From: Shigella phage CWP003 | Sequence record: OL856099 | Reading direction: 5' to 3' (one strand) | DNA: 64,000 bases | Shown here: positions 1-64,000 of the stretch, one piece after another | Position numbering within the stretch: the stretch's first letter is position 1 | Layout of the letters: each line of letters starts with the position of its first letter | Notes under the pieces: model-generated | Seen by the model: the letters and a program-made list of their open reading frames with translations, nothing else | The model's database searches: none | Told to the model about the DNA's origin: nothing | Program-made: the position numbers and the translations under genes

Positions 1-1295
1 ACCAGTTTGACATCAACTTGTCAGACTTCGACAGCATCATCATGAACCAGTACCAGCTTGTGGCCGCAATCGCAAAAGTTCCGTCGACCAAACTGCTTGG
101 GACTTCGCCAAAAGGCTTTAACGCCACTGGTGAATTCGAGATGGTCAGCTATCACGAAGAGTTGGAAACGTGCCAGCAGCATGACCTGACAAAAATTCTC
201 GACCGCCATTACAAAATCCTTCTCAAATCAGAAGGGGTGAATGTCGATGTTAAGGTTGCATGGGAACCAGTTGGCTCACTTACTGCTACTCAACTTGCAG
301 AAATCAATGATAAGCGAGCCAACACTGGCAAAACTCTTATTGATGCTGGCGTCATTTCTCCTGATGAAGAGCGCGACCGCATCAAAGACGACAAAAACAG
401 CGGCTACAACCGTCTGCCGGAAGACGCAGCAGAAGAAACCCCAGGGATGTCTCCAGAGAATATGGCATTGCTTGGCAAGTCTGCTGGTGAAGTCCTGCAA
501 GGTAAGGCCGATATTGAACAGGCGAAAGCTGATGTCGTTAAGATGGGCGGCCAGTTCTATAGCGAAACAGGTATTATGCCAGAGGGTGCCGCGCGTGGTG
601 AGTTGGCGGAAAACCCTGACAAAGCGCCTGTCGAAATCAACATGGACGATACCGATGATGAATCAAGCCATCAGGTTGATGTCCTAACGCAGTTGAAAGA
701 AGGGCTGGAGGGTATTGCGGATTACTACCTGAAAGAAGGTCAGGATGTGGATTTTGACCCTCAAAAAGATTCACGGTCGGTGCAACCGTCTACCCTTCCA
801 AGCGTTAAAGGACACGTCGTCAACTTACGCCACAACGTGGGTAAAATGGACGCAGCATCATTACCTAAGATGAAGTTGCACGGAATGATTCTTGGCATTG
901 AGAATCCGCGAAACAGCATTCGTAGAGGAAACAGCCTTGACGGTGAATGGGCCGTGAAGATGCCGCACCACTACGGATTCATCAAGGGCACCAAGGGCGC
1001 AGACGGTGATGAAGTCGACTGTTTTGTGGGTCCAAATCTTAAGTCGCCGAAAGTCTTTATCGTGAACCAAAACGATAACTACTCTGGCGAGTTTGATGAA
1101 CACAAGTGTATGCTTGGATTCGATTCAGCAGAAGAAGCGAAAGAAGCTTATCAAGCATCATTTGGTAACGGTTGGAACGGATTCGACTCAATCCACGAAT
1201 TAGATGTGAACTCATTCAAGGAGTGGTTGAAGGGTGATTGCTCTCAAGCATACGGAGCACTCAATAATCCTACTAATTCACCGAAGCAAGGTTGA
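1..1295 (+). CDS. portal-like head protein, 5' end outside window, with C-terminal inorganic-pyrophosphatase-like region
   Basis: Frame is open from window edge (no stop upstream of nt 18) to TGA 1293-1295; sits directly upstream of MuF-like gene; C-terminal part contains YGFIKGTKGADGDEVDCFVG, matching the family I pyrophosphatase D-x-D-x-x-D signature. Confidence 0.45.
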   Translation, partial: QFDINLSDFDSIIMNQYQLVAAIAKVPSTKLLGTSPKGFNATGEFEMVSYHEELETCQQHDLTKILDRHYKILLKSEGVNVDVKVAWEPVGSLTATQLAEINDKRANTGKTLIDAGVISPDEERDRIKDDKNSGYNRLPEDAAEETPGMSPENMALLGKSAGEVLQGKADIEQAKADVVKMGGQFYSETGIMPEGAARGELAENPDKAPVEINMDDTDDESSHQVDVLTQLKEGLEGIADYYLKEGQDVDFDPQKDSRSVQPSTLPSVKGHVVNLRHNVGKMDAASLPKMKLHGMILGIENPRNSIRRGNSLDGEWAVKMPHHYGFIKGTKGADGDEVDCFVGPNLKSPKVFIVNQNDNYSGEFDEHKCMLGFDSAEEAKEAYQASFGNGWNGFDSIHELDVNSFKEWLKGDCSQAYGALNNPTNSPKQG

Positions 1296-1296
1296 T

Positions 1297-2148
1297 ATGG
1301 CTTTTAAAGCTTCGAAAAAACGTGAACGCCGCGCACCCGATAGAGTCGGGCGCGGCAGTCCGATAATCCCATCAAACGCTATTGCGATGGCCTACCGTCG
1401 TGAGATGAAAGGTCTTTGCTATGCGATGATTGATGACTATCAGGCAGGAATTTCAGAGTGGCTTGAAAAGAAGCAGGTGCAGAAGTTCTTTGCGCAAGAC
1501 TCTGCTGATTCAACATTCCAAACTCTTATGAAACGTCTGCAGCTGAAATGGGCAAAGGCGTTTGCTCGTGTTGGGTCGAAGATTGCCGCTGATTTTATCA
1601 AGTCGGTTGAAAAGGGGGCTACTTCTGCTACATTCGCCAGCCTTAAGTCCGCAGGCATAGAAGCGCCAAAGGCCACATATAACAAATTCGTTGAGAACAC
1701 TCTTAGAACAAGCGAGACGTTTAACACGACTCTAGTGACTAAGGTCGGCGAGGATATTCACAACAGAGTGTACGAAGCAGTCATGCTTTCGCTGACTTCG
1801 CCCGACCCAGCCCAGCAAGGCACGTCAGGCATTCAGGCGGCGCTGCGAAACGTAAAACACTTCTCTGCAAAGAGAGTCGACTTAATCGCTAAAGACCAGA
1901 CAAGCAAATTGTATTGCGTTCTAAGCGATGAAAGGATGCGCCAGAATGGAGTTGAAGAATTTGAATGGGCGCACTCAGGAGCAGGAAAGGAGCCGCGAAT
2001 CTCTCATGAACATGTCGACGGAATGAGATTCAAACTTGATGACAAGCGTCTATGGGAAGTGGGCGGAGAGTTGAAGTTCAAAAAGGGTGACATCGGTCCT
2101 CCTGGATGGGCGATACACTGCAAGTGCAGAAAAATACCAATCATTTGA
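1297..2148 (+). CDS. phage head morphogenesis protein (Mu F-like / SPP1 gp7-like minor head protein)
   Basis: ATG 4 nt after upstream stop; C-terminal HVDGMRFKLDD...GPPGWAIHCKCR resembles the MuF domain; position after portal-like gene. Confidence 0.6.
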   Translation: MAFKASKKRERRAPDRVGRGSPIIPSNAIAMAYRREMKGLCYAMIDDYQAGISEWLEKKQVQKFFAQDSADSTFQTLMKRLQLKWAKAFARVGSKIAADFIKSVEKGATSATFASLKSAGIEAPKATYNKFVENTLRTSETFNTTLVTKVGEDIHNRVYEAVMLSLTSPDPAQQGTSGIQAALRNVKHFSAKRVDLIAKDQTSKLYCVLSDERMRQNGVEEFEWAHSGAGKEPRISHEHVDGMRFKLDDKRLWEVGGELKFKKGDIGPPGWAIHCKCRKIPII

Positions 2149-2155
2149 GGTCATT

Positions 2156-3076
2156 ATGACGATACCAATCAGCACGTTTCCTCTATCTGGACAAACGCCA
2201 GTATTGCCTGCTGTATATGCTAACGGTTTGGCGATTGTTTCGGAATTCACATCCGATAAAAACCTGATTGTTCCATTGAGTCCGCCATTGGCGTCTGGAT
2301 ACAATTCAGTTGGCCAGTTCTTTATGATCGGTAATGATGGCGATTCTACCAGCAAGCCGAATCTGACACTTTCAGTTCCCAAAATGAACATAACAGACGT
2401 GCAGACTGGTTTAACTGCATCTACGATCACCATCGCTTTTGGAGAAGCAGTGATTATAGGCATGGAGTCTGGAGGGTCCAAGAATGCTGTCGCCGTTAAG
2501 GTAGTCAAATCCAGCAGCAACCAATACACACTACCAGCGGCAACGGCTTCTGTTCTTGGCGGCGTCAAAATAGGAAGTGGCATAAGCGTTGCAGGTGACG
2601 GTACAATTAGTGTGACTCAATACTCATTACCGATTGCATCAGCATCAACCTTGGGTGGCATAAAGGTAGGAACGACACTATCAATTGATGGTTCTGGCGT
2701 CCTTAATGCTGCTGCAAGCACTGTGCAGAACGCAAGCAACAGCGTAAGCAATCCTCCGACAACTCTGGTGAATCTGGCAACCTTAAACCTGCCTGCAGGG
2801 AAATGGCTTGTGACAGCAAGTCAGTTGACTGTCGCGACAGCAGGAGTTCAAGCGAATACCGGAATTACAGTCAAGCTGTCAACAAGTAATTCAGATATTA
2901 CGGATGATGCATTTACAATGTCAGCTGGCATTCGGGCTGCAGGTCGTTTCGGCGGCAATATCCCAACAAAGATAATTACTCTTGCCGCGCCTGGCAACGT
3001 GTATCTAAACTATCAATGCACAGACGCATTGACATCTACCGTTTACGGACAGATCACCGCAATTAAGTTGAACTAA
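2156..3076 (+). CDS. structural protein with internal tandem repeats (fibre-like)
   Basis: ATG at 2156 after GAGG; repeated segment YTLPAATASVLGGVKIGSGISVAGDGTISV / YSLPIASASTLGGIKVGTTLSIDGSGV. Confidence 0.45.
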   Translation: MTIPISTFPLSGQTPVLPAVYANGLAIVSEFTSDKNLIVPLSPPLASGYNSVGQFFMIGNDGDSTSKPNLTLSVPKMNITDVQTGLTASTITIAFGEAVIIGMESGGSKNAVAVKVVKSSSNQYTLPAATASVLGGVKIGSGISVAGDGTISVTQYSLPIASASTLGGIKVGTTLSIDGSGVLNAAASTVQNASNSVSNPPTTLVNLATLNLPAGKWLVTASQLTVATAGVQANTGITVKLSTSNSDITDDAFTMSAGIRAAGRFGGNIPTKIITLAAPGNVYLNYQCTDALTSTVYGQITAIKLN

Positions 3077-3086
3077 AGAGGAAGTT

Positions 3087-3224
3087 ATGCAAAAGATTAT
3101 TCAGTCACGTTACGTTAAAGTGCGAAATATTAATTGCAACTCTTTGCTTTCTTGGAAATGGGCTGTTTACGACTCGATGCTGATTGGCGTTTTAGTTGCT
3201 GGAGTGCTTTTTAATATTCACTGA
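3087..3224 (+). CDS. small membrane protein (45 aa)
   Basis: ATG preceded by AGAGGAAG; hydrophobic C-terminal segment MLIGVLVAGVLF; below the ORF-table size cutoff. Confidence 0.25.
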   Translation: MQKIIQSRYVKVRNINCNSLLSWKWAVYDSMLIGVLVAGVLFNIH

Positions 3225-3270
3225 ATCGCCTGGCAATGGATTGCCGCAGGATTTTACGCGTATAATGACG

Positions 3271-3531
3271 TATCATCCGTATCAAGTAAGTAGTTGTTTT
3301 CAAAAGAATCTTACGGATGATACGGATGATACGCGTTGCCGCGATACTTTATAGGAATTCAAATAAATTAATTTAAAATTATATATCTAATTTAATTTTA
3401 TTTTTTTATAAACTCTTATATATGAAAAGTATCCGTATCATCCGTATCATCCGTAGCACACCAGTGATAGCGCGGCTTATACACTGATACGGATAAAAAT
3501 ACGCCTCATTTTATCCGTATCATCCGTATCA
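3271..3531. repeat. iteron-like array of 9-bp unit ATCCGTATC (both orientations) flanking an AT-rich core at 3355-3425
   Basis: GTATCATCCGTATC 3271-3284; inverted copies 3314-3334; three tandem units 3432-3458; further copies 3488-3496 and 3514-3531. Confidence 0.6.
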
Positions 3532-3588
3532 CACTAATTAAGGCGCGGCTATATCGGTTGTTATACATATTCAAACCATAATTATTGT

Positions 3589-3617
3589 TTGCCTAAGTTT
3601 TTTTCATTAGATATAAT
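3589..3617 (+). promoter_or_regulatory. sigma70-type promoter upstream of scaffold/capsid genes
   Basis: TTGCCT, 17-nt spacer, TATAAT, about 30 nt upstream of start at 3647. Confidence 0.45.
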
Positions 3618-3646
3618 ACACAATACTTATTTGAGGGTGGATGCGA

Positions 3647-5059
3647 ATGCAAACGGCACGCGAAATTGACAAAAATGGATTCTTGACGATTGTGGGTTGT
3701 CCCATTTCGTCATTTGGCATTTTTGATTATTCTGCAGGTCAGGTTGGACTTGATGGTGATCCGAATCGCATCGTAAAAGTTTATCGCCCAGAGTCAGCGG
3801 TGAAAGACCCCGAAGCGATAGATTCATTCAAAAATATCCCTTTCATCGACAATCACGAAATGCTTTCTGGATTCGAAGGTGATGAGGATAACACAGCACC
3901 CGAAGAGTATGGCGTTGATGGCGTTCTAACTGGCAATGTTTATTATGACAAGCCATGGATGCGCGGCGACCTTAAAGTTTTTAGCCGTCGTCTGAAGAAA
4001 GCCATCGATTCTGGAAAGGTTGACTTGTCTTTGGGCTATGACTGTGAATTCATCATACAGTCTGGAGAGTTTGACGGGCAGCCGTATGAAGTGGTACAGA
4101 CAACTCTTCGCGGCAACCACATTGCTCTCGTGGACGTTGGTCGAGTACCAGGTGCACGGGTGCTGGATGGTCGTTGCTTTGACCATCTTTGTTTGACGAC
4201 TGTAACACCATCCAACGAGGATTTAGACATGCCAAAACCGTTAAAAGGTAAAGCGCGTGATAATGCTGTTGAACAGCTGAAATCACTGATCCCTGCGCTC
4301 GAACAATTTCTGAATGAAGAGAGCACCGAAGCTGCTCATCAGGACGAAGTTGAAGTGAAAGCAGAAGAGAAGGATTCAACCGAAGAACGTGAAGAAGTGA
4401 TGGTTGATCCAGAAGTTAAAGCAGAAGCTGAAGAGACTCCAGAAGGTGAAGAGAAGTTTGAAGTTGAATCTGAATCTCACGCTGGCGGCGAGCTTCCGCA
4501 ACTGATCAGCCAAATCGAAGCACTTATTGCAAAACTGAAAGGTGGCGCGGTAGGTGATGAAGAAGAAGTTGAAGCCGAAGTCAAAGACGAAGAAGTTGAA
4601 GTCAAGGCTGAAGATGTATCACCTTGCGACAAAGCTGAAGATGTGGTTAGCGGCCTGCAAAACAGCAACGTAAAGGGGGCTTCGGTCGAAAAAGATGACA
4701 AACCGACAAAAGCGGCGAAAGCGTCGCCAGGTCCAGCAAAAGGGGAACACTCAATGGCATCTGATTCAGCAGTTGCTGCTTTCTACGCTGATTCTGCTCG
4801 TAAGAATAGCCTCTACCAGCGCCTGTCTAAAGTTGTTGGTGCCTTTGATCATGCAACTATGGACTCCAAGTCCGTAGCGAAATATGGCGCTAAAAAGTTA
4901 GGCTTGAAGTGCGTTGATGGTGCTGAGTTTGACGTGGTGGATAATTATCTGCGCGGCGTTGAACACGGTCAAAAACAGCGTGTAGTCGCAAAACAAAAGG
5001 CCGCTGCGGATTCTGCAGCAACTGACGAAGCATTTGAAGCTTGGTTGAAAGGGGAATAA
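3647..5059 (+). CDS. scaffolding / prohead protease-like protein with acidic E/V/K-rich repeat region
   Basis: GAGGGTGG RBS 6 nt before ATG 3647 (alternative ATG 3641); long acidic low-complexity stretch typical of scaffolds; position before capsid gene. Confidence 0.5.
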   Translation: MQTAREIDKNGFLTIVGCPISSFGIFDYSAGQVGLDGDPNRIVKVYRPESAVKDPEAIDSFKNIPFIDNHEMLSGFEGDEDNTAPEEYGVDGVLTGNVYYDKPWMRGDLKVFSRRLKKAIDSGKVDLSLGYDCEFIIQSGEFDGQPYEVVQTTLRGNHIALVDVGRVPGARVLDGRCFDHLCLTTVTPSNEDLDMPKPLKGKARDNAVEQLKSLIPALEQFLNEESTEAAHQDEVEVKAEEKDSTEEREEVMVDPEVKAEAEETPEGEEKFEVESESHAGGELPQLISQIEALIAKLKGGAVGDEEEVEAEVKDEEVEVKAEDVSPCDKAEDVVSGLQNSNVKGASVEKDDKPTKAAKASPGPAKGEHSMASDSAVAAFYADSARKNSLYQRLSKVVGAFDHATMDSKSVAKYGAKKLGLKCVDGAEFDVVDNYLRGVEHGQKQRVVAKQKAAADSAATDEAFEAWLKGE

Positions 5060-5061
5060 AT

Positions 5062-5679
5062 ATGACTTTCCAAACTAGTGTAGGCCGTCAATATACAACT
5101 GGCTTTCCTGGCGACATCGTTCGCGACGGCCCACAGCGTGGGAAGCCAGGTCGAATCGTTAGCGCCAACGACGGTGCAAACGTAAACGCCATCAGCCGTG
5201 TGTTTGGTTTTAAAGCTGACGTATCTTTAATGGGTACTGGCCAAACCAAAACTTTGGGCGCGCAGGACTTTGAAGTTGAGCTGGGCGGCACCAACTACTA
5301 CGGCATCCTCGGCAATAGCAAGCGTTATGCGCTGTATGGCAACTCTACTGGTCCTTTGGGCGCCAGCATGGTTCTGCCTCAATATAGCGAAGGCGAGTTC
5401 TACGATATGTGCACGGGCCTCGTAGTTGAAGTATTCAACCCTGGCACCAGTCCGCAGACGCTGAACTACGGCGACCTGCTCGCTTATGTACCTAAAGGCA
5501 TCTCAAGCGTGAACAACCCGAACAACTTGCCTATCGGTGCAATTATCGCCTATACTGGCTCACTGCCAACTGGCATGGTTGCCATTCCAGGCGGTATCGT
5601 GATTGACCCGACTGCTATTGCCCTTTCCGGCCCAAGCGTCCAGTCTTCCACTTATACCATTGTACAATTGACTCGTTAA
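5062..5679 (+). CDS. capsid-associated hypothetical protein
   Basis: AAGGGG RBS; lies between scaffold and major capsid genes. Confidence 0.4.
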   Translation: MTFQTSVGRQYTTGFPGDIVRDGPQRGKPGRIVSANDGANVNAISRVFGFKADVSLMGTGQTKTLGAQDFEVELGGTNYYGILGNSKRYALYGNSTGPLGASMVLPQYSEGEFYDMCTGLVVEVFNPGTSPQTLNYGDLLAYVPKGISSVNNPNNLPIGAIIAYTGSLPTGMVAIPGGIVIDPTAIALSGPSVQSSTYTIVQLTR

Positions 5680-5693
5680 TAGGCAGGTGAATA

Positions 5694-6833
5694 ATGACTC
5701 GCATTAGCCAAACACACTCTCGCCTCCCAGCGAGCAAGGTGCGCCCTTTTGATATGCAATCCGTTACCGACGCGGCTGTTTCCCAGCTTGCTCGTATCGG
5801 TATTGTGTTTGATTCCGCGATTGTGCGTGATCAGATTGAGCACTTAAACCGTGCAGGCGCTTTCCGCGTAGGTGACGCCGCGTTTACCGCGCCGCAGACC
5901 ACGCCATCAATCCCGACCCCGCTGCAGTTCCTGCAACAGTGGCTGCCTGGCTTCGTCAAAATCATGACCGCTGCCCGTAAAATTGACGAGCTGGTTGGTA
6001 TTGACACCGTTGGTCAGTGGGAAGATGCAGAAATCGTTCAGGGCATCGTTGAACCAGCTGGCACCGCAGTTGAATATGGTGATTTCACCTCTATTCCTCT
6101 GGCAAGTTGGAACGTGAACTTTGAACGTCGTTCCATCGTTCGCGGTGAAATGGGCATGGCAGTCGGCATGCTGGAAGAAGGCCGCGCGTCTGCGATGCGT
6201 CTGAACTCCGCAGAGACCAAGCGCCAGCAGGCTGCTGTATCTCTGGAAATCATGCGTAACGCAATCGGCTTCTATGGTTGGTACAACGGGAACAACCGCA
6301 CGTTCGGCTTCCTGAATGATCCAAACCTGCCAGCGGCGATGACTTCAAACACCACTTCCGGCTGGGCTACTGCGACCTTCCAACAGGTGACTGCAGACAT
6401 CCGTTTGATGGTCCGTCAAATTCGTGTAAACTCTCAGGATCAGATTGATCCAGAGAAGGTTGACATGACTCTGGCGTTGCCGACCAACTCTATTGATTGG
6501 CTGTCAAACACCACCGACTTCGGTATTTCTGTACGTGACTGGATCACCCAGACTTATCCGAAGATGAAGATCAAATCTGCACCGGAACTCAACGGCGCAC
6601 TTGGCAGTGACCCGACTTTCCTGAACGTGGCATATCTGTATGCTGATCACATCGATTCCTCGATTGATGGCTCAAGCGATGATGGTTCCGTATTCAGTCA
6701 GCTGGTCCAGACTAAGTTCATGACTCTGGGCGTTGAGAAACGTGCTAAGAGCTACGTTGAAGACTACGCAAACGCAACAGCAGGCGTTCTGCTCAAGCGT
6801 CCTTTCGCAGTCGTCCGTATGACTGGTATCTAA
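5694..6833 (+). CDS. putative major capsid protein
   Basis: AGGTGA RBS; 379 aa; position after scaffold; stable hairpin directly downstream. Confidence 0.5.
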
Positions 6834-6858
6834 TTGCTGTGATTACACAGTAAAACAC

Positions 6859-6888
6859 ATGGGGCGTGGTCGAAAGGCTTCGCCCCAT
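6859..6888 (+). terminator. GC-rich hairpin after capsid gene (terminator or transcript-stabilising element)
   Basis: ATGGGGCG...CGCCCCAT stem; no clear U-tract. Confidence 0.3.
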
Positions 6889-6948
6889 ATCAATAGACCT
6901 CAAGGGCTGTAGGGGCTTATCTGAGGCTTATATAAATAGGACTACAAA

Positions 6949-7413
6949 ATGCCAAAATACATCGTTTCAACTATGTCTATGTCAGTCAACTACACTTTCT
7001 ATACGGAAGTGAAAGAAAACCCGAACGCAAAAGCTGGTTCAGGCGCGCTTCCAAATATTCGCAAACAGATTCTGATTAAGGGCGGCGCTGGTCTTACTTC
7101 GGCAACTTCCGGCTTTGGTGAAATGGCAAAAGGCGCTGATGGGGCACCTTTGTGGACTCCTGAAGGAATCGTCACCGTTGTAAGCGATGCTGATTTTGAA
7201 CATCTAAAAGATCATCACGTATTCAAGCAGCACCTTGAAAAAGGTCTGGTTAAAGTGGTTAACCACGACATCGTTGGCAATCACAAAGCTGTTGCTAAAG
7301 AAGTGCGCAGCATGTCAGATGACCCGTTCGCACCTATGACGCGTGAAACTGCTGACAAGCGCATCAAGGTTAAATTGAGCGGCGAACAAGAAAATGATTT
7401 GTTCCGCGTTTAA
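6949..7413 (+). CDS. hypothetical head protein
   Basis: ORF in structural operon. Confidence 0.45.
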   Translation: MPKYIVSTMSMSVNYTFYTEVKENPNAKAGSGALPNIRKQILIKGGAGLTSATSGFGEMAKGADGAPLWTPEGIVTVVSDADFEHLKDHHVFKQHLEKGLVKVVNHDIVGNHKAVAKEVRSMSDDPFAPMTRETADKRIKVKLSGEQENDLFRV

Positions 7414-7427
7414 ATAAGGTGAATGCC

Positions 7428-7883
7428 ATGTCATTAGATTACGAAAAGTTCAGAATAAAATTTCCACAGTTTGCTGATCAGGTAAAATTCCCTGACACAA
7501 CGCTTCAAGTATTCTATGACATGGCATGTGAATTTATTGAATCACAAGACAGTCCTTGTCGTGTTTTAAATGGCAGTAAATTGGAGCTGGCATTGGAATA
7601 TATGACGGCTCATCTTTTATGCATAGCCACAGACCAACAGGTGTCTGTGTCTTCTGGTGACGGAGTTGAACAAGGCGGCTTCGTGACTGGTGCAACAATC
7701 GGTGACATCACCGTGAATAAGGTAGCGCCGCCAGCAAGTGATGGTTGGGAATACTGGCTTTCAAGCACTCCTTATGGCATGGCGCTTTGGGCGTTTCTGC
7801 AAGCACTGGCTGTCGGCGGCTTGTCGTTTGGCGGTCTTCCAGAGCGCGAAGGATTTCGTAAAATTGGTGGGGTATTCTGGTGA
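7428..7883 (+). CDS. hypothetical head-tail joining protein
   Basis: AAGGTGA RBS before ATG 7428 (table ORF starts at GTG 7419). Confidence 0.45.
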   Translation: MSLDYEKFRIKFPQFADQVKFPDTTLQVFYDMACEFIESQDSPCRVLNGSKLELALEYMTAHLLCIATDQQVSVSSGDGVEQGGFVTGATIGDITVNKVAPPASDGWEYWLSSTPYGMALWAFLQALAVGGLSFGGLPEREGFRKIGGVFW

Positions 7884-8266
7884 GGATTCCTGGCGTAAAC
7901 TTATATCGAGTTGCGACAAAGGTCATCGGTCGCCAACCGATTCAATATTACATGTACAAGGGGCGCACTCTTGATAAAATGCGCAACTACGTTACAACTT
8001 ATGAAGAACCAATCACGCTACTTGCTTCGGTGCAGGCTGTTCTTCGAAATCAATACGTCGAGCTTGGATTAGAGCTTCAAAAGAACTATGTCAAAATCTG
8101 GGTAGACAAAGACATTGTTGACCTTGACCGCGATGCTTCCGGCGACTATTTTGTGTTTGGTGGGAAAACGTATAAAATGGAAGATGAAACGACATGGTTT
8201 GACCAAGATGGTTGGACGTCTTGCCTTGCCGTGGAAGTAAAACAAAGCTTTCCAGTGTCTACTTGA
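7880..8266 (+). CDS. hypothetical head-tail joining protein
   Basis: GTG start overlapping upstream stop; GGTGGGG RBS. Confidence 0.45.
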   Translation: MRIPGVNLYRVATKVIGRQPIQYYMYKGRTLDKMRNYVTTYEEPITLLASVQAVLRNQYVELGLELQKNYVKIWVDKDIVDLDRDASGDYFVFGGKTYKMEDETTWFDQDGWTSCLAVEVKQSFPVST

Positions 8267-8267
8267 G

Positions 8268-8849
8268 GTGCATATGACAGATGTCGACCTGATTGACATG
8301 CTGGCAACGAGAATTGAAGAAGGTCTGGCGGCGTATAGTCGTGCAGACCTTTCTGCTGTTCCGGTCCAGAAAAAGTATCAACCGACTCAACAGGGCATTC
8401 CGACTGGTGATCAAATTTGGTTTAACCTTTTATTCTCAGTTCCTTTTGGATGGTCCATGAGGAAAAGTGAATTTGTCAATGATGAGTCTCAATTCGTAAA
8501 CGGCAAATTTAAAGATATTGAAGATCAGATATACGCAACACGTTTTCAAATCAGCGGCTTATTTCCAGAAGTTCCTGGCAATCCAGAAAAGCCTACTGCT
8601 AATGACGTGTTGACTTATTTGGCAAGATTCATAACTCATAAAGCTAATCTGAGAGATTGGTTCAAAAAGCATCAGGCATCAGTATATCGAATCGACATGA
8701 ATAATAATGAAAAGTTTTATGATGACATGTCACAATTCGAATCATTCCCTTCTTTTGATTTAGTAATACTTCACAGAAACGCAATTTCAATTGATACTCC
8801 TGCAGTGGCAAGAGCTGTTAATAATGATTTGGGTGACGTTCCGGTGTAA
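8268..8849 (+). CDS. hypothetical structural protein
   Basis: ORF tightly packed in structural operon. Confidence 0.45.
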   Translation: MHMTDVDLIDMLATRIEEGLAAYSRADLSAVPVQKKYQPTQQGIPTGDQIWFNLLFSVPFGWSMRKSEFVNDESQFVNGKFKDIEDQIYATRFQISGLFPEVPGNPEKPTANDVLTYLARFITHKANLRDWFKKHQASVYRIDMNNNEKFYDDMSQFESFPSFDLVILHRNAISIDTPAVARAVNNDLGDVPV

Positions 8850-8850
8850 T

Positions 8851-9336
8851 ATGACAAAATCAAAAATGATAGAAAAACAGATTAAGGCACTTCAATCTAT
8901 GAAGGGTCTTACTGTTGAGGCAGGATGGTTTGATTCTACCAGATACCCTTCAGAAACTGGTGGAGAAGGCATGCTGGTGTCAGAAGTCGCGCGGCTTAAC
9001 GAGTTTGGTCACATAGCCGTTTTGAACTTTGGACAAGGCCCAGTCAGGGTAGAAGTGCCACCCAGACCATTCATGAGATATGCCTATGAATTATTCGTTA
9101 GTGAGCGCAGTGAAATAGAGAATAAAATTGCTAAAAAGATTTTTTCCGGTAAAATAGACGCTAGACAGGCATTGGGTCAAATTGGGCTTGCGATGGAAGC
9201 AAAGATTGTCGAATCAATTAAAAACGGACCGTGGCAACCAAACGCCAGATATACTGTACGTGTGAAGGGATTCGACAAGCCTTTGATTCACACTAGCCTC
9301 ATGTGGCAATCTGTCAGCAGCCAAGTCATTAAATAA
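8851..9336 (+). CDS. hypothetical structural protein
   Basis: ATG 2 nt after upstream stop; table ORF 8791 starts inside upstream gene. Confidence 0.45.
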   Translation: MTKSKMIEKQIKALQSMKGLTVEAGWFDSTRYPSETGGEGMLVSEVARLNEFGHIAVLNFGQGPVRVEVPPRPFMRYAYELFVSERSEIENKIAKKIFSGKIDARQALGQIGLAMEAKIVESIKNGPWQPNARYTVRVKGFDKPLIHTSLMWQSVSSQVIK

Positions 9337-9348
9337 GAGGACACCGAC

Positions 9349-10887
9349 GTGATCAGTCAATCTCGTTATATTAAAATTGTATCAGGGGTCGGAGCAGGCG
9401 CGGCTGTTGCAGTTCGCAAACTGTCGCTTCGCGTCATGACTTCTAATACAGTTCTGCCGCCAGGCATTGTAGCAGAATTTTCAACGGCTGATGCTGTTGG
9501 ATCATATTTCGGTTATTCTTCCGAAGAATATAAGCGCGCAGCATTATATTTTGGATTCATCAGCAAGCAAATTAACTCGCCTGATTCAATCAGCTTCTCG
9601 CGTATTGTTTCAACTGCGATTCCAGCAATGGTCATCGGTGATACTGAGCCTAAAGTGCTTGCTACGTTCCAAGCATTCACTGGCGCTATTTTAAGCATCA
9701 CTTATGATGGCACAGACTACCTGACTGACGCAATTAACCTTTCAGCAGCAACAAGTCTGGCGAATGTGGCTGAACTTCTGGAAACGGCAATCAATACTAA
9801 ATTTGCAGCAGAAGGGGGCACGTCGGTGCCTGCACTTGCTGATGCAGAAGTGTATTGGAACGCTAATACTCAGCAGTTCACGCTGGAAGCAGCGCCGTCG
9901 ACCGCTGGCGCAGGCAATCTGTCTATCAACGTCACAGGCCAACCGACCGACCCGTCTCAAGCATTAGGTTGGACCACCACTGGCACCGTAACCGTTGCAG
10001 GCCAGGGCGTTTCAAGTCCGGTAGAAGCCATCGCGGCATCTGTGGAAATCTCCAACAACTTTGGCTCATTCCTTTTTGCTGGGGCTGACCGAACTCTGGA
10101 AGAAATTACCGCTGTGGCAGCGTGGACTCATTCGCAGAATAATATGTACATGTATTTATTCTCGACTTCGTTCGCTAATATCGGGTCATACTACACCGCT
10201 CTGAAAGGGTACTCAGGCGTTGGCATGATGATTCGCGCAACTAACCTTGCAAACGATTACATCGACCAAGCACCTGCTGAAATCCTCGCGGCGACAAACT
10301 ATAATACTGTGAATGCGACTCAAAACTACATGTATTATCAGTTTGATACTCGCAACGTGACTGTTTCAACTGACTCTCGTGCAGACACTGCTGATCAAAA
10401 CCGTGCTAACTACATCGGTGCAACTCAGCAGGCCGGACAAACCTTGGCATTCTTCCAGCGCGGCGTATTGATGGGCGGGTCTACCGCAGCAGTTGACATG
10501 AATACTTATGCCAACGAGATGTGGCTTAAATCTGCTATCACTTCTCAGCTGTTCAGCATGTTCTTGAATCTTGGTCGCGTGCCTGCAAACGAAGAAGGTA
10601 AAGCGACTGTACAAGCAATGATTCAAGTTGCTGTTGACAATGCGAAGGTTAACGGCACCATCTCTGTTGGCAAGGCGCTGACTGAGATTCAGAAACAATA
10701 CATCACGCAAACTTCCGGTGACAGCACTGCTTGGCGGCAGGTTGAAACTATCGGTTACTGGCTGACTGTAGATTTTGATACTGAAACCACTTCCGATGGG
10801 CGCACCGAATACTATGCAACATACACGCTAATCTACTCTAAAGATGATGCTGTGCGTCGCGTTGAAGGTCGTGACGTCCTTATCTAA
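9349..10887 (+). CDS. tail sheath protein
   Basis: GTG start after AAGAGGA; 512 aa; followed by tube gene; resemblance to sheath family recalled from memory, not searched. Confidence 0.55.
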   Translation: MISQSRYIKIVSGVGAGAAVAVRKLSLRVMTSNTVLPPGIVAEFSTADAVGSYFGYSSEEYKRAALYFGFISKQINSPDSISFSRIVSTAIPAMVIGDTEPKVLATFQAFTGAILSITYDGTDYLTDAINLSAATSLANVAELLETAINTKFAAEGGTSVPALADAEVYWNANTQQFTLEAAPSTAGAGNLSINVTGQPTDPSQALGWTTTGTVTVAGQGVSSPVEAIAASVEISNNFGSFLFAGADRTLEEITAVAAWTHSQNNMYMYLFSTSFANIGSYYTALKGYSGVGMMIRATNLANDYIDQAPAEILAATNYNTVNATQNYMYYQFDTRNVTVSTDSRADTADQNRANYIGATQQAGQTLAFFQRGVLMGGSTAAVDMNTYANEMWLKSAITSQLFSMFLNLGRVPANEEGKATVQAMIQVAVDNAKVNGTISVGKALTEIQKQYITQTSGDSTAWRQVETIGYWLTVDFDTETTSDGRTEYYATYTLIYSKDDAVRRVEGRDVLI

Positions 10888-10934
10888 ATAATTGCCGCCG
10901 TAACTGGCGGCCATCTCTCTGAGAGGAATCTGTA

Positions 10935-11402
10935 ATGATTAACGTTTCCGGTTTTGGCGCTTCGATTCGTTTAGTGGCATCAAACACTTTTCCAAATGGT
11001 GTAACTCTTTCTGATTTCGCAGATGATGCTGATCCGATTGACGCGCCTGATCTTCAAATCTCTGAAGCGGCAATGGGATTGAACGGTGACTTGGTAGTCT
11101 GGAACCGTGCCAACCCTCTTGAAGTAGGCGTCAACATCATCCCTACTTCTGAAAGCGATGTAAACTTAGATGTTCTGGCAGCGGCTAACCGTGTAGGCAA
11201 GCGCAAGAACTCTGCGAAAGACGTGATCACCCTTATTCTGACCTACCCTTCTGGCATGGTCATCACACTGAACAAGGGAACTTTGACTACTGGTTCAGTG
11301 ATTCCTGGCATCCAGTCTCAGGGTCGTGTAAAAACACGTCAATATCGCTTTAAGTTTGAGAACGTAGTCAAAACTGGCGTGAGCAACCAAGAGATTTTAT
11401 AA
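10935..11402 (+). CDS. tail tube protein
   Basis: GAGAGGAA RBS; about 155 aa directly after sheath; paralog at 12353. Confidence 0.5.
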   Translation: MINVSGFGASIRLVASNTFPNGVTLSDFADDADPIDAPDLQISEAAMGLNGDLVVWNRANPLEVGVNIIPTSESDVNLDVLAAANRVGKRKNSAKDVITLILTYPSGMVITLNKGTLTTGSVIPGIQSQGRVKTRQYRFKFENVVKTGVSNQEIL

Positions 11403-11731
11403 TGTATCAAATACCACTTGACAGCGTACCTAACCAGAATATCAGCTTTAACGTTGACGGTGCTTATTGGCAGCTGCACATATTCGCCGCAATTGAGCAC
11501 ATGTGCGCAGATGTTTACCGCAATGGCGAATTGTTGATTCAGGGGGTACGTTGTTTTGGTGGTATACCAATGGTGCCTTATAAATATCTCATGATTGGGT
11601 ACGGCAACTTTATTTTTGACAGCGTACCCGATTATGAGCATTTTAACTCTGGCGGCTGTAATTTATATTACATGTCAGAATCTGAGTTGGCTGAATTCCA
11701 GAAAACTGCTGAAGCGGAGTTTGCAATTTGA
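11402..11731 (+). CDS. hypothetical tail protein
   Basis: ATG overlapping upstream stop. Confidence 0.4.
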   Translation: MYQIPLDSVPNQNISFNVDGAYWQLHIFAAIEHMCADVYRNGELLIQGVRCFGGIPMVPYKYLMIGYGNFIFDSVPDYEHFNSGGCNLYYMSESELAEFQKTAEAEFAI

Positions 11732-12084
11732 CAACTCTAACGATTGAAGTTAATGATAACAATGACCTTTTTCTGCCTGATGGAAGAAATTTGAATATTC
11801 TGTCAGGAGAAAAGGCCATGGTACAAGTTATCAAGGCGGCGCATCAAATGCGACTTGGTGAAGACTTGTACGATGTTGAAAACGGAGTCGATTATTTAGG
11901 CACTGTTTTCAAATCGCCCGTTGATGAAGACGGTGCGAGAAAGTCGATTGCAGATGCTATTCTGAAGAAAGCAGACGTTGCCGGAATCGACTCATTGACT
12001 GTCACCATCCAAAACGGTATTCTTGGATTCACCGCTGAAGTGGTGACTATTTATGGCGAACGTATAAAGGTGAGTAATCAATAA
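11728..12084 (+). CDS. hypothetical tail protein
   Basis: start overlaps upstream stop. Confidence 0.4.
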   Translation: MTTLTIEVNDNNDLFLPDGRNLNILSGEKAMVQVIKAAHQMRLGEDLYDVENGVDYLGTVFKSPVDEDGARKSIADAILKKADVAGIDSLTVTIQNGILGFTAEVVTIYGERIKVSNQ

Positions 12085-12350
12085 TGGCACAAGTAATTCA
12101 TTTTGCTAATGGCGTCATGAAATTTGGCGAAAAATTTGAAGACGCATCGGAATTATTCAAAAAGACTTCAAACCCTGTTGCGGAGAAGAAAGAACAGGTT
12201 GAAGAGAAGGCAGTAGAATCGAAAGTTGATTTCGATTCAATGAGCGTCTCTGAATTGAAGGCTTATGCAAAGGAACATGAGATTGACATTAAAGGTCTTT
12301 CTTATAAGGATGAAATTCTTGCAGCAGTTAAATCTGCATCTGCGGAGTAA
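12084..12350 (+). CDS. small protein with C-terminal HeH/SAP-like (Rho-N-like) motif
   Basis: C-terminal MSVSELKAYAKEHEIDIKGLSYKDEILAAVKSA resembles helix-extension-helix nucleic-acid-binding motifs. Confidence 0.4.
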   Translation: MAQVIHFANGVMKFGEKFEDASELFKKTSNPVAEKKEQVEEKAVESKVDFDSMSVSELKAYAKEHEIDIKGLSYKDEILAAVKSASAE

Positions 12351-12352
12351 AC

Positions 12353-12850
12353 ATGGTCAATATTAGTGGATTTGGCACAAGCATTAGAATTGTCGCTCTC
12401 CAATCTTTTCCTGTTGGGCTGAATATCAGTTCTTTGTCTGATGACCAGGATTCGCTAATTATTGAGGAAGTTGAATCAGTAGGCTATCAACTTACTTATG
12501 ACGGCGGCATTTGTATTTATGACAAGGCCGCCGTCGTTCGCGTATCCATTGCAGTGATCCCAAACACTGAAGACGACATAAACCTAAAGCTTTTGCTTTC
12601 CGCTCGTAAAGGCGGATTCAAGTGGCTTCCTATACAGGATGTCACATCAATGCTTATTACATATCCTGATGGCGGCAGAGTAGCATTTTCGAACGGGACC
12701 ATCATCAGCGGTCCGCTTGGCGACTCCATTGAGCAATCAGGTCGTCGCAAGACAAACAGATACACATTCGTGTTTGCCAGCTACGGCGGCGCACAGAGTA
12801 CATCGCAAATTGCAAAAGGCGTGGTGCAGAGCATATTGGGGTCAATTTAA
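12353..12850 (+). CDS. tail tube protein paralog
   Basis: N-terminus MVNISGFGTSIRIVA aligns with MINVSGFGASIRLVA of 10935 gene; shared ITYP(D/S)G and NRY/RQY segments. Confidence 0.5.
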   Translation: MVNISGFGTSIRIVALQSFPVGLNISSLSDDQDSLIIEEVESVGYQLTYDGGICIYDKAAVVRVSIAVIPNTEDDINLKLLLSARKGGFKWLPIQDVTSMLITYPDGGRVAFSNGTIISGPLGDSIEQSGRRKTNRYTFVFASYGGAQSTSQIAKGVVQSILGSI

Positions 12851-13383
12851 TGGCTATCGATTTATTGTCATATAGTCTTTCAAACAGAAGCTTCAAAATA
12901 AGAAGCTTCAACCTTGGGGAAGTGTCAACGCTTGGTTGGGCTATTGTTAACGTAAAAATAAGACTCCAAGCAAAGATATTCAAAAACCAAAGGGAAGACG
13001 GAAGCTATATCGTCGATGGCAGAGTCAAAATGCCTAGAATATTGACTGTGACTGTAATAGCACAGACAAAAAGCGCGTCCGACGCAATCACAAAGATGTT
13101 GCAGAACAGGTCCACGATATACACAATAAATTCTCGTGGGCTAATATTTGAACGTATGGTGCTGCAAAATAACAATTTCAGCCAAGATGCTGACAATATA
13201 ACTTCACAACCCATACAACTGGTATTCCACGAAATATTAACACAGCAGGATGTGTCTATTCAAACAGCGCAAGCAGCCGACTCAACTGTCATCGAGCGCG
13301 GCATAGCTTATATAAAAGAAACCACTGCCAGCGTCACTGGCGTTGCAACAAAGGTGATGAATGGCATCAAGGGGATGTTCTGA
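12850..13383 (+). CDS. hypothetical tail protein
   Basis: ATG overlaps upstream stop. Confidence 0.4.
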   Translation: MAIDLLSYSLSNRSFKIRSFNLGEVSTLGWAIVNVKIRLQAKIFKNQREDGSYIVDGRVKMPRILTVTVIAQTKSASDAITKMLQNRSTIYTINSRGLIFERMVLQNNNFSQDADNITSQPIQLVFHEILTQQDVSIQTAQAADSTVIERGIAYIKETTASVTGVATKVMNGIKGMF

Positions 13384-13943
13384 TGGACTTTGTTTCGATT
13401 CTGCTCTCTGGTCAATCTTTGACCATAACGAATGAGTCAACAGGGATTTCTGTATGGACAAAGCTTTCTCCAGTATCTGCAGAAATAACATCACCAGCAG
13501 AAACCACTCAATTTCCACTTGCTGGAACGGCAATGCAGGTGGTGGAAGTATCAAGCACATCCTCAGTAAGCAATCTACAGGCGGCAAAAGTAATAATGCC
13601 AGCGCACATGGCGCTAAACGTAATTTGCAACGACCAATCGACTATTGAAAACATAATTAATACATTCGACAATGATGAAGTTACATTTTCAATAACTTCT
13701 CGAAGCATAATTGCAAGCAAAATGTCGATGTCTGATGTTGAAATAACTCAGTCAGAAGAAAACCTGAATGGAGTCTCAATTGTAATAACATTTGAACAGA
13801 CGTCATTTAGTATTCAAGGAAGCTTTGACCCTAAACAGTCCGCAGATGAATCGTCAAATGGCGTTGCCATTAAAGAGCCAGTCAGTTTGACTACAACTGT
13901 GAGTTCGTTATATAATAAAATAAAATCAACAGTAGGAATATAA
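13383..13943 (+). CDS. hypothetical tail protein
   Basis: ATG overlaps upstream stop. Confidence 0.4.
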   Translation: MDFVSILLSGQSLTITNESTGISVWTKLSPVSAEITSPAETTQFPLAGTAMQVVEVSSTSSVSNLQAAKVIMPAHMALNVICNDQSTIENIINTFDNDEVTFSITSRSIIASKMSMSDVEITQSEENLNGVSIVITFEQTSFSIQGSFDPKQSADESSNGVAIKEPVSLTTTVSSLYNKIKSTVGI

Positions 13944-13944
13944 A

Positions 13945-14361
13945 ATGAAGATCACCAATAAACAAACTGGTCGTAAAGTAGAAATTAAAATCAGCAAAAT
14001 GACTGCGATGGAAGGTTGGAACATACAGCGCCGATTCATCGAATTTGCAATGTCAAAAGACCCTGCATTTCGTTCAGAATACACAATGGAAGTATTAAGC
14101 TTTGCAAAGGTTGAACTTGATGTAGGGCAAGAAATTCCTCTGAGCACTGGCGCACTTATTGACAACCATCTTGGCGACTGGGAAAACTTGAAATTGGTTT
14201 TCGAAGCGGTGTTGATGGAAAACGGAATAAACCCAGAGACTCATGCTGAACGTGAAGGATACTGGGAACAAGCTGGCGGCGAAATGGCTGCAGCATTCAT
14301 TGGCGAATCGATGCGATTAATCGCGCCATTCCTCAGCGGCGAGACTCCAAACAAGGGGTAA
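13945..14361 (+). CDS. possible tail assembly chaperone
   Basis: position immediately upstream of tape measure gene; no frameshift site identified. Confidence 0.35.
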   Translation: MKITNKQTGRKVEIKISKMTAMEGWNIQRRFIEFAMSKDPAFRSEYTMEVLSFAKVELDVGQEIPLSTGALIDNHLGDWENLKLVFEAVLMENGINPETHAEREGYWEQAGGEMAAAFIGESMRLIAPFLSGETPNKG

Positions 14362-14364
14362 ACT

Positions 14365-16545
14365 GTGTCTGACTCATTAGAAAAATTTGTTCTTCAATAT
14401 ACGGTGGACTTGAAAGAGTCCATCAATCGTCTTGAGCAATTGCAAGATAAGGTTGATCAGACAAATAAAAAGGCAAAGTCCGCTGGCAAAGACTTCACCG
14501 GAGCATTCAAAGATGTGTTCGGTGAGCTGAAGCCTCTCACAGCTGAACTGGGGTCTATTGACGGAATCCTTGCGCGGCTTACTTATCGCTTTGCCGCGCT
14601 CGTCCCTGTTGTCGCAGGATTGGCTGTCGTAGTCAAATCTATCGTTGATGTTCGAAAAGAATACGAAGCGCAAAGGAAGCTTGGATTTGAAGCAGGTCTT
14701 TCACCAATTGGCGTAGAGCAATTACAGCGGCAATTGAATGAAAGTTCAGGCGGAGTTCTTGGTGCGCAAGGGTCAAGGGATTTAATCAGCAAGGCTTCTA
14801 ATCTCGCATTCAATGCATACACCAACCCCGATGTGATGAACAAGGATAACTTGCTGCTGAACAAGATGGGGACCAGTCCTTTCAACAGTAACGGCGGCAT
14901 CAAAGACACAAACCAGCTGCTTGATGAAATTGGCACAAAGCTGAGAAGTGTGAATGAGCAAACCGCTCGTGCTATTGGTGCTCTGGCAGGTTTTACCGCC
15001 GATGAAGTCCGTGCGCTTCGTGAGCGAAATCAATCAGTCAAAGAAAGCACCCGTATAAGCGACGAAGAAACGGCGAAGCTGCAAAGACAGCAGGCTGCGC
15101 TTGAAACGATACGAAACAGCATGGGCCAAATTCAAGAAGACTGGCGACGCATTGAACTGGTAATCGGCGAGAACGTGATGCCAGCATTCTCGACGCTTGT
15201 CAGCAAGACTGCCGATACAGTCGAAGGATTCCAGATGATGTTCCAAAGAATGTCTGATGGATGGTCTGAATTTGTCGACAATTTCATCGCTGACTTGAAG
15301 CACCCGTTTGATAAACAGGCGGCTGTCAACGAGCGCCACGAGCGTGCCGTTGACAGATGGATCACACAGATGGCAGACGGCGATGTGAAACGTCAGAGGA
15401 ACCAGGAGCAAAACGCGGCTGAACAACGCTCTGCGCAAGCACTTTTCACTCGCGACATCAACCTGTTTTCAAGCGCCGTTTCAACCTTTGCTGGTGTTAT
15501 TGATGAGCGACAAGCGTGGGCTGCATGGGCTGGTGAGATAGGACGAAGCGCAGGCCAATCCGCAATGCCTGGAACGCCAGCACTAAGCACTGGTGCGACC
15601 GTAGGTAACAACTTGGGGTCAGGCAATCCGACTGCATATGACTCAATCTATGAGGAAGCATCCAAGCGTTATGGAATCCCTGTTGCGATGATGAAGGCCG
15701 TAACAGAAGTCGAATCTGGATTCAACCCAAATGCCGTAAGCGGAGCAGGCGCGACCGGACTGATGCAAATAATGCCTTCCAACTTCAAGGGTCTTGGCAT
15801 CACAGACGGTAACGACCCAAGACAAAACATTATGGGCGGCGCTCAACTTCTCAAGGAATATTTAACTGCTGCCAATGGCGATTGGAATCTTGCTCTGACG
15901 ATGTATCACGGCGGATACGACCGCAGCGGATGGGGAAAGAACACCCGTGCATATCCTGGCAAGGTCATGGCTGCTCTCGAACGACAGGCGAATGGAGAAT
16001 ACGCCACGGGAGCGCCGCAAGGTGCACCAGTTACTCCAGTGCTTAGCGGTAGCGGAGCAGAAGCGCCGAAAGGAAGCTATGCACCAGTACAAGGCCAATC
16101 CCGCCAAACGGTGCAATACAGACAGTTGCAAGAAGCCATTGCAGGATACCTAAACGTGCCAGTTGAGCAGCTGATGCAAGGGCAAGTTAACAAAGGTGAT
16201 ATTGACTTTGCTCAAACTTACCTTAAACTTGGAACGCAAAGGGATTATATTAAAAACATGCAGCTGGCTTCAACTCCAGGTGTAAGACCGAACATTCAGG
16301 CCGAAGCGATGAAGAATGCTCGTCTTGCGGCATTCCAGCTTGAGGCGTTCCAGAAATACGGCGGCGACCTCTCCGCGAATAGTCGACCTGGTGGGCGTGA
16401 TATTACTATGGGTCAGAAAAACGTTGTCATCAACGTCAACGGCGCTCAAGACCCACGAAGCACGGCTATTGAGACTAAGCGCGTGCTTGAACAAGATGAT
16501 ATCAACGACATAAACAACCTTACTGCTACACCTTTGAAGTGGTGA
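14365..16545 (+). CDS. tail tape measure protein with lytic transglycosylase (SLT-like) domain
   Basis: GTG start; helical N-terminal region; segment YGIPVAMMKAVTEVESGFNPNAVSGAGATGLMQIMPSNF typical of lytic transglycosylases. Confidence 0.6.
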   Translation: MSDSLEKFVLQYTVDLKESINRLEQLQDKVDQTNKKAKSAGKDFTGAFKDVFGELKPLTAELGSIDGILARLTYRFAALVPVVAGLAVVVKSIVDVRKEYEAQRKLGFEAGLSPIGVEQLQRQLNESSGGVLGAQGSRDLISKASNLAFNAYTNPDVMNKDNLLLNKMGTSPFNSNGGIKDTNQLLDEIGTKLRSVNEQTARAIGALAGFTADEVRALRERNQSVKESTRISDEETAKLQRQQAALETIRNSMGQIQEDWRRIELVIGENVMPAFSTLVSKTADTVEGFQMMFQRMSDGWSEFVDNFIADLKHPFDKQAAVNERHERAVDRWITQMADGDVKRQRNQEQNAAEQRSAQALFTRDINLFSSAVSTFAGVIDERQAWAAWAGEIGRSAGQSAMPGTPALSTGATVGNNLGSGNPTAYDSIYEEASKRYGIPVAMMKAVTEVESGFNPNAVSGAGATGLMQIMPSNFKGLGITDGNDPRQNIMGGAQLLKEYLTAANGDWNLALTMYHGGYDRSGWGKNTRAYPGKVMAALERQANGEYATGAPQGAPVTPVLSGSGAEAPKGSYAPVQGQSRQTVQYRQLQEAIAGYLNVPVEQLMQGQVNKGDIDFAQTYLKLGTQRDYIKNMQLASTPGVRPNIQAEAMKNARLAAFQLEAFQKYGGDLSANSRPGGRDITMGQKNVVINVNGAQDPRSTAIETKRVLEQDDINDINNLTATPLKW

Positions 16546-16549
16546 TCAT

Positions 16550-17422
16550 TTGAAAAAGAGAATCCTTAAAGTCACCTTATCCATGCCGGATGGCACAAGC
16601 CAAGTTCTTGATGAAGGATTGATGCTCAGATGCCGAATCAAAAAGGCAGCACTTTCCGTTCAGAATAAGGCCACGATTGAAGTCGCAGGATTGACAGGGT
16701 ACTTGAGAGAGTACCTGCTTTCCAACTTCACGGCATTCAACAAACGTCTGCGTGATCAAGGTCAGTTGGCGGCGAACTATGTTAACGTGACTATTGAAGC
16801 TGGATACAGAGAGGGGAGCGTAATCAGCAGCAACTTGGTATACAAGGGACAGGTGACGACGGTGGAGATAACAGCGCCGCCGCCGAATATCGTCATCAGA
16901 ATCACGTGTTACACAAACCAAATAAACAGAACGAAGTTCATAACTCAAGCCGCGCCATCCAACCCGACTTTCAAAGAGTTTGTGGAATGGTCTGCAAAAC
17001 AAATGGACATCGATACTGTTATTTGTGATACGTCGATTAACAATCAGCGACTTGTGAATCCAGGAAGGACGACATATGTTGCTGCTGCGCTGCTGCTTGA
17101 GATCCAGAACTATCAACGCAACTCCATCGCGGCATACATTGATGACGATACGTTAATTGTTAAGGATAAAGACAAAATTCTAAATCCAGACCAGATTACA
17201 GTCATTGAGGAATTTGTCGGAATACCGATGTGGAACGAGTGGGGTGCAGACTTCACTTGTATGTATAACGCAGATTTGAAGCTTGCACAAGGTGTTAAAT
17301 TCAAATCAGTCTTAAACCCAAGCTTGAACGACACCACATTTGTCATCATGCAACTTGAATATGATTTAGCAAGTCGTGATGATATATTTACGGTGACGGG
17401 CGGCGTTGCACCATCGGCATAA
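16550..17422 (+). CDS. tail / baseplate hub-region protein
   Basis: apparent TTG start after GGTGA; follows tape measure. Confidence 0.4.
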   Translation: MKKRILKVTLSMPDGTSQVLDEGLMLRCRIKKAALSVQNKATIEVAGLTGYLREYLLSNFTAFNKRLRDQGQLAANYVNVTIEAGYREGSVISSNLVYKGQVTTVEITAPPPNIVIRITCYTNQINRTKFITQAAPSNPTFKEFVEWSAKQMDIDTVICDTSINNQRLVNPGRTTYVAAALLLEIQNYQRNSIAAYIDDDTLIVKDKDKILNPDQITVIEEFVGIPMWNEWGADFTCMYNADLKLAQGVKFKSVLNPSLNDTTFVIMQLEYDLASRDDIFTVTGGVAPSA

Positions 17423-17424
17423 AT

Positions 17425-17946
17425 ATGAGAAAGAATAAAGTAATTGACTTGTTTGGCGTTACTTATGAAATTCATCAATTCAGCGCAATAGATGCATTCG
17501 AAATGGTGGACGACATAAGCATATTAACTCCACTTGAATTATTGAGTGAATGTTATGTCATCAAATATGACGGGTCCAAAGTAAGGCTTAATTCTGAAAA
17601 AGTAATTAGTGAGGAAGTGAAAAGCATACCTAATCACTTGCCGCCTAATCTTGTGTTGAAAGTATTAATGGAAGCCGTTAAAAAGCACAACTTTGGATTC
17701 CTTAGCGATTGGAAAGGCACCAAGATTCCAAATAGATTCTTGGCGGATGCACCGACAGTAGAGCCTAATTATCTTGAGCCAATGGTTGCAAGTCTAATAA
17801 ATAACGGCCTTGCCTCTTTAAAGGAGTTGGAAGAATACTATTCATTGCGTGATGCATTTGCCATGTTTGATGGTTTAATAGCAAAATCACTTAATGAAGC
17901 CTACTCAAACGAAGCTGCCATTAAAGAATCAAAGTCAAATCGCTAA
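17425..17946 (+). CDS. hypothetical baseplate protein
   Basis: ATG 3 nt after upstream stop. Confidence 0.4.
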   Translation: MRKNKVIDLFGVTYEIHQFSAIDAFEMVDDISILTPLELLSECYVIKYDGSKVRLNSEKVISEEVKSIPNHLPPNLVLKVLMEAVKKHNFGFLSDWKGTKIPNRFLADAPTVEPNYLEPMVASLINNGLASLKELEEYYSLRDAFAMFDGLIAKSLNEAYSNEAAIKESKSNR

Positions 17947-17956
17947 AATATTGCTT

Positions 17957-18005
17957 ATAGACTCCTTATAGATTATAATTTGTTGATCAGATATAAGGAG
18001 TCTAT
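17957..18005 (+). promoter_or_regulatory. 14-bp inverted repeat enclosing the RBS and start codon of the 18004 gene
   Basis: ATAGACTCCTTATA 17957-17970 pairs with TATAAGGAGTCTAT 17992-18005; loop contains TATAAT. Confidence 0.35.
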
Positions 18006-18732
18006 GATGGCAGAAAAGTTAACCCAACTTACAAGCCCCAACCAAACTGACAAATCAAGTATGTTTGCCGCGCTTCAGGGAATGCTGGACCGTGGCAAGT
18101 ATACCACTGATGGTATGATTCCTGCGCAAGTAATATCTTATGACCGCAAGAAAAATTTAGCAGTCATAAAACCTGTTATTCATTTCGTAAGTCTTGATGA
18201 TAAGCCAGTGGAGCGTCAACCTTTGGTGTCAATTCCGGTACTGGCAATCGGCGGCGGCGGATTCGTGATCAACTTCCCTTTGAAGGAAGGGGACTTGGGC
18301 TGGATATTCGCTGGCGACCGCGAGTTGTCGACATTCCTTGAAGAATTGAAGCCGACTGCGCCTACCAATGGCCGTGTAAAAACTTTCGCTGATGGACTGT
18401 TCATACCGGATGTATTCCGAAAATACACCATAAGCGGAGAGGATGCAGGGTCAATGGTAATTCAATCCCTCAGCGGCGCTGTGAGAATTGCACTAAGCGA
18501 TGACTCAATAAACATAACTGCGTCTGCTGGAGTAAACGTCAAGACCCCGATAACCACTATCGATCAACAATTGATAGTAAATGGAAAGGCAACATTCAAT
18601 GGTGGGATAGAAGGCAAAGAAGGAACGACGGCAACGCTTCCGACTGGTACAACGGTCGGCGGCATTGATGTATCCACTCACGGGCATATCGGTAACGGGC
18701 CTGGAAACAGAACTGGGAATATGATAGAATGA
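18004..18732 (+). CDS. baseplate spike / gpV-like protein
   Basis: AAGGAG RBS before ATGATG; Gly-rich GGGGF segment; position before J-like gene. Confidence 0.4.
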   Translation: MMAEKLTQLTSPNQTDKSSMFAALQGMLDRGKYTTDGMIPAQVISYDRKKNLAVIKPVIHFVSLDDKPVERQPLVSIPVLAIGGGGFVINFPLKEGDLGWIFAGDRELSTFLEELKPTAPTNGRVKTFADGLFIPDVFRKYTISGEDAGSMVIQSLSGAVRIALSDDSINITASAGVNVKTPITTIDQQLIVNGKATFNGGIEGKEGTTATLPTGTTVGGIDVSTHGHIGNGPGNRTGNMIE

Positions 18733-20000
18733 GTGCACAATATTCTTACATAGTAAGCACTGGTGTGATCACCATTGACACGGCAGATTTATTGGCTGAT
18801 GTTCAAGGTGAATGGATTGAGTCTTTAGGGGTCGGGCTTGATGTTGATGCTTCGACGCCGCAAGGCACGCTAATCGCAACAGAAACGTTGGCAAGAACTT
18901 CAGTGATGAAGAACAATGCCGAATTGGGAAGTCTCATCAACCCTAACTACTCATATGGAGTATATCTTGATGCAATCGCGGCGCTTCTTGGTATCGAGCG
19001 CACAAAGAACGTAAGCACGATGTTGAAAGGTGTGACTGCAGAGGGAACGCCGCTGCTGGAAATTCCTGCTGGAAGTCTTCTTACTGATTCAAATGGTACA
19101 TACTGGTATGTTCTGGAAGACGTTCAAATCACTTCGACTGGCAAGACAAGCAATATGACTCTTGCGTCAAAAGATTATGGATCATTCACTGTTACGCCTG
19201 ATGAAGAGTTTACAGTGGTGCAAGGTTATGATGTCATCGGATGGTCAAGAACTTATTCAACGTCGGCAACAACGACCGTGCCAGGAACACAATACATGAG
19301 CGACGGAGCATTAAAGGCCGCTCGTGTTAAGCGTCTTTACCAGCAGGGCATTGCATCGCTTGGTGCCATTCGCGCTCGCGCCATGTCGGTCGACGGTGTA
19401 GAATCTGTGATGGTCGTTGAGAACGACACAGGAGCGCCTGGAACGGTGCGCGGCATCACCTTCTCAACGCCTAACGGTGTTTGGGTGTGCGCAAGCGGAA
19501 CATTTGACAAGCAAGTGTTTGCGGAGACGATATTCAAGGCGAAGATGGGCGGTCAACCTTGGGACTTTGGCGCTGCTAATCAAGGTGATCCGGTAAACTC
19601 GCCTGATGGAATCGAAGTGGTCGATGCAGAATCACAACTGTCTTATTTCGTCAAATTCAACACTGCAGTGATATATGATTTGTATGTTGATATAACCGTT
19701 TCAAGAGGAACGGCTACCGCTGATGCTGAGTCTATTATTGCCGCTGTACTGAATTACGGCAATGGCAATTTTAACGGTGAGCAGGGGTATACAGTAGGGC
19801 AATCTCAATCTTCTTTTGAAATTGCTTCAGCAGTATCCTGCGAATATCCAGGACTTTACATCAAAGATTGCAAAATTGCAGCAGTCAAAAGCGGACAGGC
19901 AGCGCCAACTTATCCTTCCGATTATGGCAGCGAGTGGATTGCCAATCCATGGGATAAGGCCAATACCATGCGCGGCTTCATCAACGTTAAATTTGTGTGA
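18729..20000 (+). CDS. baseplate J-like protein
   Basis: start overlaps upstream stop; size and position. Confidence 0.4.
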   Translation: MSAQYSYIVSTGVITIDTADLLADVQGEWIESLGVGLDVDASTPQGTLIATETLARTSVMKNNAELGSLINPNYSYGVYLDAIAALLGIERTKNVSTMLKGVTAEGTPLLEIPAGSLLTDSNGTYWYVLEDVQITSTGKTSNMTLASKDYGSFTVTPDEEFTVVQGYDVIGWSRTYSTSATTTVPGTQYMSDGALKAARVKRLYQQGIASLGAIRARAMSVDGVESVMVVENDTGAPGTVRGITFSTPNGVWVCASGTFDKQVFAETIFKAKMGGQPWDFGAANQGDPVNSPDGIEVVDAESQLSYFVKFNTAVIYDLYVDITVSRGTATADAESIIAAVLNYGNGNFNGEQGYTVGQSQSSFEIASAVSCEYPGLYIKDCKIAAVKSGQAAPTYPSDYGSEWIANPWDKANTMRGFINVKFV

Positions 20001-20006
20001 GGAACT

Positions 20007-22745
20007 ATGCAAAAGTTTGACACAAACCTGTTGCAAAACCTTAAGTGGATGCAGAACAACGCGCCAAACATCACATCTTTGGTTCAGAAGAAGAGTGACT
20101 GGTATGAGCGATATCAAGATCAGTTTTGGATTGACTGGTACAAGAACATATTCAACATTGATACTTGTGATGCAATGGGCATCTATATTTGGTGTGACAT
20201 CCTATGCATACCAAGGGATTTTGTTGACTTAAGCAACTATGAGCACAACTGGGCGTTTGGACCCACACGCGACAACTTCGAAGGGCCGGACAATATCGGC
20301 GGCAACTTCTTTGGTGCTGGCGGAAAGGTTGTGAAAAACATCGAAGAAGCCCGCATCCTTCTGAAGCTTCGTTATCTGACGCTTACAAGTGATGGCCGCA
20401 TAGAAAGCATCAACCGTATGCTTAAGTGGATTTTCAACCGTGGAGAAGATTGGGATTACTCTTCATCGCGCTACGCATATGTGACAGATAATACTCAAGG
20501 CGCGGTGTCTTCTTCTGAAGCAACAAACGGCTCATTCCTTCTGTACGACTGGCAGGGGTCAACTGAGATTCAGCACGATTATAAACAAGTTCTTTTGAGC
20601 CACGGCAACAACGCAGGACTTACCATAAGTGGGGTGGCAGGGACCGTTTCGCGAATGGCACACCCAGACTGGTATTCATGGGGCAATGGTTCCGGCGCTG
20701 GTATTGTCGGCGGCGATACACGACAATATGGCGGCCCTGACTATTACGGCCAACTGTGCGGTGACTACCCAGGAGAGGCCATAGAGAATTTCGCCAACGC
20801 AGTACGGGTCATCAAGACCGCTTCCAGCGGCGAGCCTGTGTATTCTTTGGCCAATAATCCAAGCGCCCAATCTATTGCGCTTCCTTCTCAGGCTGGTGTC
20901 AACGTTTGCTATAGCTTCTACATAAAAGTGCTTTCTGAAAACGTGGCTTCTGTTTCCGTAACAGAGAACAGTGATGCATCGAGTAATGGAAAACTTTTCG
21001 ACCCAGTGACTGGGCAGTTCAATCTTGACTCTTCTTTGAGTTATTTCATCACAGGCAAGTTCGACGGTGTGAGAAGGGAATCAAACCGTGGTGGCATCAA
21101 GGCAATCGGCGGCGATTGGTACAGAATCTGGATTGTAGAGCAAACTGCAAACGCTACGGCTGGGGTGAAAACAAGCTTTTCAATTGAGTTGAAAGCAACT
21201 GCCGCTGGATCAACCCAGACTCGCGAATTGCCTGAAGGGTCTGATGCGCTTCTTTTTGGATACTCCATTTGTGTTTGCGACCCTGTTCAAAATCCTAATG
21301 GGCCTGAGCCTTATTTCTATGGGACTCAAAATCCTCCTGCAGATGGAACGGCAATCCTGTCTGTTACGGCAGGAACGCTCAACAACATATCTTGCGCAAA
21401 CGGTCCGTTGACCACAAGGGATGGCGTGGTAGGTGAATCATTCATGCAGCCTGGTTCATCGCTTGCATACTCTGGTTCAATCGGCGGCTACCCGTACCCA
21501 GGAAACGCAACATTGATTGCAGAGACAGATGGAATCAGACGCTCATGGAACGTTAGCCGACTGGACGGCGTACCGCCGCCGCCGACCGCTGACTATTACA
21601 TGGAATATGTCATCGGGCCTTATTTCGCCAACAACTTATCCGACAACTTTAAGACGCTAGTTGGCGACAGGAATGAAGGATTCTTGCCAGCAAATGCCGG
21701 AATACGTTGGCAGCTTTACCAAGAAGTCGCAGACTTATCTGATATTGATTTGACCGTCAGCAACATAACAGACACGCGAGTAGGATTCGAAACGGAAGGT
21801 GTCGCATGGATTAACACTGACGGCATCATCAGAGTTGGCGGCATAAACGAGTGGCCGTTGAACAACTTCAAAGGTGTTATACGACAGCTTGAATCTTTGA
21901 AAGGTGTGAACCAAGTTATCGACGGCGCACTTGTCAACGACTATTCAATCTCAAAAGCATCAAGAGATGACTTTGGTCGTGAAATCCCACGTGCTGCGAT
22001 CACAAACTACTGGCGATACACACAGCCCAATGACGGCACATCTTTTGGAAATATCGTCAAGGACGGAGATAACACGGTAACGGCGACGCCAATCAGCGGT
22101 GTGCCCAACCAGTTCCCATCATTCAAGCTTTCCGCTACAATAGGGACTGTGCCAGCGTCCGGCTATGCACGTGCTGTACTTGCTACTAAATACACTGGCA
22201 ACCTGACTGGTCCTTTGTCATTTATCGCAATAGTTAAAAACAACACGGTAAACGGTCAAAAACTTTTCGTAACCGTACCGGATGGTATGGGCGGCTATAT
22301 CCCTAAATTCTACAGCATAGGCGCAGGTGATTTGCAACGCATCGAAATTGACCTTGCCGCTGAGATTGTTGCAGGAACGACTTGGGATGGTTCGACAGGT
22401 GGAATCAGCATTGGTTTGATATCAGGGAAAGACTTGCCGACCGAAGTCGGTACGACTCTTGAACTTGATATTTTAAGCTTGATGCTTGTTTCTGGTAATA
22501 CGATGAATGCGCTTGCGATTTCAACAAGCGAAGACTTTGCAAAGAAAACTGCAACTTCTATATACATCAAAAACCCAGGGTCACTGGCGACTGGAGTTCA
22601 ATTGATAGCTTCGAATGGGGATGTTGTAGCGACAGTAAACTTTCCAAGAAGTGCTGCTGGCGGTTATGTTTCAAGCATGAATATAACTGACTCAACTGGT
22701 GATTGGGCATCAACCCTTTTATCAAAAATTAAATACATCGTGTAG
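20007..22745 (+). CDS. large tail fibre / baseplate wedge protein
   Basis: GAGGAA RBS; 912 aa; position. Confidence 0.45.
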   Translation: MQKFDTNLLQNLKWMQNNAPNITSLVQKKSDWYERYQDQFWIDWYKNIFNIDTCDAMGIYIWCDILCIPRDFVDLSNYEHNWAFGPTRDNFEGPDNIGGNFFGAGGKVVKNIEEARILLKLRYLTLTSDGRIESINRMLKWIFNRGEDWDYSSSRYAYVTDNTQGAVSSSEATNGSFLLYDWQGSTEIQHDYKQVLLSHGNNAGLTISGVAGTVSRMAHPDWYSWGNGSGAGIVGGDTRQYGGPDYYGQLCGDYPGEAIENFANAVRVIKTASSGEPVYSLANNPSAQSIALPSQAGVNVCYSFYIKVLSENVASVSVTENSDASSNGKLFDPVTGQFNLDSSLSYFITGKFDGVRRESNRGGIKAIGGDWYRIWIVEQTANATAGVKTSFSIELKATAAGSTQTRELPEGSDALLFGYSICVCDPVQNPNGPEPYFYGTQNPPADGTAILSVTAGTLNNISCANGPLTTRDGVVGESFMQPGSSLAYSGSIGGYPYPGNATLIAETDGIRRSWNVSRLDGVPPPPTADYYMEYVIGPYFANNLSDNFKTLVGDRNEGFLPANAGIRWQLYQEVADLSDIDLTVSNITDTRVGFETEGVAWINTDGIIRVGGINEWPLNNFKGVIRQLESLKGVNQVIDGALVNDYSISKASRDDFGREIPRAAITNYWRYTQPNDGTSFGNIVKDGDNTVTATPISGVPNQFPSFKLSATIGTVPASGYARAVLATKYTGNLTGPLSFIAIVKNNTVNGQKLFVTVPDGMGGYIPKFYSIGAGDLQRIEIDLAAEIVAGTTWDGSTGGISIGLISGKDLPTEVGTTLELDILSLMLVSGNTMNALAISTSEDFAKKTATSIYIKNPGSLATGVQLIASNGDVVATVNFPRSAAGGYVSSMNITDSTGDWASTLLSKIKYIV

Positions 22746-22755
22746 AGGAACGGCA

Positions 22756-24540
22756 ATGCCAACACTTATTAACAGACCTTTCGCGCAAAGCGGTGATGTA
22801 TCCGTGGTGCCGGATGCAAGCCCAAGCGGTTACGTGAACTTCCAGCGCGGCTACACACCTGACTATGCGCTTGCCCTGGAGGCTGGAAACGTCGCCGCGA
22901 AAGCTGTTGAGCGCGAATCCATGAACTGGTTGCTGAATTTGATTACAGACAACCTTATGTTTATTCAAGATCATGGCGCTCAACAATATTTCTCTTCTGA
23001 CTTGAAGCCGGATGGATACCCGAAAAACGCCATCGTAGTAAGCAACTCTGGAACGCCTTCAGCGCCTGAGTGGCGCATCTTTCAAAGCGTGGTCGACGGC
23101 AACACAAGCGCCGTACCAGCCAACGGAGAAACGGAATCTTGGCAGGAATTAACGCTGCCCAGCGAAGCGCGAAAATACATTCCGATGCCTGCTGGCGGCG
23201 ATGCGCAAAACCCGTACTTTGTTCGTGGATTGATTTCAAGTTTTGTGGACTTCGATAATATCACGACTTCCACAACTATCGTGATTCAATCCGATTCCGT
23301 CGCCGCTCTGTGCTCTAACATCCCGAATGCGGTTGGCGCAACGAAGGTTGCAGGTCGGCTGCAGGTCTGCGCTTGGCAGGTCGATGCGCAGACCTTTGCC
23401 TTGCAGCAATATACATCAATGAATGGCTATTTGTTTACTCGCTCTTATGCTTCTGGTGCTTGGAGTGCTTGGATTCAAAATGCCACTGTTCAAGACGTGC
23501 AAATTGGAACGCCGAATCTTGCATCAGGTAAAGGAGCGCAAGACATAATCCTTACCGTCCCAGCAGGTTATTCATGGCCTCCGTCAGCAGGTAGTCGCCT
23601 GACAATCGTCAATGATGTAACGACTACCGGACCTGTCACAGTGACCATTGGTGTAAACAAAGTTGCCGTTCTTGGATTCGACGGCAGCGAGTTGCCAGCT
23701 GGCGCTATCGTAGGCCTGTTGCCATTCACCATCATCTATGACGGCACTGTTTGGCGTCTTCTTCAGGCATTCGGCGCGGCGCAAATCGGCGTTGATGCTA
23801 CGGAGCCGCAGCAGTTTGTTACCAAAAGGCAACTTGACGCGCTTGCCGCGAAGTTGATTACCATGGGCGACGTATTCGAAGTTGGTGAGACTCGATTCCT
23901 TACCAACGGTACTAACCCAAACACTAAACTGGGCGCTTACGGTCAGGTATGGACAAGGTTGCCTGATAACATGGTGATTCGCACGTCTGGCACGGCGCGA
24001 AACGGTCTTGATACAGGCGGTGCAGACTCTGTTACTCTTACCGCTGCAATGCTTCCACTCCACAATCACAGTGTGAACATTACCACGCGACAAAGTGGTC
24101 CATGGTCAAATACCACTGGAGACGCAGGCAACCATAACCATATAGGTGATACAAGCCAAAACGGTGCTCACTCTCACGGTATGGATGCGGCTGGCAACCA
24201 CCATCACGACAGTGGATGGGGCGAGGCGTTTGCCGACCAAGCTCGATACGGAGTTTATGATGGAACAAACAACAACATTGGAAGCAGAAAGACGGATTAT
24301 GATAACTACAAGTTCAACACTTCAACTAACGGCAACCATGTCCACAATATTCAATCTTCTGGTTCACACACCCATGGCTTGAATATTCAATTTTCCGGCA
24401 ATCACAGCCACAGCTATACACTTCCCGCTCACACTCACGATGTGGTCGGTAACACTGGCGATGCAGGACAGTCCGTGCCGACGGCTGTTGCTACTTTGCC
24501 GCGATACGTTGTTTTGAATGGCTGGTACAGAAGCGCATAA
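22756..24540 (+). CDS. tail fibre protein with C-terminal HxH repeats
   Basis: GAGGAA RBS before ATG 22756; C-terminus carries repeated H-x-H motifs (NHNHIG, HSHG, NHHHD, HVHN, HTHG, HSHS, HTHD) as in metal-binding fibre tips. Confidence 0.55.
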   Translation: MPTLINRPFAQSGDVSVVPDASPSGYVNFQRGYTPDYALALEAGNVAAKAVERESMNWLLNLITDNLMFIQDHGAQQYFSSDLKPDGYPKNAIVVSNSGTPSAPEWRIFQSVVDGNTSAVPANGETESWQELTLPSEARKYIPMPAGGDAQNPYFVRGLISSFVDFDNITTSTTIVIQSDSVAALCSNIPNAVGATKVAGRLQVCAWQVDAQTFALQQYTSMNGYLFTRSYASGAWSAWIQNATVQDVQIGTPNLASGKGAQDIILTVPAGYSWPPSAGSRLTIVNDVTTTGPVTVTIGVNKVAVLGFDGSELPAGAIVGLLPFTIIYDGTVWRLLQAFGAAQIGVDATEPQQFVTKRQLDALAAKLITMGDVFEVGETRFLTNGTNPNTKLGAYGQVWTRLPDNMVIRTSGTARNGLDTGGADSVTLTAAMLPLHNHSVNITTRQSGPWSNTTGDAGNHNHIGDTSQNGAHSHGMDAAGNHHHDSGWGEAFADQARYGVYDGTNNNIGSRKTDYDNYKFNTSTNGNHVHNIQSSGSHTHGLNIQFSGNHSHSYTLPAHTHDVVGNTGDAGQSVPTAVATLPRYVVLNGWYRSA

Positions 24541-24548
24541 GGTGATTT

Positions 24549-25193
24549 ATGATTAATGCAAACGTAATATCTAAAGGGACCGGATGCAGCATGGATGTTG
24601 CAGAGAAATGGGTGGACCATTTCAAGCAGGCTTGTGAGCACTACGGAATCAAAAGCAAGAATGCCATCGCGGCATTCCTTGCAAACGTAGGAGTAGAGAC
24701 GGGCAGCTTGAAGACCTTTGTGGAAAATCTCAACTACTCTGCTCAAGGTCTTGCCAATACATGGCCTAGTCGTTACAGCGTCAACGGTCGCTCTGGAAGT
24801 GCCCCGAACTCATTGGCCCTGTCGATTGCCCGTAAACCTGTGGAAATCGCCAATAATACATATGCAAACCGCATGGGCAACGGTTCAGTAGCATCTGGCG
24901 ACGGTTGGAAGTACCGTGGCCGTGGTGCCATTCAGCTGACTGGAAAGGCCAACTATGCGGAATATACGCGTCAATCAGGCTATGATGCATTGAACAATCC
25001 TGATATTCTGACTGAACCAAAATACATTGCTGACAGCGCGGCATGGTTCTTTAAGAATAGCGGCTGTATTCCTCTTGCGGATGCAGGAAATTTTGATTCA
25101 ACCGTTAAGCGGATTAACGGGGCCGCGCCGAACGCAGCAAACCACGGCGAGTTGCGAAGAAAGCGTTACAAGGATGCATTAGCAGTTATGTAA
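24549..25193 (+). CDS. endolysin, glycoside hydrolase family 19-like
   Basis: AAGGTGA RBS; motifs NVGVETGSL and YRGRGAIQLTGKANY characteristic of GH19 muramidases; no signal peptide. Confidence 0.7.
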   Translation: MINANVISKGTGCSMDVAEKWVDHFKQACEHYGIKSKNAIAAFLANVGVETGSLKTFVENLNYSAQGLANTWPSRYSVNGRSGSAPNSLALSIARKPVEIANNTYANRMGNGSVASGDGWKYRGRGAIQLTGKANYAEYTRQSGYDALNNPDILTEPKYIADSAAWFFKNSGCIPLADAGNFDSTVKRINGAAPNAANHGELRRKRYKDALAVM

Positions 25194-25196
25194 GAA

Positions 25197-25218
25197 AAAG
25201 GCCCATATGGGCCTTTGT
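25197..25218. terminator. bidirectional rho-independent terminator between convergent genes
   Basis: AAAAAGGCCCATATGGGCCTTTGTTT hairpin with flanking A/T runs. Confidence 0.5.
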
Positions 25219-25449
25219 TTATTTTACGGCTTCAACTTGGACGGGCGGAGCGGAACTTGTATCAATGTCTGGCAAGTCGAAGTAATACCCCGCCATACCA
25301 ATTGCACCCACAATCGCGGCCCGTGCCACCTTGTTGCTAATTGACTCCCCAATAAGCTTTACCAACAGGGATAAGATTTGAGACGTCAAAGCCTTTTTCA
25401 GCCTTTTGTTTTCTTCCAAATCTTTCTGCATAACTACCACCCATGTCAA
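25219..25449 (-). CDS. small membrane protein (holin or moron product candidate)
   Basis: one hydrophobic segment AAIVGAIGMAGYYF; start overlaps upstream stop. Confidence 0.4.
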   Translation of the reverse strand: MTWVVVMQKDLEENKRLKKALTSQILSLLVKLIGESISNKVARAAIVGAIGMAGYYFDLPDIDTSSAPPVQVEAVK

Positions 25450-25988
25450 CGCACTTCCTGTGTCTTAACATTACCTGAAGCATCTCTCAAGGGCAGTGGA
25501 TAGTAGGCCATTTGGTAGTCTGATACGCCTTCAATGTGATAAAACACGATTACGTCTTTGCTGTTGATGAGCATGTTAACGACATCTGATTTATCTTCTG
25601 GAGTGAGTATTAGTGCGCCGCCTGTCCTGCTGTCTACTGCAACAGGGTATGTCTTGTCGACAAGGCCGCTGTCCAATGTATTATACCTGACAACGATTTC
25701 AGGGGCATCAACTTTTGCCATTGACATTCCGAACACAAACGACACGACCTGCCGACCGCGATCATTCATTACGCACATCTTTTCTTTGTCAAATCTTTCT
25801 TTTATTACGTCGTATTTATTCCAGCAAAACTCAAATGACTGCCCATTGTTAAAATATCTTGTCAAAACTTTTGCACTTCCATTCGGCGGCGTAAACATAT
25901 TTTCAGCCGATGCAGTCTTGGTGAAGAATATAACTGTCAGCATAGCCATGATGATGATCAAAACAATCTTTAATTTGTTCGCTTTCAT
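25446..25988 (-). CDS. secreted / periplasmic protein with signal peptide
   Basis: AAAGGTGA RBS; N-terminus MKANKLKIVLIIIMAMLTVIFFTKTASA-EN is a typical Sec signal; own promoter (TTTACT-16-TATACT) upstream. Confidence 0.5.
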   Translation of the reverse strand: MKANKLKIVLIIIMAMLTVIFFTKTASAENMFTPPNGSAKVLTRYFNNGQSFEFCWNKYDVIKERFDKEKMCVMNDRGRQVVSFVFGMSMAKVDAPEIVVRYNTLDSGLVDKTYPVAVDSRTGGALILTPEDKSDVVNMLINSKDVIVFYHIEGVSDYQMAYYPLPLRDASGNVKTQEVR

Positions 25989-26070
25989 TATAATTCACCT
26001 TTTGATTATGAATATTAATAGTATAGGCTTAAGGTTTTGAAAGTAAATACGCCGAAAGTAAATAAAAGAA

Positions 26071-26092
26071 AAGCCGGAAATTTCCGGCTTTA
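26071..26092 (-). terminator. rho-independent terminator after ligase operon
   Basis: AAAGCCGGAAATTTCCGGCTTT hairpin followed on the minus strand by a T-run. Confidence 0.45.
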
Positions 26093-26163
26093 TGTATACA
26101 CTGTATATTAAATTCTAGAAAACGGCGCGATAGATTATACGCAACAATTATTTATCCAGTGTG

Positions 26164-27138
26164 TTAAAAATACTCCATATCGGTAATATCACGGAAGCAC
26201 TTATACAAGGCAGAGCGCGGCACGTCAACTATGCCAAAGTTAAAGAATTTATATGTCAAATACTTGTTTCGATAATTCTCGCGATTCTCCCAAAGCATTT
26301 TTCTCTCTGCCATAGGCATTGAACCAGCGGAGACGCGGAAGGGAATCATTTCACCTTTCTCATCAACATATTTTGGATTGACAACCACAAATGATCCAAG
26401 GTATCCTTTTGCAACTAAGCCTTCAGCCTCTTTCGAACGCTTAGTGCGACCCAACTCATCAATGAATGCTTCGTTGTTATTCTCCATCATCTCAACGAAG
26501 TCTATGATCAGTCCTTCTTCATCGGTCCACGGCTTGTCCTTCCACACATCACGTGACTTTGGCGTCGCGCGGCCATGCTTGTATTTGCCCGTCCAAGACT
26601 TGCCATACAAGCCTTCATAGCCAAGCTGGTCTGCTTCGATTTGCATCGCCGCGTACTGTTCCATATTTTCGATGTTTCGATATTCGAGAGCGCGAAGGAA
26701 TGGGCGTCGACCATGGTTGATGAGGTGCTGATTGACTTCAGCAACTCTAGCGCGATAGTTTGCATAACGCTTTTCAAAAGGCAAATCAGGGTCGCTGAAG
26801 TCATCAAACACCCACCATGTAAAGTTAGTGATTGCATCAGTGTTCATGCATGCAGTATAGGCCTGTTGCATGACGTTCTTGTCATTCGGATTACCGTCAA
26901 TTAGCTCTCCATCAAGTCCGTGAATCAATTCACCCAAGAATAGGAACTCTTTTTTGATTTGAATGTTGCGCAGTGCCATGCCGGATGTGCCCATTGGCAA
27001 GTTGTCATACGCCATCGCGCGTATTCCATCGACCTTGAAGGATAATCCGCAAGGCAGCGGCACATCTTCGCCGCGCTCGATGATTTGTTTACGCTGGCAA
27101 CCTTTCATTGGTTTTAATGCTTTGATTTCTCCTGCCAT
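26164..27138 (-). CDS. ATP-dependent DNA ligase
   Basis: AAGGAG RBS before second ATG; nucleotidyltransferase motif I SFKVDGIRAM; DGELI and EGLVAK motifs. Confidence 0.6.
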   Translation of the reverse strand: MAGEIKALKPMKGCQRKQIIERGEDVPLPCGLSFKVDGIRAMAYDNLPMGTSGMALRNIQIKKEFLFLGELIHGLDGELIDGNPNDKNVMQQAYTACMNTDAITNFTWWVFDDFSDPDLPFEKRYANYRARVAEVNQHLINHGRRPFLRALEYRNIENMEQYAAMQIEADQLGYEGLYGKSWTGKYKHGRATPKSRDVWKDKPWTDEEGLIIDFVEMMENNNEAFIDELGRTKRSKEAEGLVAKGYLGSFVVVNPKYVDEKGEMIPFRVSAGSMPMAERKMLWENRENYRNKYLTYKFFNFGIVDVPRSALYKCFRDITDMEYF

Positions 27139-27731
27139 CACTCAAACTCCTTATTCATCACTTGTTCCAGCGCATAGGCATAAGCCTGATCAGTCGATTT
27201 AATAAACGTTCCGTTGTACATCACACCTTTACGGTCCTTGATGTCTTCATAGGCGGCTTGAGCGCAATCAGACAGTCGAAGTCCATAATCATGCGCTACG
27301 CCGGAAAGATAATCGACTGCGGCCATGATAGTGACATCAATATCCATGCTTTGATTTTTAGCAATGGCGTCACCAAGCCGTCCGAGAGTCTTCGCCAAGC
27401 GAAGGATAAAGGAATGAGGGTGAGCGCCTTTGTCAGCGCAACCGCCTCCGTTGATGTCTTCGATTTTTGCACCATTTTGCGCGGCAAGAATAGTTAACAC
27501 AACAAGGCAATCACCGATGTCGTCCTTGATTGCGGCTTGCAAATCACAAATGGCCTGCTCTGTATATCCGATTTCAGGGTCAAAGAACACAAGGTCATGG
27601 AGTTGATCCACGTGGTCGGTCAACTCCCCAAACTCGCTAATAAGCTTCGGGTATTGGTCTTTAAGGCCGCAACCTTTGATGATGTTACGGTCAGAAGCCC
27701 ATTGGCGAATGTTTGCATAAATCTGGTTCAT
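27138..27731 (-). CDS. MazG-like nucleoside triphosphate pyrophosphohydrolase
   Basis: KLISEFGEL and IGDCLVVL segments fit the MazG EExxE-type helical fold. Confidence 0.5.
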   Translation of the reverse strand: MNQIYANIRQWASDRNIIKGCGLKDQYPKLISEFGELTDHVDQLHDLVFFDPEIGYTEQAICDLQAAIKDDIGDCLVVLTILAAQNGAKIEDINGGGCADKGAHPHSFILRLAKTLGRLGDAIAKNQSMDIDVTIMAAVDYLSGVAHDYGLRLSDCAQAAYEDIKDRKGVMYNGTFIKSTDQAYAYALEQVMNKEFE

Positions 27732-28246
27732 TTATTTTCCTTTGATGCGTTGAATTGGTCGATTTTAATTTTAGCCTGATTATAAGTATCAATCAAGCTA
27801 TTAACTTTCTCTTTTAATCGGTTCGTTTCTGCGGCGAACTGAACAAGAAATCGGACATCCTCTTCTGATAGTCCACAGTTTCCTTCTGGGATAGAGAGGC
27901 GTCCAGTGGTCGCAGAGTAGGGCACACTCCTGAGTAATTCACGGGAACAGCTGAGTTGCTCGCGCAGCTTGATATTCCCAGACTTGTAACGAGCAATAGT
28001 GTCATCAGCAACCAGTTGCGCTTCCTGGCGACCCTTCTCATATGCCGATGCCGATTCAACCTGTAAAGATGCAATTTGCTCTTCGAGTGCATTTATCTTG
28101 TCCTTACGCTCATTAAGCGATGTCAGATATTGATTGTCCTTGGCCAGTGATGCGTTGGTTTGCTGAAGGTCTTCAACGTATGATCCAGCGGCGAACGCGC
28201 CAACAAGGGCCAGAATCTTCAGTAGCGGTACAATTCTTTCTATCAT
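27728..28246 (-). CDS. Rz: i-spanin (Rz-like)
   Basis: N-terminal transmembrane segment, coiled-coil periplasmic region, conserved Cys residues; lipoprotein ORF embedded in +1 frame. Confidence 0.55.
   Translation of the reverse strand: MIERIVPLLKILALVGAFAAGSYVEDLQQTNASLAKDNQYLTSLNERKDKINALEEQIASLQVESASAYEKGRQEAQLVADDTIARYKSGNIKLREQLSCSRELLRSVPYSATTGRLSIPEGNCGLSEEDVRFLVQFAAETNRLKEKVNSLIDTYNQAKIKIDQFNASKENK
27814..28041 (-). CDS. Rz1: o-spanin (Rz1-like lipoprotein) embedded within the Rz frame
   Basis: MRRVARKRNWLLMTLLLVTSLGISS-C lipoprotein signal with lipobox; wholly inside 27728-28246 in a different frame. Confidence 0.5.
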   Translation of the reverse strand: MRRVARKRNWLLMTLLLVTSLGISSCASNSAVPVNYSGVCPTLRPLDASLSQKETVDYQKRMSDFLFSSPQKRTD

Positions 28247-28264
28247 GATGCACCAGATAAATAA

Positions 28265-28286
28265 AAGGCCGCCAATCGGCAGCCTT
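28265..28286 (-). terminator. hairpin terminator after SSB-like gene
   Basis: AAGGCCGCC-AATC-GGCAGCCTT stem-loop with T-run on the minus strand. Confidence 0.35.
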
Positions 28287-28303
28287 GTTGATTTGATTGT
28301 CGA

Positions 28304-29164
28304 TTAAAACTCTTCTGCGTCGGTCGGAGTTTCATTGACAGGACCAGCGGCACCACTTGCTTCTTCCTGCTTGCTGCGGTCAATGTTAACGTTGCCGCCA
28401 ACCACGTCGTTGTGGAATGCTTTGGCGACTTCGTACAGGCCTTTGTCCTGCACCAGACCTTCCAGCTCAAACTTCAGGACGGACCAGGTGTTGCCGTCTT
28501 TGGACTGAGACGCAGTACCCATGCGAACGATGTTCATGAAGGTCGGCGGCGTTTTCAGGCCCTGCGGAGTCTGAACTTTCTTCTGCTGCAGAGCGGTCAT
28601 CAGCATGCGAGACGGCTTGATCATGGAAGAAGTCAGAGACAGCATTGCACTACCAAATTCACCAGTTTCTTCGTTCAACAGAATCACGAAGTGGTTACGT
28701 GTATCTGCGTAGTAAGGTGATTTCTTCTCGTGCACCTTGCCGTTTTCGTCTGGCACAAACACCTTACCGTTGATCTCAACAGCGCGGCCTGCCGCGACTT
28801 CTGCATCAACGTGCTCTTTGGTGAATTCACCTTTAAAGCCTTTATCGTCGGACTCGCGACCGCCCCAAAGGATGAAGGTGCGTTTGAATGCGCAAGGGAT
28901 GATCTGCACGCCCTTCTTGCCGTCATACAATTCACCAGTAACGGTGTTGTACAGCATACCAGCTTTTGCGCCAGGAACGTGTTTTGGATCATCTTCGTCG
29001 ACCATCGGAGACATCTTTTGCAGTACGACGATAAAAGGAATGGCATAAGCGTCGGCATCGGCACCTTCAAAACCAGCGCCAAAATCGGTCATATCGACAA
29101 AATCAGCCATAGCGGACATCTGGGTGTTTTTTGCTGCAACTTCGGTAGTTTCTTTCTTAGACAT
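28304..29164 (-). CDS. single-stranded DNA-binding protein-like
   Basis: acidic C-terminal tail ending TDAEEF (acidic tail with terminal Phe as in E. coli SSB and T7 gp2.5); in replication operon. Confidence 0.45.
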   Translation of the reverse strand: MSKKETTEVAAKNTQMSAMADFVDMTDFGAGFEGADADAYAIPFIVVLQKMSPMVDEDDPKHVPGAKAGMLYNTVTGELYDGKKGVQIIPCAFKRTFILWGGRESDDKGFKGEFTKEHVDAEVAAGRAVEINGKVFVPDENGKVHEKKSPYYADTRNHFVILLNEETGEFGSAMLSLTSSMIKPSRMLMTALQQKKVQTPQGLKTPPTFMNIVRMGTASQSKDGNTWSVLKFELEGLVQDKGLYEVAKAFHNDVVGGNVNIDRSKQEEASGAAGPVNETPTDAEEF

Positions 29165-29223
29165 TTGGTGTTTTCCTATAGTATCAAGTTTCGTGGCAAC
29201 CTGATTTCAAGATAAAGGTTAAA

Positions 29224-29781
29224 TTACTTTTTGCTTTTAGGCAAGGTTATTTTAGCTTCTTTATACTCAAAAACGCTAATATCTTCACTAACTGGATTAC
29301 CCGCTTCCAGCTGTTCTTTAACAAATGACTTCAGTGTAGCAGAATGAACGCCTTGTTTCAACGTGGCTTCAACACCGTCTTCACGCAGCGCGGCAACAAT
29401 CTCTTGCGCTTGCTCGATTTCTTCGCGACCGAACTCAGCCGTGACGCTGGACTTGATCAAGCCGCCGTAACCGTTGTTGACGAGCCAATCGAATACCTTC
29501 AATTCATTTTCTTTCTTGATTGAAGCATTTACTTTTGACTCGACCTTGATTTTGGTCTTGTCTTCAAGCTTGATTTCGGACACGCCAAGCTCATCCATGA
29601 CGCCAGGAAGCAGAACAGTTTTGATTTCACTGATGCGCTGCTTTTGCATATCAGCTTCATCTTCAAGCTCTGTCAAAGCTTCTTGGCGTTCTGCCAATTC
29701 CGATACTAAGCGCGCAAGGCGCTCTTGAATGCTCTCAGGAGCGACCTGCGGCAAATCATCTTCCCAATTAATATTGCTCAT
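29224..29781 (-). CDS. hypothetical protein (replication module)
   Basis: AGAAGGTAA RBS; coiled-coil-like N-terminus. Confidence 0.45.
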   Translation of the reverse strand: MSNINWEDDLPQVAPESIQERLARLVSELAERQEALTELEDEADMQKQRISEIKTVLLPGVMDELGVSEIKLEDKTKIKVESKVNASIKKENELKVFDWLVNNGYGGLIKSSVTAEFGREEIEQAQEIVAALREDGVEATLKQGVHSATLKSFVKEQLEAGNPVSEDISVFEYKEAKITLPKSKK

Positions 29782-30041
29782 ATTTTACCTTCTTGCATTA
29801 GCCCTTCAACACGGGTCATTTGATAACGTTCAGGTTTCCAAGCCGCCAAAGCCTTCTCAGCGCCTTTTAAAGTCTTATATGCCTTGATGCCAGGCATAAT
29901 TACGGTATTCACCCCAGCACCGTTGCCATAATCAAACTCTTTTACAACGCGGAACATGCCGTCAATTTCTTTGACCAAAAGACGTTTGAACGCGATTGCG
30001 CCAGTAGCTTCATTTTTGTAACGTTCAAGGATGCGTACCAT
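29778..30041 (-). CDS. hypothetical protein
   Basis: AGAGGA RBS; start overlaps downstream gene. Confidence 0.4.
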   Translation of the reverse strand: MVRILERYKNEATGAIAFKRLLVKEIDGMFRVVKEFDYGNGAGVNTVIMPGIKAYKTLKGAEKALAAWKPERYQMTRVEGLMQEGKI

Positions 30042-30115
30042 TTTGTATTCCTCTATTTCGTTTCGATGAAGTAATTATGACTCATCTTCCGTGACAAGTC
30101 AAATTATTTTTGATA

Positions 30116-31639
30116 TTAATTCATCTTTTTGCCGTCGAGGATGTGATCAGCAAGCATTGACTTCATACTGAGTGAACGCTGAATTTCTTCGTCGATGGTA
30201 TCAACACCAATAAAATCAACATACAACACGCTTGATTTGGTGCCGATGCGGTGATTTCGGTCTTCGGATTGTTTGCGCAGCTCGTTGTCGTAGTTGCAAG
30301 AATAATAAATTGCCAAGTCAGCGGCGGTAAGCGTGATGCCGATGCCTGCCGCTGCAGCGTGGCAAACCAATACCTGTGTTCCACCATTCGCGACTGTGTT
30401 CTTCTGGAAGTCATCAATTAAGAACTCGCGCTGCTCTTTGGACGTTTCACCGTTGTATACACCAGTGACCACGCCTTCAGACTCAAGCCAGTCCTTAATC
30501 TGGTTCATCTCTTCCTTAAAGATGGCCCAAACGATGAATTTGCGCTCTGGGTCGTCTTCCAGCACCCCTTCCACATAATCCTTAAAGGCCGTGAATCGTG
30601 GGTTGTCTTCCATGTAGACCATCTCATCATACACCTTAACAAAACCGGATGTCACCTGCTTCATCTTAGTGCGCGACGCGATCATCTCAAACTTGACGTT
30701 TTCTTCTTCGCCCTTGTATTCCATCAAATAGTTGTACTCATTCTTGAGTTCATCGTAAACATCGCGTTGTTTAGGCGACAACTCGAAGTCAATAAACTTG
30801 TACACCTTCTCTGGAAGGTCAGGCAAGTATTCTGCTTTTGTTGCACGAAAATAGTGCGGTTCCATCAGCCGGATAAGCTTGTCAAGGTTCTTGTACATCG
30901 GTCGGCCAAACTGGTCTTTGCGCGGCACTTGCGGAATCCCATAGCCATTGCCGCCGATTTTCTTGAGGATGGCTTGCATCTCTGGGTCGTGCGCTTCAAG
31001 CAGCACAGTGAATTCAGAGTTAAAGGCACGGAATGATTTGGTGCCGAGCAATCCTGCTTCAAGGAAGTGGTATTGCATGTAAATATCCGCAGGCGAGCGC
31101 GGCAACGGCGTGCCAGAAAGGATTCGACGGGCCTTTGCCAGCCGTCCCAATTCCACAACCTTGATGGAGCGTTTGGCTGTGTTATTCTTGATGCGCGTTG
31201 ATTCGTCGATGATCATCAGGCAGCGGTACTTCTTCAAGACCGACTCGATGTGTTGATAACCGACTGGTGTGTTGACAGTATCGATGTTGAATGAGAAGAT
31301 GCGCGCAGGCACTTCGCCTTCGGGGTAGTGATCAGCAAACATCTTCTCCCAAAGCGCCTTGCCCTTTTTAGTTTTCATCTTGTCGTTGCCGCGCCAGTAG
31401 TGCCCAATCCACTTGATGGAAAGGTGCTCTGGCGCTTCACGACGAATCCAGTTTGAGTGGACACCGTTTGGAGCGATGACTACCATGGCATCGAACGCGC
31501 CAGCGGTGAAGTGCTTTTCAAACTCTGCCAAAGCGGTCCAAGTTTTACCAAGACCCTGTTCCATGAAATAGGCAAAGTATTTTCTGCGGCCTGCTTTATC
31601 AAGCGCCAGAAGCTGGTGGCGCATCCCTTGTGTTTTCAT
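30116..31639 (-). CDS. SNF2-family helicase
   Basis: helicase motifs including GLGKT-like P-loop and MIIDESTRIKN (DExx box); C-terminal helicase domain. Confidence 0.6.
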   Translation of the reverse strand: MKTQGMRHQLLALDKAGRRKYFAYFMEQGLGKTWTALAEFEKHFTAGAFDAMVVIAPNGVHSNWIRREAPEHLSIKWIGHYWRGNDKMKTKKGKALWEKMFADHYPEGEVPARIFSFNIDTVNTPVGYQHIESVLKKYRCLMIIDESTRIKNNTAKRSIKVVELGRLAKARRILSGTPLPRSPADIYMQYHFLEAGLLGTKSFRAFNSEFTVLLEAHDPEMQAILKKIGGNGYGIPQVPRKDQFGRPMYKNLDKLIRLMEPHYFRATKAEYLPDLPEKVYKFIDFELSPKQRDVYDELKNEYNYLMEYKGEEENVKFEMIASRTKMKQVTSGFVKVYDEMVYMEDNPRFTAFKDYVEGVLEDDPERKFIVWAIFKEEMNQIKDWLESEGVVTGVYNGETSKEQREFLIDDFQKNTVANGGTQVLVCHAAAAGIGITLTAADLAIYYSCNYDNELRKQSEDRNHRIGTKSSVLYVDFIGVDTIDEEIQRSLSMKSMLADHILDGKKMN

Positions 31640-32058
31640 GACAATTCCTCTAAATACTTGATGATGTGATGAATAGTGCCCTTCACGATTATCTCACGTT
31701 GAACGTCTGCAATATTATAACGCTTTAATTCAATCGAAGGGTGGACTAAATAAAACATCTTCTCAGAATCGACTTTAAGCAAAACAAATGATGGGTATTT
31801 CCAATCATTCCACGAAGAAAGAAAGCTGCACTGACCTTTCTCAAATGCATTTCTGAAAGGTGCAGTGGTGGCCCTTGCAGGCCACGATTCAAAGAACTTC
31901 ATTTCAAGCCAAAAGCCGCGCCCTTTCCGGTTGGTGCCGATTACGTCCGGCACACCATCACCCGTCATTGATTCGATTCTTTGAAGCTTCAAGATTGATT
32001 CTGAATGCTTCTTCAAAGGCACGAATATGTATTTCTGTTCACGGTTATTTGTTGCCAT
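31636..32058 (-). CDS. VRR-NUC-like PD-(D/E)xK nuclease
   Basis: PDVIGTNRKGRGFWLEMK fits the PD...E.K nuclease motif; adjacent to SNF2 helicase. Confidence 0.5.
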   Translation of the reverse strand: MATNNREQKYIFVPLKKHSESILKLQRIESMTGDGVPDVIGTNRKGRGFWLEMKFFESWPARATTAPFRNAFEKGQCSFLSSWNDWKYPSFVLLKVDSEKMFYLVHPSIELKRYNIADVQREIIVKGTIHHIIKYLEELS

Positions 32059-34942
32059 CTGGATACACCTGTTTGATCACGTCGACGATAAACATGTCAA
32101 TACCTTCAAGCTTGCGGCCTTTCATCAGAAAGAATGCGCCGTTCCCGACGTTCTCTGCAATGTACTTACCGTATTTCTGGAACTTCTCTGGGCGAATCCT
32201 GAAGCGCATTGGCGAGTCGGTCGAATCGTCCTTGCACATAAGGTCAATGAACTGAGTCTCAAGCTTGTTTCCATACTGGTCAAACTCTGCGTAGCGGCCA
32301 TCAGCTTGAAGACCCTTTTTAAGTTTGCCGTGCTTTGTATAAATGCCGCGCTCAAGACGTTTACGGATGCGTGTCGCTTCGTTCTCGTCAGCCAGCACTT
32401 TCTTGGTCAACTTGCCGATTACTATTGCACGCTCGTCATCGCCGACTTCCTTCATCTGGCGTATTGAAGCACCGGAAGTAACGCCAATCAGATAGGGGTC
32501 ATTATACGCCCAGCCAAACTTGGTGTGCATCTCTGTAAGGTCGCCGTATTTGACTTCAGCATTGGCCAATGCATCCTTTTGTTTTTGCGTTAAGGTTCCG
32601 GCTTCACGCGCTTCGATGTACTTCATCGCCTTCACCATTCCGTACCCTTTGGCATTCATTATGCCGCCGATTAGCTTTCCGTTAGCGATGGTCCAGTTCA
32701 TTGAAGAGTGATCAGGGTCGATTGGCACATAATCCACGCCTTCCTTTGCAAGTTCACGTAATATCGCAATCGTCTGGTCTTCGTCCTTAGCAGCGCGTAA
32801 GCAAGCAGCGGCAAATTCCAACGGGTAGTGTCGTTTAAGCCACAAGGTCCAGTAAGTCACGACCGCGTATGACACGGAGTGTGACTTGTTAAAGCCCCAT
32901 GACCCGAACGTCGCCATCGCCTGCCAAAGCTTTCTTGCATCCGCTTCCGGTACGCCGTTATTTATTGCGCCTGCAACGAAGTCTTCGCCAAGCTTGTTAA
33001 AGTATTCCTCACCCTTACGACCTGACATCGCCTTACGCACAGCTGACGTTTTCGCCCAGTCGAATGAACCAATCTCTTTAACCACGGCCATGATTTGCTC
33101 TTGGTAAAGAAACACGCCATAAGTCTCTTTTAAGTACGGCTCAAGCTGCGGCACGTCGTACTCAATCGGCGCACGTCCTGCCGCGCGTTCAATGTATTTC
33201 TGGGCCATACCGGACGACAACGGGCCAGGTCGGCCAAGTGCTGTCAGGTTATCGATTTTGTTAAAGTTATCAACGTGCACAAAGTTGGTCACTGAGCGTA
33301 CAGCGTCGCCTTCAAACTGGAAGATGCCTGACATCTTGTTTTCGTTAAGGATGTCAAGGACGCTTTGGTCATCAAGCTTGATTCCGTACAGCGTTTCAGC
33401 ATCTATCACGCCAGTATCAGAAATGATTCCGAGGGTGCGAAGACCCAATGCATCAAGCTTCAAAAGGTTAAGGTATTCGCTGTCAGGCTTATCAATTTGT
33501 GCAATCCCTTCCGCCGTTACCGTACAGTAATCAGAGATTGGGTCATTACAAACGATGATTCCCGCTGCGTGAACGCCAGTGTGGGAAGGGTGAATCTCAA
33601 GGTCACCCATGCATCGCGCGGCATCGGGATATTTAGCCACAAACTCTTGGCCCGTGGTCGTTGTTGCAAAGGTGTCCTCCAGGCCGTGGCCATAACGGGC
33701 GTCACCGGATGAGTATTCAAGCAATGCGTTTTTAATGTTGGCCGTTTCGTGATATCCAATGTTGAATTTCTTACCAACCTGAGCCATTACTGAGTTGGCC
33801 TTAAGCGTGTTGATGTTGCCAAGTTTTGCAACGTTCATTTCGCCGTATTTTTCTTTAAGGTAATCAAACACCATATAGCGTTTGGTATCCTCAAAGTCAA
33901 TATCAATATCAGGAAGGTCTGCGCGGCTTACGTCAATGAATCGGGCAAACAGTAGCTTATACGGGATTGGGTCGACCTCCGTGATGCCGAGGCAATAACA
34001 AACCAGTGAACCAGCCGATGAGCCGCGAGCGGGTCCGACGAGCATTTTTGTTTTTGCGAATCGTACAAGGTCCGCTACCACCAGAAAGTATGAGTCGAAA
34101 TCTTTCAGCTGAATCTGGTGAATCTCTTCGTTGAATCGGTCCTCATATTCCTGAGTCCATTCTTTGATGTGACCTGCCTTAAGGCGGTACTCCATCCCCT
34201 CACGAGCAAGCTTTACCATGTCACCAGCAAGGTGGATAATCGGTGCCTTGCGCAGCTTCAGGTCAAGCCCAACGATTCCATTTGCAATATCAACCGCATT
34301 GGCCGTTGCTTGATTCAACTCGTCTTCGGTCAGGATTCCTTTAAGCTGTTTGCGCAAGTCTTCCGCGTCAACGATGCAGTGCGGCTTAACCGTGTCTCGA
34401 ACTTCCCATGCATAAGCAAAGTCAACGTGCTCAGGTGAAGGCATGTGGTTGTATCCGGTTAAAACCAGCGGCCTTCCGTTGCTGCGGTGAGCCAATACCT
34501 GGCGCTTGGCCAAAAGGAACGATGATGGGTTGACGTCTATATAATCATAGTCCTCTGGCCGCAGCAGCTCCACGGCCCCGCCACAGAATTTAACGACGCC
34601 ATCGAGCGCCCCGAACTCTGCACGGGTCAGTCCGCCGCGCTGTGTTGCAAGCGTGGTCGCGTTGTAAAAGGATTTCAGGTCAAGCGCCAATATCCAAGCC
34701 TTCGGTTTGAATCCCTTTTTCGGGTCCGCATCAGGGTCAATGATTGGAATCTCCATACCGAACATAGGCTTGATATCATTCTTCTGACATTCCTTTTCCC
34801 ATCGAACGTGACCCCATGTATTGTTATCAACTAATGCCGCGACTTCGCAGCCCAACTCTTTGAGCCGTGCTATAATTTCAGGATGCCGTCCATATACTTC
34901 TTTGAACGTGTAACCGCTGCGAACTCTCAATTGTGGAAACAT
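32045..34942 (-). CDS. dnaE: DNA polymerase III alpha subunit-like replicase
   Basis: 965 aa; N-terminal PHP-like QLRVRSGYT; large polymerase-sized ORF beside a proofreading exonuclease. Confidence 0.75.
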   Translation of the reverse strand: MFPQLRVRSGYTFKEVYGRHPEIIARLKELGCEVAALVDNNTWGHVRWEKECQKNDIKPMFGMEIPIIDPDADPKKGFKPKAWILALDLKSFYNATTLATQRGGLTRAEFGALDGVVKFCGGAVELLRPEDYDYIDVNPSSFLLAKRQVLAHRSNGRPLVLTGYNHMPSPEHVDFAYAWEVRDTVKPHCIVDAEDLRKQLKGILTEDELNQATANAVDIANGIVGLDLKLRKAPIIHLAGDMVKLAREGMEYRLKAGHIKEWTQEYEDRFNEEIHQIQLKDFDSYFLVVADLVRFAKTKMLVGPARGSSAGSLVCYCLGITEVDPIPYKLLFARFIDVSRADLPDIDIDFEDTKRYMVFDYLKEKYGEMNVAKLGNINTLKANSVMAQVGKKFNIGYHETANIKNALLEYSSGDARYGHGLEDTFATTTTGQEFVAKYPDAARCMGDLEIHPSHTGVHAAGIIVCNDPISDYCTVTAEGIAQIDKPDSEYLNLLKLDALGLRTLGIISDTGVIDAETLYGIKLDDQSVLDILNENKMSGIFQFEGDAVRSVTNFVHVDNFNKIDNLTALGRPGPLSSGMAQKYIERAAGRAPIEYDVPQLEPYLKETYGVFLYQEQIMAVVKEIGSFDWAKTSAVRKAMSGRKGEEYFNKLGEDFVAGAINNGVPEADARKLWQAMATFGSWGFNKSHSVSYAVVTYWTLWLKRHYPLEFAAACLRAAKDEDQTIAILRELAKEGVDYVPIDPDHSSMNWTIANGKLIGGIMNAKGYGMVKAMKYIEAREAGTLTQKQKDALANAEVKYGDLTEMHTKFGWAYNDPYLIGVTSGASIRQMKEVGDDERAIVIGKLTKKVLADENEATRIRKRLERGIYTKHGKLKKGLQADGRYAEFDQYGNKLETQFIDLMCKDDSTDSPMRFRIRPEKFQKYGKYIAENVGNGAFFLMKGRKLEGIDMFIVDVIKQVYPDGNK

Positions 34943-35484
34943 TATTTACTCCAGATGTCATATACGCCAATTTGTTGGCAGACTTTGTGCAGTAATATTA
35001 CGTCGTCTAATGCACGGTGTTTCTGTTCATATTTTCCGAAATATAATTCATACAGCTCTTGAAGCTTAACTCTTCGGCCAAAAATAGGCAAGGTTTGCTC
35101 GACTGTACAAATGTTTATTTCTGGAAAATTAACATCACCAAGTGTAAGACCTTCGCGCTGTAGTGCATAATCAAGAATGTTCTTATCGAACGCATGGTTG
35201 TGCGCGATAGTTGCATCAGTCTTCTTGAAGATTTCTTTTAGCTGCGGAACGAAATGGATGAATGGTGGATTGCACTCAAGGTCTTCATTTGTTAATCCGG
35301 TAATCTTTGTGATGATTTCTTCAATCACAATTTCAGGATTAATTATGAACTCGAAAGTTTCAAGAATCTCTTTTCCATCCGTCAACAGGCCTGCAAATTC
35401 AATAGGGCGCGGCTGCATCCCAAGCGGCGCTTTCGGGTGCACGGTTAATCCGGTTGTTTCGAAGTCATAAGGGAGAAATAACAC
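34942..35484 (-). CDS. DnaQ-like 3'-5' exonuclease (DEDDh)
   Basis: GTG start after GGAGG; Exo I motif LPYDFETTGL, Exo III-like HNHAFD. Confidence 0.65.
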   Translation of the reverse strand: MLFLPYDFETTGLTVHPKAPLGMQPRPIEFAGLLTDGKEILETFEFIINPEIVIEEIITKITGLTNEDLECNPPFIHFVPQLKEIFKKTDATIAHNHAFDKNILDYALQREGLTLGDVNFPEINICTVEQTLPIFGRRVKLQELYELYFGKYEQKHRALDDVILLHKVCQQIGVYDIWSK

Positions 35485-35538
35485 ATTAGCCTCCTACAAA
35501 AAGGCCGCCCATTAGGACGGCCACAGATTCACGATTCG

Positions 35539-36090
35539 TTATACAGTGTACGGAGTACCGTCTTGATTCAACCGCACGATGAACTTAAGGTCGACACCAA
35601 TGATTTCACGCGTATCAAAGATCACATAGTTGTAACGACGCTGACCAGCAATGTTTGGGTTGGTGTGAGAGTCGGTCACAACTTCCTGCGCAACCTGAAT
35701 GCCTTCTTCTTTAAAGAACTTGCGCCATTCAGCAAGTTCAGCGGCAGTCACGTGCATACCAAGATGGCTAACCTGATTGTCGTGCGCATCGATGTATTCG
35801 ATGTTTTCGTGAATCCAGTTGCAACCTTTTGTATAGTCAAGAATTTCAAGCTCAAGAGGCTTACCAGCTCCGCCATCGGTGCCGTTGCCAGCCTGATAGT
35901 TGAAGCGCAAGTCAGCTTCGTTGGTGCAATCGCCGCGCTGACCCTTAAAGACATCAGCTTCAAATACGCGACCAGTAGCAACAACGTGATCATGGAACCA
36001 TTCTGTCAGGCCGATTTTAGCCAGGAAATTCTGTGCGCGCTGAGCACCTGGAATTGACAGGGCGATTTGTTCAATTTTAAAATGTGGCAT
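35539..36090 (-). CDS. hypothetical protein, possibly VOC/glyoxalase-like
   Basis: AAGGAAA RBS; weak resemblance only. Confidence 0.3.
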   Translation of the reverse strand: MPHFKIEQIALSIPGAQRAQNFLAKIGLTEWFHDHVVATGRVFEADVFKGQRGDCTNEADLRFNYQAGNGTDGGAGKPLELEILDYTKGCNWIHENIEYIDAHDNQVSHLGMHVTAAELAEWRKFFKEEGIQVAQEVVTDSHTNPNIAGQRRYNYVIFDTREIIGVDLKFIVRLNQDGTPYTV

Positions 36091-36180
36091 TTTGTTTCCT
36101 TAATTAAATATTATTGATTAATTACTGTGTTGTCTTCGTCCTGTTTTTCAGGAGCAGCGACAACTTCAAATGTTCTTGAT

Positions 36181-36864
36181 TTATTTACCAAATGGAATAT
36201 CAGTACCAGACATAAAGCGCCATGCGCCCGTAATTAAGATATGGCGAATGAAGTCAGCAATTACTTGCGGCTCAGTCTCCAATCCATTCATCAGCGCCTT
36301 TTTCTGGTATTCAGCAGCATACTCAGGAGTCCAGCCGCGAGTCGCGCAAACAGCATCTTCAATCTGTTTGGACATGCCAGTACCACGTAGCTTGTTAGGA
36401 CTAATAGAGAATACCGTGATCCCGTATTTAGGCGTAAGCTCGTGAGCCATCTGCTTGCTAATCATGAGCGCAGCAGCCTTGGAAGCATTATAACACAAGC
36501 TGGACGTCATAGGAATATGCGCAGCGTTGGAAACGATGTTGATCACAAAACCTTTGTTGTCAATAAGACTTTTCAGCGCGGCCTGAGTCGTGTTGACGAA
36601 AGAGAAGGCGTTGGTGTGCATAACGCGATTGAACTCTTCGTAGTTAACATCTTCGAACCAGTTGTTGGAGTTGACGCCAGCGCAGTTGATCAAGCCTTCT
36701 ACGTCGTATTGAGAGAGAAGCTCTTTCATCTGTTTCGCGTTACGGATGTCATAGCCGTTCTCCAAATCAATACCGACAACTTCATGACCGTAAGCGCCAA
36801 GGGTGTCAAAAATGGATTTACCAAGACCGGAATTGCAGCCAGTTACAACAATTACTTTTTTCAT
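36181..36864 (-). CDS. short-chain dehydrogenase/reductase (SDR)
   Basis: N-terminal VVTGCNSGLGKS (TGxxxGxG) and catalytic YNASKAA (YxxxK). Confidence 0.7.
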   Translation of the reverse strand: MKKVIVVTGCNSGLGKSIFDTLGAYGHEVVGIDLENGYDIRNAKQMKELLSQYDVEGLINCAGVNSNNWFEDVNYEEFNRVMHTNAFSFVNTTQAALKSLIDNKGFVINIVSNAAHIPMTSSLCYNASKAAALMISKQMAHELTPKYGITVFSISPNKLRGTGMSKQIEDAVCATRGWTPEYAAEYQKKALMNGLETEPQVIADFIRHILITGAWRFMSGTDIPFGK

Positions 36865-36929
36865 TTATTTATCCTTTTTGGACTTCGTTTCGATGAGATA
36901 AATATAACTCATCGAAACGCACAAGTAAA

Positions 36930-37802
36930 CTATTTATTGAAATTAATATTATGGGTGTTGACAAGACGTTCACACATGGCGCTGTAAACACCATCATCGT
37001 GTATTGAGTCTTCGTGCTTCAGGCCGCTGATTGCGAAGCGTGTAAGCTTGACAATCTTAAGCTCGAACAGATGCCACATGTGGTAGTCTTCCGGCGTTTT
37101 CAACGTCACGCCATTAGGGAAAAGCACCTGCATAACCTGACCTACCATCACAGCGTTATCGCCATAGACCGCGTTGCGCTCACGGAAGGTTGCTGCCATC
37201 GCATCAAGAATATCGGCGGCAGTTGCCGGAGATTGTTCAACTTCCACAGCCTTAGTCTCTTCTTGCCCTGTTGCACTTGGATCAATTGCTAATTGTTGCA
37301 CCACTTCACCTGCCTTGCAAAGATTAAATGTAAAAGCGATTTTATTTTGAGCAACGGAATTATAATACAATGCTTCATCTTGCATCCGCGCGAGTACGTC
37401 TTGTCGGTCGTCGAATACATTGATGATTCGATAATCGCCGTGCCGCAATGCGTGCGACAGCCATGCAGATTTCATAATAGTTGATGGACGTTTGTCGCCA
37501 TAGTCTCTCATCTTGATTGTAAATTCATCAAAAGGGAAAACATTGTCCAGACGTTCAAAAGTCACTTGTCTGTATTTTTCTGGCCTTGCAGTCCAATATT
37601 CAACCGCCTCACCGCGAAGAGAGGCCGACTCTACTGCTGATGCAATGTGAGGATAGAACTGATCATAACCAATACCGCTGTGATAATCATCATAGTCTGA
37701 CAACGGACCTGCCACCTTGATGCGGTCTAAGCGCCAACGGTCATCAAACAGCGTTCCGTCAAGGTCGAATACGTTTAAGATTTCGCTGTTTTTAATGCTC
37801 AT
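36930..37802 (-). CDS. HAD-superfamily phosphatase-domain protein
   Basis: HAD motif I VFDLDGTLFDD near N-terminus; C-terminal half unassigned. Confidence 0.55.
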   Translation of the reverse strand: MSIKNSEILNVFDLDGTLFDDRWRLDRIKVAGPLSDYDDYHSGIGYDQFYPHIASAVESASLRGEAVEYWTARPEKYRQVTFERLDNVFPFDEFTIKMRDYGDKRPSTIMKSAWLSHALRHGDYRIINVFDDRQDVLARMQDEALYYNSVAQNKIAFTFNLCKAGEVVQQLAIDPSATGQEETKAVEVEQSPATAADILDAMAATFRERNAVYGDNAVMVGQVMQVLFPNGVTLKTPEDYHMWHLFELKIVKLTRFAISGLKHEDSIHDDGVYSAMCERLVNTHNINFNK

Positions 37803-38602
37803 CCTTTTGATACTCCATCTTTAGCAACTGGATTGTTGGTGATTGGCATCGCACTCCAAAACTGGATGCGCAACTCTTCTTGCTGTGCCGTGGTATCCAT
37901 CCAATCACGATACCAAGGGCAATGGGCTTTACCGTGACGAGGAAATGCGCACTTACCCATACCAATGCATTGCGGCTGCAGTAATGGATTCGCCCAAGGG
38001 TGCACCTTGAGGACTTCCGCAACCATTGCGCGGAATACTTCTTGATACTCTCCTTGCGTGCGCGTGCACAAGCGGTTTGACGCCATCTGCTGCAGCGTGC
38101 GCAAGTTGAACTTTGCCATGATATGCGTTTGCATATTAGAAGGCAACACGGCACGTGCATCTTGAATCTCTGCGCCAGCCGCGCGAAGCTCTTGATACAA
38201 AGCGTCGATAGTCGCCATCGCATCATCCCACTTCTCTGCCAGTTCAGCTGCCTTCTCGTCATGGCGAGTCCATCCCTTTGGATCATCCTCTGGGTAAGTG
38301 AATTTAGCAGGACGAATCGCATCAAATGCAGACGACTCCTGAGCGCGGCTGGTGCGTTCTTGATATGCGCCTGTGCGTGTGCGTACCATCTGATGGGTCA
38401 TGTTCTTTGATACAGCTGTGATATCAAAGATATAGTCCACAAAGTCAAAAGGCGACTTGATTGTATCAAGCATGTAGCGCCAATGCTCTTGCTTCTCTGA
38501 TTCCGTCATCTCAGAGACAGGCTTACCAGTCATGCGCGTGTTCTTTGTTTCCAGCAAAAGGTCAAGTGCATCTTGGGTGTATCGAATTAATTCAACTTTC
38601 AT
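37799..38602 (-). CDS. thyX: ThyX-like (flavin-dependent thymidylate synthase family) protein with variant motif
   Basis: SPFDFVDYIFDI...HQMVRTRTGAYQERTSR parallels the ThyX SPFEH...HQLVRHR...S.RY region, with Thr in place of the motif His. Confidence 0.5.
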   Translation of the reverse strand: MKVELIRYTQDALDLLLETKNTRMTGKPVSEMTESEKQEHWRYMLDTIKSPFDFVDYIFDITAVSKNMTHQMVRTRTGAYQERTSRAQESSAFDAIRPAKFTYPEDDPKGWTRHDEKAAELAEKWDDAMATIDALYQELRAAGAEIQDARAVLPSNMQTHIMAKFNLRTLQQMASNRLCTRTQGEYQEVFRAMVAEVLKVHPWANPLLQPQCIGMGKCAFPRHGKAHCPWYRDWMDTTAQQEELRIQFWSAMPITNNPVAKDGVSKG

Positions 38603-38615
38603 TTTAATTGTCCTA

Positions 38616-39062
38616 TTAACGGTAATTCACTAGTTGCTGATCACCAGAGAAGGTGCAATGATAAACGAATTGTGCGTTATAAAGCAACTGAAAACTTTTC
38701 TTTGGTTCATTATTAGAACTCATTGATGTAAAGATTTCTGCACCAGAACGGTTTTCACCAATCAGATTGATAAAGCCGCCAGTTGAACGAGGTTGAACGA
38801 AAGTGAAACGTTGCATCCACGGAGTCCGGTTGACACCTTTTCCGGTGAATCCTTGAATCTGAATATTCAGACCTTCTTGCTCATTCACACCGATGTAAGT
38901 GGTAATCTTCGCACCAGTCGTTGCTGCGGTCTTACCGTCCATCGCTTCGCAATCGTAAACAGCGATTGAATCGGAAGTACGGATGGCGGCTTCAGTCGCT
39001 TCCATATACATGGTGCCGAGAATAGCAGTTGCGGCAAGCGCGATTCCAGTGATTCGTTTCAT
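38616..39062 (-). CDS. secreted small protein with signal peptide
   Basis: AGAGGA RBS; MKRITGIALAATAILGTMYMEATEA signal-like N-terminus; two Cys. Confidence 0.5.
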   Translation of the reverse strand: MKRITGIALAATAILGTMYMEATEAAIRTSDSIAVYDCEAMDGKTAATTGAKITTYIGVNEQEGLNIQIQGFTGKGVNRTPWMQRFTFVQPRSTGGFINLIGENRSGAEIFTSMSSNNEPKKSFQLLYNAQFVYHCTFSGDQQLVNYR

Positions 39063-39127
39063 TTTCGTTTCCTCTATGAGTTCTGCTTCAATGATTAAAG
39101 TATACGCCCATTGAAGCAGAAAGCAAA

Positions 39128-40123
39128 TTATTTATTAGCAATATAAGCAAATTTTTGATAGTTATTTGCTTTGATGAGTTTTTCGACTTCAACAAGGTCA
39201 TGAGCGACGTCATCAAGCAAGATATTGCGCCAGGTCGCGAATCGACCGACACTAAACACGTTTAAATCCATAGTCAGCTGCAGGAGTAGGGCGTGTCGCA
39301 AGTCTTTCGGAATGTCGACAATCTTGCCATATTTCTGGTCGACCTTTTCAACTTCTTCAAGAGCAATGTCACTCCATGAAAGGCCAAAGGCCGTCAACAC
39401 TTCGTCGACTTCTGCGCGCAGCTTCATGTCACGGTAACGAGTGATGCCGCCTGCGGCTTCAACTGCAGCTTCACTCACGCTGACCAAAGGAATTGTTTCA
39501 ATGATAAGCGTGTCACCAGTAATTGATGCGCGGTAAGTTCTGACGGAGTAGTCAGGGAAGTAAATTGTCTGATACAAATCACACTTACGTTTAATCTTAA
39601 AGCGGTAAACGCGAATGTTTGCTTTATCAAATGAGAAATCAAGCTTTTGATCAATTCCAGCAAGCTTCATCATGACTGGCAGCGGCGACGTGTTGATGAT
39701 TGGCGTCTCGCTATAGCCGCAAAGAGTATCAACCGGAGTATTAAAGAATATGCGGTCACCCAGTTTGTCGACAAGCTGATCATAAAAGTCATCAGGCGCA
39801 ATATAACGCGTTGCAGTCTTAAGCTTCATGATTGAACGGCTGCCAAATTGATTGGTGACCTTCATGGAATACATATTGGCAAGGTTGATTGGGCAATGGT
39901 CGTGATAGTAGTTGCCGCGAAAATACACAGCCTTGTCAACTGTCACGGCCTTAAAAGGGATTCCGGTAATACGGCTTACTTCTTCGCCGCGAAAGCGTAG
40001 CAGCGCCTTGTGCTGTTGCGCTCGTTCCCCTGCTTCGTACACAATAGAGTTCGGGAAGTGACACGCGGTGATAAGTCCTGCCAATCCGCCGCCGATAATC
40101 ATTACAGGTTGTTTCATGTTCAT
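39128..40123 (-). CDS. FAD/NAD(P)-binding oxidoreductase
   Basis: N-terminal Rossmann motif VMIIGGGLAGL; AAAGGA RBS. Confidence 0.6.
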   Translation of the reverse strand: MNMKQPVMIIGGGLAGLITACHFPNSIVYEAGERAQQHKALLRFRGEEVSRITGIPFKAVTVDKAVYFRGNYYHDHCPINLANMYSMKVTNQFGSRSIMKLKTATRYIAPDDFYDQLVDKLGDRIFFNTPVDTLCGYSETPIINTSPLPVMMKLAGIDQKLDFSFDKANIRVYRFKIKRKCDLYQTIYFPDYSVRTYRASITGDTLIIETIPLVSVSEAAVEAAGGITRYRDMKLRAEVDEVLTAFGLSWSDIALEEVEKVDQKYGKIVDIPKDLRHALLLQLTMDLNVFSVGRFATWRNILLDDVAHDLVEVEKLIKANNYQKFAYIANK

Positions 40124-40255
40124 TTGTCCTTTGTGGGTGATATGAGAAGTATAATAGCTAAATTATTTTACAGCAACAAGTCATTTTATTTAGTACAGAT
40201 GAAAAAAGACCCACAACAAGTGTGGGTCAATTACCGCTGCATAACCGTCCTAAGG

Positions 40256-41095
40256 TTATTCCGCTTGATCACCGTCTTCGGCATCTTCGTTGGGTTCAAC
40301 ATCGACAAACTCGATGTGGCCCATCTCTTCCAGCTTGCTCAGGTAGGAGCGAACGGAAGCGCCAAACAGTTGATCTTTAACTTTTTCGCCCAGCTCATCG
40401 ATAGACTGCGCCACGCCAACTTCGCCTTCTTTGATCGCCGCCAGAACGCGTCCACGGGTGGAATGCTCTTGCGGCTGGCTCAGGCCATTGCCAGTGTAGA
40501 TGAAGTGAGTAGCTTTTGCACGACGTTGACCGTTTGCCTTTTTAGCGGCCTTACGTTCTGCGATGGCTTTGCGACGTTCTTCAGCTTCTTTCTTACGCTG
40601 TTCTTTCTGTTGTTCTGCAGCTTCTTTCGCCGCAATCTTAGCAGCTTCACGCTCTGCCTTGCGTTTCGCTTTAGCTTCTTCTTTGGCCTTCTCTTTTTCG
40701 GCCTTCGCTGCAGCACGGGCTTGATCACGCTCTGCTTTCTTAGCAGCAGCTTGTTCAGCTTTCAGGCGCTTGGCTTCTTCTTTAGCCTTTGCCTTTTCGA
40801 TTTCTTTTGCTGCTTTAGCGGCTTCACGCTCTGCTTTCTTAGCAGCAGCCTTTTCTGCACGCTCTTTAGCTTTCTTAGCTGCTTCTTCAGCACGCTTCTG
40901 AGCCTTCTCATCAGCAGCCTGCTTGCGTTTCAGGGCAGCTTCTTCACGCTTGGCTTGTTTTTCCTGCTCACGCTTCTGGCGTTTTTCTTCGGCTTCTTTC
41001 TTTTTAGCCAGACGTTTTTCTTCAGCCACGCGACGGCGTTCTGCTGCAGCTGCTTGCTTTTCTTCTTTAGATAATACTTTGATTGCTTCGGCCAT
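40256..41095 (-). CDS. K/A/E-rich low-complexity helical protein with small C-terminal globular domain
   Basis: about 200 aa of AKKAEREAAKAAKE-type repeats; RBS TAAGGAC before ATG at 41095 (table ORF starts at GTG 41101). Confidence 0.5.
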   Translation of the reverse strand: MAEAIKVLSKEEKQAAAAERRRVAEEKRLAKKKEAEEKRQKREQEKQAKREEAALKRKQAADEKAQKRAEEAAKKAKERAEKAAAKKAEREAAKAAKEIEKAKAKEEAKRLKAEQAAAKKAERDQARAAAKAEKEKAKEEAKAKRKAEREAAKIAAKEAAEQQKEQRKKEAEERRKAIAERKAAKKANGQRRAKATHFIYTGNGLSQPQEHSTRGRVLAAIKEGEVGVAQSIDELGEKVKDQLFGASVRSYLSKLEEMGHIEFVDVEPNEDAEDGDQAE

Positions 41096-41254
41096 ATTCA
41101 CAGTCCTTAAATAAATTAGTTTATTTTATATTCCCCGTTTGGGATAACTTAATTATGCCTTCAGTCGCCGCCAGTAGCAACTAAAAACTCTGGCGGCAAT
41201 GCCACTTTAATTAAACTGATTTTCAGTTTTATTTTTCGTAAATTTACGTCAACA

Positions 41255-42439
41255 TTAACGCGCTTTCAAATCACGGTACACGGTCAGATTCTTCTTAGCG
41301 CGGGTGATGGCTGTGTACATCATCTTGGCATACGGAACGCCGCGCAAGATTTCTTCTAGCACGCACACATTGTCCCACTCGCTGCCTTGCGATTTGTGCA
41401 CCGTTATGACATAGCCATAGTCCATGCCTCCAACAGCGCGTTGAGCCTCTTTGCGCACTTCCTGATCAGTAGAGAAGGAAAGAGGATTTATCTTCACCTT
41501 TATATCTTTGCCATCGGTAAGCGAGCGCAAATTGACATACATGATTTCATTAGACTCGTCTTCATCCCTTTCAAAGTCCGGTACTGGCTCATAACTAATA
41601 ACAATCCCTTGCTCGCCATTACAGAATCCTGGACCGTGTTGATTGAATGTGCAAATAACTTTCTCGCCGATTCCTGGCATTGGCGTTATACGTCCGCTCA
41701 CTTGGCGCAATAATGAATTCCATTTATCTTTGGTGCTATTATAAGAGCAAATAATTTGATCATCTTCGCCCATGAATTTCTTCAGTGCGGTAACGCGCGG
41801 CGATTCAGCCAACACCTTTACGTCATCGTATTCACGCGGAGGAAGTCGGTTGCCCTGTCGCACGAAGAAGGAAGCGCGGATTATGTTTGACTCTTTCCCC
41901 TGCCGCATGATTTCGGTTAACAGTACGTCAACGGCATCTTCAGTGAAGTAGGCGGCGGCTTTTACCGGAGGGACTTGTCCAATGTCGCCTAATGCCAGGA
42001 CAGGGATGCGGTGATCAAGAAGGCGCTCTGTGTCCCACTCACCGACCATTGAAGCTTCATCAAGGACGACAAGGTGCGGCCTTTCATCAAGCGTTGACTT
42101 TCTTGCGAAGATTGGTTCATTGTCATCGTTAACGCCGCGCACGTTATAGATGAACTGGTGAAGGGTCTTAGCGCCACGACAACCTTTTTGCTTTAATCGG
42201 CTGGCGGCCTTTCCGGTCGGCGCAATATAAATGGCACCGTACTCACCGACACAACGGCGCACAATCTCACGCGCAATAGAGGTTTTACCTGTTCCTGCAT
42301 AGCCAGCGATGAAAAACACGCGCTTCGTCGTTTTACCGTCCTGCAATCGCTTGTACCATGCAACGGCCTTTTCGATGGCATCAATCTGTTGCGCGTTGAA
42401 CTGAATCACTGGCTCATTATTAAATTCTGGAATGTTCAT
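41255..42439 (-). CDS. Dda/RecD-like SF1 DNA helicase
   Basis: Walker A GYAGTGKTS, Walker B VVLDEASMV, C-terminal VITVHKSQGSEWD motif. Confidence 0.7.
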   Translation of the reverse strand: MNIPEFNNEPVIQFNAQQIDAIEKAVAWYKRLQDGKTTKRVFFIAGYAGTGKTSIAREIVRRCVGEYGAIYIAPTGKAASRLKQKGCRGAKTLHQFIYNVRGVNDDNEPIFARKSTLDERPHLVVLDEASMVGEWDTERLLDHRIPVLALGDIGQVPPVKAAAYFTEDAVDVLLTEIMRQGKESNIIRASFFVRQGNRLPPREYDDVKVLAESPRVTALKKFMGEDDQIICSYNSTKDKWNSLLRQVSGRITPMPGIGEKVICTFNQHGPGFCNGEQGIVISYEPVPDFERDEDESNEIMYVNLRSLTDGKDIKVKINPLSFSTDQEVRKEAQRAVGGMDYGYVITVHKSQGSEWDNVCVLEEILRGVPYAKMMYTAITRAKKNLTVYRDLKAR

Positions 42440-42765
42440 TATAACTCCACTACGCTTTCAAGGTCCAGATATACTGGAATAAAATGGCAATCTTCTTTTC
42501 GTTCAAACATCTCACCGTCAACGTGACTGAAGAAAACAGTCGTGTTTGGTATCTTCCACCCTTTCTCGTCGCGCACCAGGTACGCCATGGATTCAACAGG
42601 GATGTAAAGCGATACCGGATTTGCGGCAAAGATGAATTTGATTCTGTCTGGTTGACCCAGGAATCGCATAATTGTAAGACTTGAATTCAGTCTTGTATTA
42701 AGGAAGGACTCAACGATTCCGACGTGTGTCGCACGTTCGCGTTGCTTCGTATCTTTTTCGTTCAT
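42439..42765 (-). CDS. hypothetical protein
   Basis: first gene of minus-strand operon. Confidence 0.4.
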   Translation of the reverse strand: MNEKDTKQRERATHVGIVESFLNTRLNSSLTIMRFLGQPDRIKFIFAANPVSLYIPVESMAYLVRDEKGWKIPNTTVFFSHVDGEMFERKEDCHFIPVYLDLESVVEL

Positions 42766-42868
42766 TTCAGGCGACCTTTGTTAGTGCGGAAATATTTTCT
42801 GATAGTATAATTGCAGATATAGTATAAAGCAAAGTAAATCGAAATTGTGAACTAAATGGTAAATATTG

Positions 42869-42896
42869 TTGACTTTGTATCACTCAATATTATACT
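42869..42896 (+). promoter_or_regulatory. sigma70-type promoter for early plus-strand operon
   Basis: TTGACT, 16-nt spacer, TATACT in the divergent intergenic region. Confidence 0.45.
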
Positions 42897-42925
42897 GCAG
42901 GTATTGATCACCGAAGGAAAGAAAG

Positions 42926-44008
42926 ATGGCTAGTTTAAGAGAAGAAGCAAAAATAATCGAAGAGTTTTTGACGGAACTCCAAAGAGGCATTCCAGAAGAT
43001 GAACGCGTCATGACCGTGTTTGCTCCTGAAGCAACAGTGCAGACTGACGAGCGCGGCAAAAAGATTAACAGCAGCTTCTGGCCTAAGCCTTGGAAGCTTG
43101 GCAAGCCGCTGATGCAACATCAGAACGGTTACGCCTGCATAAGTTCAATGCGTAAGTCTCCCAACCCAAAGACAGGCGAGATGCGATACTGGCGCACGGA
43201 ATCGGCTTTCGGTCATGGCATGGCGATGATGGTCGACGACATCGGACACGGTAAAGGGTCCAAAGGCGATTTGGATTTGGAGTTCTTTTTCGAGCGCCTA
43301 AAACCAACCGTCATTGTCGAGACTTCGCCGAACAACCACCAGCTGTGGTACTTCTTTAAAGACCCGATTGACCATCTTATCCAGTTCAAGGCATTTCTTG
43401 GGTCTTTCGTAAACATGGTACTCAAGAAGGGCGGCGACAACACGATTAAAGATGTGACGCGCGTTGGCCGTGTTCCTGGGTGTATCAACAACAAACGTGT
43501 GACTCACGACGGACCTTACAAATATGTCGATGAGAACGGCGACCCGTTCCGCTGCCGACTTGTTCATGCAGACTACTCTTTGCGCTACACAATCGAAGAG
43601 ATTTGCCAAGCCTTCGGTTTCCACGTCGTTATGCCGCAAAAGCGTGAAATTCAAATCGACGTTGACGAATACAAATATGACGCTGTTTGGTATAAGATAG
43701 CCCAGCAAATCCTTGCGCGCAATAAGATGGGCGAAGGGTCCGATGGCGATGTGGTTGAAAACATGTCAGGTAAATGCCGCATCATCTGTCCTTGGGGTGA
43801 AGAGCACACCAACGGCGACCCATACGGCGCTTATTTTCGCGGCCCAATCCCTGGCGCTGAACATGAATTCGTTTTCGGTTGCGCTCACGACTGCCACCGG
43901 AAAGGGGAAGGCAAGAAAGGATGGACCGCTTTTGTTGAAGCAGTAGTTATGCCTTATATTGAGAATCAACTTGATATGATAAATCGTCGCGCAGGTGGCA
44001 TAAAATAG
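42926..44008 (+). CDS. putative DNA primase (primase-polymerase-like) with C-terminal Cys/His cluster
   Basis: AAGGAAAG RBS; acidic MMVDDIGHG segment; CPWGEEH...GCAHDCH cluster; upstream of P-loop helicase-like gene. Confidence 0.4.
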   Translation: MASLREEAKIIEEFLTELQRGIPEDERVMTVFAPEATVQTDERGKKINSSFWPKPWKLGKPLMQHQNGYACISSMRKSPNPKTGEMRYWRTESAFGHGMAMMVDDIGHGKGSKGDLDLEFFFERLKPTVIVETSPNNHQLWYFFKDPIDHLIQFKAFLGSFVNMVLKKGGDNTIKDVTRVGRVPGCINNKRVTHDGPYKYVDENGDPFRCRLVHADYSLRYTIEEICQAFGFHVVMPQKREIQIDVDEYKYDAVWYKIAQQILARNKMGEGSDGDVVENMSGKCRIICPWGEEHTNGDPYGAYFRGPIPGAEHEFVFGCAHDCHRKGEGKKGWTAFVEAVVMPYIENQLDMINRRAGGIK

Positions 44009-44066
44009 TTTGCTTTTATTTTTCTAGCAACTATAATCATTTTATGAACTGAAGCAGAGGTGATTT

Positions 44067-44213
44067 ATGCAAAGCGAAGAATTGAACATCGAGCTTGAAG
44101 GTCTGTTAAATTCGTTAGAACCTAAGCACGTAGAGCTTCCCACCCTTGAAGGTGTCATGGCTCACCACCAATCGGCTGCGGCCAAACACTACTCTGAATT
44201 TGTTAAGGAATAA
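44067..44213 (+). CDS. small hypothetical protein (48 aa)
   Basis: GAGGTGA RBS; below ORF-table cutoff. Confidence 0.3.
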   Translation: MQSEELNIELEGLLNSLEPKHVELPTLEGVMAHHQSAAAKHYSEFVKE

Positions 44214-44215
44214 AA

Positions 44216-44506
44216 ATGAACGAACCAAAAATGATGACCACTGAAGAAGCACAAAAACTTCGCGTGGAGAACGAGCTGAAGCTTGTCAATGAAATTCTTC
44301 CTCTGTTTAAAGGCTATGCGGTTGAAGAAGTCGTTGGCGCAATCCTTAATGTGTCGACTCACGTGGCGATGAATCTGAATGCAGAGCGTTTCAATACTTT
44401 GCTGACGATCAACAACTTTACTGTCAGTGCGACATTTACCGTTGAGCCAGTCAATTTTGAAGAGGCTGCAGCCGCGATTCAACAACAGAGAAATCAAGAG
44501 GTGTAG
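44216..44506 (+). CDS. hypothetical early protein
   Basis: ATG 3 nt after upstream stop. Confidence 0.45.
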   Translation: MNEPKMMTTEEAQKLRVENELKLVNEILPLFKGYAVEEVVGAILNVSTHVAMNLNAERFNTLLTINNFTVSATFTVEPVNFEEAAAAIQQQRNQEV

Positions 44507-44507
44507 C

Positions 44508-44771
44508 ATGGGCGCTTTCCGCAACGAGTTCATTTGGAACGTTACAAGCAGTCTTTCGACTTGTCCTAACTGTACGAGCGATGTTATCAAGGTGCGGCAG
44601 CATCGCAATGCAGAGGAAGGTGCCTGGGAGGACGGCGACCTTGTAGAGTGCCAGTGCTGCTCTCACGAAGGCGTGGTGGAGCTTTACGCCGGAGAAGGTT
44701 GCCCACCAGCAGACCGTTCAGCACGCGTTGAATGGGATGCGACAGACTCCATCGGTGATACTCAACAGTAA
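44508..44771 (+). CDS. small Cys-rich (zinc-ribbon-like) protein
   Basis: CPNC...CQCC cysteine pairs; ATG 2 nt after upstream stop. Confidence 0.4.
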   Translation: MGAFRNEFIWNVTSSLSTCPNCTSDVIKVRQHRNAEEGAWEDGDLVECQCCSHEGVVELYAGEGCPPADRSARVEWDATDSIGDTQQ

Positions 44772-44789
44772 ATTTAGGTATAGATACAT

Positions 44790-44894
44790 ATGAAAGCCGT
44801 AAAGAAATACACATTAATCATTTCCCTTGTAATCATCCTGGGGCTATTATATGTATTGGATATGGCATATTATTTGGCAGGGGTGAGTAAATGA
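44790..44894 (+). CDS. small hydrophobic membrane peptide (34 aa)
   Basis: MKAVKKYTLIISLVIILGLLYVLDMAYYLAGVSK; stop overlaps next start (ATGA); not in ORF table. Confidence 0.3.
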   Translation: MKAVKKYTLIISLVIILGLLYVLDMAYYLAGVSK

Positions 44895-45181
44895 ATATTG
44901 TAATTCTTTATGGTGAGAATATCAGCGATGACGACATCGAAGTTGCCGTTGATGTTTACGGTATCGATGAGGTGAAACGTGTTGAAGAAATTAATGGCTC
45001 AAATCTTAATGAGATTGCCAAAGAAGCTGGTTGCCCTTCTGAAGAGATTCTGGTGGTTACTAACGATGACCTGTCTTCTATGGATTGTTTGCGTCGCATC
45101 TTCACCGATTGCCAATACCTTCATTCTGTTCAGTCAGTAAACAAATTGAGAAAGGCATACGCTGACCAATTTCCTTGCTGA
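44891..45181 (+). CDS. hypothetical acidic early protein
   Basis: ORF followed by terminator hairpin. Confidence 0.45.
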   Translation: MNIVILYGENISDDDIEVAVDVYGIDEVKRVEEINGSNLNEIAKEAGCPSEEILVVTNDDLSSMDCLRRIFTDCQYLHSVQSVNKLRKAYADQFPC

Positions 45182-45235
45182 TAGTTCACCAGTTATATTG
45201 CTTTAAACTGAGTTTTACTATATTAATATACAACG

Positions 45236-45262
45236 CCAGATTTCTGGCGTTTATTTACCGCA
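45236..45262 (+). terminator. rho-independent terminator
   Basis: CGCCAGA-TTTC-TGGCG hairpin followed by TTTATTT. Confidence 0.4.
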
Positions 45263-45317
45263 CCCTGAAAGGATATATCCATGCAACAATATAACAAAGC
45301 CGTATCAGGAGGATTAA

Positions 45318-46988
45318 ATGTCAATTGAACATGACAATCTTCCAGAGGATACAGGTGATGAATTTGGTGCAATCTTTGACGAAATTCAAGACGCTGGTGT
45401 TTCAGAAGAAATGCAAGCGGCAGAGCAGCAAGGCACCAGAGCTAAAATCAGCCTACAGCACAAGGCTGTTGAGAAAGATGCAGAGCGCATGGAATGCTAC
45501 GGTGAAGAAGACTTGGTTGAAAGAGCACGTTTGCTCGCCTCACTTCAGGTAATCAAGTTCCCTCATTATAAACCGACGAAAGATGATTTTGTTCTTCAGG
45601 CGGACCGGACGAGTGACATGAACCGTTATGCGGTTTTCGACGCGTTGTTTGATAAGGGAAGCGGCATCGTCCCATTCCCTCACAAAGATACTTTTCGTGG
45701 ACGCTTAGTCGACCATCGCGGCGAAACATTCACCGACCGGACGTTGGAAGTCACAGAGATAGTTGCCGCTGTCGATGCAGCAGGCCTGTCCAACCCAAAC
45801 TCACGTCAGGTCGCTCAATCCTATAAGGAATGGGCCATGCGTTATCAGCGCGACGACCTGATGGACTTCTTCTACAAGAAGCTTCCTGAATGGGACGGTA
45901 CTGCGCGCATTGAGAAATACCTTATCGAGCTATTCCGACCGTTCGATACAGAGTTAAACCGACAAATCGGTGTGTATTTTTGGCTATCGCTCTATAACCG
46001 CCTGACCAACCCTGGCTGTCAAGCGCCAATCTCCATCGCGCTCATCGGCGGCCAGAACGCAGGGAAGAGTTATTTTAGTAAGCTGCTTTGCGAAGCTATT
46101 ATGAACGACCGCCACGCAACACCGATTCCGTTGAACTTGGCCGCGCAGAACTTCAACCCGTTCTTGCGAGCTATTACGGGTCGCTCAATTATCGCGAACG
46201 TTGGCGAGATGACGGGCTTTAAAAAGGCCGACATCGAAAACATGAAGGCATTCCTGACTAAGACGGAAGATGACCTGGACTTCAAATTTGAAGACACGCA
46301 GGTCAAACCACGCCAGTGGATTGCTATCATGGACGGCAACGAATACGCAGGCATGCAGCGTGACGATACGGGCAACCGTCGTGTGTATCCTATCTTTGTT
46401 GGCCAACTCGCCGACAAGGACGGGCAACCGAACTGGTCAAAAGACTTCCAAGCTGACCTTTCCACTTTGAAAGAAGACGTTTGGCAACTGATGGCTGAGT
46501 GTGCTGCGTGGATGGAGAAGCACGGCGAAGCAGGTTACAACGCGTTTGTCGGTGAAACGTCTCGCATGCTTACTGAGTTCAGTAAGAACGAAATGGAACG
46601 CGCTCGCGGCGTTATCCGTGATGAGATGGTCGACAACGACCTTGTTGAAGTCGTCATTACCGCGCCTTATGACCGACATCACAGCGGACGCTGGCACATC
46701 ACCAGTGGTGCAATCGCTATGGGATTCAGAGCTAAGTGCGGCAAGTCGCCTTTCTCACGTACCCTTGCGCCGCACATGTCGAAGCTTGGATTTGAGCCTG
46801 CAACCTATCGCAACCAGCGCGGCTACTTTACGCCGCTGATTAAGAATGAAGCAGGGGAATACATTTCTGACTTGATGACTATCTTAGCGTATCTTATTCG
46901 CGACGAGTCTGACCCTGAAGATATTGAATTCTTGAAGAAGGTTATTGAACGCAAACGTTCTTTAGGAAGAGATAAGGATGAATTCTGA
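45318..46988 (+). CDS. P-loop NTPase, primase-associated helicase-like
   Basis: CAGGAGGA RBS; Walker A IALIGGQNAGKSY; 556 aa; follows primase-like gene. Confidence 0.5.
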   Translation: MSIEHDNLPEDTGDEFGAIFDEIQDAGVSEEMQAAEQQGTRAKISLQHKAVEKDAERMECYGEEDLVERARLLASLQVIKFPHYKPTKDDFVLQADRTSDMNRYAVFDALFDKGSGIVPFPHKDTFRGRLVDHRGETFTDRTLEVTEIVAAVDAAGLSNPNSRQVAQSYKEWAMRYQRDDLMDFFYKKLPEWDGTARIEKYLIELFRPFDTELNRQIGVYFWLSLYNRLTNPGCQAPISIALIGGQNAGKSYFSKLLCEAIMNDRHATPIPLNLAAQNFNPFLRAITGRSIIANVGEMTGFKKADIENMKAFLTKTEDDLDFKFEDTQVKPRQWIAIMDGNEYAGMQRDDTGNRRVYPIFVGQLADKDGQPNWSKDFQADLSTLKEDVWQLMAECAAWMEKHGEAGYNAFVGETSRMLTEFSKNEMERARGVIRDEMVDNDLVEVVITAPYDRHHSGRWHITSGAIAMGFRAKCGKSPFSRTLAPHMSKLGFEPATYRNQRGYFTPLIKNEAGEYISDLMTILAYLIRDESDPEDIEFLKKVIERKRSLGRDKDEF

Positions 46989-47635
46989 TGAATAAAGCAA
47001 TCAACATCGCTAAATTCTTTCAACATCTCGGTGAACTGAACAAAGAGAGTGACGTTCACGGAGAAGAAATGAACCGGATGATTTCAACCGTGTTGCGTGG
47101 TTTTGGTTACGATAAGGACTCAATCACCTGTAAGCGCACGAAGCTTGTCGATGAGACATACCTTTACTACGTTGAATTGCGCGTAGGCAAAGATTTGATG
47201 ATCATCGACCCTAAATTGGAAGGGGCGCACTGTTTTGGCGCTCACCCTCGTGCGAGTGAATTCAAGGGTCGCGGTCGCAACCGACTCCAGAAGCTTGATG
47301 ATGCAGGCGACCTGAACATCTCGATGTTCCTCAAAGAGTTCCTTGCTCTGCCGAAGGTTGCATCTTCAACGGGCCGTGATGACCTGTGCAAGATTGGATT
47401 CAGAACTAAAGATTTGCGCAATGCGCTACGCAAGAAGGGATTTGTGCCTTCTTATGATAACGTCGCCGCGCTGATGGCTTCCATGGAGGAAGCTGAAGCA
47501 ATGGACAAGGTGCGCGGCTATTTCCTGAATACAGGCTACACAATGTATGAGTGGCACACCAAAGGATTGACGGTCGCCGACTTCATCTATTCATTAGAGC
47601 AGAAGTATGTACGCAATATGCAGGCCACAGGATAA
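46988..47635 (+). CDS. hypothetical protein
   Basis: ATG overlapping upstream stop (ATGA). Confidence 0.45.
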   Translation: MNKAINIAKFFQHLGELNKESDVHGEEMNRMISTVLRGFGYDKDSITCKRTKLVDETYLYYVELRVGKDLMIIDPKLEGAHCFGAHPRASEFKGRGRNRLQKLDDAGDLNISMFLKEFLALPKVASSTGRDDLCKIGFRTKDLRNALRKKGFVPSYDNVAALMASMEEAEAMDKVRGYFLNTGYTMYEWHTKGLTVADFIYSLEQKYVRNMQATG

Positions 47636-47674
47636 TTATCATCAAAATATTTGCTTTTCTGACGAGGTGATATT

Positions 47675-47899
47675 ATGATTAATTTAGACAGGATTGAGTT
47701 AGCACTTAGTACCTTAATCAAATATTACCAGTTTGCTTTTAAGGCTAGTTTATTTGGCTTGTTCAATCCTCATCAAGCAGCAAAGGCGCGAAGCAATGCC
47801 AACCGCCTGCGCTGCACTGGTATAGTCATCCACGACCGGATATTGACAGAGGGTAGATTCAGCCATGAATACACAAGGGAGAATAACAAAGCAACGTAG
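47675..47899 (+). CDS. hypothetical small protein
   Basis: GAGGTGA RBS. Confidence 0.35.
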   Translation: MINLDRIELALSTLIKYYQFAFKASLFGLFNPHQAAKARSNANRLRCTGIVIHDRILTEGRFSHEYTRENNKAT

Positions 47900-48074
47900 A
47901 GCTTTACAAGTCCTCATCCACTACCTGACACGCCTTTATCCAACGGCGCACGAGCAGAATCCATCAACTGGTCACCTGTTTAAGCGCCGTAACCTTTCGT
48001 TGAAAACATTCGCTTTAATCCAATACGACCGCTACCTGGACGGGCGCTACTGTGGCCCGAAGGACTCACTATGA
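47865..48074 (+). CDS. hypothetical small protein
   Basis: GAGGGTAG RBS; overlaps upstream ORF by 35 nt. Confidence 0.35.
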   Translation: MNTQGRITKQRRALQVLIHYLTRLYPTAHEQNPSTGHLFKRRNLSLKTFALIQYDRYLDGRYCGPKDSL

Positions 48075-48349
48075 TTACTACATACAAAGTGTTCTTTGTC
48101 AAGTGCACATCATCGATTGATGACCAGTTTACTGCTGGAAAGAATTATCCCGTGATTTCTGAGTCAAGACTAGATATAATCTTGAACGATCATGAAATCT
48201 ATGAGCCGATGCCAGCAACTGCGTTTGATGTTATCGGTCACGTTCGGATTAAGACGAATATTGAAACGATGCATGACCCGTTGTTCAAGAAGCAGATTAA
48301 GAATGCCATGCAAGACTTTTGCGCAGCAATGTTTAAATACTATAAGTGA
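48071..48349 (+). CDS. hypothetical small protein
   Basis: ATGA start/stop overlap. Confidence 0.4.
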   Translation: MITTYKVFFVKCTSSIDDQFTAGKNYPVISESRLDIILNDHEIYEPMPATAFDVIGHVRIKTNIETMHDPLFKKQIKNAMQDFCAAMFKYYK

Positions 48350-48356
48350 GTTGAAG

Positions 48357-48578
48357 ATGAGAAAGAAAACTCTTAAGGCTGGGGACCGCATCCGTTGGAT
48401 GTCAGGACAGAATATGCGCGCAGGCACCATCCTTGAGCTGGATCAATACCTTACTGATTCGCGTGGTCGCAATCACTATCGCGTTCGAATCGATACGGTA
48501 AAAGAAGATGACAAGTCACTGGTTGGTGAAGTGGTCATCGTTACTCCACGTCAAATTAAGGCGGCTTGCGAAGCATGA
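48357..48578 (+). CDS. hypothetical small protein
   Basis: ATG at 48357 within table ORF 48192-48578. Confidence 0.4.
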   Translation: MRKKTLKAGDRIRWMSGQNMRAGTILELDQYLTDSRGRNHYRVRIDTVKEDDKSLVGEVVIVTPRQIKAACEA

Positions 48579-48732
48579 ATAAATTTCAGTTCAAAGATAA
48601 CAAGATCAGTAAAGCAGACGCAATCAAGCAGCTTCGCCGCGTACTTGAAGCCAGCGGCCATACAAAAGAGCGTGCACGCGTCTTAGCCAAAGAACATTAT
48701 AAACGTTTTGTGTCACAAATCAGAGGTTGACC

Positions 48733-49080
48733 ATGGCTCATGTTAAAGATGAAACGCTGTATGGCGCAGAGATTAAGAAGCGCGTGCGTGAGATGGCTGA
48801 AGGCGGTACGTTGATACCGTCGCGAGTCCGCTGCGACCACGTGATTGGCGTGTCCGGTACGAAGGAGATGGGCGTGTTGGTAAAAGACATTCGCGTTGGC
48901 GATGTCATGGTCATCGACCGACAAGCGCGAGTTGTTATCCAGGTGCAACCGAACGATGATGAAGGATGTGTCCTATTGAAGCTGAAGAAGCTTTCATCCA
49001 GCCCAGCAAAGGCCGTCATCAAGAAGGTCTGGCCCGAAGGATTACGCAAACTCATTCGTCGACCAGTGGAGAATGCATAA
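48733..49080 (+). CDS. hypothetical small protein
   Basis: ATG at 48733 after GAGG. Confidence 0.4.
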   Translation: MAHVKDETLYGAEIKKRVREMAEGGTLIPSRVRCDHVIGVSGTKEMGVLVKDIRVGDVMVIDRQARVVIQVQPNDDEGCVLLKLKKLSSSPAKAVIKKVWPEGLRKLIRRPVENA

Positions 49081-49358
49081 TGAATAAAGATACCTTCAAC
49101 GAAAGATTGGCGAAATTTGAAAAAGAGCAAGGTGAAAGGCCGTTAAAAGTACGTTTGAATGTTGATAGAAATTACGGTTTGGACATTCAGACTTATAGCT
49201 TGTGGCTGGTAGGTCGTTCGAGCTTTGACGATGCATTAATAATGGGAGTTGACACGCTTTTCTTAGAAAGATTTAAAAGCAATAAAAAGGCTATCGATTG
49301 CTTATCACGATATGAAAAATGGCTTGTTAAGTATTATAAAGAACGGGAGAATGTATAA
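49080..49358 (+). CDS. hypothetical small protein
   Basis: ATG overlapping upstream stop. Confidence 0.4.
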   Translation: MNKDTFNERLAKFEKEQGERPLKVRLNVDRNYGLDIQTYSLWLVGRSSFDDALIMGVDTLFLERFKSNKKAIDCLSRYEKWLVKYYKERENV

Positions 49359-49594
49359 TGGAAGATTATATTAATTCTATGTACATGGCATTCTATGTCG
49401 TGCAACTTCCCAATGGCGCGGTATTTTATGGCGAGTATACCTTTGACGTTCAATATGACGTCTCAGAGCGTACAGTGTTAACAAGGGAGTTGATTGCGGA
49501 CCTTAAGGACGACATCAAGCGCGTCGCGCGGCAGCAGTTCAATTTGGATGACACCGTCATCGTTCGAATTACCGGAATAACAGAGGTGCAGTGA
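49358..49594 (+). CDS. hypothetical small protein
   Basis: start overlaps upstream stop; GGGAGAA RBS. Confidence 0.4.
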   Translation: MEDYINSMYMAFYVVQLPNGAVFYGEYTFDVQYDVSERTVLTRELIADLKDDIKRVARQQFNLDDTVIVRITGITEVQ

Positions 49595-49923
49595 TGACCC
49601 GTGATCAGATACTCGCCGCGCATGAGCGTGGGTTGATAAAGGAAGTGTGGAAGAAGGCCAATGCCTTTGCTGATTCTTATTACTTCTTAAAGAAGTGCAT
49701 CAAGCAAAACGCAAAGATGGATAACACTGTATTGACATTCAACCTTTTGTCTAACGGAGCGAAGCTTGATGCAATATGCGGTTGCAGAATTGCCAGTGTG
49801 ATGTTTGAACGAGGTGCTCACAAAGACTCTTTCTTCTATCAATTCTCTCACCGGACGGGTGATACAAAGATAACAAGGACGCGTGAAGAGCTGGAGATTG
49901 ACCTACTCCACTATGTAAAATGA
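49591..49923 (+). CDS. hypothetical small protein
   Basis: ATGA overlap. Confidence 0.4.
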   Translation: MMTRDQILAAHERGLIKEVWKKANAFADSYYFLKKCIKQNAKMDNTVLTFNLLSNGAKLDAICGCRIASVMFERGAHKDSFFYQFSHRTGDTKITRTREELEIDLLHYVK

Positions 49924-49928
49924 ATATC

Positions 49929-49976
49929 AAAAAGGTGAGCTAAATGCTTGCCTTTTCTTTTATCAATACTTATACT
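49929..49976 (+). promoter_or_regulatory. conserved promoter box, copy 1
   Basis: CAAAAAGGTGAGCTAAATGCTTGCCTTTT, then TTGCCT-17-TATACT; near-identical copy at 51441. Confidence 0.4.
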
Positions 49977-50008
49977 CTTTTCATCAAGACTAACAAGCGA
50001 GGTGAATT

Positions 50009-50257
50009 ATGGAACGTTATATAGATGCAGAGTGCTTGATAAGTGCAGGTTTGAATGAGGCTGTAGAAGGAAGTAAATATGCCATCTGTCAATCTGATTA
50101 TCCGTACAAAGATACTTTTTGGATTGAATTTGGATCAAAAGGGAGTAAGCACCACGTCACTTATGACGTTTGGAAAGCACCAAGCGGACTTTTTTACATT
50201 TTAAAACGTCATTGCCAGCCAGAGTCAGGCGCATTGGCCATATTCAAGGAGGTGTGA
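50009..50257 (+). CDS. hypothetical small protein
   Basis: GAGGTGA RBS. Confidence 0.4.
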   Translation: MERYIDAECLISAGLNEAVEGSKYAICQSDYPYKDTFWIEFGSKGSKHHVTYDVWKAPSGLFYILKRHCQPESGALAIFKEV

Positions 50258-50259
50258 TT

Positions 50260-50577
50260 ATGATTTACTTAGGCATCGACAAGGAACAAGACGAGCGGTT
50301 AGGAAGCGTATTAAACGTGGACTTAAACACATCTGTACACATCAAGCCTTGGCCAGAGGCGCACCCCGACGTAGTTGTACCCGTTGCGCCTTGGGCGCGT
50401 TACGTTGCCATTGACAATGATGGACTTGTCCATTGTTACTCAGAAAAGCCGACATACTTCGAAAAGTATCACCAATGGCTTATGACTGGATGGGCATTGG
50501 TGCGCTGTTGCGGCGAAGTCGGTCTGGAAGGCTGGAGCTTCGAGGCCAGTGAATCGTGTGTCGAGGTGCAATTATGA
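50260..50577 (+). CDS. hypothetical small protein
   Basis: AAGGAGG RBS before ATG 50260. Confidence 0.4.
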   Translation: MIYLGIDKEQDERLGSVLNVDLNTSVHIKPWPEAHPDVVVPVAPWARYVAIDNDGLVHCYSEKPTYFEKYHQWLMTGWALVRCCGEVGLEGWSFEASESCVEVQL

Positions 50578-50792
50578 ATGCCGCGCTGGGTAAGTTGTCT
50601 TTTAACAAGCGCAATGAGCTGCGCATGGTATCGCGCTTTCAACAAACGCATTTATCACTAATCAAGATTGCAAACAAGGCCTACTCTCTAAATTGTCCTG
50701 AAGAAGAATGGAAAGAATTGAATGAGCGTCGTAAACAATTACAAAAGGCTGCATTCAAGCTGCAGCAATATGCTATGGAGTATGCAAAATGA
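50574..50792 (+). CDS. hypothetical small protein
   Basis: ATGA overlap. Confidence 0.4.
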   Translation: MNAALGKLSFNKRNELRMVSRFQQTHLSLIKIANKAYSLNCPEEEWKELNERRKQLQKAAFKLQQYAMEYAK

Positions 50793-51181
50793 GAATGAAA
50801 CGTTGCCCGTATTGCCACGATGTGATGCGTCTATCACACGAAGGATTTGTTAATCACATGAATGGCTGTGATAAGAATCCTAGAAATGAAAGCAACCTTG
50901 AAGAAAGAATGTTTCTGGTGTCATTCAAGTATTCAGCTTATGACGCGCAACTGGCTTACGGTGCGAGCGGTGCACCAAGTGCTATTAACTGCCCAACGAC
51001 ATTGAGAAGTGACATCGACTCAATCCAACTTGCGGCTTGGATTAACGTTAAGGAAGGAATCACGCCGCACTTTATCGCGCGCATCCAATCCCAGATTCTA
51101 CAAATCAAGCGCGAATACAACCGTGACATCACTGAAGTGAAGGTGCTTTCCATTACGCCGATGAATAAGGAGTTGCCGTGA
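50789..51181 (+). CDS. hypothetical protein with N-terminal Cys/His zinc-binding-like motif
   Basis: CPYCH...H...C near N-terminus; ATGA overlap. Confidence 0.4.
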   Translation: MRMKRCPYCHDVMRLSHEGFVNHMNGCDKNPRNESNLEERMFLVSFKYSAYDAQLAYGASGAPSAINCPTTLRSDIDSIQLAAWINVKEGITPHFIARIQSQILQIKREYNRDITEVKVLSITPMNKELP

Positions 51182-51438
51182 ACAAGGGTCCGATGACTAA
51201 GTTAGCCGTTGCCGCGCGGAAGCTTCGACAAGCCGTTAATGGGTCGCGGCCCGTGGTGTTAACACTCGACGATGCAAAGGCACTGGTAGAGCTACTCGAC
51301 GAGCACAACCGACGCAAGAATCTGGAGAACACATTACGCTGGCGCGTCACTCCAGCCGGGCGGGAGAGCGAGAAGAAAGCTTACTTGCGACGCAAACTAA
51401 GGTCAGTCGGCCTCCACGAAGAGGCGAAGAAGATTTGA
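51178..51438 (+). CDS. hypothetical small basic protein
   Basis: GTGA overlap; Lys/Arg-rich. Confidence 0.4.
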   Translation: MNKGPMTKLAVAARKLRQAVNGSRPVVLTLDDAKALVELLDEHNRRKNLENTLRWRVTPAGRESEKKAYLRRKLRSVGLHEEAKKI

Positions 51439-51440
51439 TT

Positions 51441-51488
51441 CAAAAAGGTGAGCTAAATGCTTGCCTTTTTATTTACCTGTATTATACT
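51441..51488 (+). promoter_or_regulatory. conserved promoter box, copy 2
   Basis: same box as 49929; TTGCCT-16-TATACT. Confidence 0.4.
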
Positions 51489-51516
51489 TATTTCATCAAG
51501 CAAAGGAGAATTGATT

Positions 51517-51822
51517 ATGAGTTATGACGAAAGGTTTGGCAGAAGCGGATTATTTCATGACGCTGTACACAAAGACAGCCAAGATGTTGTCTGCGTAGCA
51601 TTTAATGAATCTTATTACGGCGTGTTCAAGCCGTTTAAGGTCGGTGAGACATACGAATTGTTTCACGGCTGGTTGACGCGTCGCAACAACTTGCCTGATA
51701 TGGAAGTATGGTGGATAGAATACAAGGGTCAGGCTCATCGGTGCAAAGTTGTAGAGATGCACGGCGTCAAATACTATCAATCTATTATCAGCGGCTTTGT
51801 TTTTAAAGAGGGTGAGCTATGA
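51517..51822 (+). CDS. hypothetical small protein
   Basis: AAGGAG RBS before ATG 51517. Confidence 0.4.
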   Translation: MSYDERFGRSGLFHDAVHKDSQDVVCVAFNESYYGVFKPFKVGETYELFHGWLTRRNNLPDMEVWWIEYKGQAHRCKVVEMHGVKYYQSIISGFVFKEGEL

Positions 51823-52124
51823 GTACAGAAGCAATGAAGAAAAAGGTTTTGAACGCTTTGCAAGAAGCCGTGAACTGTGGTGCCATTAAAACGTTCACAG
51901 AAAGGAACGTCGGTGAAGTGACGGTGCACGGATTTAACAATAACAAAAATGGAATTGCAGCCATCATGCTTTTAAAGAATAGCGATGACACATTCATCCT
52001 TTACGTTGGCGGATATGAGCTTATCGTTGATGATTTGTTTATCACTTGCGCTGACGGCCTTAACCCGATGTTAACGTTCGAGCGTCGCGGCATCCGTGTT
52101 GCAACATTTGGAGGGAAGTTATGA
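51819..52124 (+). CDS. hypothetical small protein
   Basis: ATGA overlap. Confidence 0.4.
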   Translation: MSTEAMKKKVLNALQEAVNCGAIKTFTERNVGEVTVHGFNNNKNGIAAIMLLKNSDDTFILYVGGYELIVDDLFITCADGLNPMLTFERRGIRVATFGGKL

Positions 52125-52306
52125 GTACCGAAGTCCACAACGCATCAGCCTTGGTAAGCTTTTACCGTAACAAAGGCGTGTCGCTCGTTAAAACGCCGCA
52201 AGGGATGTTGTTCTTTGGCACGCGATTCCTGAAAGCATCGGAGCGTGAAACGCTGTCCAAGTTCGACCAGAAAACATTACACGCAGTTTGGAGAAGACAA
52301 CAATGA
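52121..52306 (+). CDS. hypothetical small protein
   Basis: ATGA overlap. Confidence 0.35.
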   Translation: MSTEVHNASALVSFYRNKGVSLVKTPQGMLFFGTRFLKASERETLSKFDQKTLHAVWRRQQ

Positions 52307-52596
52307 GACTAAGCCTAGCGCAAATTCAAACATTGTACCGAATGGAAGATGGAACGCCATACATGCTGCGCGGCGACCGCAAGAAGGCTTATGAAAAGCG
52401 GCCATCACTGTTCCACGACATCAATGCGCCGTCAATCCCTGTCTTATTCCGGTTGGGCCTTGTTGATTGGGCAGCGCCAGGAGAGAAAGACCCGACGCGC
52501 TATTCATCCGTGGTGATGACAAAAGCAGGTCGCGCGGCATTAAAAGAAATTAAAGAGAGTATGGCTGGAGGTAAATATTATGGCATCAAATCTTAA
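52303..52596 (+). CDS. hypothetical small protein
   Basis: ATGA overlap at 52303. Confidence 0.4.
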   Translation: MRLSLAQIQTLYRMEDGTPYMLRGDRKKAYEKRPSLFHDINAPSIPVLFRLGLVDWAAPGEKDPTRYSSVVMTKAGRAALKEIKESMAGGKYYGIKS

Positions 52597-52816
52597 AGCC
52601 CGTTTATTATTCATCAAGCCGCATGTGCCGTATAAGATTAGCAAACGCACCTGGCTTAATATTTACAACCGCAGCGGCGACCGTTGCTTGTACAAGGCGA
52701 AGCGACGCAAGAAGGTATATTTAAAAGCGGTGATGTCGAAGCCCGTCGATGCATTCACCATCGGCGAAAATGAATTGTCAATCGGCTATCAAATTGAACT
52801 CGGAGTAAAGAAATGA
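52580..52816 (+). CDS. hypothetical small basic protein
   Basis: GGAGG RBS; overlaps upstream by 17 nt. Confidence 0.35.
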   Translation: MASNLKARLLFIKPHVPYKISKRTWLNIYNRSGDRCLYKAKRRKKVYLKAVMSKPVDAFTIGENELSIGYQIELGVKK

Positions 52817-53322
52817 AAATCGAACAACTCGAAGCAGTATTGGAAATGGCCGTAAAGGCAGGCGCAATCAAAAGCTATCGTCGCGAGAAGTCAGATAGCG
52901 ACAGGGTGTTTTGTCGCAACTTCTATATCGTCGGCAACCTTAACGACCACTACGCCATCGAGTGGTATATTAACATAATGACCCTTAAGTCGCGCACAAT
53001 GGAGCTTTGGTGCGATGACATCTGTCTTTCGAATACTCACCCAAGCTATGATGTCGCCCTGGCATTCTATCACGGAAGCCGTCAACCTGTCGCCCACATC
53101 GGTGAGAAGCATGAGCATCTTAAGGCGCAACCAGAGGAATCAATGGAAGGCTGGATTGAATGGGCTGGCGGCGAGAATCCGGTGCCTGGTAAGAAGGTCA
53201 AGTATAAGTTGCGCGACGGCGATGAATCAAGAAAGCCTGTTCTTTCAGATGATTTGAGATGGGAGATGGTTGACGATTCTTATGCAGCTGACATCATCGC
53301 TTATCGCGTCGTGGAGGAATGA
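52813..53322 (+). CDS. hypothetical protein with C-terminal GGENPVPG domain (paralog of 54206)
   Basis: C-terminus WAGGENPVPGKKVKYKLRDG...DIIAYRVVEE shared with 54206-54781. Confidence 0.45.
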   Translation: MKIEQLEAVLEMAVKAGAIKSYRREKSDSDRVFCRNFYIVGNLNDHYAIEWYINIMTLKSRTMELWCDDICLSNTHPSYDVALAFYHGSRQPVAHIGEKHEHLKAQPEESMEGWIEWAGGENPVPGKKVKYKLRDGDESRKPVLSDDLRWEMVDDSYAADIIAYRVVEE

Positions 53323-53663
53323 TGGAAGAGCAAGAAGGCCGTGAACTAACGTTCGACGAGCAAATGAAAGAGCTTCAGCGCACATCGCCTCTGCGCGGTA
53401 AGGTTGTTGACATTGAGGCGAGCGAATCCAATCTCACCAAGTGGCGGCTCAAGTGCACCAGCACAAGCAAGGATATGTTAAGCTTCAAAGTCGGTCAGAC
53501 TTATTTGCTTTATGAGGCAAAAGGACTTATTATTGATGGAAGGCAAATTGTCTTCACGGTCGTCAACGGGATGCGTTGGTTCGTGAAGCGTGATGTCGAG
53601 GGTCGTGACATGTTTGTCGCAGGCTTTCCAGAAGCAAGATTCCAATTGGAGAAGATTAAATGA
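53319..53663 (+). CDS. hypothetical small protein
   Basis: ATGA overlap. Confidence 0.4.
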   Translation: MMEEQEGRELTFDEQMKELQRTSPLRGKVVDIEASESNLTKWRLKCTSTSKDMLSFKVGQTYLLYEAKGLIIDGRQIVFTVVNGMRWFVKRDVEGRDMFVAGFPEARFQLEKIK

Positions 53664-53992
53664 AATTGAAATGGTATGTGGACCCTGAGCCAACAGGCCA
53701 ATACAGGTCATTCCAACGTCGCGGCTGGCCGACTTGTTACAACGGTAATCCCGATAAAGAAGATTGCGAGCTGCTTGCCGCCATCGTAAGCCTCGACCAT
53801 CACGGCTATGAAGGCCACTACGCGAGAGCAACCAACCTTCGGCTCAAGGTGCGCATCCATTTCAAGGTCGCAGGCGAGGACCGCACCGGACTCTCCAAGG
53901 AAGAGTTCAGCAGCATCGCTGAAGCAAAGGCATGGCTCAAGGCATTCTATAAGAACAACCCTAAATTCTATCCAACTAAGGATGCGTCATGA
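53660..53992 (+). CDS. hypothetical small protein
   Basis: ATGA overlap. Confidence 0.4.
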   Translation: MKLKWYVDPEPTGQYRSFQRRGWPTCYNGNPDKEDCELLAAIVSLDHHGYEGHYARATNLRLKVRIHFKVAGEDRTGLSKEEFSSIAEAKAWLKAFYKNNPKFYPTKDAS

Positions 53993-54222
53993 CCGATAAA
54001 CAATACGCAGTCGGGCAGCGTGACATCGAGCAACTCGACGAGGGCGGCTATTATACGCGCCACATCTATGCCATGACGCATGAAGGACTTTACAGCAAGT
54101 CTGACATCGCTGCTGAACTGGCCCATCGTGACTTGCAAATTGACATGTTGCGTCTTGCTCTTGAGAAGCAAACACAAATCGCCATCGAAATTTTGGAGAA
54201 GTTAAATGATACAACGTTATGA
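53989..54222 (+). CDS. hypothetical small protein
   Basis: ATGA overlap. Confidence 0.4.
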   Translation: MTDKQYAVGQRDIEQLDEGGYYTRHIYAMTHEGLYSKSDIAAELAHRDLQIDMLRLALEKQTQIAIEILEKLNDTTL

Positions 54223-54781
54223 TGTTGATTATTGCACGCAGCACGCTTGCACATGCGAAGTTGTAAAGGATGATGAAGGCGGCTATGTTGAATATGAGGA
54301 CTATGCCGCGTTGGAAGCGAAATACAGTGAAGTAAAAAGTCGCGTCGAGCTGGAAGCGAAACATAGTGAAGTTAAAACGTATGCAGTAAACTGCAACGAC
54401 GCGTGGCTTAATACAAAGGGTGATGACACCTCTGGTTCATATGTCAAGTTTTCTGATTATGCCGCGCTGGAAGCGAAATATAGTGAAGCGCAACGCGAGT
54501 TGGTTGCATTACGCTCACAGGTCCGTGATGCATCGGCGCTCGTTAAGCAGTTGCACGATGTTGTTGCTACTATAGTCGTGGATGTTGATGCGCCGAAGGA
54601 AGAAGCGTGGACCGTGTGGCACGGTGGAGAGAATCCGGTGCCTGGGGAAATGGTTGAATACAAGCTGCGCAATGGAGAAGATAAAGTGCTGTCAAGACTC
54701 TCTGACCATCTTCACTGGGGTCATATAGGCGCGTTAAAGGGCAGCGACATCATCGCTTATCGGGTCGTTAAGGAGGGGTGA
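54206..54781 (+). CDS. hypothetical protein with internal DYAALEAKYSE repeat and C-terminal GGENPVPG domain
   Basis: GGAGAAG RBS; internal duplication at nt and protein level; C-terminal paralogy to 52813 gene. Confidence 0.45.
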   Translation: MIQRYDVDYCTQHACTCEVVKDDEGGYVEYEDYAALEAKYSEVKSRVELEAKHSEVKTYAVNCNDAWLNTKGDDTSGSYVKFSDYAALEAKYSEAQRELVALRSQVRDASALVKQLHDVVATIVVDVDAPKEEAWTVWHGGENPVPGEMVEYKLRNGEDKVLSRLSDHLHWGHIGALKGSDIIAYRVVKEG

Positions 54782-55314
54782 TGGGTAACAATGCAGGATG
54801 GGGCAAGCCGCGATACTCCAAACTTGCCCACTACTTTGACAATGGCGAACAAATCAGCTTGTGCGGCAAATTCAATAAGGGCAATACGGAGTTGACCGAC
54901 TCTCAAGAAATGGAGTCAAGTTTAACAATTGGTGATTGCGCGAAGTGTCGCAAGGCATTATATGAATTATTAACTCTAAAGGGATTGAAAGTTGCAAAAT
55001 CAAGGGATGAATGGGTCATGAACGTCTGTGAAGGGAATACAGAATTAATGGATGAATGGCTAAAGACGGATGCGGTCAATGCCATATTCAAAAGGAATTA
55101 TAAGACCTGTATGCGTTACAAGATGAAAGATGATATTATTTTTATGGTATTATCTTATTCAAGGAACACAACGGACGTCAAAAAGCTTCGACAATATCGC
55201 CACAAGGTCATGTGTGAATTGCGCCGTTTAGGAGTGATTGTTGATAATAATGTCATTAAAACGGAGTTGGAGAAGCGGGATAAAAGGAATGGTGACTGGA
55301 AGGTCAGCGGATAA
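54778..55314 (+). CDS. hypothetical protein (last gene of early operon)
   Basis: GTGA overlap; followed by 850-bp non-coding region. Confidence 0.45.
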   Translation: MMGNNAGWGKPRYSKLAHYFDNGEQISLCGKFNKGNTELTDSQEMESSLTIGDCAKCRKALYELLTLKGLKVAKSRDEWVMNVCEGNTELMDEWLKTDAVNAIFKRNYKTCMRYKMKDDIIFMVLSYSRNTTDVKKLRQYRHKVMCELRRLGVIVDNNVIKTELEKRDKRNGDWKVSG

Positions 55315-55580
55315 AGAACACTGTATTGCGTGTTTTGAATAATGGGATGTGTACAATTGGTCGCTTTACGCGGCCTTTTGTTGTTGTTTGGGTCGTGTTT
55401 CGTGATTGAATAATTATGAGGCGATGTTTTATTTATTAATTGTGCGGAAATATTTAGAAATATATATAGACAGGATTGTTAATATTTTAATAGTGTATGG
55501 CTATCGGTCCGTGGTGTTTGTTAGGAATTATCTATGGATTGAAATTTTAGTGTCGTGAAACGTGGTGTTTGAACATATTT

Positions 55581-55937
55581 GATACGCGTAAAATACGGCT
55601 AAAAATTAAGCGTATCATGGCTGCAGGCCGCGCCGTTCCTGGATTCCTCTTTTCCAAATTGGTACACCCTTACGTCATGATACGTCATGGTTTTTTATCC
55701 GTATCAGTGTACAGCCCTTGCCGCGCCTGGCTTGTACATTAATCTTACGGATGATACGGATAAAACTGGGCATCGTTATATATATAATTTGAAAAATTAA
55801 TTAACTCCATTTTGAATTAATTTAAATTAATTTTTTTCTACATCCTCATACTTATGTTAATTTATATATAACGTATTATCCGTAAGATATAAGTAAAAAC
55901 AAAGACTTGCGGCAATACGGATGATACGTCATGATAC
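55581..55937. repeat. second iteron-like array (GATACGGAT / ATCCGTATC units, GTCATGATACGTCATG variants) around an AT-rich core at 55770-55870
   Basis: CTTACGGATGATACGGATAAAAC 55744-55766 and TTTATCCGTATCA 55696-55708 closely match segments of the 3271-3531 array; AT-rich core shares ATTAATTTAAA(T)TA. Confidence 0.6.
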
Positions 55938-56103
55938 GCTTCAACCAGCCAGTAGCGGCTAAGTCATTGATTTGCATAACAAGCGGCGAAAGGGATGGAC
56001 TTCTTTTATACGTATCAAACAGTACACCACGCACCACGGTCCGATATTCATTCAGCACTATGATTTATGTACGTTTACAGCCAATTTGAACATCAATCTG
56101 CAC

Positions 56104-56132
56104 TTGAATATAATGTTCAATCATTATATAAT
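56104..56132 (+). promoter_or_regulatory. sigma70-type promoter for gene 56167
   Basis: TTGAAT-17-TATAAT. Confidence 0.45.
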
Positions 56133-56144
56133 TCACACTATTAA

Positions 56145-56168
56145 TTTGCACTATGGGATTTGCACTAT
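56145..56168 (+). promoter_or_regulatory. two tandem TTTGCACTAT motifs between -10 element and start codon (operator-like)
   Basis: copies at 56145-56154 and 56159-56168, the second overlapping ATG 56167. Confidence 0.45.
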
Positions 56169-56640
56169 GAGTCAAGATTATGTAGCAATGCCTGAAGACT
56201 TTGAAGACCCGCGATTTGCAGAGCATAATCAGGCATTATTCGATGAGTTCATCGACCTTGTTATTCAGGGCCATGACATGCGCGCAGCTTTTGCACTAGT
56301 ATTTGGCATGGAGGTTGCGACCGATAACTACACTGGCCAGCGAATCCTGTGCACTCAGCGCAATCCGTACTACAAGATGCGCTACAAAAAGCGTATGGAA
56401 GAGATGCCATTGAAGGAATTGTGGAGCGTAAAGAGTTCCATTCACAATTTAGTGAAGCTTGTGCGTGATCCAGAAGTCGCAGCATCAGCCAAGCTTAATG
56501 CCATTCGTGAACTGAATATCATCTACGGCATTACGATGATTGATGAAAACGGCAATAGTAAAATGGGCCGTTCCATGGATGATTTCTACAAGGATTTTGG
56601 AGAGGCGGCCAAAGAGGGTGAGCAATTCTCCCGCCACTAG
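56167..56640 (+). CDS. hypothetical protein (157 aa)
   Basis: ATG at 56167 within table ORF 55972-56640; GGGA 8 nt upstream; promoter at 56104. Confidence 0.45.
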   Translation: MSQDYVAMPEDFEDPRFAEHNQALFDEFIDLVIQGHDMRAAFALVFGMEVATDNYTGQRILCTQRNPYYKMRYKKRMEEMPLKELWSVKSSIHNLVKLVRDPEVAASAKLNAIRELNIIYGITMIDENGNSKMGRSMDDFYKDFGEAAKEGEQFSRH

Positions 56641-56644
56641 CCAA

Positions 56645-57038
56645 TTTGCACTATAAAACGGCCCTAGAACACATTTTCTCCACTTCTAGGGCCATCGGTA
56701 ATACGACGGGGAAGGCTGCAACCATAAACGCGTTAGAAAGTGTATTATTATAAGTCATCTTTTAGTCACTTTACGTAACAATTTACGACCTTCCGCCGTC
56801 CAGTCGAACGACTCCACCAGCAAATTTGCACTATAACCTAAGACGATGCGCCCTTTCTCGTTATCTACCCGCCAACAAGTCTCAAATAGCATTCGATTTG
56901 CACTATTAACTATCGCCGCAACGCGCGTTGGGTAAGCGCAATTTGCACTATGGTCATAAAGGGATAAGGTGCGACCACTTCCGATGGACAACGTAGCGAT
57001 GAGAATAAGCGTATTCATAAGCCACCAATTTGCACTAT
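56645..57038. repeat. array of five (A)ATTTGCACTAT motifs in about 400 bp
   Basis: copies at 56645, 56825, 56897, 56942, 57029; variants at 57334, 57344, 57613. Confidence 0.6.
56660..56693 (+). terminator. perfect 10-bp stem hairpin after gene 56167 (terminator or RNA element)
   Basis: GGCCCTAGAA, 14-nt loop, TTCTAGGGCC; no U-tract. Confidence 0.35.
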
Positions 57039-57039
57039 G

Positions 57040-57061
57040 AAAAGCGACCCCGAAGGGCCGC
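57040..57061 (-). terminator. rho-independent terminator for minus-strand gene 57069-57695
   Basis: on minus strand GCGGCCC-UUCG-GGGUCGC hairpin followed by UUUU. Confidence 0.5.
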
Positions 57062-57068
57062 CATTCGA

Positions 57069-57695
57069 TTAGATAATCTGGAAGGTGTAGGACTTGTTGC
57101 CGAACTCGAAGTTCAAGCGTCCCGCTTCTTTAAGCTTCATGCGGAAGCGAATGTGCTTGCTATCCGGTAAGCCCAGCGCGGCGAACGCTACGCGGACTGA
57201 TTTGAACTCGCCTACACCCTCGACCATAACGGCGTTACGGGTGAGACGCTTTTGCGCCACTTCCTTGTTATCCCAACTTTTTGCAATACCTTCGCTATTC
57301 GAACGGCGATGGGAAGGAGTTCCATTTTGCACTACGCAACTTGCACTATCGTTTAGGCCGCTTTTAACGAAGGCTTCATACTCTTCGTCGGTCATCGCGT
57401 CGAGTTCTTCCTGGGTCGGCTCGGCCTTTTTGACGACCGCACGCGCCTTATGCGTTTTTACATCGCTGGACACTTCCTCGCGCGGCTTCGCGTCTGGGAT
57501 GGGCGATTCGTTGGACGGCTCATCGAGCGCGTTTAAGGACTCGATTAACGCGATTACGCGAGTCTCGGCGGTCCGGCGGTCCGCAAACTTCTTAATCGGT
57601 TTTGAGCCGGAATTTGCATTATAGAATGCAACGAGGTCGGCGGTCTTAGTTGCGATAACGTCGCCGCTAGTAGAAAAGCGATTTAAGCTAACCAT
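57069..57695 (-). CDS. hypothetical protein (island gene)
   Basis: AGGAG RBS 8 nt before ATG; CpG-rich codon usage distinct from rest of window. Confidence 0.5.
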   Translation of the reverse strand: MVSLNRFSTSGDVIATKTADLVAFYNANSGSKPIKKFADRRTAETRVIALIESLNALDEPSNESPIPDAKPREEVSSDVKTHKARAVVKKAEPTQEELDAMTDEEYEAFVKSGLNDSASCVVQNGTPSHRRSNSEGIAKSWDNKEVAQKRLTRNAVMVEGVGEFKSVRVAFAALGLPDSKHIRFRMKLKEAGRLNFEFGNKSYTFQII

Positions 57696-57775
57696 AATAA
57701 ACTCCTATTTGTTAGGGCGCTAGGCGCGAAAGAATTTTATTAAAGCGCCGCGCACGACGCTCTAAAAATCCTCTC

Positions 57776-58090
57776 TTACTCTTCGTCGTCTTCGATTAAT
57801 TCGAGGGCGAAGGCGTAAGCTTTGCTATCGTAATTAACTAAAACGGCGAGTTCGAACTCGTTAATAAACGCCGTTTTACCGCATAAATTTAATTCCGCAT
57901 CGACTTCGAAGAATCCGTTTTCGTCGCGCTCTAAGCGAGAAGCAGCGAGTTGCTCGATTACCGTCGCGTCGTTAATTTCTTCGCCTAAGCGAACGCCGGA
58001 GAATTTCGCGAGAATTTCGCCGTAAGTAAGCGTAACGCCCTGGACTTCGGCGGTTGCGTTTTCGAGGGTAAAGCGGGTAACGATAGCCAT
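57776..58090 (-). CDS. small acidic protein (island gene)
   Basis: AGGAG RBS; 104 aa, Asp/Glu-rich; own sigma70-type promoter. Confidence 0.5.
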   Translation of the reverse strand: MAIVTRFTLENATAEVQGVTLTYGEILAKFSGVRLGEEINDATVIEQLAASRLERDENGFFEVDAELNLCGKTAFINEFELAVLVNYDSKAYAFALELIEDDEE

Positions 58091-58158
58091 AACAAACTCC
58101 TAGTTGGGAGAGGCGTTAACGACCTATTCGTTAACTCATCCCGTCCCGATATGAGTAC

Positions 58159-58186
58159 ATTATAATATAGTGTAGAAAAAAGTAAA
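58159..58186 (-). promoter_or_regulatory. sigma70-type promoter (minus strand) for 57776 gene
   Basis: reverse complement reads GTGCTTTACT-16-TATAAT. Confidence 0.5.
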
Positions 58187-58230
58187 GCACTTTTTCGATA
58201 AAAATGCGATAAATTATTTTATCTTTTTTC

Positions 58231-58258
58231 TTTACTTCTTCGTACACTCGCGTATACT
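58231..58258 (+). promoter_or_regulatory. sigma70-type promoter for 58315 gene
   Basis: TTTACT-16-TATACT within CTTTACTTCTTCGTACACT box. Confidence 0.5.
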
Positions 58259-58314
58259 TGTTTATATCGAGACGGGCGATGGCCCTTTCTTCTACTAGCA
58301 TCGGGAGCTTTATT

Positions 58315-58617
58315 ATGACTACTTTAATCTCTTCCATCCTTACTTACGACGAAGACCGCTTAACCGTTCGCTCTCTTATCGCCGCCGTTAACGCGGAACT
58401 CGAAACTAGCATTATTAAAGCGCGCGCCGTCGCCTTCGTCGGCCTTTCCTTCGACGATATTAAGTATGCAGAGTATAGCGCCATTCGCGTCGTTACTACC
58501 GACGATAACGCCGTTACCCTTATCGAGACGGTTACGCCTCGCGGCGAAGCGTTAATTATCGTCGAGTATATCGACGTAGAAGGCGATAAAGCTTATAAAT
58601 ATTTTATCGCAGAATAA
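58315..58617 (+). CDS. small acidic protein (island gene)
   Basis: GGGAG RBS 7 nt before ATG 58315; 100 aa. Confidence 0.5.
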   Translation: MTTLISSILTYDEDRLTVRSLIAAVNAELETSIIKARAVAFVGLSFDDIKYAEYSAIRVVTTDDNAVTLIETVTPRGEALIIVEYIDVEGDKAYKYFIAE

Positions 58618-58629
58618 CGAAAAAAGTGC

Positions 58630-58658
58630 TTTACTTCTTCGTACACTAAGACTATAAT
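58630..58658 (+). promoter_or_regulatory. sigma70-type promoter for 58726 gene
   Basis: TTTACT-17-TATAAT in same CTTTACTTCTTCGTACACT box; conserved leader TTTATATCGAGA. Confidence 0.55.
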
Positions 58659-58725
58659 GTTTTATATCGAGAGGGGATGAGGTAGCGAATAGGTCGCTAC
58701 CCTCCCGACTAACTAGGAGAATATT

Positions 58726-59016
58726 ATGATTACTTTAGCCGCTATCCGTTCCGCTCGCGTCGAAACTTCCGAAAACTCTAACGTATTTGGCGAAAAACTT
58801 AAAAACGTTTATCTCTTTAACGTAGATGCGACTATCGAAGAGCTTCATAGTCCTATCGATTTTAGCGAATTTACGGAACTCGAAGAGGAAGATATTACTA
58901 CCTTCCGCGTTACTATCGAAGGTAAGGTTTATTTTGCTACGGAGTTCGGCGGCGAATATCTCGCGGTATCCGAAGGCGAAGGCCGTTACTCTTTCTTTAA
59001 AATCGTCTCCTTATAA
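58726..59016 (+). CDS. small acidic protein (island gene)
   Basis: AGGAG RBS; 96 aa, Glu-rich; terminator downstream. Confidence 0.5.
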   Translation: MITLAAIRSARVETSENSNVFGEKLKNVYLFNVDATIEELHSPIDFSEFTELEEEDITTFRVTIEGKVYFATEFGGEYLAVSEGEGRYSFFKIVSL

Positions 59017-59035
59017 TACCCTTCCGTTACTAATA

Positions 59036-59060
59036 GGCCGCGCTTAGTCGCGGCTTTTCT
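59036..59060 (+). terminator. rho-independent terminator
   Basis: GCCGCG-CTTAGT-CGCGGC hairpin followed by TTTT. Confidence 0.5.
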
Positions 59061-59531
59061 TCGTCCCTATCTCGATGCGCTTCTCCGCGAAAACTCCTTT
59101 ATCCTTCCCTTCTTCGTCGCATAATCTTCGTCGAGATGCGCCTTAGTTCGCATAACAGGTATTACGTTAAATGGAGAACATCGCGTAAGTCCTTGTTTTA
59201 TATAGACACCTATATCGGACCGTTAGGGAGGGTCGCGTAAGTCGTTGTTTTATAAAGGCGCAAAACTTTCCCTTCGTTCCGAACTAAAACGAGAAATATG
59301 CCGACCCTTCGCCCGAAAATAGTACGCGTGCGAAATTACCGACATCTAGAATAATCCCCACCGATATTATCCTGCGCGCAATCATTCGCTTTCGAATCAT
59401 TATGCTTCATATTATTATGCGTCGAATCATTAGCTTTCGAATTGTAACGCTGGAAACTGTAACGGCGATTGATTATTGCGTTCGTGTGGTTTTTAGGGCA
59501 TGGGTCTTTTGGTGCGTTTTGGTACTTGATG

Positions 59532-59644
59532 AAATTTGCAGTACACTAATCAAAATACGACACATTTGGTCCACTAACTTTTCAAAGAAAAAGTCCTAGA
59601 CAGTACCGTACTATTTTGTGCCCACAGTAAATTTGCAGTACACT
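59532..59644. repeat. pair of perfect 16-bp direct repeats AAATTTGCAGTACACT
   Basis: copies at 59532-59547 and 59629-59644; related to the TTTGCACTAT family. Confidence 0.55.
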
Positions 59645-59713
59645 CCTGCGCGGCAGGCAAAAGAAAGGGCCGCCACAGCGACCCACGATTCACGGTTAAA
59701 TCAACAACACCCA

Positions 59714-60094
59714 TTATTCACTCTTATGGGCATCACCAAAGCCATCCGCAATCTGGCTGATCAATGATTCAATGGACACAGTTTTACCAATTGATCGAGC
59801 GGTAATAGCAAGCATATTATCAATCAAACCATGATTAGATGCATATGTTCCAGGTTTTGAATCATCTTCAGAACAGCCAAAAAGCTGATCGCGAAGACTT
59901 TCAAGAGAACGCTCAATATTTTCCAGCTTCTCTTCTAAATCGGATTGGCGACGTAAAACCCATGTTAAGTCGCGGCTGCCGACTTCCAACCCATCAGAAT
60001 CGCAAGCTGGAACGTCAATTTTGATGCTGCCACCAAAGGCCATTCCGCTGCCTTTAGCATATGTATTGTGAATAGAATCATTTTTATTTGACAT
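59714..60094 (-). CDS. hypothetical protein
   Basis: start taken at internal ATG (MSNKNDS) at 60094 of table ORF 59714-60124. Confidence 0.4.
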   Translation of the reverse strand: MSNKNDSIHNTYAKGSGMAFGGSIKIDVPACDSDGLEVGSRDLTWVLRRQSDLEEKLENIERSLESLRDQLFGCSEDDSKPGTYASNHGLIDNMLAITARSIGKTVSIESLISQIADGFGDAHKSE

Positions 60095-60167
60095 ATCATT
60101 ACCTTTCATGAGGGTGATTAACAATAACTATAATAAAGCCGCATATCGCGGCATTCAAATCGGTTTA

Positions 60168-60416
60168 TTAATTGTAACGATTGGATTCATCAATCGATAC
60201 CAACTGTGCTGGGTCGCCGGATACGGTCGAGCCAATGATGCCCATCTGCTGAAAGAACTCTGAATAAACTTCCTTCCAGTACTTACGCGCTGCTTTCTGG
60301 GCTTGTCCTTTTCGCTTGAAGCTTTTACCTTGAAAGATGAAACGGTCGCTTGCCGCTCGATACTCCACCACACCTTCCAGCCATTGTAAGAATGCTACTG
60401 ATTCATTTTGATTCAT
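60168..60416 (-). CDS. hypothetical small protein
   Basis: ORF in minus-strand operon. Confidence 0.4.
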   Translation of the reverse strand: MNQNESVAFLQWLEGVVEYRAASDRFIFQGKSFKRKGQAQKAARKYWKEVYSEFFQQMGIIGSTVSGDPAQLVSIDESNRYN

Positions 60417-60423
60417 GTTAACC

Positions 60424-60819
60424 TCAACATTTTAATAAGAAAGCACCCAACCAACTTTCCTCAACCTCGCGGCCAGTAGCCACACGGTCGGTTTTTGCTA
60501 TGGGTCTGGATTCGCCGCAGGGTAATCCGTCTTGTAGTTGTGTACTATTGCCAATTCTCACCAGAACCTTTCCATCAGGGTCGATATAAGCGCGACAACC
60601 CATGATTTCGAGTCGTTGTAGACACTGGCGAATCGTTTTCAGCCTTTCACCGGACCGGATAGAGCGCGGTCGCGACCGCTGACCATTCTTATTCACTGTC
60701 CGCTTCACAACCGGAATCTCATTGGTGCGCTGCGCTTTCGGTCGGTAGTAGGCTTCTTCGCCAGGAGTCGCACCTGGCGTCAATTCGCGCTTGAGAGCCT
60801 TTTCAATATCGATGATCAT
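60424..60819 (-). CDS. hypothetical basic protein
   Basis: start at ATG 60819 (MIIDIEK) overlapping upstream small ORF stop. Confidence 0.4.
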   Translation of the reverse strand: MIIDIEKALKRELTPGATPGEEAYYRPKAQRTNEIPVVKRTVNKNGQRSRPRSIRSGERLKTIRQCLQRLEIMGCRAYIDPDGKVLVRIGNSTQLQDGLPCGESRPIAKTDRVATGREVEESWLGAFLLKC

Positions 60820-60821
60820 GA

Positions 60822-60920
60822 TTATGCCGCTGCAGCGTAAACAATTGCATAAGCGATACCAAACAGCGCGGCAATACATACCGTGCCCCAAAATGCAAAG
60901 CGCCGTGATTCTTTATCCAT
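60822..60920 (-). CDS. small membrane peptide (32 aa)
   Basis: MDKESRRFAFWGTVCIAALFGIAYAIVYAAAA; GGTGGA RBS; not in ORF table. Confidence 0.3.
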   Translation of the reverse strand: MDKESRRFAFWGTVCIAALFGIAYAIVYAAAA

Positions 60921-61122
60921 TATCCACCGCCCCAATATCCTTCAAGAACTTGTGCAAGTCGCCTTTCTTATTAAGCTTTTGCATAGTTTTGATATCATCA
61001 AGTGATATGCCTTGATCGCTTTGTTGTTTGTCAATGCAGACAATGCCGCCTTTCTTAGCCTTGATTGTCATGCCTTTGGCTTCAATACTTTTTACGAAAT
61101 CGGACAATAATTTAATTTCCAT
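60913..61122 (-). CDS. hypothetical small protein
   Basis: ATG at 61122 overlaps upstream stop (TAATG). Confidence 0.4.
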   Translation of the reverse strand: MEIKLLSDFVKSIEAKGMTIKAKKGGIVCIDKQQSDQGISLDDIKTMQKLNKKGDLHKFLKDIGAVDNG

Positions 61123-61412
61123 TAGAATCTTCTCCCACATCCATAAAAATTAAACACTAATTTTGCCATGTCATCTTGTGAAATCACGTTGTAGTGTTTA
61201 GGCAAATTGCTTTCTGACAATGCCTTCTGGGCTTCTTCTTCTGTCTCAAACAAAGGGATGCACCAATTAACTGCGTCGCCAGAATCATTGCTATCAACTT
61301 GTTTCAAGAAAACCAAGCGGTTGTCTTCAGGATCAATTCCGCAAATCACATATTTAGGCAGCGCCTTTGCTTTTTGGGCCTTATCAATGTCTTCAAATTT
61401 CATTTCATTCAC
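61122..61412 (-). CDS. hypothetical small acidic protein
   Basis: follows tail fibre gene on minus strand. Confidence 0.4.
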   Translation of the reverse strand: MNEMKFEDIDKAQKAKALPKYVICGIDPEDNRLVFLKQVDSNDSGDAVNWCIPLFETEEEAQKALSESNLPKHYNVISQDDMAKLVFNFYGCGRRF

Positions 61413-61486
61413 CTCACTTGTTAACGTATAATGAGTATAACTTAATAGCGCATAAAGTAAAGGCGCTTTTCAGCGCCTTGAGTGAA

Positions 61487-63820
61487 TTATTTCGCTGCTT
61501 TTAGCGCGGCTATCTCTGCCTCTAGTGACTCGACCTTCTTCATCAACTCCTGCACCACGTGCATCGTATCCAAAAGCATAGGTGTTGTGTCAAGTTCTTT
61601 TTGTTCAACAATTTCTCCTGGATTGCTGCCAACATACTTACGCGTCTTAACATATAAAGGCTCAACGACCTCTGCTTGCTGTGCAATAATGCCATGCCGA
61701 ACTCGATTTTGTTCGTCATTGTCATAAATGAACTCTACAAATTCCAGTCCTTTAATATTAGAGTATGATTTATCAACTCCAACAGGGGCGATGCCGTGTT
61801 TTACACGTGAGTCAGAAGTGCCATTTTTTGTATAACTGAAGTTACCGTAATCGGTTGAACCATATATTTGACCATCAATGTCAAAAAAGTAACGGCAAAA
61901 TTTTCCGTTATCTCCACCGACTACCACGCAAGCTATGCCGAATGCATCATTCCCTGGTAAGTACATATGGTATCCAACCTTGGTCGGATAGCCATTAGGC
62001 TTGATTCCTCCGAGAGAATAGCCGCGCACCAGAGTATCTGATCCACTCGCGATGGCCACTCTGTCCATTCCGTTAGTGGTCAGGTTTGCTGCCGAGGCAT
62101 CCGTGATGCCATTCCATGTCCCCAAATTTGTATACATGCGGAATGGGTTGGTCTTCCCTGACTGTCGGAAGTCAACTGTTCCATCCTCATAAAACTTATA
62201 AGAATGTTTTGAAGCCCCTTCTGCCTCTACGACGGCACAACTAGAAGAACCCCATGAAGAACTTGAGTACAGGCGTGCAAACTGTGATGAACTAGGATTG
62301 CTATATTTTGACTCTACTTTCCCGCCGACAACCACAGTGCCTGCCACTGGTGCGCTTGAGTCTGCATTTATTACGCTCCAAGACGTATTCGCGGCAACAA
62401 ATCCACCCGATGCACGAATAACCCAGACTCCTACGAAGTTACGCGGAACAATTTCCGCTGCTGAACGACCATAAACAGGACTGCAGCGAGAGGCGTCAAA
62501 GTTTGTTTGTATGAATCTTGACCCAGAGCCTGCTGCCGCAGGAGAGTCACCCGAAGTTATTGACTGAAAAGCACCATTAGTCGCCACTTGGCTTGGCGCA
62601 GAAGCCAATGTCACCATTGTGTGCGGCGCTGCGTAAGTTATATTTGGAGCGCCTGATTCAGACACAACCCCGTTGGACGATGAATTCCCGCCGTCACCCC
62701 TTCCAAATAAGGCCTGTATGGAACCAGTCTGCACCCCGTTGCGGTCTGGCACACGGAATGTCGTTGTTCCGTTACCCAGAGAATACTTGCCGCGTTTTGC
62801 TGGGTTGGCAAGCCAGTCAGCATCGGCAATAGGTGACAGCATCTGAGCATAAGCCCAAAGTTCAGGCCAATCCGCTCGATTCAATAACTGTCCATCAGAA
62901 ACGACTTCATACGGTTGAATATATGCACGACTGTCGCGTAAGTGGAAGTCACCAACGCCATAGTTCATGACACCGTTCATGCTTGGGCCAACGGTGCCTG
63001 TGTTCACTAAGTTCTCAACCCAACGCTTAGTCGCAGCATCATAATCGTTTACCGGATCACCAGCAAGCGGAGTCGACCCTTGTGGACGGATGTTTAGCCA
63101 AGCCTGAGCGTTGTCTGCTGAGCCAGTACCGCCCATGGAAGTCGGGACAATGTTTTGATCAGCGACTGCGCCAAATCCAAAAGCGGACTTCATACCCTGA
63201 ATGGTAGTTTGCCCTGTCCCACCGTTTTCTACAGGGATTACATCCTTGTCGGTGTATATTTGCACCCAATTAGACCAAGCCGATGATGCAGCGGTGTATC
63301 TTCTTTGGTGCAGCGTGTTATTGGAATAAGTTGTATATCTTTGGATGCAACTTTCTGTGGCAACGCCTGTTTGTAGCACCTCAAGAACTCCCGCTTGTGC
63401 CACAGGGTAGTTAAGGGGTGCCGATGCGCCAGCATTTGCTGATTGGTGATATTGACCAAACCATGAACCAGTCAACGCATTAAGGTTGATGCCTGAGGGA
63501 ATCTCTCCAAAGTTTCGGACAGTACCCGTCAAAGTCGCAGCAGTTGTTCGAATGGAAAGTAAATCACCAGCTGCCCATGCACGCGCTTCAGTTCCTTCCT
63601 GTTCACGCTGCACGGTCAGGACGTTTCCAACCACGGCTGTTACTGTGACTATTTCAAATTGGAGGCCTGTTGCAGCGTCGACGATTGTCGCCACTACACG
63701 CTCGTTTGCGCCCAAGGTCGGAAAGCCTGACCCTGAGCGAATTGTGATTGTGGTGTCTGAAGTCGTCGTTGGTTGAGCCAGCGCGACCTCAAAGTTGTTT
63801 TTGAATATTAGCCTTGGCAT
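61487..63820 (-). CDS. tail fibre / tailspike with C-terminal peptidase-S74-like intramolecular chaperone domain
   Basis: C-terminal SDSRVKHGIAPV...RHGIIAQQAEVVEPLYV...coiled-coil end matches the Ser-Lys autoproteolytic chaperone domain of phage fibres. Confidence 0.6.
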   Translation of the reverse strand: MPRLIFKNNFEVALAQPTTTSDTTITIRSGSGFPTLGANERVVATIVDAATGLQFEIVTVTAVVGNVLTVQREQEGTEARAWAAGDLLSIRTTAATLTGTVRNFGEIPSGINLNALTGSWFGQYHQSANAGASAPLNYPVAQAGVLEVLQTGVATESCIQRYTTYSNNTLHQRRYTAASSAWSNWVQIYTDKDVIPVENGGTGQTTIQGMKSAFGFGAVADQNIVPTSMGGTGSADNAQAWLNIRPQGSTPLAGDPVNDYDAATKRWVENLVNTGTVGPSMNGVMNYGVGDFHLRDSRAYIQPYEVVSDGQLLNRADWPELWAYAQMLSPIADADWLANPAKRGKYSLGNGTTTFRVPDRNGVQTGSIQALFGRGDGGNSSSNGVVSESGAPNITYAAPHTMVTLASAPSQVATNGAFQSITSGDSPAAAGSGSRFIQTNFDASRCSPVYGRSAAEIVPRNFVGVWVIRASGGFVAANTSWSVINADSSAPVAGTVVVGGKVESKYSNPSSSQFARLYSSSSWGSSSCAVVEAEGASKHSYKFYEDGTVDFRQSGKTNPFRMYTNLGTWNGITDASAANLTTNGMDRVAIASGSDTLVRGYSLGGIKPNGYPTKVGYHMYLPGNDAFGIACVVVGGDNGKFCRYFFDIDGQIYGSTDYGNFSYTKNGTSDSRVKHGIAPVGVDKSYSNIKGLEFVEFIYDNDEQNRVRHGIIAQQAEVVEPLYVKTRKYVGSNPGEIVEQKELDTTPMLLDTMHVVQELMKKVESLEAEIAALKAAK

Positions 63821-64000
63821 TTTACGGTCCTCGTTTTGTCGACAACCGTATTATAGCCTTAATTTCTTTTGAGAGGAATATGACGGTTGCTGTCATTATT
63901 TGGTTTAATAATGAGCATAAAAACGATTAGAAAGATGATGGCTGATATACTTAATTCAATCAGCGCGGCCTGAGATATGGATTGATCTTCATGATACTGC

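Follow-up and report, generated by a model that had tools for sequence, protein, structure and literature searches.

Portal gene and genomic setting

The window analyzed here is a stretch of 64,000 nucleotides from Shigella phage CWP003 (record OL856099), and it is the nearly complete genome of an E. coli myovirus of the genus Wifcevirus, distant kin of the Pseudomonas PB1-like phages. Over the first 6 kb, the sequence shares 99.3% identity with Wifcevirus WFH and 97-99% with ECML-117, FEC19, vB_Eco4M-7, and others. Across the 64-kb window, no tRNA genes were found with ARAGORN and no Rfam families at the gathering threshold. According to the open reading frame listing and the translation, the first reading frame is open without a break from nucleotide 3 to a stop codon at 1293-1295. 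It constitutes the 3' part (3-1295, plus strand; 430 codons and the stop) of a gene encoding a phage portal protein that is followed in the same chain by a pyrophosphatase-like InPase domain. The full-length counterpart is WFH gp021, a gene of 791 codons whose 791-residue product is annotated as 'minor head protein', and the reading frame of the window is identical to the C-terminal 430 residues of gp021 at 429 of the 430 positions. Thus, the window begins at codon 362 and the gene is truncated by the window edge.

The genes are arranged in the order terminase large subunit, two small reading frames, portal-InPase, MuF-like head morphogenesis protein, head fibre, DUF2213 prohead protease/scaffold, cement protein, and major capsid protein. 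The MuF-like gene (1297-2148, plus strand) belongs with SPP1 gp7 to a family of portal-associated minor head proteins, as indicated by Pfam PF04233 (E 4e-7) and the WFH annotation. The gene for the prohead maturation protease (3641-5059, plus strand; Pfam PF09979, E 5e-35; PHROG 3778, 'head maturation protease') joins the DUF2213 domain to a scaffold-like region that is long, very acidic, and rich in Glu, Val, and Lys. Peptides of this protein are plentiful in purified virions, with 852 spectra for the ECML-117 protein PI34_38, suggesting that the protease/scaffold protein or its fragments remain in the mature particle. A similar retention has been suggested for gp24 of phage Pa193 (PMC10329688/PMC11456595).

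The earlier note on this sequence took the upstream part of the first reading frame to be a portal, and profile searches confirm this assignment. The Phage_portal_3 family (PF06381) matches the truncated reading frame with an E value of 1e-26 over profile positions 245-353 of 357, and the full-length orthologue with 3e-88 over positions 1-353, which is a near-complete match for a gene that lies beside the terminase and head genes. Structures of the orthologous portal, a dodecamer, have been determined for Pa193 and E217 (PDB 9B41; PMC10329688, PMC11456595). In the window, the end of the portal core domain occupies 3-323 (plus strand). The post-core segment at 324-539 (plus strand) contains the C-terminal alpha-helical barrel and ends at the equivalent of the last residue modelled by cryo-EM (PMC10329688, PMC11456595); by alignment mapping, Pa193 residue 528 corresponds to WFH residue 540 and to nucleotides 537-539 of the window. 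An acidic, poorly conserved linker of ~110 residues (540-863, plus strand; net charge about -12) then leads to the InPase domain (864-1265, plus strand) and presumably acts as a flexible tether. The chain closes with a C-terminal tail (1266-1292, plus strand) that is modelled with low confidence (pLDDT < 50).

In current annotation, PHROG 4660 ('minor head protein', profile length 765) spans the complete portal-InPase fusion. The Wifcevirus and Pbunavirus portal is mostly recorded as 'minor head protein' or 'hypothetical protein' despite the structure in PDB 9B41. Very few orthologue records call it a portal, and none among the records listed mentions a pyrophosphatase-like domain.

A compact relative of family I inorganic pyrophosphatase

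A domain resembling family I inorganic pyrophosphatases had been proposed at 870-1295, fused to the C terminus of the portal. A profile search assigned this region to the Pfam family InPase (PF18823) with 158.5 bits against a gathering threshold of 26.8 (E 1e-46, profile positions 12-135 of 135), and the full-length orthologue scored 157.1 bits. The Pfam match extends over nucleotides 864-1232, and the structure model is folded with confidence over about 867-1265, so the domain had been placed correctly. Structure prediction and fold comparison yielded a five-stranded OB-fold barrel that matches pyrophosphatases. The classical pyrophosphatase family, PF00719, gave 18.0-21.2 bits on a stretch of 25 residues and stayed below its threshold of 23.5. 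Thus, the profile and the predicted fold, together with the related portals described below, support the proposed fusion.

The string by which the domain was originally noticed, HHYGFIKGTKGADGDEVDCFVGP, is located at nucleotides 966-1034. When the core MPHHYGFIKGTKGADGDEVDCFV is aligned without gaps to the E. coli Ppa sequence taken from the MG1655 genome, the 23 residues reach a BLOSUM62 score of 54, which was attained by none of 5000 shuffles of the domain. The same core stretch was aligned by hhalign, comparing a 26-sequence profile with Ppa, at an E value of 2e-6. Both results bear out a Ppa-like core in which the DxDxxD motif follows the preceding YG at the spacing found in Ppa. The residues DGDEVDC at 1002-1022, read from the sequence, fit every position of D-[SGDN]-D-[PE]-[LIVMF]-D-[LIVMGAC] (PROSITE PS00387), which we take to be the signature of family I inorganic pyrophosphatase.

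A second resemblance, between GFDSAEEAKEAYQASF and GWENAEAAKAEIVASF in the C-terminal part of Ppa, was borne out to a lesser degree. The string is present, and no other ungapped 16-mer pairing of the two C-terminal parts scores higher (8 of 16 identities, score 36). The segment is modelled as a strand leading into a helix, an order also seen in Ppa, and is probably the equivalent of the strand and helix there. On the other hand, 11 of 5000 shuffles matched the score. The alignment is suggestive of a real similarity and is weaker evidence than the core match.

In other respects the two proteins differ. Ppa is a free hexameric housekeeping enzyme, whereas the InPase is a tethered module of a virion protein. 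The InPase domain is ~45 residues shorter (about 130 residues compared with about 175) and carries an extra C-terminal beta-alpha unit at model residues 115-142; a hairpin is modelled at residues 27-40.

Active-site residues were mapped onto E. coli Ppa by means of profile alignments that included the H. pylori and M. tuberculosis pyrophosphatases, hhalign, and predicted secondary structure, with residue numbers counted within the translation of nucleotides 840-1292. Conservation was assessed in an alignment of 181 InPase domains extracted from 177 collected proteins. A global profile alignment (hhalign -glob) of these 181 domains with Ppa had near-zero confidence outside the core and was not used for mapping past the DxDxxD motif. 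On the basis of profile alignments, conservation, and strand positions in the model, the predicted active-site residues lie between nucleotides 900 and 1106 on the plus strand. Glu-21 (900-902) corresponds to Ppa E20, Tyr-45 (972-974) to Y55, Asp-55 (1002-1004) to D65, Asp-57 (1008-1010) to D67, Asp-60 (1017-1019) to D70, and Lys-89 (1104-1106) to K104. An invariant arginine, Arg-28 (921-923), falls near K29, and Asp-79 (1074-1076) corresponds to D97 within one position. Asp-86 and Glu-87 (1095-1100) probably match E101 and D102, with Glu-87 on D102 in the predicted register.

Fifteen of the domain residues (E21, R28, G30, G35, W37, Y45, G46, D55, D60, G64, Q77, D86, E87, K89, and G93) are conserved in 95-100% of the 181 domains, Asp-57 in 90%, and Asp-79 in about half. 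The acidic residues of PF18823 (D55, D57, D60, D86, and E87) are thus 90-100% conserved, and the copy in the window carries them and all other conserved residues, including Asp-57 and Asp-79. No counterparts of E. coli R43, Y141, and K142 were found by the profile alignments, hhalign, or the conservation of the 181 domains, and equivalents of E31 and Y51 were not evident from the same sources. The full family I set (E20, K29, E31, R43, Y51, Y55, D65, D67, D70, D97, D102, K104, Y141, and K142) is therefore not complete. In the family I enzymes, the two-metal center is held by D65, D70, and D102, and D67 has been proposed as the general base. Of the two phosphates, the attacked one is bound by Y55 and K104, and the leaving one by R43, Y141, and K142.

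The domain had been described as shortened, as possibly incomplete, and as a possible degenerate binding fold. It is indeed shorter than Ppa and lacks counterparts of the three leaving-group residues. A degenerate binding fold is unlikely because the metal ligands and the Lys/Tyr pair are near-invariant and because conservation of the domain is on a par with that of the portal core: between WFH and Pa193, identity is 61% in the InPase domain, 65% in the portal core, and 24% in the linker. The pattern fits a working metal-dependent hydrolase with a substrate pocket unlike that of housekeeping pyrophosphatases, and not a decayed remnant.

Distribution of the fusion and its presence in virions

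The earlier note did not recognize a pyrophosphatase-like module on a portal as described. The portal-InPase fusion was, however, published in 2017 by Iyer, Burroughs, Anand, de Souza, and Aravind (J Bacteriol 199:e00245-17; PMC5512222), with BcepF1.124 (YP_001039808.1) as the example. That protein is a full-length orthologue of the one in the window, 53% identical over 800 residues. The gene order in BcepF1 is the same (terminase, portal-InPase, MuF, protease, major head protein), as are the domain family and the architecture of portal followed by InPase. Nothing of substance differs, the window copy being the Wifcevirus (E. coli) orthologue and not the Burkholderia one. In the same study, the InPase domains of phage polyvalent proteins were described as one monophyletic branch of the type I pyrophosphatases that lacks a beta-hairpin insert, and a polyvalent protein as a virion-packaged polypeptide with several effector domains, usually accompanied by a processing peptidase (PMC5512222). 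The portal fusion was treated there as a related context and not as a typical polyvalent protein. A scan of the full-length orthologue found one effector domain only and no peptidase domain in the same chain, which places the protein at the minimal end of 'polyvalent'.

The fusion is already known not only from the 2017 description but also from its own Pfam family and from hundreds of sequenced phages. In a tblastn search, 350 of 50,697 phage records matched the 791-residue protein colinearly over 80% or more of its length; essentially all of them are Pbunavirus, Wifcevirus, and relatives, and the fusion was found in each Pbunavirus and Wifcevirus genome examined. Remoter PF06381 portals, such as those of AP22-like and E177-like phages and others, stop at about residue 510 without the extension. 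The closest sequence in the Protein Data Bank is the Pa193 portal (9B41), with an E value of 4e-48 over residues 628-763; it is the Pbunavirus portal gp19, a full-length orthologous fusion.

The InPase domain alone occurs in 474 phage records. A word-indexed protein search returned no portals and only 28 proteins, which were short and for the most part fragments, and it was an exhaustive search of a representative library of 1.84 billion proteins, clustered at 50% identity, that revealed the size and the architectures of the family. The domain was found in 11,273 clusters, 9,364 of them with E <= 1e-10, and many of the proteins that bear it have 2,000-6,400 residues. Five portal fusions are among the 150 best representatives. 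Two of these five extend past the InPase domain: one (P0032, 1191 residues) carries an ADP-ribosyltransferase exoenzyme domain (PF03496, E 3e-17) there, and the other (P0038, 1106 residues) a topoisomerase IB (PF01028 and PF21338).

In Vibrio phage YC, gp087 (NC_048709.1; L004 3851-4429) is a standalone InPase protein of 192 residues. It bears the label 'minor head protein', probably through an annotation artefact in which the name was apparently carried over from PHROG 4660 by way of the InPase domain alone. A 'Rosetta stone' split of the fusion in this phage was considered and rejected, since the 632-residue neighbor of gp087 is not a portal by Pfam or PHROGs.

Tryptic peptides from CsCl-purified virions of ECML-117 and vB_Eco4M-7 have been published by Necel et al. 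in 2020 (PMC7048862, tables S2 and S3). For ECML-117, 22 peptides of the 791-residue protein could be mapped, between residues 12 and 789. Inside the InPase domain there are five distinct ones (LHGMILGIENPR, MPHHYGFIK, GADGDEVDCFVGPNLK, VFIVNQNDNYSGEFDEHK, and CMLGFDSAEEAK), and eight linker peptides and the peptide GDCSQAYGALNNPTNSPK from the C-terminal tail were also detected. The InPase domain accounts for 215 of the 288 ECML-117 portal spectra, a count that is dominated by one peptide. Thus, the module is physically present in the particle preparation. The continuous linker peptides are compatible with a tethered domain and with a cleaved-but-retained domain alike, and do not tell the two apart. 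Free InPase arising by internal initiation at the ATG at nucleotide 846 was considered and discarded, the methionine not being conserved in the Pa193 orthologue.

In the cryo-EM structures of the E217 and Pa193 portals, the coordinates cover residues 94/97-528 and none of the InPase region, and residues 529-765 were reported to have 'no discernible density' (PMC10329688, PMC11456595), so that in those maps both linker and InPase domain must be either flexible or missing. A pyrophosphatase domain is mentioned nowhere in these two papers (0 occurrences). At the other end of the protein, N-terminal portal peptides (residues 12-32 and 45-53 on WFH gp021) were detected in ECML-117/vB_Eco4M-7 virions, whereas the first 93 residues of the Pa193 portal were reported as undetected by LC-MS and invisible in the map. 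This contrast may reflect different N-terminal processing between the genera.

Possible roles of the portal-borne domain

The C terminus of the portal would have been lengthened in a common ancestor of the PB1-like phages by the acidic linker of ~110 residues and an InPase domain of ~130 residues, the latter being descended from the OB-fold family I inorganic pyrophosphatases and trimmed relative to them. The C-terminal barrel of the portal projects into the head, as seen by cryo-EM of E217 (PMC10329688). With a dodecameric portal, this arrangement should enclose twelve InPase copies per capsid at the portal vertex, and the fusion would in effect serve as a packaging signal for the enzyme. The predicted active site would keep both the two-metal center and the general base, along with the Lys/Tyr pair that contacts the attacked phosphate, and would have lost the leaving-group site (R43, Y141, and K142). 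We favor, at a probability of roughly 60%, a virion-borne, Mg2+-dependent phosphoanhydride hydrolase whose substrate would be PPi or a nucleotide-like pyrophosphate and which would work at genome delivery or immediately afterward, the timing for a virion-borne effector that Iyer et al. proposed in 2017. Because residues R43, Y141, and K142 have no counterpart, PPi may not be the substrate. Our search of the literature found no enzymatic assay or biochemical study of any PF18823 member.

Preloading of an enzyme into the capsid has a precedent in phage T4, whose ADP-ribosyltransferase Alt is taken up into the head and later injected along with the DNA; loading there depends on a cleavable capsid-targeting sequence and the scaffold core. 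The portal-borne InPase shares this concept with Alt and the internal head proteins, and some of the portal relatives carry an ADP-ribosyltransferase after the InPase. In contrast to Alt, it is loaded by fusion to the portal, and its cleavage and ejection are putative. Delivery is the weakest link of the hydrolase-effector reading. Since the InPase is covalently attached to a structural ring, exit from the capsid needs cleavage, for which the DUF2213 prohead protease encoded at 3641-5059 is a candidate, and the released domain would then enter the host. Reaching down the tail while still attached would be ruled out by length, as a tether of ~110 residues is far too short for a tail of ~1300-1500 A (PMC10329688, PMC11456595).

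The domain could instead never leave the particle and remain tethered to the portal as a capsid-internal enzyme or sensor with a part in assembly, in packaging of the DNA, or in holding the genome inside. It might, for instance, bind the DNA end or phosphate groups located over the portal barrel; alternatively, it could act in the infected cell before the procapsid closes. The short tether and the covalent place of the domain in a structural dodecamer agree with such a role, as does the run of virion peptides from the N terminus through the linker to the C terminus, in which no gap hints at excision. The OB fold is, moreover, a common nucleic-acid-binding fold. In E217, the barrel that precedes the linker is folded only with DNA in the head (PMC10329688). 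Against such a role, most PF06381 portals, those of AP22-like and E177-like phages for example, function without such an extension, and the InPase is common in portal-less polyvalent proteins beside host-directed enzymes. The ADP-ribosyltransferase or topoisomerase IB that portal homologues add would be sensible only in the host cytoplasm. Furthermore, terminase-driven packaging releases ADP and Pi, not PPi, and leaves no obvious substrate in the head. A permanently tethered domain therefore seems unlikely, although it is the alternative to be taken most seriously.

Delivery with the genome, before phage gene expression, would also suit an anti-defense enzyme that acts on a nucleotide-derived immune signal or an alarmone and not on PPi. 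Loss of the classical leaving-group site from a retained catalytic center is in line with this idea, and related InPase domains have been linked to NUDIX, GNAT, and TmrB, with a nucleotide-like substrate suggested (PMC5512222). In polyvalent proteins, the InPase co-occurs with DarB-like and other counter-defense modules. All of this support is circumstantial, and Wifcevirus phages are reported to be unusually sensitive to the resident defenses of E. coli K-12 (PMC11990801), which gives no hint of a broad anti-defense arsenal; we regard an anti-defense role as improbable. A bolder form of the same idea, to which we attach a shade less credence, would have an InPase that is not a pyrophosphatase, with twelve copies freed by the prohead protease and injected with the DNA. 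Before phage genes are expressed, these copies would hydrolyze a nucleotide-derived alarm or immune signal, or else an alarmone, for instance (p)ppGpp, and the portal fusion would be a general means to load PB1-like virions with exactly twelve copies of exchangeable effectors such as InPase, ADP-ribosyltransferase, and topoisomerase IB. It is very improbable that the domain is a catalytically dead remnant serving only folding or spacing. Its reduced length, the PF00719 score below threshold, and the presence of Asp-79, the D97 equivalent, in only about half of the family could be read in that way. However, the acidic ligands, the lysine, and the tyrosine are near-invariant across 181 diverse domains from a family of > 11,000 clusters, the sequence in the window keeps every one of these residues as well as Asp-57 and Asp-79, and conservation of the domain keeps pace with that of the portal core.

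As a discovery, the fusion carries little weight, given that a Pfam entry exists, that the fusion to the portal was noted in 2017, and that it is widespread in Pbunavirus and Wifcevirus. PF18823 is a very large family, with > 11,000 clusters at 50% identity. PB1-like phages rank among the most widely used Pseudomonas phages in therapy. The cryo-EM papers on these phages leave the C-terminal third of the portal without an assignment, and the published virion proteomics does contain the InPase. Judging by P0032 and P0038, the portal C terminus seems to be a carrier for swappable effector enzymes, of which the hydrolase predicted here would be one.

Follow-up and report, generated by a model that had tools for sequence, protein, structure and literature searches.

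In P1, SPP1 and lambda, clusters of repeats flank the packaging cut: these are the hexamers of P1 pac, the pacL-pacC-pacR arrangement of SPP1 and the R-sites of lambda cosB next to Nu1, and to our knowledge each of these phages has one such site. Iteron origins are built from repeats as well, as in the SaPI origin, in which they flank an A+T region 3' of rep, in the ori of P4 with its companion crr, and in oriL and oriR of SPP1. T4 has pac-like sequences in genes 16 and 19, which are the subject of a terminase synapsis model.

Closer to the phage considered here are the PB1-like phages of Pseudomonas (Pbunavirus), distant kin of the genus Wifcevirus (PMC11990801). For two of them, JG024 and SCUT-S1, a "putative pac site in an AT-rich region" has been described (PMC10913387; PMC6521218), and upstream of ORF22 of JG024 a sigma-70 promoter was predicted alongside unexplained "AT-rich boxes and conserved motifs" (PMC3008698). 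These papers did not link the two sites, did not note that they share repeats and made no comparison across genera (PMC10913387, PMC6521218, PMC3008698). In the literature we searched only pieces had thus been noticed, namely the JG024 promoter with its AT-rich boxes and motifs (PMC3008698) and the pac signal; our search of it found no description of paired sites or of their concerted change across genera, nor of a PB1-like replication origin.

The window (the whole 64,000-nucleotide stretch that was analysed) belongs to a Wifcevirus, an E. coli myovirus of ~68 kb akin to the Pseudomonas PB1-like phages, and is 94-99% identical to WFH, FEC19, ECML-117, Mansfield and Bas98-101. Our analysis firmly supports the conclusion that positions 3225-3640, here called site A, are an internal twin of the packaging-start region at 55.67-55.94 kb (site B) and that they are under selection. 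The features of site A and its immediate neighbors, in window coordinates, are as follows.

3087-3224: 45-codon ORF, the left neighbor of site A
3225-3640, no strand: site A, a non-coding element of 416 bp reaching from the 45-codon ORF to the protease/scaffold gene
3269-3284, forward: outer-left repeat pair CGTATCATCCGTATCA, two units
3312-3333, reverse: inner-left inverted array TACGGATGATACGGATGATACG, about 2.5 units
3337-3343, reverse: pan-lineage motif TGCCGCG
3343-3433, no strand: A+T-rich core of site A, up to 95% A+T
3431-3457, forward: inner-right tandem array, ATCCGTATC twice and then ATCCGTAGC
3471-3477, forward: pan-lineage motif CGCGGCT
3485-3494, reverse: single unit TGATACGGAT (9-mer copy at 3486-3494)
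3513-3530, forward: two tandem copies of the 9-mer
3544-3550, forward: pan-lineage motif CGCGGCT
3589-3617, forward: sigma-70-type promoter TTGCCT-17-TATAAT, 10/12 matches
3641-5059, forward: prohead protease/scaffold gene, which heads a block of protease, structural protein and major capsid protein

The sequence-only reading of this stretch had described about 400 non-coding bp ahead of the scaffold gene, ending in a TTGCCT-17-TATAAT promoter, and both descriptions are borne out. Its repeats are present too, with some amendments: the 14-mer placed at 3271 begins at 3270, within CGTATCATCCGTATCA; the inverted copies given as 3314-3334 occupy 3312-3333; the array of supposedly three perfect tandem units consists of two perfect ones (3431-3439 and 3440-3448) and a third, 3449-3457, which is ATCCGTAGC with one mismatch; and the copies reported at 3488 and 3514 are the reverse unit at 3486-3494 and the forward pair at 3513-3530. 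In all, the 9-mer is present at site A in about 11 units, some forward and some reverse, which lie 60-320 bp ahead of the promoter. ATCCGTATC occurs nine times in the 64-kb window against 0.26 expected (0/100 shuffles), with seven copies at site A and the other two at 55697 and 55753, and 17 of the 21 copies of the core word CGTATCA in the window fall within the two regions, site A and site B. The tract that had been called almost pure A+T is equally real, 3343-3433 being the most A+T-rich stretch of the window (reaching 95%) and, with 55775-55840, one of only two at which 60-nt windows attain at least 90% A+T. The inverted arms give single-strand hairpins far beyond what composition accounts for (z -6.6 for 3262-3340 and z -8.1 for 3308-3457), and these two hairpins are mutually exclusive. 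A search of site A against Rfam gave no family at gathering score (best 20-32 bits, against thresholds of 50-100), and all the sub-threshold matches were driven by the hairpin.

Other words in and around site A also drew our attention. The exact 15-mer CTTGCCGCGCCTGGC has only two copies in the window, one at 2981-2995 towards the 3' end of the head-fibre gene that precedes site A and the other at 55717-55731 in the left part of site B, and TTGCCGCG has 18 copies, about nine-fold more than a rough estimate of chance. The DnaA box is TTATCCACA; TTATCCGTA, which was compared with it by eye only, has mismatches at critical positions, and because these positions differ and the word changes between enterobacterial lineages the idea of a DnaA box was dropped. 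GC skew follows the direction of genes and transcription, and no origin signal was found in it.

Two copies of the 9-mer thus lie some distance away, in site B, the features of which are these.

55673-55765, no strand: left repeat cluster of site B, containing the 21-mer AATCTTACGGATGATACGGAT exactly as in site A
55775-55872, no strand: A+T core of site B; the left end of virion DNA is at 55809
55872-55939, no strand: right repeat cluster, 78% identical to 3258-3324 in inverted orientation
55809-59509, no strand: direct terminal repeat of 3,701 bp, mapped from WFH (PMC6563267, PMC6753283)
56086-56132, forward: tandem sigma-70-type promoters TTGAAC-17-TATAAT and TTGAAT-17-TATAAT ahead of terS
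56167-56640, forward: small terminase gene terS, with an N-terminal helix-turn-helix

That 3225-3640 is connected with the region at 55.3-55.9 kb had been suggested from the sequence, correctly so, and the site at 55.8 kb proves to be the left genome end, upstream of terS. Window position 55809 is the first base of WFH, WFC, Ro157lw and SP13, the four deposited genomes with terminal repeats; WFC and WFH stem from one study, while Ro157lw (a USA isolate) and SP13 are separate submissions. Korf et al. put the terminal repeat of WFC and WFH at ~3.7 kb (PMC6563267), and for Mansfield a repeat of 3,673 bp was predicted by PhageTerm (PMC6753283). The two sites are collinear, in that the 21-mer is followed 87 nt on by a T-run...TATG motif at both, and both have inverted 9-mer clusters and a GCGGC(A/T) motif around an A+T core, followed by a sigma-70-type promoter. 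We regard site B as having the classical layout of a packaging start because its repeat clusters flank the cut, terS is directly downstream and the tandem promoters lie between.

The product of 56167-56640 has a match in PDB 7UXE (E 9e-33), which is the E217 small terminase (E217 being a Pseudomonas phage), and terS is the first gene in the terminal repeat, about 360 bp to the right of the genome end. In nearly all Wifcevirus records, RefSeq included, it is labelled "hypothetical protein", and only in Mansfield is it called a small terminase. It sits inside the terminal repeat, distant from terL; in E217, terS is ~58 kb from terL (PMC9611059). Two ORFs upstream of site B, 54206-54781 and 54778-55314, had been considered as TerS, and PDB gave no match for either; no PDB match was found for the 208-aa gene at 57069-57695 in the terminal repeat. 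Searches of ten neighboring ORFs with Pfam and PHROGs found no DNA-binding or regulatory annotation.

At the right boundary of the terminal repeat (~59509) we looked for CGTATCA repeats and there were none, and site A is therefore unrelated to formation of the right end. Unrelated repeats do occur there, between 59380 and 59640, where (T)CGAATCATTA is found three times and AAATTTGCAGTACACT twice; these may mark a right-end cut or an injection stop. Around the left end several further observations can be recorded. Chi (CCACCAGC, top strand), in the orientation readable by RecBCD entering from the left end, clusters just inside it: in MTx (L018) it is at 179, 930, 997 and 1276 (4/5 within 1.3 kb), in L031 six of seven copies lie within 1.2 kb (13236-14439), and the single copy in the window, at 56814, is 1 kb inside the end. 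This clustering fits an exposed DNA end at the left genome end. Judged by eye, the top strand around site B is strongly G/T-rich at 55320-55580 and C/A-rich at 55940-56060, a bias seen in the same way in MTx, MyoSmar, E217 and L032, and the inverted 14-mers ATCGGTCCGTGGTG (~55504) and CACCACGGTCCGAT (~56040) frame site B in a symmetric zone of ~600 bp. Further left, at 54700-55740, WFH (L014 1-1011) and Bas99 have unrelated sequence instead and the Wifcevirus subgroups differ, the DNA directly left of site B being a hot spot of gene turnover adjoining the packaging site.

Is site A cut as well? Neither the deposited records with terminal repeats nor the published end determinations place a virion end within 3343-3433, and all seven determinations (WFH, WFC, Ro157lw, SP13, Mansfield, MTx and MyoSmar) agree on just one left end, which is that at site B. 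On the basis of the published end calls, site A is apparently uncut. The Wifcevirus cut motif AATTAACTCC|ATTTTGAA, which is conserved in L030, is absent from site A; in MTx, ATAGTGTGCGTACACTA at the cut aligns with ATAGTACACTACTA in site A. The sites also differ in their surroundings, since site B precedes terS whereas site A does not adjoin it and is followed by the protease/scaffold gene, downstream of which come a virion structural protein and then the major capsid protein.

The pair is not a peculiarity of one genus. A protease-side and a terS-side site occur in at least four lineages, Wifcevirus, Myosmarvirus, Salmonella phage PCSE1 and Pbunavirus, and each of these four has a repeat word of its own that is common to both its sites. 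In Myosmarvirus (Serratia phages MTx, whose protease is 54% identical, and MyoSmar) the word is TACTTTTCG(TTTTT), and TACTTTTCG occurs essentially only upstream of the protease gene and at the PhageTerm repeat boundary upstream of terS; in both phages this boundary falls within the equivalent A+T core, and in MTx a 22-mer adjoining the cut is common to both sites. PCSE1 has ATATCGGC and CCGTTATATGC at its protease-side and terS-side sites, and Pbunavirus E217 has CAAATTACC, the two E217 sites sharing collinear blocks that are 79-84% identical. An unbiased k-mer test, in which words present three or more times in the gap ahead of the protease gene were matched genome-wide, gave the same result in Wifcevirus, PCSE1 and E217: words from the protease gap recur almost only at the terS-side site. 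The MTx words are sparser, and their second cluster was missed by this test and came to light only when the words were mapped directly. In the window as in MTx and E217, sites A and B are also the top two A+T peaks of the sequence. The pac site of the Pbunaviruses JG024 and SCUT-S1 is the homologous element in the sister genus. In JG024, 36 of 161 long reads begin at 59,376 +/- 5, with a matching pac restriction fragment, and this is the one read-start pile-up reported (PMC10913387); position 59,376 falls between the two repeat clusters of JG024 site B, and the promoter predicted for ORF22 falls within the core of JG024 site A. In seven further, uncultivated lineages a terS homologue is preceded by a long gap that holds an A+T core and a word peculiar to the lineage. 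The exception is Xanthomonas phage XcP1, which has no array upstream of its protease gene and has a single element that adjoins the helicase gene, 2.5 kb from terS. Two matters of annotation arose in these genomes. The gp77 ORF of E217 (L025, 58488-59108) and JG024 (59205-59786) overlies the site B element, with its repeats, A+T core and a C-rich tandem repeat of 39 bp, and gp77 is probably not a real gene; in PCSE1 (L023/L022), an unannotated VapE-type helicase frame spans the start of the circular record (68553-69920 plus 1-~170).

The 9-mer array is found in the relatives of the window, site A being 94-99.8% identical among 28 Wifcevirus records. Counting variable alignment columns across 11 Wifceviruses, we obtained 2.8% for the A+T core (2 of the 71 columns of 3355-3425), 4.7% for the right repeats and 0% for the promoter/RBS segment at 3589-3640, which is invariant in the 11 genomes, in comparison with 3.2% for the protease gene, 16.6% for the gene upstream of site A and about 30% for the spacers at 3225-3268 and 3334-3354. 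The core, right repeats and promoter of site A are thus conserved like coding DNA, a pattern that points to purifying selection. Bas101 lacks exactly one 9-bp unit of the inner-left array (3312-3333). Single positions vary as well: at 3485, the outermost base of the single reverse unit, the window has T and ten other Wifceviruses have C, and in Bas99 a T at 3456 makes the third tandem unit perfect. At site B, conservation between the Wifcevirus subgroups is lost to the left of 55742. In WFH an arm of site B matches the corresponding arm of site A at 43 of 45 positions, which indicates sequence exchange or a shared constraint. The suggestion made from the sequence that the repeats form an ordered, functional cis-element is upheld by the recurrence of the architecture, in the same position and with different repeat words, in three other lineages, and chance or a recent duplication as the source of site A is ruled out by conservation and recurrence together.

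What, then, reads these repeats? Judging from the sequences compared, the same factor or factors very probably bind both sites. For the protein that reads the 9-mer, the small terminase, acting through its N-terminal helix-turn-helix, is our tentative choice, a possibility with nearly as much in its favor as against it. The other candidate binder is a VapE-type SF3 helicase encoded on the forward strand at 45318-46988, which is conserved up to residue ~440 and divergent beyond, with a variable C-terminal winged-helix domain at residues ~420-556. When the TerS helix-turn-helix and the helicase winged helix were set against the repeat word over 11 lineages, the result was mixed and the sample small. 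The second helix of the TerS motif does not differ between Wifcevirus and L030, whose words have the CGTATCA core in common, nor between MTx and MyoSmar, and other lineages have a different one; against co-variation, L031 and L034 have similar TerS helices and different words. The recognition helix of the helicase is near-identical in two pairs with unrelated words (Wifcevirus and L032; L037 and L038). This co-variation of TerS with the word, seen in most pairs of lineages, is suggestive though not decisive, and would favor TerS as the candidate binder. A second motif needs to be considered here. GCGGCAA/TTGCCGC (consensus ~TCGCGGC(A/T)A) is the only G+C-containing word common to all lineages; it is enriched ~7-10-fold in the sites, reverse to the left of the core and forward to the right, and in the more distant L036-L038 and XcP1 it is itself the repeat. 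In Myosmarvirus the recognition helix of the helicase deviates and the GCGGC motif is altered too. There are hints here of two pairings, in which TerS would be the partner of the lineage words and the helicase that of the GCGGC motif.

The mechanism we favor, somewhat more tentatively still than the identity of the binder, is that TerS positions the cut at site B and has a regulatory or architectural role at site A, where no end is made. A single sequence-specific protein, encoded by the phage, would recognise the 9-mers of site A and site B alike. Its complex would bend or loop the core of site B and position the TerL cut, in the manner of P1 pac or SPP1 pacL/pacC/pacR. An identical complex would form at site A without an end being made, and the element, ~165 bp upstream of the protease-scaffold-capsid promoter, would most likely act as a regulatory or architectural site that couples expression of the head genes, or local opening of the DNA, to how much terminase is present. 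Recruitment of the winged-helix SF3 helicase may be a separate function of the GCGGC motif, in which case both twins would also be origins. A more specific version, which we consider rather doubtful, is that a small terminase/pac complex that does not cut at the internal pac copy couples capsid production or origin firing to packaging; a cis-regulatory link from packaging to head assembly would then be conserved from Pbunavirus to Wifcevirus. Several points speak against a terminase. It is odd for a pure terminase site that the repeats of site A are more numerous and more perfect than those of site B, which is the one that is cut, and we know of no well-established precedent for an uncut second TerS site. 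Iterons around an A+T core beside an SF3-helicase gene have the look of a textbook origin, and that the XcP1 element has stayed with the helicase gene, 2.5 kb from terS, also counts against the terminase. For E217 TerS, no appreciable DNA binding was observed in vitro (PMC9611059).

Could the two sites instead be twin origins? The winged helix of the SF3 helicase would bind the repeats or GCGGC, the core would be the unwinding element, A and B would both fire, and site B would be cut only because pac determinants overlap it, much as SPP1 has oriL and oriR and P4 has ori and crr. We consider this, the main rival of the terminase reading, unlikely, if by no means negligible, and the two are compatible. 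Inverted repeats do surround the most A+T-rich 60-mers of the genome; site B immediately follows the 3' end of the helicase gene in MTx and PCSE1, and that of a "DNA primase" gene in the same position in MyoSmar, E217/JG024 and XcP1, and in XcP1 the element adjoins the helicase gene away from terS. The authors of the SCUT-S1 study likewise proposed the A+T region of pac as a possible origin (PMC6521218), and a second origin accounts for two copies, one of them uncut, without additional assumptions. However, the cut lies between the repeat clusters in four genera, suggesting that a complex bound to the repeats positions the terminase, the recognition helix of the helicase hardly changes between Wifcevirus and L032 or between L037 and L038, whose words are unrelated, and in Wifcevirus the helicase gene is ~30 small genes away from site B while adjacency to terS has been kept. 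The sequence-only reading had weighed a late enhancer against an origin, which is supported in part; it missed the link to the genome end. We retain the late enhancer because a sigma-70-type promoter follows site A, as an improbable alternative in which a dedicated phage transcription factor on the 9-mers switches the sigma-70-type promoters of terS and of the protease-scaffold-capsid block, with the genome end in site B being set by other signals. Both sites are insulated between operons, with terminator, element and promoter reading rightwards into morphogenesis genes, a layout found also in MTx, MyoSmar, PCSE1 and E217; the -35 element at site A (TTGCCT) is imperfect, the promoter/RBS segment does not vary among the 11 Wifceviruses, and Pbunavirus 14-1 relies on host RNA polymerase with extra phage factors. 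Each genome has only two arrays, the portal, TerL and tail operons having none, and site A is therefore not a general late-promoter enhancer. Moreover, repeats spread over 60-320 bp upstream of the -35 around a 90-bp A+T core are unlike the usual activator sites, a DNA end between the clusters in four genera is left unexplained, and no DNA-binding regulator was found among the neighboring ORFs.

Two further possibilities concern packaging itself or its history. Site A might be a secondary start of low frequency, cut by terminase in a minority of cases to give genomes or sub-genomic DNAs that escape standard end calling; its core is collinear with the cut core of site B, its repeat array is the stronger one, and ATAGTACACTACTA in site A of MTx is the counterpart of the cut motif ATAGTGTGCGTACACTA. 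We think this quite improbable, given that all seven end determinations lead to one left end, at site B, that a single pile-up of read starts was reported for JG024, that site A lacks AATTAACTCC|ATTTTGAA and that an internal cut would leave a phage whose terminal repeats are fixed with defective genomes. It is scarcely credible, finally, that site A survives without a function from a past duplication of pac. The sites are plainly paralogs of each other, but the pair holds its place in Wifcevirus, Myosmarvirus, PCSE1 and Pbunavirus alike, the words of both its sites have changed in concert, and conservation of the core and right half matches that of coding DNA.

[quoted passage not shown] A conserved pair of cis-elements in each genome, one of which holds the packaging start, offers concrete targets for engineering and rebooting, showing which positions insertions should avoid and which elements a plasmid would require in order to transduce or replicate, and the role of an uncut pac copy ahead of the capsid genes becomes a question that can be tested directly. 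If the small terminase does bind site A, a terminase subunit would have a new regulatory role; if the binder is the SF3 helicase, the PB1-like/Wifcevirus group would have its twin origins identified.

How does this arrangement compare with the systems described at the outset? Like the packaging starts of P1, SPP1 and lambda, site B has repeats on both sides of a bendable core that holds the cut and is directly upstream of terS, and site A has the same repeats and core as site B. Unlike them, there is a second full copy, apparently uncut, ~16 kb away in the block of head genes, the core is an unusually long tract of nearly pure A+T, and TerS binding is putative. With the origins of SaPIs, P4 and SPP1 the sites share inverted repeats around an A+T-rich core; one copy is 3' of a VapE/P4-alpha-type helicase gene with a C-terminal winged helix, as in iteron origins, and the genome has two copies far apart, which is the case in P4 and SPP1 too. 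In contrast to those origins, the end of virion DNA here lies inside the core, the recognition helix of the helicase does not track the lineage word and the origin role is putative. T4, too, has two terminase-recognised sequences per genome, one of which is not used as an end, but its sequences are short and intragenic, in a phage with no fixed ends, and have no A+T core or repeat array.

Follow-up and report, generated by a model that had tools for sequence, protein, structure and literature searches.

The question raised by this locus is whether two minus-strand genes, lying between the lysis and the replication modules and carrying transcription signals of their own, are a recently acquired accessory cassette or a constitutive part of the phage, and what their products do in the host cell. 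In the initial annotation the pair was taken for a self-contained moron. The window, that is the whole stretch of 64,000 nucleotides that was analysed, is 100% identical to Escherichia phage vB_EcoM_WFH (Wifcevirus; hereafter WFH), and the reading that we tentatively put forward, with a rough probability of 0.45, is that of an envelope module which is conserved in PB1-like myoviruses, has a transcript of its own and acts with the lysis system. The features concerned are as follows:

26070-26091, minus strand: intrinsic terminator upstream of the cassette (-13.6 kcal/mol, z -4.6), ending the ligase/MazG/spanin transcript
26020-26047, minus strand: predicted sigma-70-like promoter TTTACT-16-TATACT, with 9 of 12 consensus positions
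25997-26002, minus strand: Shine-Dalgarno sequence AAGGTG of the 180-aa gene, invariant in the Wifceviruses and in the metagenomic relative L017
25446-25988, minus strand: 180-aa gene, an ORF with the orthologue vBEco4M7_66 / Mansfield_054
25219-25431, minus strand: small gene, 70 aa from the ATG at 25431, the start annotated in GenBank records
25219-25449, minus strand: longer form of the small gene, 76 aa from an alternative TTG at 25449
25197-25216, both strands: bidirectional intrinsic terminator (-13.2 and -14.3 kcal/mol; z -3.7 and -4.0)
24549-25193, plus strand: GH19 endolysin (Pfam Glyco_hydro_19, phrog_181 endolysin), a convergent neighbour that is not part of the cassette

Both minus-strand genes, as had been claimed, are real: each is an open reading frame under purifying selection, with dN/dS of 0.03 for the small gene and 0.08-0.13 for the 180-aa gene. 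The product of the small gene may have 70 or 76 aa; a usable Shine-Dalgarno sequence exists at both candidate starts (TTG and ATG), and in L017 an ATG is found at the position matching the upstream one. The spacing between the two genes is 14 nt in WFH and is reduced to a stop/start overlap in L017, and wherever the 180-aa gene is present (Wifcevirus, Kylevirus, Myosmarvirus, Carpasinavirus and metagenomic relatives) it lies directly upstream of the small gene. Together they form the end of the replication (early/middle) block, behind a host-type promoter and outside the late operon. The GH19 endolysin facing them carries neither a signal nor a SAR domain, and is proposed here as the functional partner of the cassette.

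The signals of the cassette suggest that it is transcribed autonomously. The promoter-like site alone is not significant, 12 sites being found in a 5.5-kb scan against 6.9 +/- 2.6 in shuffled sequences; the prediction is supported because its hexamers are invariant in 5 Wifceviruses and conserved again in L017 (180-aa protein 63% identical), where hexamers, terminator and ribosome-binding site stand as islands within a diverged spacer. Transcription would start near 26013, giving a 5′ UTR of ~25 nt, and an 11-nt sequence, TATTTACTTTC, is directly repeated there (26064-26054 and 26049-26039), its second copy containing the -35 hexamer. The upstream terminator, annotated in the Mansfield, WFH and WFC records, keeps its stem and changes its loop in TH32 and L017. 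The downstream one is common to the cassette (minus strand) and to the late structural/endolysin operon (plus strand), and this sharing is also annotated in PB1, 14-1, MTx, MyoSmar and Mansfield. An Rfam scan of the spacer and terminators returned nothing at gathering scores. Hence the own promoter and the bracketing terminators claimed at first reading were recovered, the former as a predicted site with conserved hexamers and the latter as strong hairpins. The independent transcription claimed with them agrees with the conservation of all three signals and with the orthologous unit of phage 14-1, where gp48 forms the single-gene unit TU021 with TSS and TTS mapped by ONT-cappable-seq (Putzeys et al. 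2024, PMC10914365). The operon holding the cassette is built throughout of units divided by terminators, and in Kyle the gene pair is packed straight behind the ligase, with no space for transcription signals of its own.

By profile and alignment, the small gene is a member of the phrog_5165 / PA1-LRP / PB1 gp49 / 14-1 gp48 family. Its protein matches phrog_5165 with an hmmscan E of 1.7e-7 (against 1.4e-54 for PB1 gp49), tblastn gives 44% identity to Kyle (1e-10) and 52% to PA1 (3e-4), and PB1 gp49 returns reciprocal matches to the small-gene family, in whose alignment L15, G28, E29 and R37 are invariant around a G-E...R core. The PA1 homologue, ORF13 of Pantoea phage PA1, was named PA1-LRP or “lysis-related protein” (Tian et al. 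2024, PMC11538084); the WFH small gene is its orthologue (52% identity over residues 2-53, confirmed via the primers and ORF of that paper) and shares with it the GE[ST][IV]K..R core, the convergence to an endolysin and an upstream 180-aa-type gene (ORF14 in PA1), although the N-terminus is less basic in WFH. Pbunavirus ORF47 (PB1 gp49 / 14-1 gp48) belongs to the same family and also lies between the ligase and a convergent endolysin with a bidirectional terminator. Unlike in WFH, its unit is without the 180-aa gene, its protein has a longer charged C-tail, and its TSS was mapped in 14-1, whereas the WFH promoter is predicted.

The small gene occurs in 331 phage records of at least 5 genera, with ~300 Pbunavirus genomes, always at one fixed locus, and its carriers infect Pseudomonas, Xanthomonas, Serratia, Pantoea and Escherichia. 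All Wifcevirus records (28/28) carry the pair, and its gene order is kept in Kylevirus, Myosmarvirus, Carpasinavirus and metagenomic relatives. The 180-aa gene is missing from PB1, from 14-1 and from L023, the one further lineage found when IMG/VR was scanned with the small-protein alignment; this pattern of presence and absence concerns the 180-aa gene only and runs between genera only. Going by this distribution, the pair consists of conserved core genes of PB1-like phages, the 180-aa gene varying only between genera.

The moron label did not survive this comparison. A true moron would be recently acquired and dispensable, with a niche benefit to host or phage such as virulence or receptor modification, and the autonomous promoter/terminator architecture, predicted and conserved, would suit it. 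Indeed, the cassette resembles the classical morons of the HK97/lambda type, reportedly described by Juhala et al. in 2000, in being a promoter-gene(s)-terminator unit between functional modules. It differs from them in that it is not variable among close relatives, resides in no temperate phage and does not stand out in composition, and in that its small gene is core to the PB1-like supergroup. In the transcriptome study of 14-1, gp48 was described as “moron-like”, its GC content being 51% against 56% for the genome (PMC10914365), whereas in WFH the small gene (0.46) shows no GC anomaly against the window (0.463). The 180-aa gene is slightly low (0.418), and in the GC profile no sharp break except an AT-rich spacer, and no compositional anomaly, was found. 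Universality in the genus, a fixed locus across genera and strong purifying selection all argue against recent acquisition. Moreover, the Wifceviruses are described as virulent myoviruses, so that no expression from a prophage is possible. We therefore hold a true moron to be highly improbable.

As for the products, the small protein consists of a basic N-part, the invariant G-E...R core, an Ala/Gly-rich uncharged stretch and an acidic Pro-rich tail. The charge of the N-part lies between +1 and +9 and that of the C-tail between 0 and -3, an asymmetry that is consistent with an N-in/C-out topology. The single hydrophobic segment that had been ascribed to it does exist as an uncharged stretch of 14 residues, but its hydrophobicity was overstated: the maximum Kyte-Doolittle(19) value is 1.23, and a crude Hessa sum over 17 residues gives +4.5 kcal/mol, against +2.4 for the TMD of the i-spanin and -2.8 for the signal peptide. 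That the stretch is less hydrophobic than the i-spanin TMD and has invariant Glu and Arg residues nearby counts against a role in lysis.

Within this family, toxicity, membrane damage and an enhancement of endolysin killing are reported for the PA1 protein only. Its expression inhibited the growth of E. coli, killed ~25% of the cells and reduced cytoplasmic density in TEM, its fusion to the endolysin led to greater growth loss and raised beta-galactosidase readings, and the same killing was obtained when only its hydrophobic peptide was fused to the endolysin (PMC11538084). A generic exogenous TMD-endolysin fusion had a similar effect (~61% vs 69% OD loss), and no contact between LRP and endolysin was found by two-hybrid (PMC11538084). 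Since they come from a fusion protein and 24-h readouts, with a generic TMD acting similarly and no contact found, these data are weak evidence for a holin function (PMC11538084). Among the functions first suggested for the cassette, a lysis regulator is the one nearest to them.

The marginal hydrophobicity of the small protein also bears on another explanation, namely that the two products have unrelated functions and merely share a transcript. The small protein would then be a cytoplasmic helical-hairpin regulator whose basic N-terminus binds nucleic acid or a host protein at the middle-to-late switch, and the 180-aa gene an inserted lineage-specific accessory. This would fit the Arg/Lys-rich N-terminus in PB1, PA1 and Kyle, the invariant E29 and R37 inside the “hydrophobic” region, the occurrence of the small gene without a partner in Pbunavirus and L023, its place at the end of the replication block, and the slightly lower GC of the 180-aa gene together with its restriction to some genera. 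Yet no DNA-binding or regulator family was matched, an acidic Pro-rich C-tail with a basic N-part is a typical signature of membrane topology, and the lowered cytoplasmic density, the raised beta-galactosidase and the killing by the fused hydrophobic peptide in the PA1 work weigh against it (PMC11538084). Such a division of functions appears very unlikely to us.

The 180-aa product is, as predicted from its conserved processing signals, a Sec-secreted periplasmic protein. Its signal peptide covers residues 1-28 in n-h-c order (MKANKLK, IVLIIIMAMLTVIFF and TKTASA, with cleavage before EN), and an AxA-type cleavage site is found in nearly all aligned homologues (ARA, AVA, ADA, AYA). As the conserved AxA follows the hydrophobic segment, this segment is a signal peptide and not an anchor. 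A T4-T-like class III holin, with a short cytoplasmic N-terminus, one TMD and a periplasmic disulfide domain, was considered for the 180-aa protein and is ruled out by the AxA site. The protein has exactly two Cys, C55 and C72, both invariant in 9 diverse sequences and compatible with a periplasmic disulfide. Thus the Sec signal and the two Cys noticed in the initial annotation are both conserved, and fold prediction, which it had proposed as a check, yielded a beta-sandwich of periplasmic type for the mature 152-aa part. Conserved residues at a possible interface between this fold and the acidic tail of the small protein are Y45, Y102-N103, D106, Y114 and E131-D132. The AF2 model is confident at pLDDT 90, a value reached after distant Serratia-type homologues from a profile search were added (45 with 6 near-identical sequences).

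The family of the 180-aa protein is tiny, with 5 matches by profile against 1.8 billion representatives and 11 in a word-indexed search, and there was no match in Pfam (E<=1, 0 families), functionally labelled PHROGs, NCBIfam or PDB sequences; Foldseek against the PDB gave meaningless TEAD matches only (TM <0.32). Neither this protein nor the small one matched Pfam, NCBIfam or a functionally annotated PHROG, so neither falls in a described holin family. Fold neighbours of the model are IalB and MotY-like periplasmic interaction modules, and the IalB family (PF06776/COG5342; Bartonella 3DTD; S. meliloti RgsG), of which it is not a member, may resemble it in fold only, at 7% identity and with no Pfam match at E<=1. 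Among the structural analogues in BFVD are uncharacterised proteins from RB16 and KP15, both T4-like phages. The gene of the probable KP15 analogue lies in the early region and encodes an N-terminally anchored periplasmic protein with two Cys, and hhalign of the 180-aa family against it gave no sequence signal.

Both cassette products are probably envelope proteins. Mass spectrometry of virion/lysate preparations of vB_Eco4M-7 and ECML-117 detected both neighbouring gene products and neither cassette product (PMC7048862), in line with the initial view that these are not structural components of the virion. Such proteins could also serve superinfection exclusion or envelope remodelling: expressed early by the host polymerase, they would block DNA entry or the tail lysozyme of later phages, or mask or modify an envelope component, with T4 Sp/Imm or P1 Sim as functional analogues. 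The predicted host-type promoter and the insulation by terminators would suit this, as would two envelope-directed products absent from the available virion data (PMC7048862), the RB16 and KP15 analogues with the probable early, anchored, two-Cys protein of KP15, and fold neighbours that are interaction modules. However, neither in sequence nor in fold do the cassette products resemble Sp, Imm, Sim, Cor, Llp or the families of lysozyme inhibitors (Ivy, PliC/MliC, PliI and PliG). Variability is usual in exclusion genes, but the small gene hardly varies, with its dN/dS of 0.03, and is kept across phages of five host genera with different receptors. The toxicity and lysis enhancement of PA1-LRP point elsewhere as well (PMC11538084), and we regard an exclusion function as unlikely.

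The reading that we prefer, an envelope module acting with the lysis system, would work as follows. The small protein, weakly hydrophobic and probably tail-anchored in the inner membrane, would keep its basic N-part in the cytoplasm, its Ala/Gly-rich helix in or on the membrane and its acidic tail in the periplasm. By perturbing the inner membrane, as a holin-like protein or a holin accessory, it would let the signal-less GH19 endolysin reach the cell wall. The 180-aa protein would be exported by Sec, cleaved after ASA and disulfide-bonded. Once in the periplasm it may assist or regulate either the small protein, through an interaction that we infer, or the breakdown of the envelope, and it would be dispensable in the lineages without its gene (Pbunavirus and L023). 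The cassette may in this way take part in the timing of lysis.

Several observations at this locus touch on that reading. In Wifcevirus, Kylevirus, Myosmarvirus, Carpasinavirus, Pbunavirus and two metagenomic lineages, the small gene and the endolysin converge on a common terminator, and in L017 the convergence is kept with a different endolysin family in the same slot; like the PA1-LRP data and the tight linkage of the two genes, this speaks for a lysis module. The adjacency is inherited synteny within one phage supergroup and hence does not amount to many independent observations. No Wifcevirus record, including the curated Mansfield annotation, has an annotated holin, and no small multi-TMD protein was found within the window. 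These findings, too, count in favour of a lysis module, as do the charge asymmetry of the small protein, the conserved signal peptide, Cys pair and periplasmic-type fold of the 180-aa protein, and the absence of both products from the virion/lysate data (PMC7048862). Outside the window, all Wifceviruses encode a rival holin candidate, the 71-aa WFH_00016 with two strong TMDs, and PB1, Kyle and MTx encode another, a 201-aa phrog_1544 protein with three TMDs; both speak against a lysis module. So does the position of the cassette, which closes the replication block behind a host-type promoter and not in the late operon, and the 180-aa protein is tied to lysis by gene order only.

A parallel to the proposed regulator role is offered by the T4 holin T and its periplasmic antiholin RI, in which a membrane lysis protein with a periplasmic portion is likewise joined to a secreted phage-encoded partner. 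Perhaps the LRP-family protein is the missing inner-membrane lysis effector of PB1-like phages, Pbunavirus included, and thus a new, weakly hydrophobic and tail-anchored type of holin. In the enterobacterial and Xanthomonas lineages the IalB-like beta-sandwich would then be the antiholin or sensor on its periplasmic side, which would make them a T/RI-like pair for lysis timing, of unrelated folds and on a transcript of their own. We consider this stronger version quite unlikely.

The PB1-like myoviruses comprise the Wifceviruses, which lyse very fast, and Pbunavirus, whose members rank with the phages most used in Pseudomonas therapy. In this group, whose signal-less endolysin has to cross the inner membrane, holin annotations are absent or unverified. 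We found no paper connecting PA1-LRP, 14-1 gp48 and the WFH cassette, and the PA1 study is silent on the link to Pbunavirus. The finding is useful but incremental, since its functional claim rests on weak published experiments and on synteny. By sequence and gene order, the “lysis-related protein” of PA1, the “moron-like” transcript of 14-1 and the WFH cassette are one conserved family at one conserved locus, and in four genera the small gene is paired with a secreted beta-sandwich protein. The gene pair corrects the “moron” label and gives a concrete entry point to lysis or exclusion in PB1-like phages.

Across 24500-27200, the sequence matches Escherichia phage vB_EcoM_WFH (Wifcevirus WFH; MK373776, NC_048194, OZ035737) at 100% identity and 25 other Wifcevirus records at 90-99%. 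The genus comprises virulent myoviruses of the PB1-like type, with a genome of about 68 kb (PMC6753283). The cassette, composed of a gene for a 180-aa protein (25446-25988, minus strand) and a small gene (25219-25431, minus strand), has the following neighbours:

22699-24540, plus strand, tail fibre
24549-25193, plus strand, GH19 endolysin, directly after the tail fibre
26164-27141, minus strand, DNA ligase
27138-27731, minus strand, MazG
27728-28246, minus strand, i-spanin, with an embedded o-spanin at 27814-28092

The spanin genes belong to the replication operon, where they lie upstream of both MazG and ligase, distant from the endolysin.

The initial annotation had proposed two minus-strand genes with their own promoter and bracketing terminators. 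Both ORFs are present, with dN/dS values of 0.03 (small gene) and 0.08-0.13 (180-aa gene) against 0.05-0.09 for the endolysin, indicating purifying selection at neighbour-like levels. The small gene is annotated in every record from the ATG at 25431, giving 70 aa, while the 76-aa version uses a TTG start that overlaps the stop codon of the 180-aa gene. Since a Shine-Dalgarno sequence is present at both starts and a metagenomic relative (L017) carries ATG at the upstream position, either length is possible. Each terminator consists of a strong hairpin with a T-run behind it; folding energies are -13.6 and -13.2/-14.3 kcal/mol, and z-scores range from -3.7 to -4.6. The predicted promoter is a modest match (9/12 consensus positions), of a quality common in the AT-rich DNA here (12 sites found versus 6.9 expected). 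In five Wifceviruses, the spacer between ligase and the 180-aa gene is 95% conserved with invariant promoter hexamers, and in L017, whose 180-aa protein is 63% identical, the spacer has diverged around surviving islands: the terminator stem and T-run, a TATTTAC repeat with the -35, the TATACT -10 and the RBS. It is therefore this conserved footprint, not the consensus score, that makes the transcription signals credible and backs the promoter. In addition, an 11-nt direct repeat, TATTTACTTTC, occurs in two copies 15 nt apart (26039-26064, minus strand), the second containing the -35 hexamer and both keeping their TATTTAC core in L017, and a palindrome, TATACAGTGTATA (26095-26107, minus strand), is found immediately upstream of the terminator stem; repeat and palindrome alike may be regulator-binding sites.

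Gene order was constant in all relatives examined, namely the Wifceviruses Mansfield, WFC, TH32, Bas101 and vB_Eco4M-7, as well as Kyle, PA1, MTx, MyoSmar, Carpasina, PB1, 14-1 and three metagenomic loci (L016, L017, L023): ligase, optional small ORF(s), the secreted 180-aa protein where present, the small protein, a bidirectional terminator, the convergent endolysin and the tail fibre. The secreted-protein gene is absent in PB1, 14-1 and L023. In L017 the endolysin is swapped at this fixed slot, a 150-aa protein of a different family (phrog_90; 5803-6255, minus strand) replacing GH19 while the rest of the locus is kept. In Kyle, the pair follows the ligase with 18-nt gaps, which makes private transcription signals impossible there, and in MTx and MyoSmar no upstream terminator is annotated. 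Insulation by terminator and promoter is therefore a Wifcevirus feature, common to Pbunavirus, and not inherent to the gene pair; the Wifcevirus leftward block is divided by several terminators anyway. An autonomous transcription unit is supported by orthology with Pbunavirus 14-1, in whose transcriptome TU021 is monocistronic, comprises gp48 only and was called “moron-like” (Putzeys et al. 2024, PMC10914365); at the locus, gp48 corresponds to ORF47, a phrog_5165 member between ligase and endolysin. The 280-nt Pbunavirus spacer between ligase and gp48/gp49 (14-1, L015:3086-3364, minus strand; PB1, L007:11943-12221) holds no ORF, and a consensus scan of it gave no full sigma-70 match; its TATAAT, located about 75 nt before the start codon, is consistent with the private TSS published for TU021. 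The distribution of the genes speaks against the “moron-like” label for gp48 and likewise against the self-contained moron of the initial annotation, so that a true moron, despite the independent transcript, is very improbable; what stands of that reading is an autonomous unit with envelope products, possibly including a lysis regulator.

The small protein belongs to phrog_5165 (E 1.7e-7), the family of PB1 gp49/ORF47 (E 1.4e-54). Searching by tblastn with the WFH protein recovered Kyle (44% identity), PA1 (52%) and Serratia phages, with weak matches in Xanthomonas/Xylella phages, and PB1 gp49 as query gave 331 records, about 300 from Pbunavirus and the others from Escherichia, Serratia, Pantoea and Erwinia phages. 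The alignment shows a basic N-terminal part and an invariant core, L...GE[ST][IV]K..R, after which come a stretch of 14 uncharged residues rich in Ala/Gly/Ser and a tail that is acidic and Pro-rich. The hydrophobic segment previously assigned to this protein holds in a weak sense only, as this uncharged stretch, yet its hydrophobicity is marginal, below that of the i-spanin anchor and far below that of the neighbouring signal peptide. The most economical reading would be a tail-anchored or interfacial helix, N-in/C-out.

Membrane activity is known from an orthologue in Pantoea phage PA1, where a holin was looked for, none was found and the endolysin neighbours were assayed (Tian et al. 2024, PMC11538084). 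The WFH small protein has its PA1 orthologue in ORF13, “PA1-LRP”, the published primers encoding MVRRR... and ...QKVEQQK in agreement with the PA1 ORF. Expressed alone in E. coli, PA1-LRP impaired growth and was lethal to about 25% of cells; fused to endolysin it caused stronger growth loss, raised beta-galactosidase readings and altered cell morphology, and its isolated hydrophobic peptide fused to endolysin reproduced the killing (PMC11538084). Two-hybrid analysis found no contact between PA1-LRP and endolysin, and ORF14, the PA1 homologue of the 180-aa protein, was not included in the assays (PMC11538084). The experiments demonstrate membrane activity; as a test for a holin they are weak, because a generic TMD fused to endolysin had an effect almost as large and the readout times were 6-24 h (PMC11538084). 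Set between marginal hydrophobicity on one side and this membrane activity on the other, an unrelated cytoplasmic regulator with an accessory gene appears quite unlikely.

The 180-aa protein carries, as proposed, a classical Sec signal (MKANKLK, a hydrophobic core of 15 residues, TKTASA|EN), whose small-x-small site is kept by nearly all aligned homologues, and two Cys, both invariant. Its very small family comprises members from Wifcevirus, Kylevirus, Myosmarvirus and a handful of metagenomic contigs; the alignment between the WFH protein and that of Serratia MTx runs from end to end at 21% identity. A model from near-identical sequences only reached pLDDT 45; adding divergent Serratia-type members gave a confident one (pLDDT 90.3, pTM 0.84) of ten strands and one long helix. 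Foldseek found no meaningful match in the PDB; among viral models it recovered the MTx homologue, a 253-aa Carpasina protein of the same locus (E 2e-3) and uncharacterised proteins of the T4-like phages RB16 and KP15. IalB-domain proteins, whose fold the model may resemble, are exported to the envelope, and one of them, RgsG of Sinorhizobium, is periplasmic, essential and Tol-Pal-linked. Signal, Cys pair and fold model thus point to a periplasmic beta-sandwich that is secreted and plausibly serves as a protein-binding module. Superinfection exclusion or envelope remodelling, which would also involve envelope products, is unlikely; lysozyme-inhibitor, Sp, RI and lipoprotein-exclusion folds were all absent from the fold-search matches. 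The probable gene of the Klebsiella phage KP15 analogue (BFVD D5JF58, matched by its length of 198 aa only) is KP15_10 (L026:8763-9359, minus strand), located in an early region, with the topoisomerase and dexA genes on either side; its product has a membrane anchor at the N-terminus, then a coiled linker and a periplasmic, beta-rich part containing two Cys, and hhalign gave no sign of sequence similarity with the WFH family (probability 0.1). Mass spectrometry of vB_Eco4M-7 and ECML-117 preparations detected neighbouring gene products and not the cassette pair (PMC7048862); within the limits of this dataset, the cassette products do not appear to be virion structural components.

No Wifcevirus record, the curated Mansfield genome included, has a holin annotation, and a hydropathy scan of the window's coding strands revealed no small protein with several TMDs. 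Three further small membrane-type ORFs lie on coding strands:

3087-3224, plus strand, 45-aa ORF with one TMD in the head module, matching Mansfield_027
38616-39062, minus strand, 148-aa protein with an N-terminal hydrophobic segment, between thymidylate synthase and a UDP-galactopyranose-mutase-like gene
44790-44894, plus strand, 34-aa ORF with one TMD in the primase region

Just outside the window, WFH_00016 (L010:4031-4246, minus strand; MK373776 9030-9245), annotated only as hypothetical, encodes a 71-aa protein that has two strong TMDs and an acidic C-terminus, and is 94-100% conserved in 28/28 Wifcevirus records. It looks like a class-II-type holin candidate and is a rival to the cassette as the “missing holin”. 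Moreover, the Wifcevirus spanin slot holds in PB1, Kyle, PA1 and MTx a 201-aa three-TMD protein (phrog_1544, with sub-threshold GTA_holin_3TM similarity), and lysis genes seem to have been exchanged between genera at this slot; fused to endolysin, the PA1 version gave it no help (PMC11538084). Given these competitors, the small protein is one among several candidates for the membrane step.

The small gene adds a member to a family that two papers have touched, and its secreted partner is uncharacterised; our search found no paper linking the PA1-LRP family, 14-1 gp48 and the partner gene. The likeliest reading, at a probability of roughly 0.45, is that the cassette forms a lysis-associated envelope module, the probability left by this and the alternatives weighed here falling to something else. 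In such a module, the LRP-family protein would perturb the inner membrane and assist endolysin access, and in lineages having the 180-aa gene, the co-transcribed beta-sandwich would act as a periplasmic accessory or regulator, possibly through interaction of both products and with a role in timing.

Follow-up and report, generated by a model that had tools for sequence, protein, structure and literature searches.

An embedded Rz/Rz1-like spanin pair of a Wifcevirus phage, encoded apart from the endolysin gene

The closest described counterpart of the locus studied here is the EIS/EOS pair of phage ECML-117, which is listed in SpaninDB as 'embedded', with one Pepcoil coiled coil in its i-spanin (Kongari et al. 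2018, PMC6139136). Spanin genes remote from those for holin and endolysin are on record for a virulent myovirus, T4 (PseT.3/PseT.2; Kongari 2018, Fig. 8, PMC6139136), and dispersed lysis genes are normal both for T4 and for the PB1-like supergroup. The spanin pair and its embedded architecture are already known, from SpaninDB since 2018 and from GenBank since 2019, and the pair is an ordinary one because it was catalogued in 2018 and is annotated in several GenBank records.

The DNA analysed, a stretch of 64,000 nucleotides referred to as the window, belongs to a Wifcevirus, a PB1-like myovirus, and carries the same two genes as ECML-117. The i-spanins are 99.4% identical, with D110Y as the single difference, and the embedded architecture (o-spanin at 0.395-0.834 L in ECML-117) and the genomic position are shared. 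The same genes, annotated as i- and o-spanin, are found in Mansfield (CPT_Mansfield_057/058) and in Bas98-101; the pairs of these phages, of ECML-117 and of the window do not differ biologically, and the annotations diverge only on the o-spanin start. In most Wifcevirus records (WFH, WFC, FEC19, EC150, AV128, RCIP and others), both genes are labelled 'hypothetical' or the o-spanin is omitted, and our literature search found no experimental report on any Wifcevirus spanin.

The spanin pair of the window is real, and it is placed apart from the gene for the cell-wall-degrading enzyme (Table 1). With a probability of about 0.9, the two overlapping ORFs specify a working two-component spanin like lambda Rz/Rz1, of embedded architecture, positioned outside a lysis cassette and most likely expressed by read-through. 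An earlier note on this DNA, made from the sequence alone, had recognized the Rz/Rz1 identity and the embedded +1 architecture, which PHROG matches, homologues and wobble constraint now support in agreement with the curated annotation. It had also located the pair in a minus-strand string of replication and nucleotide-metabolism genes, away from the plus-strand endolysin, as confirmed by the ORF coordinates and the neighbouring gene families, and had described the lysis genes as dispersed. This description holds: the endolysin lies on the opposite strand at a distance of 2.5-3 kb, separated from the pair by the ligase gene, the MazG gene and two small ORFs, so that there is no canonical lambda-like holin-endolysin-spanin cassette. 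As to the flanking genes, the label 'MazG-like' was correct, while the label 'SSB-like' gained no support, the upstream gene belonging to the Pfam family Pam3_Gp34 (PF23977).

Table 1. Features of the spanin locus and of its surroundings in the window.
Feature	Coordinates	Strand	Evidence or remark
i-spanin (Rz-like), 172 aa	27728..28246	-	phrog_1327 'Rz-like spanin', E 1e-26
o-spanin (Rz1-like), embedded, +1 frame, maximal 92 aa	27814..28092	-	homology, lipobox, wobble constraint
Intrinsic-terminator-like hairpin	28255..28286	-	between Pam3_Gp34-like gene and i-spanin start
MazG-like pyrophosphatase	27138..27731	-	phrog_1992, E 5e-63
ATP-dependent DNA ligase	26164..27141	-	phrog_114, E 5e-42
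GH19 endolysin	24549..25193	+	PF00182; phrog_181, E 2.5e-70
70-aa protein, PB1 gp49 / Kyle gp058 family	25219..25431	-	phrog_5165
180-aa protein	25446..25988	-	signal peptide or signal anchor + beta-rich domain

For the i-spanin, a transmembrane segment, a coiled coil and cysteines had been proposed, and hydropathy, a helical AF2 model and residues Cys100 and Cys124 are in line with these. The N-terminal hydrophobic segment MIERIVPLLKILALVGAFAAGSY (KD19 maximum of 1.75, residues 1-19) precedes a charged periplasmic domain, as in a type II protein (N-in/C-out) with a single N-terminal transmembrane domain (TMD). The TMD, called from hydropathy (KD19) and the AF2 helix, covers approximately residues 5-23 (nt 28178-28234), and is followed by helix 1, a linker (108-127) and helix 2. 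The single-sequence AF2 model (pLDDT 66.5) displays a continuous helix from residue 5, with helices at 5-88, 94-107 and 128-170 and a disordered linker or coil in between at 108-127, and thus predicts a mostly alpha-helical periplasmic domain of two helices and a linker. Cys100 is invariant in four distant homologues, three of which also have Cys124; with the conserved Cys57 of the Rz1, these two residues provide periplasmic cysteines in both partners. The Rz matches ORF63 of PY54 (tblastn, E 1e-13), and shares 27-30% identity with the i-spanins of PY54, LIET2 and Mica. Three of four Rz homologues, namely these three, match PF03245 (best E 6e-17), whereas the Rz of the window shows no match to PF03245 (Phage_lysis) even at E<=10 and stays below the gathering score; the relationship to this family is therefore transitive. 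PDB sequence searches with the Rz, and with the Pam3_Gp34-like protein, found no relative.

The o-spanin had been described as a wholly embedded +1-frame lipoprotein with a lipobox LGISS-C, and this proved accurate: its ORF on the minus strand lies entirely inside that of the i-spanin, at a relative position of 0.30 (counted from Met1) or 0.40 (from Met18) to 0.83 L, and reads ...LLLVTSLGISSC/ASNS..., with the lipobox ISSC at 27964-27975, the lipid-bearing Cys43, Ala at +2 and a second cysteine, Cys57. An n-region (RRVARKR) and an h-region (NWLLMTLLLVTSLG) complete an SPII-type signal whose +2 residue is not Asp; signal peptide and lipobox were assigned by pattern and hydropathy only. The mature lipoprotein of 50 aa, compared with 40 aa for the mature part of lambda Rz1, contains Cys57 and the motif CPTLRPLDASLSQKETVDYQ..MS.FLF. 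The evidence on its start is split, Met1 having a good Shine-Dalgarno sequence (AAGGA, 8-nt spacer) and Met18 being conserved, and annotators differ accordingly between 75 aa (Kongari table, SpaninDB) and 92 aa (Mansfield, Bas101/BASEL); Met18 at 28041, giving 75 aa, is likely the true start. The match to phrog_4306 is weak (E 6e-4). Identity to the embedded o-spanins of PY54, LIET2 and Mica amounts to 42-50%, with the lipid Cys and the CP..P motif invariant, and across distant phages the o-spanin is better conserved than the i-spanin. In all 14 genomes, as in the three distant homologues, the lipid Cys is unchanged.

By homology with lambda, and on the basis of family knowledge, the Rz would be held N-in/C-out in the inner membrane through its TMD, while the Rz1 would be exported, lipidated at Cys43 and, with Ala at +2, sorted to the outer membrane. 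The C-terminal parts of both proteins would join across the periplasm, and the conserved cysteines would form homotypic disulfides. The complexes are expected to remain confined within the meshes of the peptidoglycan until the wall is degraded by the GH19 endolysin; once freed, they would fuse the inner and outer membranes as the final step of lysis.

The position of the pair directly downstream of a terminator hairpin, as previously reported, is correct: the hairpin (28286-28265 on the minus strand; 9-bp stem with 6 GC, loop GATT) and its T-run end approximately 12 nt ahead of the i-spanin ATG. Its position is kept in L026, L027, Kyle and PB1, the fold energy of the hairpin-containing intergenic segments ranges from -16 to -21 kcal/mol, and the Mansfield and WFC records annotate it as a terminator. 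Downstream, the Rz stop codon overlaps the MazG start (ATGA at 27728-27731) and the MazG stop overlaps the ligase start, each by 4 nt, and a further terminator follows the ligase gene (26091-26070, minus strand). A bidirectional terminator (25197-25216) is located beside the endolysin gene, which is convergent with the minus-strand genes. Rz/Rz1 head a unit, Rz/Rz1-MazG-ligase, that is bounded by terminators, and they are translationally coupled to MazG and the ligase. Since a scan of the 12 nt that separate terminator and start codon gave no sigma-70-like promoter, and since the pair is coupled inside the replication string, the genes are most likely transcribed along with the middle (replication) genes, by transcription that reads through the terminator ahead of them. 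Spanin expression at this time would be harmless, because spanins are presumably inert until the wall is gone.

Alternatively, the spanin could be functional but expressed late from a phage-specific promoter of its own, with the terminator insulating it from middle transcription and the operon placement being only apparent. This is the strongest competing view, though an unlikely one. The related phage 14-1 uses 11 promoters with a non-sigma-70 motif and has short transcription units of about 1 kb (PMC10914365), our scan covered the sigma-70 consensus only, and conservation of the terminator ahead of the slot is strong. However, with only about 12 nt between the T-run and the ATG, such a promoter would have to lie partly within the hairpin or the preceding gene; moreover, the CTGGG motif is absent immediately upstream, and the 4-nt overlaps bind the spanin to MazG and ligase, that is, to nucleotide metabolism.

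Concerning the remaining lysis functions, the endolysin is a soluble GH19 enzyme, without N-terminal TMD or SAR, and, in accordance with the earlier note, there is no convincing holin beside it; no canonical holin was identified. Of the three candidates suggested there, the ORF at 25219-25449 has no strong TMD (KD19 maximum of 1.23), and those at 3087-3224 and 60822-60920 (45-aa and 32-37-aa ORFs) are single-TMD peptides without family support. A PHROG scan of all small membrane ORFs in the window returned no match to holin families, the Wifcevirus records contain no holin annotation, and the most holin-like ORF, a 71-aa protein with two TMDs (OZ035737, 67925-68137), is located just outside the window. 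A 113-aa ORF that begins at 63862 and runs into the end of the window is a further candidate, as is the 180-aa protein described below. The 70-aa protein adjoining the endolysin, encoded by the first of the three ORFs above (25219-25431), has an amphipathic or weakly hydrophobic helix and is a homologue of PA1-LRP of Pantoea phage PA1, a lysis-related protein by experiment (PMC11538084), which makes it a candidate lysis helper. The 180-aa protein, restricted to Wifcevirus-like and Kylevirus phages, starts with a signal peptide or signal anchor (...TKTASA/EN), and its beta-rich AF2 model (pLDDT 65) has no significant PDB match, the best being IalB (E 0.012, TM 0.36). The window contains no ORF of the unimolecular spanin type (T1 gp11 / PB1 gp08: N-terminal lipobox plus C-terminal TMD), and no homologue of PB1 gp52, gp08, gp10 or the rest of gp05-17. 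It does encode a homologue of the PB1 gp54 / JJ01 ORF85 family (29224-29781, DUF7307); the label 'u-spanin' on this family was rejected, as its members have neither lipobox nor TMD (KD19 maximum of 0.39-0.83). The true u-spanin of PB1 is gp08, which has an AWAC lipobox.

The slot between MazG and the Pam3_Gp34-like gene holds a gp52-like membrane protein in Pbunavirus and Kylevirus, and Rz/Rz1 in Wifcevirus. It is syntenic across PB1, Kyle, L026 and L027. PB1 gp52 (201 aa, phrog_1544) is labelled 'probable holin', and phrog_1544, with more than 600 homologues, officially has 'unknown function'. Its homology to the GTA-holin family (PF11351) was sub-threshold (E 0.018) and seen in one of 29 family members, and we did not retain it; the consistent weak matches of the family are to glycine-zipper-type families. 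Elsewhere, in phages and prophages unrelated to these, gp52-like genes come directly after the endolysin gene with a 4-nt overlap, in cassettes with holin-like genes upstream and no lipoprotein ORF nearby. The position right after the endolysin is the usual place for a spanin. The slot as such goes back to the ancestor of the PB1-like phages, and the arrangement in unrelated phages makes it look like an inherited site for lysis genes whose cargo has been exchanged. A bolder proposal, which we put forward as doubtful, is that the slot served the last step of lysis in the ancestor of all PB1-like phages, that Wifcevirus swapped the gp52-like gene for Rz/Rz1 by non-orthologous displacement, and that phrog_1544 proteins are spanin analogues and not holins. 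The sister genera's different gene, and the location of the closest relatives of the pair in temperate-phage cassettes, might also be read as signs of a recent, dispensable moron, the Wifcevirus outer membrane being disrupted by another factor. This is very unlikely, considering that the pair occurs, under constraint, in each of the 28 Wifcevirus records matched by tblastn and in two relatives (~65% identity), that its G+C content, 0.451 versus 0.463, is not atypical and gives no signal of horizontal transfer, and that the window has no other lipoprotein or u-spanin candidate and no PB1 gp08 homologue.

That both frames of the spanin pair are under selection was concluded from wobble constraint and o-spanin conservation. 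An uninterrupted embedded ORF is carried by 12 Wifcevirus genomes and by two divergent metagenomic relatives. With divergent relatives from beyond the genus, which this test needed, 41 of the 76 Rz wobble positions inside the overlap were invariant, compared with 24 of 95 outside (p=1.4e-4). The overlap has the lowest nucleotide diversity, 0.068 as compared with 0.137 and 0.212 for the flanking genes (p=4e-6), and within the genus the overlap did not differ significantly from the Rz-only parts when these were compared alone (p=0.15). Among 20000 synonymous recodings of Rz, 184 (0.9%) contained any lipoprotein-like ORF in an alternative frame, and a six-frame scan for lipoprotein signals over all 64 kb returned the embedded ORF and one obvious false positive only. 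That the embedded ORF is a chance frame, and the 172-aa coiled-coil membrane protein alone is real, perhaps with a non-lysis role (e.g. as a replication/membrane scaffold), is barely credible: an alternative frame open for at least 92 codons does arise in 11% of the recodings, the PHROG match of the ORF is weak and the setting is among replication genes, but the rarity of lipoprotein-like frames, the uniqueness of the ORF in the window, its persistence in 14 genomes, the wobble constraint and an identity to the embedded lipoproteins of three distant phages that exceeds the conservation of the host frame all speak against it.

The practical value of these results is that of an annotation quality check. 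For lysis specialists they may be of modest value, on account of the slot shared with PB1 gp52-like proteins and of the PA1-LRP homologue beside the endolysin; a recognizable holin is missing in a genus reported to complete its cycle in about 10 min, which is of possible specialist interest.

Compared with lambda Rz/Rz1, the pair shares an i-spanin with an N-terminal TMD, two helices and a linker, a +1-frame embedded lipoprotein with a Pro-containing mature part, and a periplasmic Cys in both proteins; it differs in that its Rz misses PF03245 directly and in its position outside a holin-endolysin-spanin cassette. The closest detectable homologues outside Wifcevirus are PY54 ORF63, LIET2 gp065 and Mica gp32/gp31, from Yersinia, Pantoea and Burkholderia phages, which share the o-spanin motif C-P-x-x-x-P-x-D/A-x-x-L-x-x-x-E/P-T/A-x-D-Y/F...M-x-x-F-L-F. 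In PY54 and Mica the pair is part of a classical holin-endolysin-Rz/Rz1 cassette, while that of the window is found among replication genes, off the endolysin. The T4 spanins have a 'separated' architecture and are unrelated in sequence. The likeness to PB1 lies in the gene order (endolysin, gp49-like gene, ligase, MazG, slot, Pam3_Gp34-like gene), in the hairpin before the slot, and in the dispersal of the lysis genes, which in PB1 comprise gp48 (endolysin), gp52, gp08 (u-spanin, about 31 kb from gp48) and gp10 (3-TMD). The PB1 slot, in contrast, is occupied by gp52 and not by Rz/Rz1, and the spanin of PB1 is unimolecular and encoded elsewhere.

A 4-kb query around the locus was 100% identical to Escherichia phage vB_EcoM_WFH (WFH; MK373776 / NC_048194 / OZ035737) and 93-98% identical to ~25 further Wifcevirus genomes, PB1-like myoviruses of E. 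coli; the window comprises 64 kb of the ~68.3-kb genome, with ~4.3 kb lying outside. An earlier note had read two overlapping genes at this locus as an i-spanin (Rz) and a wholly embedded +1-frame lipoprotein (Rz1), and its coordinates were reproduced exactly by the ORF list. Rz has a hydrophobic N-terminus (KD19 hydropathy score 1.75) and two cysteines (Cys100 and Cys124), and is predicted by single-sequence AF2 (pLDDT 66) to form helices 5-88, 94-107 and 128-170 with a disordered linker at 108-127. The signal region of Rz1 (...MRRVARKRNWLLMTLLLVTSLGISSC/ASNSAVPVNYSGVCPTLRPLD...) displays a basic n-region, a hydrophobic h-region and the lipobox ISSC, with Ala at +2 and one additional Cys. Rz hits phrog_1327 ('Rz-like spanin') at E 1e-26, and Rz1 hits phrog_4306 weakly; WFH Rz itself does not reach Pfam PF03245, which is reached by three of its four aligned relatives (best E 6e-17). 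The pair displays every structural feature of an embedded two-component spanin; the observation is confirmed, and its interpretation as a spanin supported.

Features of the lysis-related loci in the window and in compared genomes
Feature	Coordinates	Strand	Description
i-spanin Rz	27728-28246	-	172 aa; ORF list
o-spanin Rz1	27814-28092	-	92 aa, +1 frame inside Rz; ORF list
Terminator-like hairpin	28286-28265, tail to ~28255	-	G+C-rich stem and T-run, ends ~12 nt before Rz ATG
Second terminator	26091-26070	-	3' of ligase
GH19 endolysin	24549-25193	+	
70-aa ORF	25219-25431	-	25219-25449 in earlier note; convergent with endolysin; phrog_5165 (PB1 gp49, Kyle gp058)
180-aa ORF	25446-25988	-	Signal or anchor, cleavable-looking (AxA-like TASA/E); beta-rich fold
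45-aa ORF	3087-3224		Single-TMD peptide, no family support
32-37-aa ORF	60822-60935		60822-60920 in earlier note; single-TMD peptide, no family support
113-aa protein	63862-64000, cut by window end	-	Signal-like N-terminus, C-terminal TMD
71-aa protein Bas101_0110	OZ035737 67925-68137, outside window		Two TMDs, charged C-terminus; class II holin-shaped
PB1 gp52	NC_011810 15738-16343	-	Slot gene, phrog_1544
Kyle gp063	1020-1625		Slot gene, phrog_1544
phrog_1544 genes, unrelated phages/prophages	L020 5001-5591; L023 4001-4591; L024 4001-4591		

An open alternative frame of at least 92 codons was found in 11% of synonymous Rz recodings, and a frame with a lipoprotein-like N-terminus in 184 of 20,000; a lipoprotein-signal scan of six frames over all 64 kb returned Rz1, one false positive (a Rossmann-fold N-terminus) and nothing else. 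Rz1 is intact in 12 Wifcevirus genomes, with an identical stop and invariant Cys residues, and in these genomes the overlap has the fewest variable sites per nt (0.068); the flanking genes have 0.137 and 0.212 (p=4e-6 against the overlap), and the Rz-only parts 0.117 and 0.085 (p=0.15 when compared alone). Two divergent metagenomic Wifcevirus-like relatives (L026 and L027), with 55-77% nucleotide identity to WFH across Rz gene segments, retain Rz with its embedded lipoprotein as well as the terminator; among WFH, L026 and L027, 41 of the 76 Rz wobble positions in the overlap are invariant, versus 10/68 in the 5' part and 14/27 in the 3' part outside it (Fisher p=1.4e-4). The closest homologues beyond the genus (Yersinia PY54 ORF63, Pantoea LIET2 gp065 and Burkholderia Mica gp32) each contain a +1-frame embedded lipoprotein with 42-50% identity to WFH Rz1 and the common motif CP..(P/R)P.D..L...ET.DYQ..MS.FLF, their i-spanin frames sharing just 27-30% identity with WFH Rz. 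Based on the chance controls, the intactness, the wobble constraint and these embedded homologues, the embedded Rz1 gene is real and conserved. The Rz 3' end past the overlap (27732-27813(-)), where wobble positions are also highly conserved across the three divergent genomes, contains a sigma-70-like match (TTGATT-17-TAAAAT, 27768-27796(-)) upstream of MazG, and is possibly an internal promoter or translational-coupling element.

Public annotations differ in the o-spanin start, giving 92 aa (Mansfield, Bas98-101) or 75 aa (SpaninDB). Upstream of Met1 (28092) lies AAGGA, a good Shine-Dalgarno sequence with an 8-nt spacer; Met18 (28041) has no recognisable one. L026 and L027 conserve the Met18 position, not the extension upstream of it, and with a start at Met18 the signal peptide is of normal length; signals are short in the distant homologues of PY54, LIET2 and Mica. 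The mature lipoprotein is identical from either start. In lambda, Rz resides in the inner membrane and Rz1 is an outer-membrane lipoprotein, and their complex fuses the membranes once the peptidoglycan is gone. By analogy, inner-membrane Rz and outer-membrane Rz1 would form a disulfide-stabilised complex spanning the periplasm, which would fuse the inner and outer membranes after the endolysin has removed the peptidoglycan.

The pair indeed lies directly downstream of a terminator hairpin, on the minus strand and apart from the plus-strand endolysin, as the earlier note had described. The stop codon of Rz overlaps the start codon of MazG in ATGA, and the ligase gene begins within MazG. The gene 5' of the hairpin, previously described as SSB-like (28304-29164(-)), matches Pfam Pam3_Gp34 (E 4e-86); its product has no PDB relative, and its acidic C-terminal tail ends in Phe (…TDAEEF; PB1 …TEAEEF) and is SSB-tail-like by sequence. 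A terminator-like hairpin was found 5' of the gene position between MazG and the Pam3_Gp34-like gene (the slot) in every genus compared: it is also present in PB1 (Pbunavirus, ~16344-16398), Kyle (Kylevirus, ~956-1019) and L026 and L027 (~3670-3725), with either cargo (Rz/Rz1 or a gp52-like gene), the PB1 stem differing in sequence. Its position being kept across three genera suggests that attenuation of the slot-MazG-ligase unit, compared with the Pam3_Gp34-like gene, is conserved. A sequence scan gave no sigma-70-like promoter that would fit into the interval from the terminator to the Rz ATG, and the nearest upstream minus-strand promoter candidates precede the DUF7307 and 87-aa genes (e.g. 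30102-30074). In the simplest model, Rz/Rz1 would be transcribed with the replication genes by attenuated read-through. Alternatively, a phage-specific promoter may drive the pair, such promoters being known in the relative 14-1 (PMC10914365). A spanin made early or middle would do no harm, and such synthesis might, speculatively, fit the very short Wifcevirus cycle, in which one-step growth is completed in ~10 min (PMC7048862).

PB1 and Kyle have a backbone in common with the window, composed of the endolysin(+), a small ORF, a 180-aa ORF (in Kyle), ligase, MazG, the slot, the Pam3_Gp34-like gene, DUF7307 and helicase. Their slot genes, gp52 and gp063, encode 201-aa proteins with an N-terminal glycine zipper, a middle coiled coil and two C-terminal TMDs, and belong to phrog_1544 ('unknown function'). 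The window contains no gp52 homologue, and the Wifcevirus clade therefore has Rz/Rz1 in place of its relatives' gp52-like gene. In unrelated phage contigs of 47-57 kb and in a Pseudomonas prophage, members of the gp52 family (642 matches) immediately follow the endolysin and overlap it by 4 nt, downstream of holin-like genes, which supports a lysis role for the slot cargo in general. In L020, one of these sequences, the genes before the gp52-like one encode a phrog_2359 holin and a second protein with 3 TMDs, and no lipoprotein ORF lies nearby. PB1 gp52 has been described as a 'probable holin' (PMC3008698), and the family is a candidate lysis protein, either a holin or acting at the spanin step; a similarity to the GTA holins of PF11351 was discounted, being found in just one of 29 members. 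PB1 possesses a unimolecular spanin with an AWAC lipobox (Kongari 2018, PMC6139136), here located as gp08 (NC_011810 3592-4026), which lies ~31 kb from the PB1 endolysin and near the 3-TMD protein gp10; homologues of gp08 and gp10 are absent from the window. The 'u-spanin' label given to the DUF7307 / Pam3 gp33-like family (window 29224-29781(-); PB1 gp54, 17384-18004) in the Pbunavirus records E215 and JJ01 ORF85 (PMC9583000) is probably a propagated mis-annotation, the family having neither lipobox nor TMD.

Holin annotations are absent from all Wifcevirus records, and the small membrane ORFs match no holin family. Among the candidates proposed in the earlier note, the 70-aa ORF lacks a strong TMD (KD19 1.23) and has a link to lysis through its homology to 'PA1-LRP' of Pantoea phage PA1 (E 3e-4, with 52% of residues identical across 74% of the query; the matching PA1 ORF agrees with the published cloning primers): PA1-LRP alone inhibited growth, and lysis was enhanced with an endolysin homologous to that of the window (PMC11538084). 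Its family keeps a conserved place next to the endolysin across Pbunavirus, Kylevirus and Wifcevirus, yet is annotated 'hypothetical' everywhere. The 45-aa and 32-37-aa ORFs are membrane peptides as proposed, and have no backing from any family. Two membrane proteins at the genome end (113 and 71 aa), conserved and without any annotation, look most like holins of all ORFs of the genome. The 180-aa protein is a further candidate; outside Wifcevirus-like phages it is found solely in Kylevirus (Kyle gp059, PA1), and PB1 lacks it. No significant fold match in the PDB was obtained for its AF2 model (pLDDT 65), and the fold has no known relatives. The endolysin may have been replaced within the Wifcevirus-like clade: the gene at its position in L026 (6803-7255(-)) encodes 150 aa with no GH19 match on record, and L027 retains a 214-aa GH19 protein. 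With spanins and endolysin on opposite strands and no recognised holin adjacent, the lysis cassette is dispersed, as had been proposed.

The pair itself is already known. ECML-117, a Wifcevirus whose i-spanin differs from WFH Rz by one residue, is tabulated by Kongari et al. 2018 as a singleton family, both among embedded i-spanins and among embedded o-spanins (PMC6139136; EIS 45375-45894, EOS 45461-45689, sequences in the supplementary table), its o-spanin being 75 aa from Met18 at relative position 0.395-0.834 L. Both genes are annotated in GenBank for Mansfield (Center for Phage Technology) and the BASEL phages Bas98-101, and RefSeq WFH carries the annotation 'Rz-like spanin'. The T4 spanin genes pseT.3/pseT.2 are far from t and e (PMC6139136), and therefore a dispersed lysis gene set is likewise not new; the gp52-like slot swap is the sole lead with some novelty. 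The GC content of the WFH pair is not atypical. Its homologues in PY54 and Mica are located inside classical holin-endolysin-Rz/Rz1 cassettes, whereas the WFH pair lies apart from its endolysin, which suggests that the Wifcevirus pair was derived from such a cassette.
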